In this document: positions 1 to 12,911 of the stretch, piece after piece | Position numbering within the stretch: the first letter of the stretch is position 1 | Layout of the letters: every line of letters starts with the position of its first letter | Assembly: GCA_046539235.1 (NCBI GenBank) | Contig: JBKHHI010000172.1 | Location: 1-12,911 of the forward strand | Direction of reading: 5' to 3' | Origin: Coleofasciculus sp. | GTDB lineage: Bacteria > Cyanobacteriota > Cyanobacteriia > Cyanobacteriales > Coleofasciculaceae | DNA length: 12,911 bases | The notes under the pieces: model-generated | What the model was told of the DNA's origin: nothing | Database searches by the model: none | The model's input: the letters and a program-made list of their open reading frames with translations, nothing else | Program-made: the position numbers and the translations under genes

Positions 1-51
1 TGAATAGTCCATCCGCTGACCAAATAAAATGATTACTCCAATTATCTTGTC

Positions 52-872
52 TGGGAGCATCCCATTTTGGAAAAGAGAGAAAGTTTATTCGCGATTTTAA
101 CTCGCGAATAATGACTTGACTTAAATATTTTCTTGCTCAGAGTCAAAAGAAATATCTAGTAAGCTATTTTTTAGAGAATCAATTGTTTTTTGTAATTCAG
201 ACACCATCGTTCTTTTGGCTACAGCCATTACAGAAGTGACATGGGCTTCACTTCCCGCCTTGCCCAAATGCTTATATTTACTTAATTTGGGCTTTTCACT
301 TGTGGTAGTGAAGGTGGGTGAGCTAGACTGTAGTTTGTAGTACCAGTAAATTAACTTTTAACCCCGTCAACAAATACAAGTCACTCTCAGCATTTTGATA
401 AGATTCATTTGCACTTAAGAGGAGGCAACATTTTTCTAGCAGAGGGCTATGGCGTGTATAAGCTTCTATCCCTAAAGCATCGGCTGGCTTTTTGGTAATC
501 TTTAGCTTACCCAGACAGCTTTTTAGGGTTCGGGTTTTTCCTGGTTTAGTTTGTGTCTTTTTGGTGATAAAAAAAAGGCGATTTGGGGGCTAACGTGTTC
601 TAATATCTGGTTTCTGACTGTAACTTCTATGTCGGCTAAGGTTTCCAAGCTGTCTGTGTCAAAGCGTGTTGTACAGAATCTCACTGGCTCGTTTTAAACA
701 AGCTTCCAGTTCCAGGCGTTCGGCTTGGTTCATGAGTAAACCTTGTGAATATCTACTTCTATATTATGTCACTTTGAGTTGTTCAAGTATACACAGGGAT
801 TTAATTCGCGATTAATAATCGCGAATTAAAAATTGACCTTTCCCGGCTATCTGCCAAAATGGGATGCTCCCA
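52..872 (-). mobile_element. Degenerate non-autonomous IS remnant bounded by terminal inverted repeats; transposase N-terminal fragments resemble ISKra4-type cyanobacterial transposases
   Basis: Perfect 19-bp terminal inverted repeat: tgggagcatcccattttgg (52-70) versus ccaaaatgggatgctccca (854-872). Each end also has a subterminal palindrome containing TCGCGA (85-94/102-111 and 801-813/817-829). Minus-strand reading from ATG at 733 gives MNQAERLELEACLKRASEILYNT, then a stop. Shifted frames continue FDTDSLETLADIEVTVRNQILEHVSPQIAFF and LKSCLGKLKITKKPADALGIEAYTRHSPLLEKCCLLLSANESYQNAESDLYLLTG, then stops. There is no ORF of 60 aa or more. The family assignment is from memory of similar N-termini and is not verified. 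Confidence 0.6.
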
Positions 873-874
873 AC

Positions 875-975
875 GAAACCCGCCTTCGCGGGTTCCAAAA
901 CTCTTAATCTTAATTTATTGTTAGTCCGCACAGGCGGACTTGGTTTGTCTAGCCGCGAATTCCATTCGCCAAGGA
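875..975. repeat. Cluster of small hairpin-forming dispersed repeats (cyanobacterial SDR/MITE-like)
   Basis: Hairpin aacccgc-cttc-gcgggtt (877-894). Hairpin agtccgc-acag-gcggact (923-940), followed by tagccgcgaattccattcgc. These are sequence types that recur in filamentous cyanobacterial genomes. They sit between the IS end and the pseudogene. Confidence 0.5.
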
Positions 976-977
976 AT

Positions 978-2095
978 AGGATTGATGTAGAGCTAATTAG
1001 CCGATGCTATTGGATTAAAGCGCGATCGCACATTAATTTAGGTCAATATTCTGCTGCGATTGAACAGTTATAAATTACCCATCGTATCAGTCAACCGTTA
1101 TCCTATCCTCGGCTTTATCTGGATATTTTAGCGGATTTACATCATCTCTATTGGCAGACAAAAGATTATCTAAAAGCCTTTAAAATTAAGCAGGAACGGC
1201 AAACCGTTGAAACCCAATTAGGATTAAGGGCGTTTATCGGTGCCAGTCGCATTCCATCGATTGTCGGGGCAAACCTCTCTCCAAACCTCTCTCCTTCAAG
1301 GAGAGAGGCTTTGAATACTCCACATTCTGTCCTCAATAGTCCCACTCATCTATTAAATACTCCCCCTTCCCTGGCAGGGAAGGGGGCTGGGGGGTTAGGT
1401 TTCATCGCCCCAGAAATTATCGCATCGGGGCGGGAAAAAGATGTGCGGGAATTGGTGGAACGGGTGACACGGAATGATCATAAAGTTATTGTCCTTCACG
1501 GTTTCTCTGGTGTGGGTAAAAGTTCCTTGGTGAATGCCGGATTAGTGCCAACCCTACGCCAAACAACCGCCAGTGGACAACGCATTCTTCCGATTTTGAT
1601 CCAAGTTTATACCGATTGGCTACAGGAAATTGGGCAGCAATTAACCGCCACGCTAGAAACACACAATATTCCCATCACTCAACCCCTCGACTCTCAAGCC
1701 GCGATTCTAGAAGCCTTGCGCCAGAGTGAAACTCAGCAGGTGCGAATTGTGTTCATTTTTGACCAGTTTGAAGAATTCTTTTTTGTGGCGAATAGAAAAG
1801 CCTTAAGAAATGAATTATTTAGGTTTTTTGGCAACTGCTTAAATATTTTACCTGTTAAGATTATCTTTTCTATCCGTCGGGATTATTTGCATCATTTGGT
1901 AGATAGACCGGGGATGGAAGCAATTGGTAATGACCTTTTGGCGCTTCAGATGACAATACGGTGCGGTTGTGGCGGGTGGAGACATTAGACGACCTGCTGG
2001 TTCGGGGTTGCGACTGGTTGCGGGACTATCTCAGCACTCATCCCGATGTCAGCGATATTGATGAGTTTTGTGCAGGGGAATTAGAGAGGGGGTAG
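978..2095 (+). pseudogene. Remnant of a TPR / nSTAND-type P-loop NTPase / WD40-repeat protein (5' truncated, in-frame stop, internal deletion with frameshift)
   Basis: One frame (mod 3 = 0) reads ..VELISRCYWIKARSHINLGQYSAAIEQL, TAA (1071-1073), ITHRISQPLSYPRLYLDILADLHHLYWQTKDYLKAFKIKQERQTVETQLGLRAFIGASRI.. It continues IAPEIIASGREKDVRELVERVTRNDHKVIVLHGFSGVGKSSLVNAGLVPTLRQ (Walker A GxSGVGKSS), IVFIFDQFEEFF (Walker B) and RRDYLHHLV. At about 1930-1945 homology jumps to frame 2: GASDDNTVRLWRVETLDDLLVRGCDWLRDYLSTHPDV..ELERG, stop at 2093-2095. That is the last WD40 blade plus the typical C-terminal tail of cyanobacterial WD40 proteins. Confidence 0.75.
1270..1400. repeat. In-frame insertion of small palindromic dispersed repeats inside the NTPase pseudogene
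   Basis: Direct repeat aacctctctcc x2 (1273-1294). Hairpin cctctctcc-ttcaa-ggagagagg (1286-1308). Perfect 11-bp stem cccccttccct-ggc-agggaaggggg (1362-1386), followed by ctggggggtt. It translates as ANLSPNLSPSRREAL...PPSLAGKGAGGLGF between conserved protein segments. Confidence 0.6.
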
Positions 2096-2141
2096 AGTGT
2101 TGAATTAGAGGGATTTTTTTACCAAATAACCCTCTGAGTGA

Positions 2142-2231
2142 CGCGATCGCACTCGACCTATTGAGAATAAGAATAGAAGGATAGGCTTTATCAGTGTAGG
2201 TTGAGTCAACCCTGAACCCTGCACCGTAGGG
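2142..2231. repeat. Dispersed repeat copy A (HIP1-containing), upstream of the 2271 ORF
   Basis: cgcgatcgcactcgacct (2142-2159) is identical to 6491-6508. It is followed by related tga(g/a)aataa..ggatag, a short hairpin, and aaccct(ga/at)accct. Confidence 0.5.
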
Positions 2232-2270
2232 CTAAAATTTTCATAGAAACTATTATTCTTCCCTTGAGCT

Positions 2271-2702
2271 ATGATACCAGAATTAACCGTAGAAGCTGCC
2301 AAAATTGTATGCGGTGCAGTTATTGAAACCAGTGTGGGCAAAGCAACAGAAGAGGCAATTATTAAACTGCGAGATACTATAAAGCGCAAATTGTCAAGCA
2401 ATCCCGAAGCCGATCGCGCGATCGCAGCCGCCCAAAAGGGTTCTCAACCGGACTTCGCAAAGGTAACACAGTATTTACAAGCGGCGATGAAACAAGATCC
2501 GGCTTTTGCCCAAGAGGTGGAACGTTTAGCTGGACAGGTTGTGAACATCAGTAGTATAGCCGATCAGCGGACTGTGAATAAAAAGAGCGATCGCAGCAGC
2601 CGCACGGTTCAGGTGAAAGCCGAGACAACAGGCGATATTATTAGCGATATTAAAGCCGACTCCATTGGGCGAATTGGCGGGAAGGATACCCACTACCACT
2701 GA
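2271..2702 (+). CDS. N-terminal helical module plus low-complexity linker of a STAND NTPase, terminated by an in-frame TGA; probably once contiguous with 2811..5303
   Basis: 143-aa ORF: MIPELTVEAAKIVCGAVIETSVGKATEEAIIKLRDTIKRKL...AFAQEVERLAGQVVNISS, then the linker TVNKKSDRSSRTVQVKAETTGDIISDIKADSIGRIGGKDTHYH. It is in the same frame as the downstream NB-ARC ORF, with no other stop between them. This helical-head plus repetitive-linker layout is common at N-termini of cyanobacterial STAND proteins, recalled from memory. Confidence 0.6.
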   Translation: MIPELTVEAAKIVCGAVIETSVGKATEEAIIKLRDTIKRKLSSNPEADRAIAAAQKGSQPDFAKVTQYLQAAMKQDPAFAQEVERLAGQVVNISSIADQRTVNKKSDRSSRTVQVKAETTGDIISDIKADSIGRIGGKDTHYH

Positions 2703-2810
2703 CTACTGGTAGAAAATCAGCGCAGCACCCCACCAAATTTAGATGAAATCCGCCCCAGTACCGATAATTGGCAAGGGCGAAAATTAGAACGCCAAACTAT
2801 TCGGGATTGG

Positions 2811-5303
2811 ATGGCGGATGGGAAGACTCGTTTAATTGGAATTACGGGTATCGGTGGGTTGGGTAAATCGACGCTGGCGGCTAAGATTTACGACGAGGAT
2901 AGTCGCGAATTTGCCGATAAAGTTTGGGCAGATATTAGCCGGATTGGGTTTACCGAGTTAGCGCGGCGCGTCTTATTGAAATTTGGATTATCTCCGGAAA
3001 CCATCCAGGCGATACCTGAACAATCCCTGGGAGATGCATTAGTGAATCATCTACGTCAGGGGCGGTATTTGCTGGTGATGGATAATCTAGAAACCCTACT
3101 GCAATCTGATAGTGAGGATAACAAGAATACGTCTATTCGCGATGAATCCTATCGGCAGTTTTTCTATAGCTGGCTGCAATGTGGCGGCAAAAGTGTGGTG
3201 TTGGTGACAACGAGAGAACGCCTGGATTTGCCACCGATTCGATGTCAATGGTTATCTTTACCAGGATTAGAACCTGTGGAAGGGGCGACGTTATTGCAGG
3301 CGTTGGGAATTCGGGGAACCGAGGAGGAATTCGTCAAGTTTTCCCAGAAAGTAGAGGGACATCCGTTATTATTAACGCTGGTGGCTGGGTTTTTATTAGA
3401 AGAGGAAGAAGTTGATCCACAGATTCGGTATTTGCATCGCTATGGGTTGGCGGATATATCCCATTTATTAACGGATGAAAATTTAAAAGGATTGCATCGG
3501 GGTATAGTTGATATCTGGATGCGGCGGGTATTAGATGAGAGTTTTGGGCGGATTAGTCAGAGAGTGCAGCAATTGGTATTGGGAGTATGTGTTTATCGAA
3601 TTCCCTTCAATTCAGCCATGGCGTTGGCGCAGATTCGTAGTCTCTCTTTTGAAGGGGATTTGGAGGTATCTCAACCTCAAAATAAGCAGGAAAGATCCTC
3701 TCTAGATTCTTCCTTAGATTCTCCAGATTCTCTTAGCCCCCCTTTTGAAGGGGGGTTGGGGGGATCTAAAAGGGGCAACATCGAGACCAAAAGCATTGAG
3801 AAAGATTTTCGCCAGTTGGTGAGACGTTCTCTACTACAGGAAGAGAGAGATAAAGATGGGGGGCGATGGTTTAAGTTTCAGCCATTGATTCAGGAGTATG
3901 CGAAATGCCAAGCGGGAGATTTAACCCAGGCGCATCAACGGGCGATTGATTATTATCGTTTAAATACTCAACAACCTCCTTGGGAAAAAATAGAGGATAT
4001 AACAGAATATCTGGAACTCTTCAATCACTGGTGTGAACTTCAACAGTATATTCCAGCTTTGAACATTCTGCGCTACTGCAATGAGTTTTTAGCATTGCGT
4101 GGGTATAGTCAGATTCAGGTTAAATTGTATAATCAATTAATTGGGGAGTGGAATCGAAGCAAGTTAGATTGGGTATTTGGTGGATTACTTAGAGATTTGG
4201 GAACTACTTATTATCATTTAGGAGAATACAAAAAATCTATCGTATACACGCAGCAGTCTTTAGCTATATTTGAGGGAATTGGTAATTGCACTGATATTGC
4301 TATTTCTCGGCTGAACTTGGGTAACGTTTATTATTTTATAGGAGATTATAAAAAATCAATAGAATACTCTCAGCAAGCTTTGGATTTATTGAAAAATAAC
4401 GGTAATTATTTTCGAGATAACTTTCTTTTACAAAAGTACATTGCTATTTGTCTGAATAATTTAGGAAATGCTTACCGTTCACTAGCAGACTATAAACAAG
4501 CAATTGAATACCATAAAAAATCTTTGGATTTATTTGAAGAAATTGGCGATCACATTAACAGTAAAAAGCTCCTGATAAATTTAGGTAATGTTTATTTTTC
4601 AATGGCAGACTATAAACAGGTAATTGAATACGATAAAAAATCTTTAGCTATATTGAAAGAGATTGGTGATCAAAGTGGAATTGCTAGTTCTTTGGATAAT
4701 TTAGGCTGTGTTTGCAGTTCTTTAGGAGAATATAAAAAAGCAATAGACTATCATAAACAGTCATTATTGATTCGTCAGGAAATAGGAAATCGCAGTGGAA
4801 TTGCTAGTTCTTTATCCAATTTAGGCGCTGTTTACCATTTCCTAGGAGAATACCAACACTCAATTGAATACTATCAACAAGCTTTTGAAATCAAACATGA
4901 AATAGGCGATCGCTGTGGTATGGCAGAGACCTTCGTCGGCTTGGGTAATACTTATAGTTGCTTAGGAGAATACCAACGGTCGATTGAATATTATCAGAAA
5001 GCTATGGTGATTTGTGAAGAAATTGGTGATCGTAATAGTCTTGCTGTTACTCTAGATAATTTTGGGATTGTTTATCATTGCCTTGGGCAATATACAAAAG
5101 CAATAAAATATTTTCAGCAATCTTTAGCGATTCAACGAGAAATAGGTAATCGCAGAGGTATAGCTAATGCATTAGGAAATTTAGGTAATACTTATAATTT
5201 CCTAGGACAATATCAAGACTCTATTGAAGCTTCAATGGAGTCTATGGCGAATTATCCGCGCCTCCATCAAGCGCCAGCCTCAGCACCCATGAGAAACAAT
5301 TGA
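2811..5303 (+). CDS. NB-ARC (AP-ATPase) STAND NTPase with C-terminal TPR array (NLR-like protein)
   Basis: Walker A GITGIGGLGKSTLA (about 2841-2880). Walker B YLLVMDNLE. VLVTTRER (sensor/RNBS-B-like). GHPLLLTLVAG (GxP motif). Winged-helix region ending WFKFQPLIQEYAK. Then 8 full and 1 partial 40-aa TPR units (LGNxYxxLGxYxxxIEYxxQxLxIxxEIGxRxG). The true coding region probably starts upstream of ATG 2811; see findings. Confidence 0.85.
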   Translation: MADGKTRLIGITGIGGLGKSTLAAKIYDEDSREFADKVWADISRIGFTELARRVLLKFGLSPETIQAIPEQSLGDALVNHLRQGRYLLVMDNLETLLQSDSEDNKNTSIRDESYRQFFYSWLQCGGKSVVLVTTRERLDLPPIRCQWLSLPGLEPVEGATLLQALGIRGTEEEFVKFSQKVEGHPLLLTLVAGFLLEEEEVDPQIRYLHRYGLADISHLLTDENLKGLHRGIVDIWMRRVLDESFGRISQRVQQLVLGVCVYRIPFNSAMALAQIRSLSFEGDLEVSQPQNKQERSSLDSSLDSPDSLSPPFEGGLGGSKRGNIETKSIEKDFRQLVRRSLLQEERDKDGGRWFKFQPLIQEYAKCQAGDLTQAHQRAIDYYRLNTQQPPWEKIEDITEYLELFNHWCELQQYIPALNILRYCNEFLALRGYSQIQVKLYNQLIGEWNRSKLDWVFGGLLRDLGTTYYHLGEYKKSIVYTQQSLAIFEGIGNCTDIAISRLNLGNVYYFIGDYKKSIEYSQQALDLLKNNGNYFRDNFLLQKYIAICLNNLGNAYRSLADYKQAIEYHKKSLDLFEEIGDHINSKKLLINLGNVYFSMADYKQVIEYDKKSLAILKEIGDQSGIASSLDNLGCVCSSLGEYKKAIDYHKQSLLIRQEIGNRSGIASSLSNLGAVYHFLGEYQHSIEYYQQAFEIKHEIGDRCGMAETFVGLGNTYSCLGEYQRSIEYYQKAMVICEEIGDRNSLAVTLDNFGIVYHCLGQYTKAIKYFQQSLAIQREIGNRRGIANALGNLGNTYNFLGQYQDSIEASMESMANYPRLHQAPASAPMRNN
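3644..3770. repeat. In-frame small dispersed repeat insertion inside the NB-ARC/TPR gene
   Basis: Two related copies: ctcttttgaaggggatttggaggtatc (3644-3670) and cccttttgaaggggggttggggggatc (3740-3766). The second forms the hairpin cccccc-ttttgaa-gggggg (3737-3755). They encode SFEGDLEVS...PPFEGGLGGS within the winged-helix/linker region. This is the same C-run/loop/G-run + tgggggg architecture as 1362-1396. Confidence 0.6.
4186..5235 (+). repeat. Tandem ~120-bp coding repeats (TPR units)
   Basis: The period is exactly 120 bp in places: agtggaattgctagttcttt at 4674 and again at 4794. The protein units are listed under the CDS. Confidence 0.85.
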
Positions 5304-5378
5304 ACAGATAAACCACCTATCATATAATTTCCACCTACTTCTTCCAACCTTGACAAATTCCCCTCAATACTGCCAATT

Positions 5379-5418
5379 CCTCTGCGTACCTCTGCGTTTT
5401 CCTCTGCGTCCTCTGCGT
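5379..5418. repeat. Short tandem nonamer CCTCTGCGT x4, with 1-3 nt spacers between copies 1-2 and 2-3 (copies 3 and 4 are directly adjacent)
   Basis: cctctgcgt at 5379, 5389, 5401 and 5410. It is followed by a small palindrome ggcac-taaa-gtgcc (5461-5474). Confidence 0.7.
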
Positions 5419-5523
5419 TAAAAAAACATCATGTCGATACCGACACATCGGACAGTATAAGGCACTAAAGTGCCTACTACAAACTATTTTAACCTGTCAT
5501 TGGAGACTGAAGGGAAGAATCTC

Positions 5524-5548
5524 GCCAGATGTATTCGTAACATCTGGC
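5524..5548. terminator. Candidate stem-loop downstream of the PIN toxin gene (weak terminator candidate)
   Basis: Perfect 9-bp stem gccagatgt-attcgta-acatctggc, 20 nt beyond the minus-strand stop at 5569. There is no clear U-tract on the minus strand. Confidence 0.25.
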
Positions 5549-5568
5549 TTCAGGTCATTCTATTTGAT

Positions 5569-5997
5569 TCAGGGGATAATTTCAAAACTTTCACAATGTC
5601 GAGGTCGAAATAATCTAAAGTCACGCTGATCCAATGTTAATATTTTTGTACTTCCAAAGCGTTCGGCTACAGCCATAACACTTGCATCCACAAAATCAAT
5701 CCGACTATCTGCATACTCTGCCAATATTTCTGCTACCCTTTCTATGTCTTGATCGGTCAAGGCAACTAAACGAAATCGACTGGCAGATAGTCCTCGTAAA
5801 AAACTGACTACCGTTGTTATTCCCGCATTACGCCCAACTAAATAAGCCACTTCTGCCAATACGGTTTGTGGTAATAAAATTGCCGATGTTTTGCGTGAAT
5901 AAATCGTCGTCACACTTCTATGCATCGTATCTAAGCGATTCAACAGGGCAACAACAAACCCCGTATCAGCTACGGCTGAGATTCTTTCCATGTCCAC
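5569..5997 (-). CDS. vapC: PIN-domain ribonuclease toxin (VapC-like, type II TA)
   Basis: The acidic PIN residues are in the expected order: AVADTGF (N-terminal D), LAEVAYL (E), IDFVDASVMA (D), LTLDQRDF (D). The protein is about 140 aa. Start is GTG 5997 or ATG 5991. It overlaps the upstream small antitoxin-like ORF. Confidence 0.85.
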   Translation of the reverse strand: MDMERISAVADTGFVVALLNRLDTMHRSVTTIYSRKTSAILLPQTVLAEVAYLVGRNAGITTVVSFLRGLSASRFRLVALTDQDIERVAEILAEYADSRIDFVDASVMAVAERFGSTKILTLDQRDFRLFRPRHCESFEIIP

Positions 5998-6239
5998 CCC
6001 GATTTTTCAGTAATCTCTTGTTGCAGTATTTCTTCTGAACGAATGGCAAGATCACTCGTACTAGCAAATAGTCCCACCAACGGATCAGAGTCAACATTGG
6101 TATTCTCGATTGATGAGGGCGTTTCCTGAGATAGGTTAATTTGTTGGCGAATCAACCTTGACAACGCTTCAATTAATTGCATTTTCTCATCAAGAGTGAG
6201 GCTGCCCGATAGATGGAGTACCTCGTTATAATTAGCCAT
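5970..6239 (-). CDS. Small antitoxin-like protein partnered with the PIN toxin (addiction-module-component-like N-terminal helix)
   Basis: 89 aa. The motif LTLDEKMQLIEALSRLIRQQ resembles the LSxEERxxLxxxLxxSL motif of putative addiction module components. SD-like aaggaaag lies 5-12 nt upstream of ATG 6239. Its stop overlaps the toxin start by 22-28 nt. Confidence 0.7.
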   Translation of the reverse strand: MANYNEVLHLSGSLTLDEKMQLIEALSRLIRQQINLSQETPSSIENTNVDSDPLVGLFASTSDLAIRSEEILQQEITEKSGWTWKESQP

Positions 6240-6338
6240 AGGGTCTTTCCTTGAACAACATTCCTTTGAACACTTATTTTAGCCCAAATAGCCATGTATG
6301 ATGGGCAAAGATTGTCAACCAGAAAATGCCGATAGTAG

Positions 6339-6366
6339 GGTGGGTTTCGACTTCGCTCAACCCACC
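6339..6366. repeat. Small dispersed hairpin repeat
   Basis: ggtgggtt-tcgacttcgctc-aacccacc, a motif type that recurs in cyanobacterial intergenic DNA. Confidence 0.45.
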
Positions 6367-6490
6367 AGCATACCAGTCAGTACCATGTGTTTGTCGTCAG
6401 CGATGGGATGGGAATCGGGCGCAAGACGAGACGCCCTGACAAGGTGGTAAATAAACGGGAGCTTGTAACATCTCGTTACAATGGACTTGG

Positions 6491-6561
6491 CGCGATCGCA
6501 CTCGACCTGCTGAAAATAATAAGGATAGAGTTAAGGGTTCCTCTAACCCTATACCCTCTAC
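6491..6561. repeat. Dispersed repeat copy B (HIP1-containing), upstream of ycf66
   Basis: cgcgatcgcactcgacct (6491-6508) is identical to 2142-2159. It is followed by tgaaaataataaggatag, the hairpin agggtt-cctct-aaccct, and ataccct. Confidence 0.5.
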
Positions 6562-6596
6562 AATGATGAACGTCTGTTTCAAGGAGTATCCGCCTA

Positions 6597-8090
6597 ATGT
6601 TGCCATACGTCCTCGCGTTGGTTATCGGTCTTGGTAGCTTTGCCTATTACATGGCAGCATTCTTTTTTCCCGAAGTCCACCGCAAAAGCGACTTCCTCTG
6701 GAGTGGTGTCGGATTTTTCTACGCCCTCGTCTTGTGGGTGTGCGCCGGACGGATTACCGGGGCGGTACTCCTGAGTCAAATCGCCAGTGTATCCCTATTG
6801 GGCTGGTTAGGCTGGCAAACTCTGATGCTGCGGCGACAGTTGGCTTTACCTGAAGCCCAAACCGAAATTTCGCCCCAAGTTCAGGAAAAAATAGCCAGTT
6901 CTGGGATGTTCCAATTGGCAAAAAACCTAGTGGTTCAACCCGTCGCCCGGGTGTTCCGTAGAAAACCCGTTACACCAACCCCAGTCGTGACTGAACCGGA
7001 ACTCGTGACGGAACCAGCGACGCCAGAGACGGAAATCGCCCCAGCCAAAACGGAAATGGGAGAACCCTTCCCTGGAACAGTTACAGAGATAACTGAGGAA
7101 GTGCAACCGCCATCGGAAGAAAGCGATGTCCCCGTCGCCTCTCCCACAGAGGTAAGAGAGGAAACCCCAGAGGAAACCCTAGAGGAACCCGTAATGGCGG
7201 ATATCACTGAACCGGCTGAAGTCACGGAAACAGTAGAAACAACGCCAACTGAACGGGTAGAGGAACCCCCTGAGGAAACAACGCCGCCAGAACAGATAGG
7301 GGAATTTGCCCCAGACGAGTCTCCAACCCAGACACCCCTAGAAGAATGGACGTTAACCGAGACACCTGTAGCCGAGACACCCCTAGAAGAACAGACGTTA
7401 ACCGAGACACCTACAGAAGAGAAACCCGCAGAAGCACAGACATTAACCGAGACACCTACAGAAGAGAAACCCGCAGAACCCGCCCAGAAACAACCCAAAC
7501 AACGCCAAGGAATTAGTGGCTTCTTCAATAATCTCTTGGGCAAAGGTAAGGCAAAACCCGCTAAAACCAAGGAACCTGAGACAGTATCAGAGGATATTTC
7601 CACTTCACCCGAACCAGAAATCTCTGAATCCAGTCAGCCAGACACCCCACTCAAGGAGTCCCCAACTCCGAGTCAGGGTACAGAAGAAACAGCCGAATCT
7701 GAGGAAGCCCAACCCCCAGAAACCTCAGAGGAAACCTCAAGCGTTGACAGTACCTTAGGGGAACAACCACAGCCACCTAAACCAGAACTCCCGCAGAACC
7801 AGGAAGCCCAACCCCCAGAAACCCCAGAGAAACCAACAGCCGAGGGGACTCAACCCTCCGACTCCAAACAACTCATACGTCCGAATCCGCCGGAACCCGA
7901 ACGGATAGACGCGGCGAACCAATCGGCTGAACCTGAATCCTCAGAATCCCAAGAAATCCCCGTCGAAGAAATTGCGCCAGAATCGCAACTATCGCCCCCC
8001 GCTGAACAGATAGGTGAGGGTGACCCCAAATCCCGCCCATCTTCTGGCGAATCATCCCCAGGTTCAGAAAATCCTCCCCAGTCAAGTTGA
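6597..8090 (+). CDS. ycf66: Ycf66-family membrane protein with a long acidic Pro/Glu/Thr/Ser-rich C-terminal extension
   Basis: The N-terminal ~85 aa, MLPYVLALVIGLGSFAYYMAAFFFPEVHRKSDFLWSGVGFFYALVLWVCAGRITGAVLLSQIASVSLLGWLGWQTLMLRRQL, matches the conserved Ycf66 N-terminal hydrophobic (transmembrane) domain as I remember it. SD aaggag (6581-6586) lies 10 nt before the ATG. The rest is low-complexity and disordered. Confidence 0.8.
   Translation: MLPYVLALVIGLGSFAYYMAAFFFPEVHRKSDFLWSGVGFFYALVLWVCAGRITGAVLLSQIASVSLLGWLGWQTLMLRRQLALPEAQTEISPQVQEKIASSGMFQLAKNLVVQPVARVFRRKPVTPTPVVTEPELVTEPATPETEIAPAKTEMGEPFPGTVTEITEEVQPPSEESDVPVASPTEVREETPEETLEEPVMADITEPAEVTETVETTPTERVEEPPEETTPPEQIGEFAPDESPTQTPLEEWTLTETPVAETPLEEQTLTETPTEEKPAEAQTLTETPTEEKPAEPAQKQPKQRQGISGFFNNLLGKGKAKPAKTKEPETVSEDISTSPEPEISESSQPDTPLKESPTPSQGTEETAESEEAQPPETSEETSSVDSTLGEQPQPPKPELPQNQEAQPPETPEKPTAEGTQPSDSKQLIRPNPPEPERIDAANQSAEPESSESQEIPVEEIAPESQLSPPAEQIGEGDPKSRPSSGESSPGSENPPQSS
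7331..7480 (+). repeat. 45-bp in-frame tandem repeat (~3.3 copies) inside the ycf66 tail
   Basis: Units start at 7331, 7376, 7421 and 7466 (the last is partial). They encode TPLEEWTLTETPVAE / TPLEEQTLTETPTEE / KPAEAQTLTETPTEE / KPAEP. Confidence 0.85.
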
Positions 8091-8115
8091 AACCATGGCG
8101 AATTCTCACTAATGT
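8087..8115 (+). promoter_or_regulatory. Candidate sigma70-type promoter, copy 1 (TTGAAA-17-TAATGT)
   Basis: ttgaaa at 8087-8092 overlaps the ycf66 stop. taatgt is at 8110-8115. The motif is duplicated in copy 2. This is pattern matching only. Confidence 0.25.
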
Positions 8116-8193
8116 AGGGATAAATCAAGAAGGGATAGTCGGGAATAATCCCAACTCCCCCATAAGTACAACCACTAACCAACAGATTGAACT

Positions 8194-8478
8194 GTGACAG
8201 ACGCTAAATCCAACAAAGGCACCGAAAATCAGCCCCAAAATCAACAACTCCCTCAGAACGAGGAAGCACAACCCACGCACCCGCATCCGCCTGAACCCGA
8301 ACTGGTAGAAACGGCGAAACAATCGGCGGAAACTAAATCCCCAAAGGAAATCCCCGTCGAAGAAATTGCCCCAGAATCGCAACTATCGCCCCTGGCTGAA
8401 CCCATAGGTGAGGGTGACCCAAAATCCCGCACCTCTCCTGGCGAAGTATCCCCAGGTTCAGAAAATCCTCCCCAGTAA
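8194..8478 (+). CDS. Chimeric ORF made by the duplication: ileS-derived start (about 15 codons) fused to a copy of the Ycf66 C-terminal tail
   Basis: MTDAKSNKGTENQPQ compares with the ileS start MTEAKSYKDTVNLPQ. LPQNEEAQP...EIPVEEIAPESQLSPLAEPIGEGDPKSRTSPGEVSPGSENPPQ compares with the Ycf66 tail LPQNQEAQP...EIPVEEIAPESQLSPPAEQIGEGDPKSRPSSGESSPGSENPPQSS. It has the same GTG and leader as ileS. Expression is unproven. Confidence 0.4.
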   Translation: MTDAKSNKGTENQPQNQQLPQNEEAQPTHPHPPEPELVETAKQSAETKSPKEIPVEEIAPESQLSPLAEPIGEGDPKSRTSPGEVSPGSENPPQ

Positions 8479-8480
8479 AG

Positions 8481-8510
8481 TTGAAAGGATGGCAAATTCT
8501 CACCCATAAT
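8481..8510 (+). promoter_or_regulatory. Candidate sigma70-type promoter for ileS (TTGAAA-18-CATAAT)
   Basis: ttgaaa at 8481-8486 and cataat at 8505-8510, about 95 nt upstream of GTG 8605. This is pattern matching only. Confidence 0.3.
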
Positions 8511-8604
8511 GTAGGGATAGATCAAGCTGCTTATTGTAAAAAGGGATCATGGGGACTCATCCCAACTCCCCTAGACGTACAACCACTAACCAACAGGTCG
8601 AACT

Positions 8605-11600
8605 GTGACAGAAGCTAAATCCTACAAAGACACCGTAAATCTGCCCCAAACTGAATTTAGTATGCGGGCAAACGCGGTCAAACGGGAACCGGAACTCCAA
8701 CAATTTTGGCAAGACCAACAAATTTATCAGCGACTGTCACAGACGAATCCCGGTGATAGTTTCATCCTGCATGATGGTCCCCCCTACGCGAATGGGGCGC
8801 TGCATATGGGACACGCCCTAAATAAAATTCTTAAAGATATCATCAATAAATATAAGCTGCTGCAAGGGTATAAAGTTCGCTACATTCCTGGCTGGGATTG
8901 CCACGGCTTGCCGATTGAACTGAAAGTCCTGCAAGCCATGGACGCCGAAGAACGCCAAGCCCTAACCCCGATAAAACTGCGGCGCAAAGCCCGAAACTTT
9001 GCCTTGAAAACGGTTGACCAGCAACGTCAAGGCTTTAAACGGTATGGTGTATGGGGAGACTGGGATCACCCTTACCTGACCTTAACCCCCGAATACGAAG
9101 CCGCTCAAATAGGCGTATTCGGTCAGATGGTGCTAAAAGGGTATATCTATCGGGGAATGAAGCCCGTTCATTGGAGTCCCAGTTCCCAAACCGCCTTGGC
9201 AGAAGCGGAGTTAGAATATCCAGAAGGACATACCTCCCGCAGTCTTTATGCGGCGTTTCCCCTGACCAAAGCCACAGAATCTGTGGAAGCTAGGCTAAAA
9301 CCCTATTTAGTGGATTTGGGTGTCGCCATCTGGACAACCACCCCCTGGACAATTCCCGGTAACTTAGCCGTGGCGGTGAATCCCGAACTCACCTACGCGG
9401 TTGTAGAAGTGTCAGGGAAATCAGCCAGTCAGGAGGCGGAAAAATCCTCTAAGTCGAATAAAACAAAGGCAAAAGGATTTGCGCCAACGCCAGACGAGGA
9501 ATCCGCAGACGCAGAAGCATCAGCCGACTCAGACACGGAAGCCGAAGGGTTTAAATACTTAATCGTGGCGGCGGAATTAGTCGAACGCCTTTCTCAAACC
9601 TTGGATAAAGATCTAACCGTCAAAACTACCCTGAAAGGAGAAGAATTAGACCAGTGTACCTATCGCCATCCCCTCTTTGACCGGGAAAGTCCGATTGTGA
9701 TTGGTGGCGATTATATTACCACCGAATCAGGTACGGGATTAGTTCATACTGCACCCGGTCATGGTCAAGAGGATTATATCGTCGGTCAGCGCTACAATTT
9801 ACCGATTATCTCTCCTGTAGATGGAAATGGAGATTTTACCACCGAAGCTGGACCCTTTGCTGGGTTAAATGTGCTGCGGAATGCGAATCCGGCGGTGATT
9901 GACGCCCTGAAAGAGGCGGGTTCGTTCCTTAAAGAAGAAAACTACGTCCATAAATATCCCTACGATTGGCGCACTAAAGAACCAACTATCTTCCGGGCGA
10001 CGGAACAATGGTTTGCGTCGGTGGATGGTTTCCGGGAAGAAGTGATGAAAGCAATTCAATCCGTTGATTGGATTCCTTCCCAAGGTGAAAACCGGATTAC
10101 CGCTATGGTGTCGGAACGTTCCGATTGGTGTATCTCCCGCCAACGGAGTTGGGGTGTACCGATTCCGGTGTTTTATGATCAGGAGACGAATGAACCTCTA
10201 CTGACAGAAGAAACCATCGCCCACGTACAAGGGATTATTGCCGAAAAAGGGTCCGATGCGTGGTGGGAATTGTCGGTGACGGACTTATTACCCGAATCCT
10301 ACCGAAATAATGGTCGCACCTACCGCAAAGGCACCGATACGATGGATGTCTGGTTTGATTCCGGTTCGTCTTGGGCGGGAGTTGTGCAAGAACGTGAGGA
10401 ATTATCCTACCCTGTCGATATGTACCTGGAAGGGTCAGATCAACATCGGGGTTGGTTCCAATCCAGTATCCTCACCAGTGTGGCAACAAATGGTTGTGCG
10501 CCCTATAAATCAGTATTAACCCACGGCTTTGTTCTGGATGAACAAGGGCGTAAAATGAGCAAATCTGTGGGCAATGTGGTAGACCCCGCGACGATTATTG
10601 AAGGGGGGAAGAATCATAAACAGGAACCGCCTTATGGGGCGGATATGCTGCGGCTATGGGTGTCGTCTGTGGACTACTCAGTCGATGTCCCTATTGGTCA
10701 AGGAATACTCAAACAGCTTTCCGATATTTATCGCAAGATTCGCAATACGGCGCGATTTTTATTGGGGAATCTGCATGATTTTGACCCTGCTAAAAATGCG
10801 GTGGCGTATGAACAGTTACCGGAATTAGACCGTTATATGCTGCACCGGATAACGGAGGTGTTTGGTGAGGTGACTGAGGCGTTTGAAAGTTATCAGTTTT
10901 TCCGTTTCTTCCAAACGGTGCAGAATTTCTGTGTGGTGGATTTGTCTAACTTTTATTTAGATATTGCGAAAGATCGTCTGTATATCAGTCATCCAGATTC
11001 GGTACGACGGCGCAGTTGTCAGACGGTATTAGCGATCGCACTGGAAAATTTAGCTCGATCCATTGCGCCTGTATTATGCCATACAGCAGAAGATATCTGG
11101 CAATATCTGCCTTATCCGACTCCCTATAAATCAGTGTTTGAGTCAGGATGGGTGCAGTTAGATGAAACCTGGAAAAAGCCAGAATTGGTGGAGAAATGGA
11201 CAAGGTTACGGAATATCCGCACTGAGGTGAATAAGGTTTTAGAGCAAGCCAGGACAGAGAAGATGATAGGCTCTTCTTTAGAAGCGAAAGTGTTGCTCTA
11301 TGTCCCTGATGCTCAATTACGCCAACAGTTGCGGAAATTAAACCCCAGTGGGATTCCGCGCCTGTGGTTGCAAACCCCGAAACCGGAACTGATGATGATG
11401 GAACAGGAACCCGAAGCAGCATTAGCTTCAGAAATGCTGTCCTCACAGACAGAAGCACAAGAGTGGAACTTTAACCAAATTCTGTCTAATGTATTGGTGA
11501 CGCTACGCCAGGTTTTCAGTGAAAATCAGCGCGTATGGTTAACGGTGGGGGTAGTGGTGGCGATACCGATTACCTTAAAAGTAACCGCAACGGTATTAGA

Positions 11601-12111
11601 TTCGATCGCACGTTTACCCTTATTGGCTGATATGTTGCAACTGGTGGGGATTGGCTACAGTGCATGGTTTGTCAATCGCTATTTACTCCGCGCCCCCAAT
11701 CGGCAAGAATTAGCCCAGAAAGCGCGATCGCTAAAAACTGAGGTATTGGGTGAAGGTTCTCCCCAACCGGAACCTGCGACGACTGAACCCGCCGTCGAAC
11801 CCCCAGCGCCAGTACAACCCCAACCCCAACCCCAACCCAGAATTCTAGGGGAACGGTTTATGGTTCTCAGTAACGGGGTGGATGAGTTGCGCTATCTGTT
11901 TTTAGCCTCCCAAGTTGAGGTATTAGAGTCCCCGGATGCGATTGAAAATGCTGACTATCACAGTCAGTCAGAACACGTCTGGGTGGGGGTTGTCAAAGCT
12001 GAAGGCGAAAAGTGCGATCGCTGCTGGAATTATTCACCTTTTGTGGGTAAAATTATCGAGCATCCCACGATTTGTGAACGGTGTCGGGCGGCTTTAGCGG
12101 GCCAATGGTAA
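8605..12111 (+). CDS. ileS: Isoleucine--tRNA ligase (class I) with two lineage-specific insertions, including a CAAD membrane-anchor domain
   Basis: N-terminus MTEAKSYKDTVNLPQTEFSMRAN. HIGH-type motif PPYANGALHMGHALNK. KMSKS in GRKMSKSVGN. Editing-domain motifs (TTTPWTIPGN, HTAPGHGQEDY). C-terminal Zn-finger CDRCWNY...CERC. GTG start at 8605. Confidence 0.97.
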   Translation: MTEAKSYKDTVNLPQTEFSMRANAVKREPELQQFWQDQQIYQRLSQTNPGDSFILHDGPPYANGALHMGHALNKILKDIINKYKLLQGYKVRYIPGWDCHGLPIELKVLQAMDAEERQALTPIKLRRKARNFALKTVDQQRQGFKRYGVWGDWDHPYLTLTPEYEAAQIGVFGQMVLKGYIYRGMKPVHWSPSSQTALAEAELEYPEGHTSRSLYAAFPLTKATESVEARLKPYLVDLGVAIWTTTPWTIPGNLAVAVNPELTYAVVEVSGKSASQEAEKSSKSNKTKAKGFAPTPDEESADAEASADSDTEAEGFKYLIVAAELVERLSQTLDKDLTVKTTLKGEELDQCTYRHPLFDRESPIVIGGDYITTESGTGLVHTAPGHGQEDYIVGQRYNLPIISPVDGNGDFTTEAGPFAGLNVLRNANPAVIDALKEAGSFLKEENYVHKYPYDWRTKEPTIFRATEQWFASVDGFREEVMKAIQSVDWIPSQGENRITAMVSERSDWCISRQRSWGVPIPVFYDQETNEPLLTEETIAHVQGIIAEKGSDAWWELSVTDLLPESYRNNGRTYRKGTDTMDVWFDSGSSWAGVVQEREELSYPVDMYLEGSDQHRGWFQSSILTSVATNGCAPYKSVLTHGFVLDEQGRKMSKSVGNVVDPATIIEGGKNHKQEPPYGADMLRLWVSSVDYSVDVPIGQGILKQLSDIYRKIRNTARFLLGNLHDFDPAKNAVAYEQLPELDRYMLHRITEVFGEVTEAFESYQFFRFFQTVQNFCVVDLSNFYLDIAKDRLYISHPDSVRRRSCQTVLAIALENLARSIAPVLCHTAEDIWQYLPYPTPYKSVFESGWVQLDETWKKPELVEKWTRLRNIRTEVNKVLEQARTEKMIGSSLEAKVLLYVPDAQLRQQLRKLNPSGIPRLWLQTPKPELMMMEQEPEAALASEMLSSQTEAQEWNFNQILSNVLVTLRQVFSENQRVWLTVGVVVAIPITLKVTATVLDSIARLPLLADMLQLVGIGYSAWFVNRYLLRAPNRQELAQKARSLKTEVLGEGSPQPEPATTEPAVEPPAPVQPQPQPQPRILGERFMVLSNGVDELRYLFLASQVEVLESPDAIENADYHSQSEHVWVGVVKAEGEKCDRCWNYSPFVGKIIEHPTICERCRAALAGQW
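11350..11868 (+). other. CAAD-domain-encoding insertion within ileS (two transmembrane helices plus a Pro-rich linker)
   Basis: Between conserved LRKLNPSG and NGVDELRYLFLASQVEV lie about 173 extra aa. They contain RVWLTVGVVVAIPITLKVTATVLDSI (about 11530-11605) and LPLLADMLQLVGIGYSAWFVNRYLL (about 11614-11688), then RQELAQKA. This is the CAAD/CURT1 signature. It is followed by PQPEPATTEPAVEPPAPVQPQPQPQP, with (caaccc)x4 at 11815-11838. Confidence 0.85.
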
Positions 12112-12113
12112 AC

Positions 12114-12148
12114 TGTCATTTGTCATTCGTCATTTGTCATTCGTCATT
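12114..12148. repeat. Heptanucleotide tandem repeat (STRR-like), (T/C)GTCATT x5
   Basis: tgtcatt tgtcatt cgtcatt tgtcatt cgtcatt, starting 3 nt after the ileS stop. Confidence 0.9.
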
Positions 12149-12213
12149 CGTTCAATCAAGGAATTCTCGCCTTCACAATTGGCTTTGCCGTATTTATAGC
12201 TGTCGCCAGTAGT

Positions 12214-12280
12214 GTTAGGACAGTATTGATTTGTAGAGACGTTCCGGCGGAACGTCTTCAGGAATTGTGTTGATCCTAAC
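12214..12280. repeat. Nested hairpin, MITE/SDR-like element
   Basis: Outer arms gttagga (12214-12220) and tcctaac (12274-12280). Inner perfect stem agacgttcc-ggc-ggaacgtct (12237-12257), a recurrent cyanobacterial repeat type. Confidence 0.5.
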
Positions 12281-12452
12281 AGATTTGTCTACTGCTATAT
12301 GGTGATAAGCTGTTCGGCATTTAAATCTTAATGTCAATAATAGCGAAAGGATGGTAGTGCGTTTAGCGAAGCCATGCCGCAGGCTTTGCATCTTGGTCGC
12401 TACTAATACCCAATTTAAATGCATGACAGCTTAAGGAAAAGGTACTGAATGT

Positions 12453-12911
12453 TCAGTCACCTACAAACGTTCCGCTACCCAGTGATAGTTTAGCGTTAAA
12501 AGTACCCTGAATCTCGGTTGCCATTTTCGGTACGCACAGATAGAGTTTTCCTGGCAGGTAATCTCCCTGTCGCTGACCAATCTGCAAAAATACTCGGTAA
12601 TCTAGGTCGTCAAGTGTACTGTAATCCCACAACGTATAATGATCGACATCCGAATCCTCTTGCAGGTTCTTTACATACTCCGTTGCATCAACACGATAAT
12701 CCCAGATACTTTCGCGTTCTGTGCCGTATCTTCCTCCGTAAGCATAGGTTGTTCCTTCCGCCTTGGACGTGTAATACTCTATCGGTTCTACAGGAGACGA
12801 AGCACCAATGAGTATGTCAAAGATAAATAACACTGTGATTGCCTGGGGATCAAGATTTCCATGCTGTATCCGTAGTTTAGGAAACGAAATATCTGACTTG
12901 TCTAAGGAAAA
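12453..12911 (-). CDS. Hypothetical protein, 5'-partial (ORF open to the right edge of the window)
   Basis: The frame of the listed 126-aa ORF stays open upstream of its GTG (12833) through 12911: FSLDKSDISFPKLRIQHGNLDPQAITV then LFIFDILIGASSP... The real start therefore probably lies outside the window. I recognise no motif. It is convergent with ileS. Confidence 0.55.
   Translation of the reverse strand, partial: FSLDKSDISFPKLRIQHGNLDPQAITVLFIFDILIGASSPVEPIEYYTSKAEGTTYAYGGRYGTERESIWDYRVDATEYVKNLQEDSDVDHYTLWDYSTLDDLDYRVFLQIGQRQGDYLPGKLYLCVPKMATEIQGTFNAKLSLGSGTFVGD

Follow-up and report, generated by a model that had tools for sequence, protein, structure and literature searches.

A candidate recoded junction between a Bell-type effector and an NB-ARC/TPR sensor in the cyanobacterium Coleofasciculus

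In the 12,911 nucleotides of Coleofasciculus sp. analysed here (contig JBKHHI010000172.1 of assembly GCA_046539235.1, hereafter the window), a short open reading frame is followed, in the same frame and on the forward strand, by a large NB-ARC/TPR gene of the NLR type. A single TGA interrupts them. This arrangement raises the question of whether the two are separate genes, a broken gene or the two products of one recoded message. Based on the comparisons described below, the locus is best explained as a derivative of the amyloid-signalling Bell/BASS-NLR cell-death module found in filamentous cyanobacteria, in which the only form of the sensor is probably a rare, extended version of the effector.

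The TGA junction and the linker

The upstream ORF, supported by an ORF check and by family homology, runs from ATG 2271 to TGA 2700-2702 (2271..2702) and encodes 143 aa as the termination product. The next base is a C at 2703, and the proposed read-through site is this TGA with its +4 C (2700..2703). The following 36 sense codons (2703..2810) are annotated as intergenic, contain no stop and read LLVENQRSTPPNLDEIRPSTDNWQGRKLERQTIRDW in the window translation. They share the frame of the ORF that extends from ATG 2811 to the TAA at 5303 (830 aa). No in-frame ATG, GTG or TTG occurs between 2703 and 2810; the non-canonical codons in frame are CTG at 2706, ATC at 2748 and an ATT. The original prediction had described this same-frame pair, the single TGA-C and the gap devoid of ATG, GTG and TTG, and its coordinates were confirmed. 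No terminator was found between the two ORFs, and no promoter signal above background was found in or near the gap. Except for TGA 2700-2702, the whole of 2271..5303 is one open frame, and the proposed recoded product, effector-motif-X-linker-NB-ARC-TPR, would be 1010 aa long.

The NLR body, annotated from its first ATG (2811..5303, forward strand), is well defined by Pfam. The NB-ARC match (PF00931) scores 52.6 bits against a cut-off of 23.5 (E = 4.8e-14) and begins 2 residues upstream of Met-2811. Translation and alignment place the P-loop (Walker A) GIGGLGKST at 2847..2873, where G51, G52, G54, K55 and S56 are invariant (alignment A1). Directly downstream on the same strand lies a TPR_12 match of 237 bits (1e-71); the TPR_12, TPR_10 and TPR_1 matches cover residues ~500-855 of the translation that starts at 2703 and mark the TPR sensor array at 4200..5270, the length of which differs between strains. 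With NB-ARC above the gathering score, a P-loop and a repeat sensor, the window NLR has the features of an NB-ARC STAND NTPase. At all orthologous loci the NLR ORFs are intact (695-1163 aa), and the dN/dS of the NLR body is 0.15-0.28.

Coding information upstream of ATG 2811, including a helix of the FVGRE type before the P-loop, had been proposed in the original prediction, and both points gained support. A WQGR motif lies at 2769-2780, only 22 codons after the TGA in the window. Its W, Q, G and R are invariant among homologues, as are an E and a W, and the AAA_16 model aligns from the W of WQGR as would fit such a helix, at an E of 0.0019 that falls below the Pfam cut-off. The dN/dS of the gap is 0.05-0.35 with a dS resembling that of the flanks, and 30 of 61 changes among four clades fall in third positions (p = 0.007). 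The gap is also homologous to the translated linker of the canonical NLRs in loci L011 and L012. Judged from this pattern of substitution, the gap 2703-2810 is translated. The lack of a canonical start of its own and purifying selection in the shared frame are the marks of a read-through extension. The codon ATC 2748-2750 is common to the window clade, and at the same position ATG is found in L009/L010 and AGA in L094.

The stop itself recurs widely. Three Logan SRA assemblies and one NCBI MAG contain the identical 143-aa ORF with its stop. Three further Coleofasciculus species-level MAGs share the TGA and the in-frame gap, and the cultured strain Coleofasciculus chthonoplastes PCC 7420 has this junction too. 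In all, the junction TGA is seen in at least 8 independent assemblies from several species, and purifying selection acts on the gap as well as on the halves that flank it. This comparative evidence rules out a sequencing error or a pseudogene mutation at TGA 2700-2702, two possibilities that the original prediction had left standing. TGA is found at the equivalent position in L005-L007, L092 and L093 and is likewise the effector stop in L009, L010, L094, L013 and L019/21/30. In contrast, the effector stop of canonical pairs is TAA or TAG, and the association of TGA with the motif-less state described below is significant (Fisher p = 0.003). The distance from stop to WQGR is 22, 28, 33 or 34 codons across the TGA-type loci, and the indels of the tail precede the stop. 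Across the 5 species or strains of the window clade and the other TGA loci, the identity and position of the stop are conserved and the downstream ORF is kept in frame through indels, as in programmed read-through. Most junctions read UGA-C, the exceptions being L005 (UGA-G) and L009 (UGA-A), and UGA-CU(G/A) is common. Measurements of UGA-C leakiness and A_AAA_AAG slipperiness come from E. coli, and cyanobacteria may differ. No conserved stimulatory RNA structure was found 3' of the TGA or of the heptamers of frameshift-linked relatives (z = -2.7 at L019, ~0 at the others).

The effector and its tail

By homology, the 143-aa ORF is a relative of the published Bell-domain effectors with an amyloid-signalling tail (BASS9/BASS10). 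BLASTP against the Bell protein of a BASS10-type Microcystis locus (L026) gave 4e-13, and the family HMM matched the Bell proteins of BASS10-type Microcystis loci at 1e-34. In addition, the small ORFs of L020-28 and the members P0100 and P0104 have tails essentially identical to the published BASS10/BASS9 Bell-side motifs. Of the 71 cluster representatives in the family, almost every one is a free-standing protein of 130-150 aa, and none is fused to NB-ARC without interruption.

The helical effector domain occupies residues 1-95 (2271..2555), as delimited by AF2 and the family alignment. The AF2 model, with a mean pLDDT of 66, has five helices over residues 3-105 (3-14, 24-41, 45-55, 59-75 and 77-105; pLDDT 66-88). 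The MIPEL at the N-terminus of the window effector is a variant of the MEP(I/L)(S/T) start that many family members have, and a MEPIS signature has been described (10.1101/2024.11.07.622273). The dN/dS of the domain is 0.14-0.52. Pfam holds no model for it, and a PDB sequence search with the effector found nothing. When this moderate-confidence model was compared with the PDB by Foldseek, the best E was ~1, with no match to Bab (9H9V), HeLo or MLKL; very low structural conservation has been noted in the literature.

The C-terminal tail (2574..2699), defined by AF2 disorder, tail alignments and tblastn, carries a single-copy amyloid-signalling-like motif. Disorder is predicted from residue 95 onward (AF2 pLDDT<50), and residues ~102-137, VNKKSDRSSRTVQVKAETTGDIISDIKADSIGRIGG, are predicted to be disordered as a monomer. 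The motif that follows the helical domain is of the type enriched in G, N, Q, V and I. It appears to be a diverged BASS9 motif built as a two-fold pseudo-repeat, VKAETTGDI / IKADSIGRI, and aligns with the KGYQVKA..IGD tails of L010/L011 and with BASS9 MTQNN.DNARGWQTKVEGGTAYI, the match being diverged and the BASS9 assignment approximate. A tblastn search of the window with the tail returned the self match only, the next best having an E of 9. The segment 2594-2697 is a hypervariable cassette. It occurs as two deeply diverged alleles, both of which sit upstream of an unchanged junction and linker. Such a pattern is expected if one motif copy alone must change. The original prediction did not recognise the N-terminal module as a free-standing Bell-type effector with an amyloid-signalling tail. 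Its identity as such provides a functional rationale for read-through.

Relatives with and without a second motif copy

Bell/BASS pairs are defined by a motif at both the C-terminus of the Bell protein and the N-terminus of the NLR (Dyrka et al. 2020, 10.1101/2020.01.06.895854). The canonical relatives of the window locus (L011, L014-16, L020-28) consist of two genes with two motif copies, and the ATG of their NLR lies at least 62 codons before WQGR. As a control, tblastn recovered the second copy in L011 (3e-10), L014 (1e-5) and L020 (1e-4). The same search recovered none in the window, L092 or L010, and no second copy was found within 8-13 kb of any recoded locus. The window locus is a derived variant and not a canonical Bell/BASS pair, because the second, NLR-side motif copy is missing. 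The genuinely split two-gene system that the original prediction had considered is thus an apt description of the canonical relatives and not of the window locus, where the NLR start and motif copy have been lost.

Every motif-less NLR can be reached from the effector ORF by an in-frame TGA or a -1 heptamer. The link is a single in-frame TGA in the window clade, L009, L010, L094, L013 and L019/21/30, with gaps of different lengths. The window clade and the L019 clade have no ATG, GTG or TTG ahead of WQGR. In L094 the sole canonical start is a TTG 3 codons upstream of the W, with no ATG; an ATG in L009/L010 and a TTG in L013 and L043 lie 4-7 codons before WQGR. In L019/21/30 and L017/18 the first canonical start is found 54-136 codons downstream of the opening of the NLR frame, a position close to the P-loop or beyond it and, for L030, far into the NB-ARC domain. 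The NB-ARC tree indicates at least five independent transitions between canonical and recoded states, and the probability that four lineages would all be in frame by chance is ~0.012. The number of lineages is small, and several of the loci derive from metagenome assemblies.

In two further lineages, L017/L018 and L043, an in-phase A_AAA_AAG lies 0-1 codons before the effector stop, and the NLR is in the -1 frame. The junction reads GA[A AAA AAG] TAA in L017 and L018 and GT[A AAA AAG] GAC TAG in L043. The NLR of L017/L018 has no canonical start before WxxR, and that of L043 has a TTG alone, 4 codons before it. The background of in-phase heptamers is 1.1e-4 per codon, which gives a joint chance of ~1e-6. 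These three loci have the sequence of dnaX-type -1 frameshifting, a category that does not apply to the window, and in them the same product could also arise if transcription slips on the A6-7 run.

Readings of the locus and comparison with known systems

In the canonical relatives, the activated sensor would oligomerise and its motif would nucleate an amyloid fold, templating and activating the effector. This mechanism is established for related systems and would extend to the present locus by analogy. At the window locus, the sensor has lost its own motif and start codon, leaving the post-motif linker in frame after the native stop of the effector. Most ribosomes would stop at TGA-C and yield the free 143-aa effector, while a small fraction would read through, probably inserting Trp, to produce the 1010-aa effector-motif-linker-NB-ARC-TPR fusion. 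A single DNA copy of the motif would serve both partners. It seems likely, from the comparative sequence evidence, that programmed recoding of this kind yields an abundant free effector and a rare fusion. Leaky read-through to a free 143-aa protein and a fusion of ~1010 aa had been among the suggestions of the original prediction, and it is favoured, indirectly, by the conservation of TGA and frame across indels, by the independent lineages and by the sister loci with -1 heptamers. The comparison documents directly the conservation of TGA, frame and coding, the single-copy motif and the independent lineages with TGA or A_AAA_AAG for the same join; from these we infer read-through itself, its efficiency, amyloid templating and membrane killing. 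If the proposal is true, the sensor and effector motifs would always be identical, the motif would be free to diversify, and sensor and effector would be made at a fixed low:high ratio.

The same data can be read in other ways. The two proteins may be translated separately, with the NLR initiated by coupling or re-initiation at CTG 2706 or ATC 2748 and the motif-less sensor signalling otherwise. Such initiation would also account for the selection on the gap as coding sequence. In 5 of 6 type-B junctions a CTG follows the TGA within 1-2 codons; the ATG of L009/L010 corresponds in the alignment to ATC 2748 and could serve as their start, and L013 and L043 could begin at TTG. However, a shared frame, a TGA or an in-phase A_AAA_AAG would all be unnecessary for independent initiation, yet every motif-less lineage has one of them. 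The putative start position varies (ATG, ATC or AGA), the residues from TGA to ATC (LLVENQRSTPPNLDE) are conserved as well and are homologous to the translated linker of canonical NLRs, and a single-copy motif would leave the sensor without a known signalling route. Separate translation is therefore considered unlikely. An ordinary gene pair, in which the NLR begins at the annotated ATG 2811 and the 108-nt gap is either a regulatory spacer or what remains, no longer coding, of a lost N-terminus, is very improbable. ATG 2811 is the first canonical start, is chosen by gene callers in several genomes and has a weak GGGA a few bases upstream, but a protein starting there would be without the WQGR, E and W that are invariant in all homologues and yet preserved in the gap. 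The dN/dS and third-position bias of the gap also speak against a non-coding spacer, as do the distant first canonical starts of L019/21/30 and L017/18.

The partner of the effector might instead be a different NLR elsewhere in the genome with a matching motif (KNVGQVGDQDISGNNIKHLGNNFY), the adjacent motif-less NLR being unrelated or a decoy. Cyanobacterial genomes contain many NLR paralogues, such as the nSTAND1-WD40 gene next door, and a database search with the tail motifs was too insensitive to be informative. Nevertheless, the tight and conserved physical and frame linkage to the adjacent NLR across at least five lineages makes a distant partner quite improbable, and neither the surroundings of any recoded locus, with no second motif copy within 8-13 kb, nor the N-terminus of the neighbouring nSTAND1 ORF, without visible similarity to the tail, points to one. 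Finally, decay of an all-in-one NLR by a nonsense mutation, or an assembly or sequencing error at 2700-2702, would agree with the single in-frame stop, the lost N-terminus of the L005 effector ORF and the neighbouring nSTAND1 gene as a remnant. This reading is effectively refuted by the comparative sequences: the same TGA recurs in the independent assemblies, a cultured strain among them; the stop is the native C-terminus of a free-standing 130-150-aa family; the NLR ORFs are intact and under purifying selection at every locus; and the arrangement recurs in independent lineages.

The preferred reading, a recoded derivative of a Bell/BASS-NLR module, can be set beside several known systems. The Bell/BASS pairs (BASS9, BASS10) and the window locus are alike in having a helical effector domain of ~100 aa followed by a G-, N- and Q-rich tail at the C-terminus, an adjacent, collinear NLR immediately downstream (NB-ARC-TPR or NACHT-WD in published pairs), homologous proteins and a filamentous cyanobacterial host. 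In contrast to the pairs, the window has a single-copy motif and an NLR without its own start, which an in-frame TGA connects to the Bell ORF; the connection in relatives can be an A_AAA_AAG -1 site. The screen behind the published pairs relied on annotated NLR N-termini and would therefore have missed recoded loci; the paper makes no mention of read-through or frameshifting (Dyrka et al. 2020, 10.1101/2020.01.06.895854). Nor was a report found in the literature of immune effector-sensor wiring by a recoded stop or frameshift.

In the Bab/Agp antiphage system of E. coli ECOR25 (BASS11), a TPR sensor converts the C-terminal amyloid motif of the 'Babybell' effector, leading to membrane damage and abortive infection (10.1101/2024.11.07.622273). 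This system, for which the structure of Bab is deposited in the PDB as 9H9V, is an experimental precedent for the mechanism proposed at the window locus. It differs in having a TPR-GreA/B-PIN sensor rather than an NB-ARC one, and in being encoded, free of recoding, by two ordinary genes that have two copies of the motif. In HET-S / NWD2 of Podospora anserina and other fungal pairs, the neighbouring gene encodes a pore-forming HeLo effector, and the N-terminal motif of the NLR acts as template for the prion-forming domain at the C-terminus of this effector. The logic is the same, and a two-fold pseudo-repeat like that of the window tail can occur on the effector side, but these pairs are eukaryotic, have separate genes and no recoding, and lack sequence homology to the window proteins.

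The predicted read-through product has the architecture of the 'all-in-one' NLRs (fungal HeLo-NLRs, plant CC-NLR resistosomes and bacterial Avs2/bNACHT with a MEPIS N-terminus), in which a membrane-targeting helical domain is followed by a NOD and repeats. Unlike in these proteins, the death domain of the window locus would also come free, in large excess and with an amyloid tail, from the same ORF. The recoding systems compared here, in which a minor long protein shares an assembly domain with a major short one, are viral, phage or replication genes, none of them a cellular immune receptor/effector pair, and they differ also in that no downstream stimulatory structure was detected at the present loci. 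Nevertheless, read-through in Q-beta coat/A1 (at UGA) and MuLV Gag/Gag-Pol, and -1 frameshifting at A_AAA_AAG or similar sites in HIV Gag/Gag-Pol, phage lambda G/GT and E. coli dnaX tau/gamma all resemble the proposal in setting a fixed low long:short ratio. In these systems, too, the long form uses the part common to both to join or nucleate the assembly of the short form, and homologous systems swap read-through and -1 frameshifting. The dnaX heptamer is itself the heptamer of L017/L018 and L043.

The effector and sensor reading frames

On the forward strand of the window, a 143-codon ORF runs from ATG 2271 to TGA 2700-2702, with C as the next base. It is followed by a gap of 36 codons (2703-2810) that reads LLVENQRSTPPNLDEIRPSTDNWQGRKLERQTIRDW, is free of stop, ATG, GTG and TTG codons, and is in frame with ATG 2811. 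This ATG opens an NLR body of 830 codons on the same strand (2811-5303), which encodes an NB-ARC/TPR STAND NTPase. The original prediction of two ORFs in one frame, separated by a single TGA-C and a gap without stop or start, is correct in its coordinates. The NLR body matches Pfam NB-ARC at 52.6 bits (cut-off 23.5) and TPR_12 at 237 bits, and the NB-ARC match starts 2 residues ahead of Met-2811. A weak AAA_16 alignment (E=0.0019, under the Pfam cut-off) extends from the W of WQGR, a helix motif encoded in the gap. Because no terminator was found between the two ORFs and promoter-like matches in the gap were not clearly above shuffles, a single transcription unit for effector and NLR is plausible.

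The cyanobacterial chromosomal context is confirmed by the housekeeping neighbours, an IleRS with a cyanobacterial CAAD insertion and a zinc finger (8605-12111, forward strand) and a Ycf66-N family protein (6597-8090, forward strand). A 225-aa nSTAND1 ORF (1311-1988, forward strand) is the remnant of an 1869-aa nSTAND1-WD40 NLR found at the same position in C. chthonoplastes PCC 7420 (locus L092). Window positions 1865-1940 align with L092 1-76 and positions 1941-2084 with L092 3258-3401, with ~3.2 kb of WD40 repeats absent through either a true deletion or short-read collapse of near-identical repeats. The segment 5487-6388 (~900 bp), which is absent from the syntenic locus of PCC 7420, holds a VapBC-like toxin-antitoxin pair: a PIN-domain ORF (5569-5997, reverse strand; Pfam 4e-13) and, upstream of it and overlapping it, an ORF of 89 aa (5970-6239, reverse strand).

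The small ORF was assigned by sequence homology because a Foldseek search of its model against the PDB gave no significant fold match. A PDB sequence search was equally without significant result, no Pfam or NCBIfam family matched, and a tRNA-cyclodipeptide-synthase match was dismissed at 18 bits (cut-off 45). By homology, the 143-aa ORF is a Bell-type effector with a C-terminal tail of amyloid-signalling type. An exhaustive HMMER search yielded 71 cluster representatives of this family, nearly all of them free-standing proteins of 130-150 aa, so that the family natively ends where this ORF stops, near residue 143; none of the 71 is an uninterrupted Bell-NB-ARC fusion. In a few longer members (P0084, P0101, P0108, P0087), a Bell-like domain lies N-terminal to CHAT, CHAT-TRADD_N-TIR, GUN4 or HEAT, which suggests that this helical domain may be used more widely as a death or adaptor module. 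The AF2 model of the 143-aa protein, of moderate confidence (pLDDT 66), comprises a five-helix domain (residues 3-105) and a disordered tail (95-143). Many family members begin with MEP(I/L)(S/T), and a 'MEPIS' signature has been described for Bell/Hell domains (10.1101/2024.11.07.622273). Among the published effector-NLR pairs, BASS10 is listed in a supplementary table with IAMNATAYDNSTVKMVGKIEADTV on the Bell side and NEINLSATAQDQSKVNLIGKIEAKTVIVS on the NLR side (Dyrka et al., 2020, 10.1101/2020.01.06.895854). Both strings occur near verbatim in loci L020-L028, whose small ORFs match the family HMM at ~1e-34, and the window protein matches the Bell protein of L026 at 4e-13. BASS9 (MTQNN.DNARGWQTKVEGGTAYI; 10.1101/2020.01.06.895854) matches family members P0100 and P0104, and L010, L011 and the window have a diverged form of it in their tails.

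Recurrence of the stop codon and selection on the gap

A sequencing error or a very recent pseudogene, both initially considered as explanations of the TGA, are not borne out, as the codon recurs in independent assemblies, including that of a cultured strain, with intact NLR ORFs and low dN/dS. Three Logan SRA assemblies and one NCBI MAG contain the identical 143-aa product together with its stop. Three more Coleofasciculus species-level MAGs (L005-L007) have TGA at the same position followed by the same 36-codon gap, as does the syntenic locus L092 in PCC 7420, the cultured type strain of C. chthonoplastes, where the small ORF is MC7420_7850. In all of these loci and the window, the NLR ORFs are intact (695-1163 aa in total), with varying TPR number. 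The TPR array (window 4200-5270) differs in length from those of L005-L007 and L092 though the NLRs are otherwise ~90 % identical; repeat-number plasticity is typical of NLR sensor domains. The Bell ORF of L005 (Coleofasciculus sp. D1-CHI-01; 3530-3961) has a short DDGAKAPTTNG repeat instead of the N-terminal helices and no start codon. Its TGA junction and 1163-aa NLR ORF are still intact, and it may be a decaying copy. Selenocysteine insertion or a reassigned code at the TGA was set aside, since the stop is the native end of a free-standing family and the genetic code of cyanobacteria is standard.

Coding information had been expected to extend upstream of ATG 2811, and two features of the gap, which is annotated as intergenic, support this well. 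An alignment of diverse homologues shows no variation at WQGR, E29 and W36, and dN/dS (Nei-Gojobori) is 0.05-0.35 in the gap, with dS similar to that of the flanks. The same method gives 0.14-0.52 for the helical part of the N-module and 0.15-0.28 for NB-ARC. Of 61 changes across four clades in the stretch without a start codon, 30 fall at third positions (p=0.007). Judged from these sequence comparisons, the gap appears to be translated, without a start codon of its own.

Immediately before the stop, the effector tail forms a hypervariable cassette (2594-2697; L092 ~4327-4424), with two deeply diverged alleles, ...AETTGDIISDIKADSIGRIGGKDTHYH versus ...KNVGQVGDQDISGNNIKHLGNNFY, among near-identical loci and a dS of >1 as against 0.1-0.3 in the flanks. 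At its 3' end this divergence stops precisely at the TGA; beyond that codon the linker is nearly unchanged.

Canonical pairs and proposed recoding junctions

In canonical loci, effector and NLR are two genes. At the Calothrix locus L011, the effector ends in ...MKQTNRDNSKGYQVKANQVSHIGDVNNPG and its stop, and the NLR reads MKQSNRDNSKGYQTSANRVEHLGDKTH...NLTINQGTNPQPQPIISPNLDEMRPSLDCWQGR from its ATG, and so has its own copy of the motif, then the linker. In the 770-nt spacer between them (L011 2233-3000), GTAGGGGTTTAGCA is repeated in tandem ~8 times and also occurs as a partial, inverted copy; this may be an inserted repeat element. Loci L012, L014-L016 and L020-L028 are also canonical: 62 codons or more separate the ATG from WQGR, the effector stop is TAA or TAG and the frame relation is arbitrary. 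In the window, the codons straight after the effector stop correspond to the NLR linker that follows the motif (LLVENQ..PNLDE.RPS..WQGR); the tail and native stop are kept, and the NLR's own motif and start codon are missing. As a positive control, tblastn with the tail detected a second copy in L011 (3e-10), L014 (1e-5) and L020 (1e-4). No second copy was found in the window, PCC 7420 or L010 loci, where the tail matches only itself. The suggestion of a genuinely split two-gene system thus describes the canonical relatives, in which the NLR has its own ATG and motif copy, and does not describe the window, where it has neither.

All loci with a motif-less NLR fall into two classes, joined via a single in-frame TGA (type B) or via A_AAA_AAG (type C). 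The distance from the type-B stop to WQGR is 22 codons in the window clade, 34 in L009 (Trichocoleus Lan; TGA-A), 28 in L010 (Coleofasciculus FACHB-T130), L094 (Trichocoleus DQ-U1) and L013 (each TGA-C), and 33 in L019, L021 and L030 (TGA-C). Type-B tails differ among loci and indels precede the stop; in L007 (3930-3961), and also in P0120-P0122, a tandem DTTNNY(G) duplication lies directly before the TGA, with frame and stop kept. In type C, the effector ORF ends in GA[A AAA AAG] TAA (L017, L018) or GT[A AAA AAG] GAC TAG (L043). The heptamer is a dnaX-type -1 slippery sequence in the correct phase, 0-1 codons ahead of the stop, and the NLR lies in the -1 frame. When the two frames are joined, the product reads ...IEKK followed by VTLATEAALKIAEKLEQ...DSPKRIDYWQGR, which shares homology with the linker that the canonical NLRs of L014/L015 carry.

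These arrangements are rarely expected by chance. The effector stop is TGA in 4/4 type-B lineages, on a conservative count, versus 0/7 canonical ones (Fisher p=0.003), and the chance that all four type-B lineages are in frame is ~0.012. The in-phase heptamer has a background of 1.1e-4 per codon, counted over ~62,000 ORF codons from these loci with the three real sites included, and the joint expectation of meeting it twice independently, within stretches of 6 and 13 codons, is ~1e-6. A neighbour-joining tree of NB-ARC implies at least five independent transitions between canonical and recoded states. Type-B L019/L021/L030 fall inside the canonical BASS10 clade and type-C L017/L018 inside the canonical L014/L015 clade, L043 and L013 are separate branches, and the canonical pair of Calothrix falls between the two Coleofasciculus/Trichocoleus type-B clades. 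Eight 91-nt folds 3' of the recoding sites revealed no stimulatory RNA structure and no structure in common (z ~-1.0 to +1.2, with L019 at -2.7 as the exception). In the census of start-less NLRs, L029, with TGA-C upstream, was rejected: it has no upstream effector ORF and is therefore merely an NLR with a short N-terminus. Among the distant metagenomic loci L031-L091, there was no Bell-HMM match and, where the P-loop could be located, no further start-less NLR.

Alternative readings and a proposed mechanism

Re-initiation past the TGA, which would yield a motif-less NLR, is the main rival because possible start codons lie near the junctions. A CTG occurs 1-2 codons past the TGA in 5/6 type-B junctions (window 2703-2711 and the equivalents in L010, L013, L019 and L005), the contexts being TGA CTA CTG, TGA CTG CTG, TGA CTG GCG, TGA CTG GAG and TGA GTA CTG. 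It could be a CUG re-initiation codon or part of the read-through context. Just ahead of WQGR, an ATG is kept in L009 and L010 and a TTG in L013 and L043. At a codon position where L009 and L010 have ATG, the window clade has ATC and L094 has AGA, and in the L019 clade and L017/L018 the first canonical start is 54-136 codons past the opening of the NLR frame, near or beyond the P-loop. Re-initiation also leaves the common frame, the exclusive use of TGA and the heptamers unexplained. An NLR elsewhere in the genome could instead pair with the effector in trans; a search for such NLRs with the tail motif gave 4 candidates and was insensitive, as the query's own protein was not recovered.

With little better than even confidence, we favour recoding: in a subset of bacterial NLR/amyloid systems, the duplicated receptor-side motif may have been replaced at least five times by UGA read-through or -1 frameshifting at A_AAA_AAG, so that the sensor is made only as a rare C-terminal extension of the effector. 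UGA-C leakiness and A_AAA_AAG slipperiness are established in E. coli, not in cyanobacteria. UGA-C would terminate most ribosomes, releasing free effector, and the minority that read through would make an effector-motif-linker-NB-ARC-TPR protein of 1010 aa. The proposed later steps are modelled on HET-S/NWD2, the BASS pairs and Bab/Agp: ligand-driven NB-ARC oligomerisation would cluster the motif, the clustered motif would nucleate an amyloid fold and serve as a template for the free effector present in excess, and helix 1 of that effector would then attack the membrane. The single common motif copy would keep receptor and effector matched, fix the sensor:effector ratio at a low value and leave the motif free to diversify as a specificity cassette, as the two diverged tail alleles may illustrate.

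In viruses and eukaryotes, stop-codon read-through with a function is a familiar phenomenon. To our knowledge, very few conserved cases exist in bacterial chromosomal genes, and programmed -1 frameshifting in cellular genes is limited to a handful, such as dnaX. If the recoding reading is correct, these loci would represent conserved functional stop-codon read-through in a bacterial chromosomal immune gene and the first case of recoding that wires a prion-like signalling switch. They would also reveal a new design principle for prion-like immunity, in which sensor and effector share a motif via translation and not gene duplication, and provide a natural tunable device for the effector:sensor ratio. 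Many cyanobacterial NLRs now labelled 'N-terminally truncated' would be re-annotated, and Bell/NLR function would be directly testable in cultured PCC 7420.

Read-through, frameshifting and stop codons are unmentioned in the Bell/BASS papers (10.1101/2020.01.06.895854, 10.1101/2024.11.07.622273), and the Bell/NLR family is absent from general surveys of frameshifts and in-frame stops in prokaryotes (PMC3711429, PMC7918605). A full-text literature search for amyloid signalling or NLRs together with frameshifting or read-through returned nothing relevant. The Bell/BASS screen demanded a motif at annotated NLR N-termini (10.1101/2020.01.06.895854) and would therefore miss recoded loci, which would explain why they eluded motif-pair screens. 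The occurrence of two different recoding signals at the same junction of homologous loci is a classic signature of selected recoding, like that of Gag/Gag-Pol.

What the first reader, a model, noticed from the sequence alone, without database searches (positions are those of the whole stretch)
2271..2702. Uncharacterised helical N-terminal head on an NLR-like sensor with no recognisable effector domain
NB-ARC/TPR STAND proteins in bacterial conflict systems usually carry an N-terminal effector (nuclease, TIR, protease, pore-former) or an adaptor domain. Here the first ~95 aa (MIPELTVEAAKIVCGAVIETSVGKATEEAIIKLRDTIKRKLSSNPEADRAIAAAQKGSQPDFAKVTQYLQAAMKQDPAFAQEVERLAGQVV) read as 3-4 amphipathic helices. 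I see no catalytic motif. A repetitive linker follows (..TGDIISDIKADSIGRIGG..). This could be a small helical-bundle effector (membrane-disrupting) or an effector-associated adaptor that recruits a partner encoded elsewhere. Either would be a poorly described module.
Basis: inference. Interest (0 to 1): 0.65.

Follow-up and report, generated by a model that had tools for sequence, protein, structure and literature searches.

The report
Cell-death effector stop-coupled to immune sensor
The small helical "head" is a cyanobacterial member of the known Bell family of membrane-attacking cell-death proteins with an amyloid-like tail, and an unusual conserved in-frame stop codon separates it from its NLR-type sensor, so one reading frame may yield both effector and sensor.

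Summary
The 143-aa ORF (2271-2702) is real, conserved and under purifying selection. It is not fused to the NLR. It ends in TGA at 2700-2702, and the NB-ARC/TPR frame continues in the same frame.

Profile searches place the head in a cyanobacterial family of about 440 clusters, mostly 130-155 aa. Members have a five-helix N-terminal domain starting MEP../MIPE.. and a G/N/Q/D-rich tail. The family includes proteins listed by Dyrka et al. (2020) as Bell-domain proteins carrying BASS8/BASS9 amyloid signalling motifs next to NLR genes. So the head is a Bell-type cell-death effector, a known kind that has no Pfam, NCBIfam or PADLOC model.

The new feature is the junction. Canonical relatives have an ATG-started NLR carrying its own copy of the tail motif. 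Here, and in six other deeply diverged lineages, the NLR has no such motif. It has no ATG/GTG/TTG before its translated, conserved pre-P-loop segment. It follows an in-frame stop that is almost always followed by CTG. The NLR is under purifying selection (dN/dS about 0.2 at dS about 1.4).

Best reading (about 45%): leaky termination makes abundant Bell-tail effector and rare Bell-tail-NB-ARC-TPR sensor. Main rival (about 30%): reinitiation at CUG.

The parts
2200..2270 (+). Upstream segment conserved in front of every Coleofasciculus head gene, whatever the genomic context. It contains a -10-like TAAAAT at 2233-2238. Probably the promoter and 5' leader of the head-NLR unit.
   Evidence: Alignment A9. 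No terminator lies between head and NLR, and no convincing internal promoter was found.
2271..2570 (+). Bell-type all-helical domain (residues 1-100). It has an N-terminal hydrophobic helix (MIPELTVEAAKIVCGAVIE, with invariant G15 and G23) followed by four amphipathic helices. Predicted membrane-targeting cell-death executioner.
   Evidence: AF2 models. HMMER homology to Bell/BASS8 and BASS9 proteins at E 1e-12 to 1e-16 from a Coleofasciculus-only profile. P3 is at least 90% conserved in the family.
2556..2699 (+). C-terminal tail (residues 96-143), disordered in AF2. Its core RTVQVKAETTGDIISDIKADSIGRIGG lies at 2601-2681. It is a candidate amyloid signalling (BASS-like) motif ending in a His/Tyr-rich stub.
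   Evidence: The tail is conserved across heads that are only 60% identical (P0012) and is swapped between near-identical heads (P0012 vs P0014). Its position equals that of BASS motifs in family members. Assignment to a named BASS family is inconclusive (2.6 bits, 10 of 500 shuffles).
2700..2708 (+). In-frame stop and its context, TGA CTA CTG. It separates the Bell-tail ORF from the NB-ARC frame.
   Evidence: Invariant in 7 Coleofasciculus assemblies. Equivalent in-frame stops occur in L009, L010, L011, L016, L020, L022 and L033. CTG follows the stop more often than Leu codon usage predicts (p about 1e-3).
2703..2810 (+). 36 sense codons with no ATG/GTG/TTG. They encode the linker and the pre-P-loop helix of the NB-ARC domain (LLVENQRSTPPNLDEIRPSTDNWQGRKLERQTIRDW). 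They are translated although they have no canonical start.
   Evidence: Among 6 Coleofasciculus sequences, codons 2-26 carry 5 substitutions, all synonymous and at the third position. Variable sites by codon position are 2/3/8. The segment is conserved at protein level with Limnofasciculus at dS about 1.4.
2703..5303 (+). NB-ARC (about 2805-3416, P-loop GIGGLGKS at 2844-2867) plus TPR array (about 4190-5280, eight 120-nt units). This is the NLR-type STAND sensor. It has no copy of the tail motif.
   Evidence: Pfam NB-ARC 4.8e-14 and TPR_12 1e-71. 120-nt repeat family D1. dN/dS 0.12-0.36. Tail vs NLR N-terminus z = 1.4, against 6.9-18 in canonical pairs.

Best explanation
ORF 2271-2702 encodes a Bell-type cell-death effector. 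It has a five-helix bundle whose N-terminal hydrophobic helix is predicted to attack the membrane, followed by a C-terminal amyloid-like signalling tail. It forms one transcription and translation unit with the downstream NB-ARC/TPR sensor.

The two parts lie in one reading frame, interrupted by a conserved leaky stop (UGA followed by CUA CUG). Most ribosomes terminate there and make the free 15-kDa Bell-tail effector. A few per cent read through and make a full-length Bell-tail-NB-ARC-TPR protein of about 1010 aa.

When the TPR sensor detects its cue, presumably phage infection or another conflict signal, the NB-ARC modules oligomerise. This brings the tails of the read-through molecules together, and they nucleate an amyloid fold. 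That fold templates the identical tails of the abundant free effectors, releases their Bell domains, and these permeabilise the membrane (abortive infection or cell death).

Shown here:
- Family membership of the head.
- The conserved in-frame stop.
- Absence of a canonical start and of a sensor-side motif.
- Purifying selection on both parts.
- Translation of the post-stop codons.

Inferred:
- Read-through itself.
- Amyloid behaviour of this particular tail.
- Membrane attack.
- The trigger.
For: 1. A profile built only from Coleofasciculus orthologues finds 168 representative clusters (45 at E<=1e-10). Nearly all are 125-155 aa. Many start MEPLT/MEPIS, and their tails are identical to BASS8/BASS9 instances in Dyrka et al. 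Table S2. One example: P0248 residues 110-138 equal OYQ65653.1.
2. Canonical relatives show the defining paired motif on the NLR (z 6.9-18; L012, L014, L018, L023, L035). The window and 7 other loci show none (z -1.3 to +1.4).
3. In all those motif-less loci the NB-ARC frame follows an in-frame stop, with no ATG/GTG/TTG before the conserved FVGR/WQGR helix.
4. The post-stop codons are translated: 5 of 5 substitutions in codons 2-26 are synonymous.
5. The NLR is under purifying selection (omega 0.12-0.36; 0.23 at dS 1.36 vs Limnofasciculus).
6. Uninterrupted Bell-tail-NB-ARC(-TPR) proteins exist (P0119, P0136), so the read-through product has a viable architecture.
7. The stop is TGA in 6 of 7 lineages, TAG in 1 and never TAA. 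The +4 base is C in 5 of 6 lineages against a 14% background.
8. UGA-C is the weakest bacterial terminator (PMC5289835). Bacterial UGA read-through of 1-6% is documented (PMC13517186). In one E. coli reporter series, UAG-CUG was the best suppressed of the three +4C contexts tested (PMC6266110 Table 1).
9. Tails are swapped between near-identical heads while the post-stop sequence stays constant. This is easy if a single tail copy serves both sensor and effector.
10. The window's NB-ARC is 38% identical (E 9e-44) to a canonical, motif-bearing NLR (L023). In the read-through product the tail would sit at a similar distance from the NB-ARC.
Against: - There is no direct evidence of read-through.
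- No stimulatory RNA structure follows the stop (z -1.9 to +1.0), and no Rfam hit was found.
- TGA is also the commonest stop in these loci (45%), so stop identity alone is not significant.
- L010 has UGA-G and L011 has UGA-GCG. A CTG or TTG is always within three codons of the stop, which fits a weak start codon equally well.
- Several such loci have decayed NLRs (L004, L011, L020).
- The window's tail cannot be assigned to a named BASS family, and its amyloid nature is untested.
- Foldseek found no structural match to HeLo, MLKL or CC domains.
Confidence: 0.45

Rival explanations
1. The parts are the same (Bell-tail effector plus NB-ARC/TPR sensor), but they are two separate polypeptides. 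After terminating at the stop, the ribosome reinitiates at the adjacent near-cognate CUG (2706-2708). This makes a low level of a 'headless' NLR without any tail motif. The sensor would then activate or release the Bell-tail protein by some route other than motif-to-motif amyloid templating, for example direct binding of the tail.
For: - A CTG (TTG in L011) lies 0-2 codons after the stop in every lineage. It is retained at codon +2 in Coleofasciculus even where codon +1 varies (CTA/GTA).
- Canonical relatives are tightly coupled: three have the NLR ATG 2 nt after the stop, and two have the NLR start 30-48 nt downstream.
- One annotation started the Moorena NLR at that CTG.
- No read-through-stimulating structure was found.
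Against: - To my knowledge (not checked here), conserved CUG starts across a bacterial gene family have no precedent.
- The NLR would lack the one feature that links sensor and effector in all characterised relatives, yet the effector tail stays under selection.
- The stop-to-CTG spacer is always 0 or 3 nt (6 nt to the TTG in L011), and all lineages keep frame 0. By contrast, the three canonical pairs whose ATG lies closest to the stop (2 nt) sit in another frame.
- No stronger start has replaced CTG in any intact lineage.
Confidence: 0.3
2. The locus is a decaying all-in-one NLR gene. A nonsense mutation cut off the sensor, which is no longer made. Only the small Bell-tail protein, or nothing, is functional.
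For: NLRs downstream of the in-frame stop are broken in L004, L011 and L020. The upstream nSTAND1 gene in this window is itself a remnant.
Against: - NLR dN/dS is 0.12-0.36. It is 0.23 between Coleofasciculus and Limnofasciculus at dS 1.36, and both carry the same stop.
- ORFs of 731-1199 aa remain intact after the stop in five assemblies.
- Post-stop codons show only synonymous changes.
- The arrangement recurs in lineages whose heads are 24-48% identical.
Confidence: 0.07
3. The head is an adaptor (effector-associated or Death-like domain) that recruits a separate effector encoded elsewhere, rather than being the effector itself.
For: - It is a small all-helical domain with no catalytic motif.
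- Some family members are fused to CHAT, TRADD-N, TIR or GUN4 domains, so the module can co-occur with other effectors.
Against: - There is no match to any Pfam family.
- The family is homologous to Bell proteins. A Bell-related domain (Bab) was shown to execute abortive infection in E. coli (bioRxiv 10.1101/2024.11.07.622273).
- Most members are stand-alone proteins next to an NLR, with no third gene conserved.
Confidence: 0.05

Closest known systems
Bell-domain/BASS - NLR gene pairs of filamentous bacteria (Dyrka et al. 2020, bioRxiv 10.1101/2020.01.06.895854)
   Same: - A helical N-terminal domain of about 100 aa with a hydrophobic first helix.
- A G/N/Q-rich C-terminal motif of about 25-35 aa.
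- The gene lies collinear and immediately upstream of an NB-ARC/TPR NLR, in a filamentous cyanobacterium.
- HMMER-level homology to listed BASS8/BASS9 Bell proteins.
   Different: - The NLR has no copy of the motif and no canonical start codon.
- The two ORFs are one reading frame split by a conserved stop.
- This Coleofasciculus pair is not in their tables. Their screen required a motif on both sides, which would exclude such loci.
- The tail cannot be assigned to BASS1-10.
Bab/Agp amyloid-signalling abortive-infection system of E. coli (Ibarlosa et al. 2024, bioRxiv 10.1101/2024.11.07.622273)
   Same: A small helical 'Babybell' effector with a conserved N-terminal helix (MEPIS-type motif and a central Gly) and a C-terminal amyloid motif. 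A sensor encoded by the adjacent gene activates it.
   Different: - The sensor there is TPR-GreA/B-C-PIN, not NB-ARC/TPR.
- That sensor carries its own BASS11 copy.
- The genes are separate.
- No sequence-level match was obtained here.
Fungal HET-S/NWD2 (HeLo domain plus prion-forming domain, templated by an NLR N-terminal motif)
   Same: The logic is the same. An NLR oligomer nucleates an amyloid fold, which converts a helical pore-forming effector.
   Different: It is eukaryotic, with two separately expressed genes and the motif present on both. There is no detectable sequence or Foldseek similarity.
All-in-one CC-NLR/Avs2/bNACHT-type proteins with a membrane-targeting N-terminal helix
   Same: The read-through product (and P0119, P0136) would be a helical head fused to a STAND NTPase with repeats.
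   Different: In the window the fusion, if made, would be a minor product. It retains an amyloid-like tail between head and NTPase.
Stoichiometric stop-codon read-through (phage Q-beta coat/A1; retroviral gag-pol; alphavirus UAC UGA CUA)
   Same: A leaky UGA gives a major short product and a minor extended product from one frame. The PCC 7420 context UAC UGA CUA is identical to that of Sindbis virus (PMC13517186).
   Different: Those are viral. A conserved chromosomal read-through pairing an immune effector with its sensor was not found in the papers searched here. The eukaryotic context rules may not apply to cyanobacterial RF2.

Membership tests
Bell domain / BASS amyloid-signalling effector (Dyrka et al. 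2020) | All-alpha N-terminal domain of about 100 aa (five-helix bundle) | tested here: met
   AF2 predicts five helices over residues 3-106, with pLDDT 81-88 for residues 31-90.
Bell domain / BASS amyloid-signalling effector (Dyrka et al. 2020) | Sequence homology to recognised Bell-domain proteins | tested here: met
   An orthologue-only profile reaches BASS8/BASS9-tailed members at E 1e-12 to 1e-16. The family includes P0248, whose residues 110-138 are identical to the OYQ65653.1 entry (same strain) listed as Bell/BASS8.
Bell domain / BASS amyloid-signalling effector (Dyrka et al. 2020) | Conserved hydrophobic N-terminal helix with an acidic residue at position 2-3 (MEPIS-type motif) and a central Gly | tested here: inconclusive
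   The window starts MIPELTVEAAKIVCGAV. P3 and G15 are conserved, but the acidic residue is at position 4. Many relatives start MEPLT/MEPIS.
Bell domain / BASS amyloid-signalling effector (Dyrka et al. 2020) | C-terminal motif of about 25 aa, beta-prone, G/N/Q/V/I-rich and P/L-poor, assignable to a BASS family | tested here: inconclusive
   A conserved tail sits at the right place, has no Pro and is disordered in AF2. Against a KG[YFW]Q/BASS9-like HMM it scores only 2.6 bits (10 of 500 shuffles).
Bell domain / BASS amyloid-signalling effector (Dyrka et al. 2020) | Collinear, closely linked NLR gene (NB-ARC or NACHT plus TPR/WD) | tested here: met
   NB-ARC plus TPR lies directly downstream on the same strand. 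The same holds in all orthologous loci.
Bell domain / BASS amyloid-signalling effector (Dyrka et al. 2020) | The same motif present at the N-terminus of the partner NLR | tested here: not met
   Local alignment of the tail against the first 100 post-stop residues gives z = 1.4, against 6.9-18 in five canonical pairs. A motif is present on the sensor only if the stop is read through.
Bell domain / BASS amyloid-signalling effector (Dyrka et al. 2020) | Amyloid or prion behaviour of the motif; membrane activity of the head | not testable with these tools
   Needs fibril, Podospora prion and toxicity assays.
Programmed stop-codon read-through gene | In-frame stop conserved across diverged relatives, with downstream codons under protein-coding selection and no alternative canonical start | tested here: met
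Programmed stop-codon read-through gene | Leaky stop context and/or stimulatory downstream RNA structure | tested here: inconclusive
   UGA-C and stop-CUG are enriched, and literature supports them as weak or well-suppressed contexts in E. coli (PMC5289835, PMC6266110). No RNA structure was found, and there are two exceptions with +4G.
Programmed stop-codon read-through gene | Detection of the extended protein | not testable with these tools
   Needs western blot, mass spectrometry or ribosome profiling.
Effector-associated / Death-like adaptor domains (EADs; family recalled from memory, Kaur et al. 2020) | Match to a curated adaptor-domain family | tested here: not met
   The head has no Pfam family at E<=1 other than a noise hit to CDPS. 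No adaptor-domain model was examined separately.

The most novel reading that the evidence does not exclude
A family of cyanobacterial NLR immune loci uses programmed leaky termination (UGA or UAG followed by CUG/CUA). One reading frame then encodes both the abundant amyloid-activatable Bell effector and the rare sensor that carries the same Bell-tail module. Sensor and effector automatically share an identical signalling motif, at a built-in ratio of roughly 1:20 to 1:100. This would be a chromosomal, bacterial counterpart of viral gag-pol or Q-beta A1 read-through, applied to innate immunity.
Probability: 0.45. Interest if true: 0.8.

Novelty: new variant of a known kind. Interest (0 to 1): 0.62.

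Why it matters
The identification itself is modest. It places an unannotated cyanobacterial protein family (about 440 clusters, with no Pfam, NCBIfam or PADLOC model) in the Bell/BASS cell-death effector class.

The junction matters more. Whichever mechanism operates, a functional NLR under purifying selection is expressed here without any canonical start codon, behind a stop conserved across deeply diverged lineages.

If read-through is the mechanism, three things follow:
- It would be a rare example of adaptive recoding in a bacterial chromosomal gene.
- It would explain how sensor:effector stoichiometry and motif matching are hard-wired.
- It would explain why amyloid tails can be swapped freely.

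It would also show that motif-pair screens and gene callers systematically miss or mis-start this class of immune loci.

Tried and rejected
- Pfam, PADLOC and NCBIfam scans of the head gave nothing. Bona fide Bell proteins also give nothing, so this absence carries no information.
- Foldseek of two AF2 models against the PDB gave a best E of 0.76-1.9, with no HeLo, MLKL, CC or Bab match.
- An HMM built from 118 family members found no relative among PDB sequences.
- A search for a second copy of the tail motif elsewhere failed. The tail-only profile search did not even retrieve the query proteins, so it is uninformative. The degenerate DNA pattern for ADSIGRIGG in metagenome contigs gave only 8 chance hits in unrelated genes. 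A trans-encoded partner NLR with the same motif therefore remains untested.
- Viral contigs contained no relatives.
- Selenocysteine or pyrrolysine decoding is rejected. The stop is TGA in most lineages but TAG in Moorena. No SECIS-like structure or Rfam hit was found. TGA ends ordinary genes in the same loci.
- No suppressor tRNA lies nearby.
- Frameshifting or hopping is rejected. The downstream frame is frame 0, and the +1 frame closes after five codons, as read from the sequence.
- 'Always TGA' is rejected as a statistical argument, because the TGA background is 45%.
- An NLR start at the first ATG (2811) is rejected because the codons upstream of it show only synonymous changes.

Full report
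**Observation.**
The ORF ends in TGA at 2700-2702. The next called ORF (2811-5303, NB-ARC plus TPR) lies in the same frame. The 36 codons between the TGA and that ATG are all sense codons. They encode LLVENQRSTPPNLDEIRPSTDNWQGRKLERQTIRDW, which is the segment that normally precedes the P-loop of an NB-ARC domain. So the 'head' is real, but it is not covalently part of the NLR as annotated.

**The head is a conserved gene.**
- A word-indexed search found 12 orthologues (60-87% identity), all 89-174 aa and all from Coleofasciculus-like sources.
- In PCC 7420 and three MAGs the head gene is always followed by exactly 108 nt and then the called NB-ARC gene.
- Pairwise dN/dS of the head is 0.23-0.57.
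- AlphaFold2, run with a shallow and then with a 118-sequence alignment, gives the same model both times. It has five helices (3-14, 24-41, 45-55, 59-75, 77-106), pLDDT 81-88 for residues 31-90, and a disordered tail from about residue 98.

**What the head is.**
Pfam, PADLOC and NCBIfam have no model that matches it. An exhaustive HMMER search used a profile built only from the Coleofasciculus orthologues. It found 168 representative clusters at E<=1e-3, of which 45 are at E<=1e-10. Nearly all are 125-155 aa. A second search with a broader profile listed 443 clusters.

Members share one plan:
- A helical domain of about 100 aa, often beginning MEPLT, MEPIS or MEPVS.
- A tail of 25-45 residues rich in G, N, Q, D, I and V.

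Two tail types are identical to motifs that Dyrka et al. (bioRxiv 10.1101/2020.01.06.895854, Table S2) list as BASS8 (...NYGRDQINIE.IQGNPKIGG) and BASS9 (...AKGWQTKVEGGTAYI). Residues 110-138 of P0248, from Pseudanabaena sp. SR411, equal their entry OYQ65653.1 from the same strain. That paper defines the Bell domain as a helical, HeLo-like domain of about 100 aa with a hydrophobic first helix. It is followed by an amyloid signalling motif and is encoded next to an NLR whose N-terminus carries the same motif. Ibarlosa et al. (bioRxiv 10.1101/2024.11.07.622273) showed that a Bell-related protein, Bab, executes abortive infection in E. coli after amyloid templating by its neighbouring sensor. They also noted the conserved 'MEPIS' N-terminal motif.

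The head is therefore a cyanobacterial Bell-type effector. Bona fide Bell proteins also lack Pfam and NCBIfam hits, so the absence of annotation is expected. Structure and sequence searches against the PDB gave nothing.

**Two architectures in the family.**
I read the DNA around 16 family members.

Five are canonical pairs (L012, L014, L018 with NACHT; L023, L035 with NB-ARC/TPR):
- The NLR starts at an ATG 2 nt after the stop in L012, L014 and L018, at an ATG 48 nt after it in L023, and at a called start 30 nt after it in L035.
- The NLR carries its own copy of the tail motif.
- The tail-versus-NLR N-terminus alignment gives z = 6.9-18.

The window, its Coleofasciculus relatives and six further lineages form the second class. 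The six are L009 (Limnofasciculus), L011 (Phormidium tanganyikae), L016, L020, L022 (Moorena) and L033:
- The NB-ARC frame follows the head ORF in frame 0, directly after the stop.
- There is no ATG, GTG or TTG before the conserved FVGR/WQGR helix. In L016 the gene caller had to start inside the P-loop.
- There is no sensor-side motif (z -1.3 to +1.4).

The heads of these lineages are only 24-48% identical, and they are interspersed with canonical ones in a distance tree. The arrangement is therefore old or recurrent. A third class also exists: uninterrupted Bell-tail-NB-ARC(-TPR) proteins (P0119, P0136).

**The sensor is expressed.**
- The first 360 codons after the stop have dN/dS 0.12-0.36. 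The value is 0.23 between the window and Limnofasciculus at dS 1.36, and both carry the stop at the homologous place.
- Within six Coleofasciculus sequences, codons 2-26 after the stop show five substitutions, all synonymous and at the third position. Variable sites in the 36 codons fall 2/3/8 by codon position.
- Translation must therefore begin at or before codon 7 after the stop. The only candidates are read-through of the stop or initiation at the CTG at 2706.
- The pseudogene reading is disfavoured, although some loci of this class have decayed NLRs (L004, L011, L020).

**Read-through or CUG initiation?**

The stop and its context:
- The stop is TGA in six lineages, TAG in Moorena, and never TAA. 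TGA is also the commonest stop locally (45%), so this alone is weak evidence.
- The base after the stop is C in five of six lineages, against a 14% background.
- The codon after the stop is CTG far more often than Leu codon usage predicts (p about 1e-3).

Literature on stop context:
- Natural UGA read-through of 1-6% is documented in E. coli and B. subtilis (PMC13517186).
- In an E. coli reporter series, UAG-CUG was the best suppressed of the three +4C contexts (88% versus 51% and 71%; PMC6266110 Table 1).
- From memory, Miller & Albertini 1983 reported the same exception for CUG and CUC. I could not verify this here.
- Conserved in-frame stops under purifying selection are known as a general phenomenon in bacteria (Belinky et al. 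2021, PMC7918605).

Points favouring read-through:
- It alone gives the sensor a signalling motif.
- The product has the same architecture as P0119 and P0136.
- The tail would sit at a distance from the NB-ARC similar to that in the homologous canonical NLR L023 (38% identity).
- Tails are exchanged between near-identical heads while the post-stop sequence stays constant (P0012 vs P0014; window vs PCC 7420). A single tail copy that serves both products removes the need for co-evolution.

Points favouring CUG initiation:
- A CTG or TTG is always within three codons of the stop.
- It is retained at codon +2 in Coleofasciculus where codon +1 varies.
- L010 and L011 have G after the stop.
- No stimulatory RNA structure or Rfam element follows the stop.

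I rate read-through at about 45%, reinitiation at about 30%, decay at about 7% and an adaptor role for the head at about 5%.

**Mechanism proposed.**
1. The head and the NLR are co-transcribed. No terminator lies between them, and the upstream segment is conserved.
2. Termination yields free Bell-tail protein. Occasional read-through yields Bell-tail-NB-ARC-TPR.
3. Ligand sensing by the TPR array (eight 40-aa units) drives NB-ARC oligomerisation.
4. The clustered tails nucleate an amyloid that converts the free effectors.
5. The effectors' N-terminal helices then attack the membrane.

Steps after expression are inferred from Bab/Agp and HET-S/NWD2. The amyloid nature of this particular tail is unproven.

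**Verdict.**
The finding as written describes a new member of a known kind. The junction makes it a new variant of that kind: a Bell/NLR unit in which the sensor has neither its own start codon nor its own motif, and sits behind a conserved in-frame stop.

Noticed in passing
window 1311-1988 (+), continuing to about 2095: A 225-aa fragment of an nSTAND1 NTPase (Pfam 7.8e-26). In syntenic PCC 7420 (L001) the upstream gene is an intact 1869-aa nSTAND1-WD40 protein, so this window carries a truncated remnant of a second STAND sensor.
   Followed up: partly
window 2139-2230 and 6488-6560: The distal region upstream of the head gene is repeated upstream of the ycf66-like gene. It includes the HIP1-containing stretch TG.CGCGATCGCACTCGACCT..TGA.AATAA (35 nt at 86% identity, with patchy similarity over about 90 nt). 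This looks like duplication of the ycf66 upstream region when the head-NLR-PIN cassette (about 4.35 kb) was inserted. In G2-EDA-02 the cassette sits in a different context (after groES/groEL) and keeps only the proximal 70 nt.
   Followed up: partly
window 3635-3674 and 3731-3770 (inside the NLR, between NB-ARC and TPR): Two copies of a 40-nt G/C hairpin-like mini-element (..CCCCCCTTTTGAAGGGGGGTTGGGGGGATC..) are inserted in frame and translated as ..SPPFEGGLGGS... Similar peptides appear in the nSTAND1 remnant (..AGKGAGGLGF) and in the L020 NLR (..PPREGGLGGV). This suggests a small mobile repeat that tolerates coding regions.
   Followed up: no
window 7868-8244 vs 8268-8655: A direct duplication of about 400 nt (79-95% identity, repeat families D2, D3, D6, D19). 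It covers the 3' end of the ycf66-like gene, the intergenic region and the first bases of ileS.
   Followed up: no
window 5569-5997 (-) and 5970-6239 (-): A PIN-domain (VapC-like) gene (Pfam 4e-13) is overlapped at its start by an 89-aa ORF with a weak HTH hit. This is probably a toxin-antitoxin pair placed between the NLR and ycf66. A PIN/RelB-like pair also sits next to the Bell/NACHT pair in L014.
   Followed up: partly
family members P0012 vs P0014; window vs P0011 (PCC 7420): Near-identical Bell domains carry unrelated tails, and the same tail occurs on diverged Bell domains. The tails behave as exchangeable cassettes.
   Followed up: partly
P0055, P0058, P0062, P0064, P0109 (deep-search hits): The Bell-tail module is also found fused, without a stop, to CHAT-TRADD_N-TIR, TIR, CHAT and GUN4 domains. 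These architectures place two putative effectors around one amyloid-like motif.
   Followed up: partly
window 6597-8090 (+): A Ycf66_N protein (76-aa membrane domain) is followed by a tail of about 400 aa that is acidic, Pro/Glu/Thr-rich and internally repetitive (45-nt repeats at 7330-7478).
   Followed up: no
window 8605-12111 (+): An isoleucyl-tRNA synthetase with an inserted CAAD membrane-anchor domain (Pfam 7.8e-26 at residues 967-1049). This is a known cyanobacterial feature.
   Followed up: partly
window 52-109 and 804-872: Two nested pairs of 26-nt inverted repeats (85-88% complementary) bracket about 770 nt upstream of the nSTAND1 remnant. This may be a small inverted-repeat element or an IS remnant.
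   Followed up: no
NLR lengths in window, L001, L006, L007, L010: The post-stop NLR ORF varies from 731 to 1199 aa between close relatives, seemingly through differences in the TPR region.
   Followed up: no

Follow-up and report, generated by a model that had tools for sequence, protein, structure and literature searches.

A tandem duplication across the ycf66–ileS boundary in one Coleofasciculus species: a probable neutral scar carrying a chimeric open reading frame

The window, the whole stretch of 12,911 nucleotides of Coleofasciculus DNA analysed here, carries between a ycf66-family gene and the isoleucyl-tRNA synthetase gene ileS a 94-codon open reading frame (ORF), which is annotated by NCBI as a hypothetical protein, begins like ileS and continues as a Ycf66 tail. 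The question raised by this locus is whether the ORF is a young gene, whether the repeated sequence around it serves the expression of the neighbouring genes, or whether the whole arrangement is a remnant. The reading preferred here, to which a probability of about 0.8 is assigned, is that of a neutral duplication scar with an accidental ORF, left by a lineage-specific tandem segmental duplication of approximately 460 bp and subsequent complementary decay.

Structure and occurrence of the duplication

The two copies are collinear and lie head to tail, with 86.2% identity in the global alignment (51 differences in 369 ungapped columns), and the direct-repeat search resolved them into four collinear families with a spacing of 394–411 (Table 1). 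Each copy of the unit starts within the Ycf66 tail, takes in the ileS promoter and leader and ends at approximately codon 15–16 of ileS. Stretches of 60 nt and 6 nt are absent from copy 2, and stretches of 3 nt and 14 nt are absent from copy 1; the 60-nt deletion is flanked by in-phase CAAC(C/T)C repeats at 7809 and 7869. The original prediction of a tandem duplication from the interior of ycf66 to about ileS codon 15 is borne out, with boundaries within a few bases of those proposed. The repeat families and the global alignment also agree with the predicted second copy of the ileS upstream region, and the ORF at the junction is indeed an in-frame chimera of the predicted length.

Table 1. Features of the duplicated ycf66–ileS region, in window coordinates
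Feature	Position	Strand	Details
ycf66-family gene	6597-8090	+	497 aa; Pfam PF07444 Ycf66_N, E 5.3e-28, aa 4-79
Copy 1	about 7786-8245	+	functional Ycf66 tail, decayed ileS promoter/leader, decayed ileS start
Copy 2	about 8246-8651	+	decayed Ycf66 tail, functional ileS promoter, leader and first ~16 codons
Repeat family	7868-7943/8268-8343		79% identity
Repeat family	7953-8109/8347-8503		90% identity
Repeat family	8110-8129/8507-8526		95% identity
Repeat family	8127-8244/8538-8655		85% identity
Degenerate ileS promoter copy	8087-8115	+	TTGAAA-17 nt-TAATGT; alignment with five single-copy species
Redundant ileS leader copy	8091-8193	+	10 lineage-specific substitutions, 3-nt and 14-nt deletions
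Chimeric ORF	8194-8478	+	94 codons, GTG 8194 to TAA 8478; ORF list
Duplication junction	8239-8248	not assigned	ileS codon ~16 region joined to ycf66 position ~7780; sequence inspection
Functional ileS upstream region	8479-8604	+	126 nt; 96% identical to D1-CHI-01 orthologue
ileS promoter, predicted	8481-8510	+	TTGAAA-18 nt-CATAAT; promoter scan, 10/12 matches
ileS	8605-12111	+	1168 aa, GTG start; Pfam tRNA-synt_1 2e-140, Anticodon_1, CAAD 7.8e-26, zf-FPG_IleRS

The junction is A-rich, and AAAC with A-rich sequence is found at both parental sites. The breakpoint has been obscured by subsequent substitutions and perhaps by a small indel; it would lie within the junction interval, where several models drawn by eye gave no clear best placement. 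The Ycf66 protein comprises an N-terminal membrane domain and a long Pro/Glu-rich tail, and has a C-terminal motif that five other Coleofasciculus species also conserve; the last 100 or so codons of ycf66 make up the coding part of copy 1. The ycf66 stop codon TAA has changed to TCA at 8083, adding two codons up to a new end at TGA 8088–8090. The IleRS of the window possesses a CAAD membrane-anchor domain.

The product of the chimeric ORF begins MTDAKSNKGTENQPQ and consists of 15 ileS-derived codons, followed by the junction and the second copy of the Ycf66 tail. With only these 15 codons from ileS, it has no class I catalytic core of isoleucyl-tRNA synthetase, and it contains just the non-domain tail of Ycf66, with no Pfam match to the 94-aa product. 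The protein-database search for relatives returned only its own 90% cluster, comprising the chimera itself and one L37Q variant.

The duplication was present in every assembly found for this Coleofasciculus species, i.e., in four NCBI metagenome-assembled genomes (MAGs) and at least three independent Logan run assemblies. The original prediction had proposed examining related genomes for single and duplicated states, and five other Coleofasciculus species (L093; L007 together with four JGI metagenome contigs; L096; L097; and C. chthonoplastes PCC 7420, L098) all possess a single-copy ycf66–(117–126 nt)–ileS arrangement. Since all assemblies of the species carry the duplication and the five other species are single-copy, the event is lineage-specific; it is fixed in one Coleofasciculus species, and the single copy is the ancestral state. 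A derived 15-nt insertion (PSSGE/TSPGE) is common to both copies of the window and missing in the five relatives, and hence the duplication is younger than the species split. Among these assemblies, none represented a single-copy strain of the species; the Logan contig L101 merely starts inside copy 2.

Asymmetric decay of the two copies

Changes in the two copies were polarised with the single-copy species; all counts are small, amounting to tens of substitutions. The alignment of the copies and the dN/dS of the tail segment, both suggested in the original prediction, revealed opposite fates of the two tails. The real Ycf66 tail in copy 1 has 3–4 synonymous and 2–3 non-synonymous changes (ω about 0.16–0.3), whereas the chimera tail in copy 2 has 3–4 synonymous and 13–14 non-synonymous changes (ω about 1.1–1.4), as well as two deletions, these estimates being based on about 54 synonymous and 168 non-synonymous sites. 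The asymmetry of non-synonymous changes (13 in copy 2 against 2 in copy 1) has a P value of 0.007, and dS between the two tails is 0.24.

The ileS part of the unit has decayed in the other copy. Among 149 positions of the ileS promoter, leader and start that are invariant in the five sister species, 24 are altered in copy 1 and two in copy 2, and the copy-1 losses comprise, among others, 3 nt deleted at the −10 box and the 14-nt deletion. From the intergenic region through the first 45 nt of ileS and on to the junction a few bases beyond, 18 substitutions fall on the copy-1 branch and three on the copy-2 branch, as polarised with L007 alone (binomial P = 0.0015). That the losses are complementary follows from where the unit lies with respect to the two genes.

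The copies differ evenly along their length, and the longest identical run, 29 nt, was equalled or exceeded in 48% of shuffles. A gene-conversion tract or a locally conserved motif was rejected on account of this even distribution. The motifs of the tail and leader that had been regarded as hints of selection are conserved no more than an even 86% identity predicts. With the ω values given above and an unexceptional identical run, selection on the tail motif of the chimera finds no backing, and the same applies to the upstream leader copy, where 24 of the 149 invariant positions have been lost. The alternative that the original prediction itself had offered, a neutral duplication scar, fits the asymmetric decay better.

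It is likely that a single event in an ancestor of this species gave rise to the duplication, of about 460 bp; the most probable route would be illegitimate (short-homology) recombination, or else replication slippage, joining A-rich sequence around ileS codon 16 to a point in ycf66 about 300 bp ahead of its stop. The product comprises, in order, a complete ycf66, a redundant piece in which ileS promoter, leader and 15 codons are fused to a Ycf66 tail, and ileS complete with its promoter and leader; both genes are complete, with the fused piece between them, because the unit spans the gene boundary. Since then, purifying selection would have acted only on the parts serving the real genes, namely, in copy 1, the Ycf66 tail and, in copy 2, the start of ileS with its promoter and leader, and the redundant middle piece (8091–8478) would have drifted at an approximately neutral rate. 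The 94-codon ORF would be an accidental in-frame fusion so far spared a stop or a frameshift. Compared with what is expected of a pseudogene, the segment 8091–8478 has the unconstrained substitution pattern, and a disrupted reading frame is absent.

Alternative explanations

Several observations sit uneasily with the scar. The fusion and both deletions in the ORF (60 and 6 nt) keep the frame, and the deletions in the non-coding copy are of 3 and 14 nt; the naive chance of the frame being kept is about 1/27, which, multiplied by a 0.37 chance of no stop, is lowish, but the estimate is made post hoc, and the 60-nt deletion is the one flanked by in-phase repeats. A fresh, perfect tandem repeat of 0.4 kb is expected to be lost readily by homologous recombination. 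The survival of the repeat to 14% divergence, along with its fixation, could mean some benefit. There is a small chance that this survival and the kept frame are due to a useful insert, either a newborn small disordered protein with the Ycf66 C-terminal motif, made from a recycled ileS promoter and start, or a spacer or second promoter that frees the transcription of ileS from ycf66.

The upstream region of ileS itself is clearly functional: about 4% of its positions differ from the D1-CHI-01 orthologue, against a dS of 0.28 for ileS between the same two species. The TTGAAA–CATAAT site in it is the probable functional promoter; both hexamers and the spacer are invariant across copy 2 and the five other species, and a Microcoleus MAG (L006) has a similar TTGAAG-18-CATAAT upstream of ileS. 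In the ancestral arrangement, the −35 box of ileS follows the ycf66 stop codon by 2 nt, and no terminator-like site was found on the + strand between the two genes. The duplication might have been kept for its effect on the expression of ileS (or ycf66), as a second tandem promoter or leader or as about 390 bp of insulation of the ileS promoter from the transcription and translation of ycf66. The −35 hexamer TTGAAA and a −10-like TAnnnT hexamer at 17-nt spacing remain in copy 1, and the repeat has persisted to fixation despite the instability generally expected of tandem repeats. However, the 3-nt deletion (CCA) in copy 1 takes the start of the genus-invariant CATAAT −10 box, the promoter scan fails at this site and passes at that of copy 2, and the leader has lost 14 nt. 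The pattern of these losses, 24 invariant positions in all, points to relaxed constraint and not to a maintained regulatory element. Besides, a benefit of insulation is purely conjectural, and the five sister species manage with the compact arrangement. A role in expression is unlikely.

The leader was also considered as a regulatory RNA. As a member of a known family, T-box or other, it was rejected, the Rfam search having given no relevant covariance-model match even at E up to 10. As a conserved RNA structure it likewise found no support: predicted folds are no more stable than shuffles (z-scores −0.6 to −1.9), and none of the 23 predicted pairs has a compensatory change in the six genus sequences, whose divergence is too low for this count to be decisive. 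Beyond the genus, leader conservation was not found, except that one Microcoleus MAG has the promoter hexamers and a stretch of CCCAACTCC.

Quite improbable is the reading of the chimeric ORF as a young functional gene, encoding a small disordered protein with the Ycf66 C-terminal motif, transcribed from the duplicated ileS promoter or by ycf66 read-through, translated from the ileS-type GTG and held open by selection. The ORF is intact in all assemblies, so that the frame-disrupting variation named in the original prediction as a sign of a scar was not seen in any strain, and neither the fusion nor the two internal deletions shift the frame. The open frame is nonetheless unremarkable, because only 4.2% of possible substitutions create a stop and the chance of none after 23 substitutions is 0.37. 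The distal tail, EIPVEEIAPESQLSP...IGEGDPKSR...SPGSENPPQ, still resembles the true tail, whose motif is genus-conserved in Ycf66, but this likeness does not exceed that expected from the overall identity of the copies, and RPNPPEPEQVDAAN, the most conserved genus motif, has become HPHPPEPELVETAK in the chimera. The annotation as a hypothetical protein is in its favour as well; against it stand the high ω of the branch, the absence of the Ycf66_N membrane domain, the damaged −10 box and changes in two bases immediately ahead of the GTG that are otherwise invariant in the genus. Within the first 45 nt the copies differ at five sites (8202, 8212, 8219, 8225 and 8231), where every change is non-synonymous, as had been predicted, and derived in copy 1; these substitutions change five of the 15 ileS-derived codons at positions invariant in six functional genes, which confirms that IleRS constraint has been lost there. 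The only strain polymorphism in the ORF, T/A at 8303, is non-synonymous too. Judging by these substitution patterns, purifying selection on the chimeric product appears unsupported, and we infer that the ORF is neutral, although it may be transcribed and translated from the partly surviving signals of copy 1, among them the context of the GTG start.

That the duplication is an assembly artefact, through mis-joining or expansion of a repeat in a MAG, is hardly credible: short reads underlie all the assemblies and contig L101 begins within copy 2, 157 nt before ileS, but repeat collapse or expansion is ruled out because the copies are merely 86% identical, an assembler could not make one copy from the other given their differences and four indels, and the same arrangement recurs in the four MAGs and the separate run assemblies, which have strain-level SNPs elsewhere in the locus. 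These SNPs form tight clusters resembling recombination tracts, with only one SNP in 7655–8937. The strain contigs were found by exact or near-exact ORF identity and are a biased sample; with this bias and the clustering, strain polymorphism was set aside as an uninformative test of constraint.

Comparison with known systems

The neutral scar has its closest parallel in boundary-spanning tandem duplications with decay, which leave scars or gene-fragment pseudogenes. It shares with them head-to-tail copies, single-copy relatives, intact flanking genes, a fused fragment between them and a relaxation of constraint confined to the redundant halves. Unlike the usual bacterial tandem repeat, that of the window is unusually old (14% divergence, with the tail dS given above) and species-fixed, and, unlike the usual scar, its fused fragment is still an open 94-codon frame with a start codon. 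Duplication–degeneration–complementation (subfunctionalisation) shows the same complementary loss, each copy keeping the part needed by one real gene; here, however, neither gene was duplicated in full, and there was no partitioning of function. Young chimeric or de novo genes from partial duplications likewise have a borrowed promoter and start fused in frame and an ORF confined to one lineage, but the ORF of the window carries no sign of selection, purifying or positive, beyond neutrality and its borrowed promoter is damaged. Leaders of aminoacyl-tRNA synthetase genes, such as the T-box of ileS in Firmicutes and Actinobacteria, resemble the strongly conserved untranslated region of about 90 nt before ileS; the leader of the window differs from them in having no Rfam match, no compensatory pairs and no conservation past the genus, the hexamers in one Microcoleus MAG excepted.

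The main value of the analysis is a negative result: the annotated 94-aa "hypothetical protein" of these MAGs is best treated as a duplication remnant and not as a gene. The locus is also a natural example of a cross-boundary duplication that spares both genes and is followed by complementary decay. As a by-product, the constrained parts are revealed: the C-terminal motif of Ycf66 and the nearly genus-invariant promoter and leader of ileS, 126 nt in length. If the minority reading were true, this would be a datable gene birth from a recycled aminoacyl-tRNA synthetase promoter and start codon. Two antisense ORFs, 7850–8182 and 8253–8525, are mirror images of the stop-poor, C/A-rich tail.

Structure and occurrence of the duplication

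The ycf66–ileS region of this filamentous cyanobacterium, a Coleofasciculus species according to the source names of the matched records, is the scar of a partial tandem duplication carrying a chimeric ORF, a known kind of event. The repeat search of the window found four collinear families of direct repeats with a spacing of 394-411, and pairwise alignment of the two copies gave 51 differences in 369 ungapped columns (86.2% identity), with 60 nt and 6 nt absent from copy 2 and 3 nt and 14 nt absent from copy 1. The duplicated unit extends from ~300 bp 5' of the ycf66 stop, across the intergenic region, to ileS codon ~15-16. The duplicated ileS start is the GTG at 8194, whose frame continues into the Ycf66 tail of copy 2. 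The original prediction described this arrangement correctly to within a few bases, and the five differences that it counted in the first 45 nt of both GTG-initiated ORFs, all non-synonymous, were found again.

Features of the duplicated locus and the evidence for them
Feature	Position	Strand	Evidence
Ycf66-family protein, 497 aa	6597-8090	+	Pfam Ycf66_N, aa 4-79, E 5e-28
Copy 1	about 7786-8245	+	repeat search, pairwise alignment
94-codon ORF between ycf66 and ileS	8194-8478	+	ORF list
Copy 2	about 8246-8651	+	repeat search, pairwise alignment
IleRS, 1168 aa, GTG start, CAAD membrane-anchor domain	8605-12111	+	Pfam

Contigs of two NCBI MAGs and of several Logan run assemblies encode the exact 94-aa product, and a one-residue variant (L37Q) is encoded in two further MAGs. 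The order ycf66, ORF, ileS is identical on all these contigs, which are 99.0-100% identical to the window. An assembly artefact was ruled out, since the copies differ at 14% of sites, a divergence that repeat collapse or expansion cannot produce. A comparison with relatives, proposed together with the original prediction, revealed a single ycf66-(117-126 nt)-ileS arrangement without the repeat in five other Coleofasciculus species: GCA_964474785.1, D1-CHI-01 (with four JGI metagenome contigs 99% identical to it), B1-GNL1-01, GCA_046565525.1 and C. chthonoplastes PCC 7420. Their ileS DNA is 89-94% identical to that of the window. Both window copies contain a 15-nt insertion (PSSGE/TSPGE) absent from all five species, so the duplication is lineage-specific and took place on the window lineage once it had separated from them.

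Opposite decay of the two copies

In an alignment of the five single-copy species that begins at the ycf66 stop and ends at ileS codon ~20, 149 of 189 columns were invariant; copy 2 alters two of the 149 and copy 1 alters 24, counted up to the junction. Copy 1 has lost the CCA at the CATAAT -10 box, invariant in the five species, and 14 nt of the leader, and it has two changes immediately 5' of the GTG and five codon changes after it. When polarised by one outgroup, D1-CHI-01, the branch-specific substitutions in the promoter, leader and ileS start numbered 18 in copy 1 versus 3 in copy 2 (P=0.0015). Only the copy-2 site passed the promoter scan (TTGAAA-18-CATAAT, 8481-8510), and the ileS-proximal leader shares 96% identity with its D1-CHI-01 orthologue at an ileS dS of 0.28. 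The suggestion that the leader is under selection thus holds for the ileS-proximal copy and fails for the upstream one.

The ileS upstream region (8479-8604 and the orthologues of the five species) is conserved across the genus far above synonymous sites, and its -35 box begins 2 nt past the ycf66 stop. The leader matched no known RNA family in the Rfam search, and was therefore rejected as a known RNA leader; its predicted fold was not better than those of shuffles, and none of the predicted pairs showed a compensatory change among the genus sequences compared. The ileS-proximal region is therefore read, from these comparisons, as a promoter followed by a 5' UTR, the leader of ~90 nt, that is conserved in sequence.

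The Ycf66 tail shows the asymmetry in the opposite direction. With five outgroups, the true tail (copy 1) has four synonymous and two non-synonymous changes, and the chimera tail (copy 2) three and 13, together with the 60-nt and 6-nt deletions (P=0.007 for the non-synonymous excess in copy 2); with one outgroup, the counts were 3/3 and 4/14. Omega, calculated on ~54 synonymous and ~168 non-synonymous sites, was ~0.16-0.3 for the real tail, in agreement with the 0.42 found between species for the tail as a whole, and ~1.1-1.4 for the chimera tail. The tail block best conserved genus-wide, RPNPPEPEQVDAAN, reads RPNPPEPERIDAAN in Ycf66 and HPHPPEPELVETAK in the chimera. The dN/dS comparison proposed earlier thus finds no constraint in the chimera tail. 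Nor were the conserved motifs borne out as a hint of selection: the 51 differences are evenly distributed, and the longest identical run, 29 nt, was reached by 48% of shuffles, so the motifs are the appearance of an even 86% identity. Given the opposite asymmetries, each real gene has retained its own copy of each part, and the redundant middle (8091-8478) has drifted.

Origin and possible role of the chimeric ORF

The duplication probably arose by illegitimate recombination or slippage at a short A-rich homology between ileS codon ~16 and ycf66 position ~7780, and it left both genes whole. The redundant tail and the superfluous promoter, leader and start would then have decayed neutrally, with the 94-codon ORF as a by-product. 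That the ORF is still free of stops is unsurprising, because only 4.2% of its possible substitutions create one and the probability of none after ~23 substitutions is 0.37.

It is improbable that the insert is maintained, either for a small newborn protein or because it acts as a second promoter or a promoter spacer. Fresh tandem repeats of such length are usually lost through homologous recombination, so the long survival and fixation of the repeat could indicate some benefit. The fusion and both internal deletions kept the frame (naive chance about 1/27), a post hoc observation that is a weak residual hint and was not treated as evidence; the 60-nt deletion is flanked by CAAC(C/T)C repeats at 7809 and 7869, which are in phase and spaced by exactly 60 nt. 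The only strain SNP in 7655-8937, at 8303, is non-synonymous in the ORF. The ORF was rejected as a functional IleRS fragment, and membership of the Ycf66 family was rejected on the lack of a Ycf66_N domain, the Pfam search of the ORF having found no domain.

Strain SNPs elsewhere are tightly clustered. Against three strain contigs (L002, L087, L004), clusters in 5242-12911 (e.g. 6396-6458, 9291-9345, 11109-11196, 11739-11795) alternate with SNP-free intervals reaching about 1.3 kb, which suggests recombination tracts and not clock-like divergence.

Flanking genes and other features

The Ycf66 protein comprises the N-terminal Ycf66_N domain and a long Pro/Glu-rich tail with three tandem 45-nt (15-aa) repeats, TLTETP..E..P.EE (7330-7478). 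Strain differences concentrate in these repeats (7413-7423, 7468), which also distinguish the Ycf66 variants P0003 and P0005, a pattern that resembles exchange between repeat units. At the ycf66 stop (8082-8090), copy 2 and all five sister species have TAA. In copy 1 it has mutated to TCA, so Ycf66 is extended by two residues (SS) to a TGA within the former -35 hexamer of the decayed promoter copy. In IleRS, an acidic Ser/Lys-rich low-complexity insertion occupies aa ~262-315 (about 9390-9550) of the catalytic/editing region, and CAAD, a known cyanobacterial thylakoid-anchor domain (PMC4893482), lies at 11503-11751 (aa 967-1049, Pfam E 7.8e-26).

The region 5' of ycf66 varies among Coleofasciculus species. 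It includes two STAND NTPase genes or fragments on the forward strand (nSTAND1, 225 aa, 1311-1988; NB-ARC with many TPR repeats, 830 aa, 2811-5303). On the reverse strand (5569-6239), a 142-aa PIN-domain protein (Pfam E 4e-13) and a small ORF upstream of it (5970-6239, 89 aa) overlap and probably form a VapBC-type toxin-antitoxin pair; a different PIN pair occupies the corresponding place in D1-CHI-01. A sub-threshold Rfam match to CRISPR-DR28 at 922-945 (-) (26 bits, below the gathering score of 35; E 0.38) is probably due to chance. The right-edge ORF (12453-12833, -) is one of three diverged paralogues arrayed in tandem (contig L001, 8799-10949; 208, 211 and 203 aa; 82-91% DNA identity). 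The neighbouring gene carries eCIS_core and Ntox6 toxin domains, and the array may therefore represent the immunity genes of a polymorphic toxin locus.
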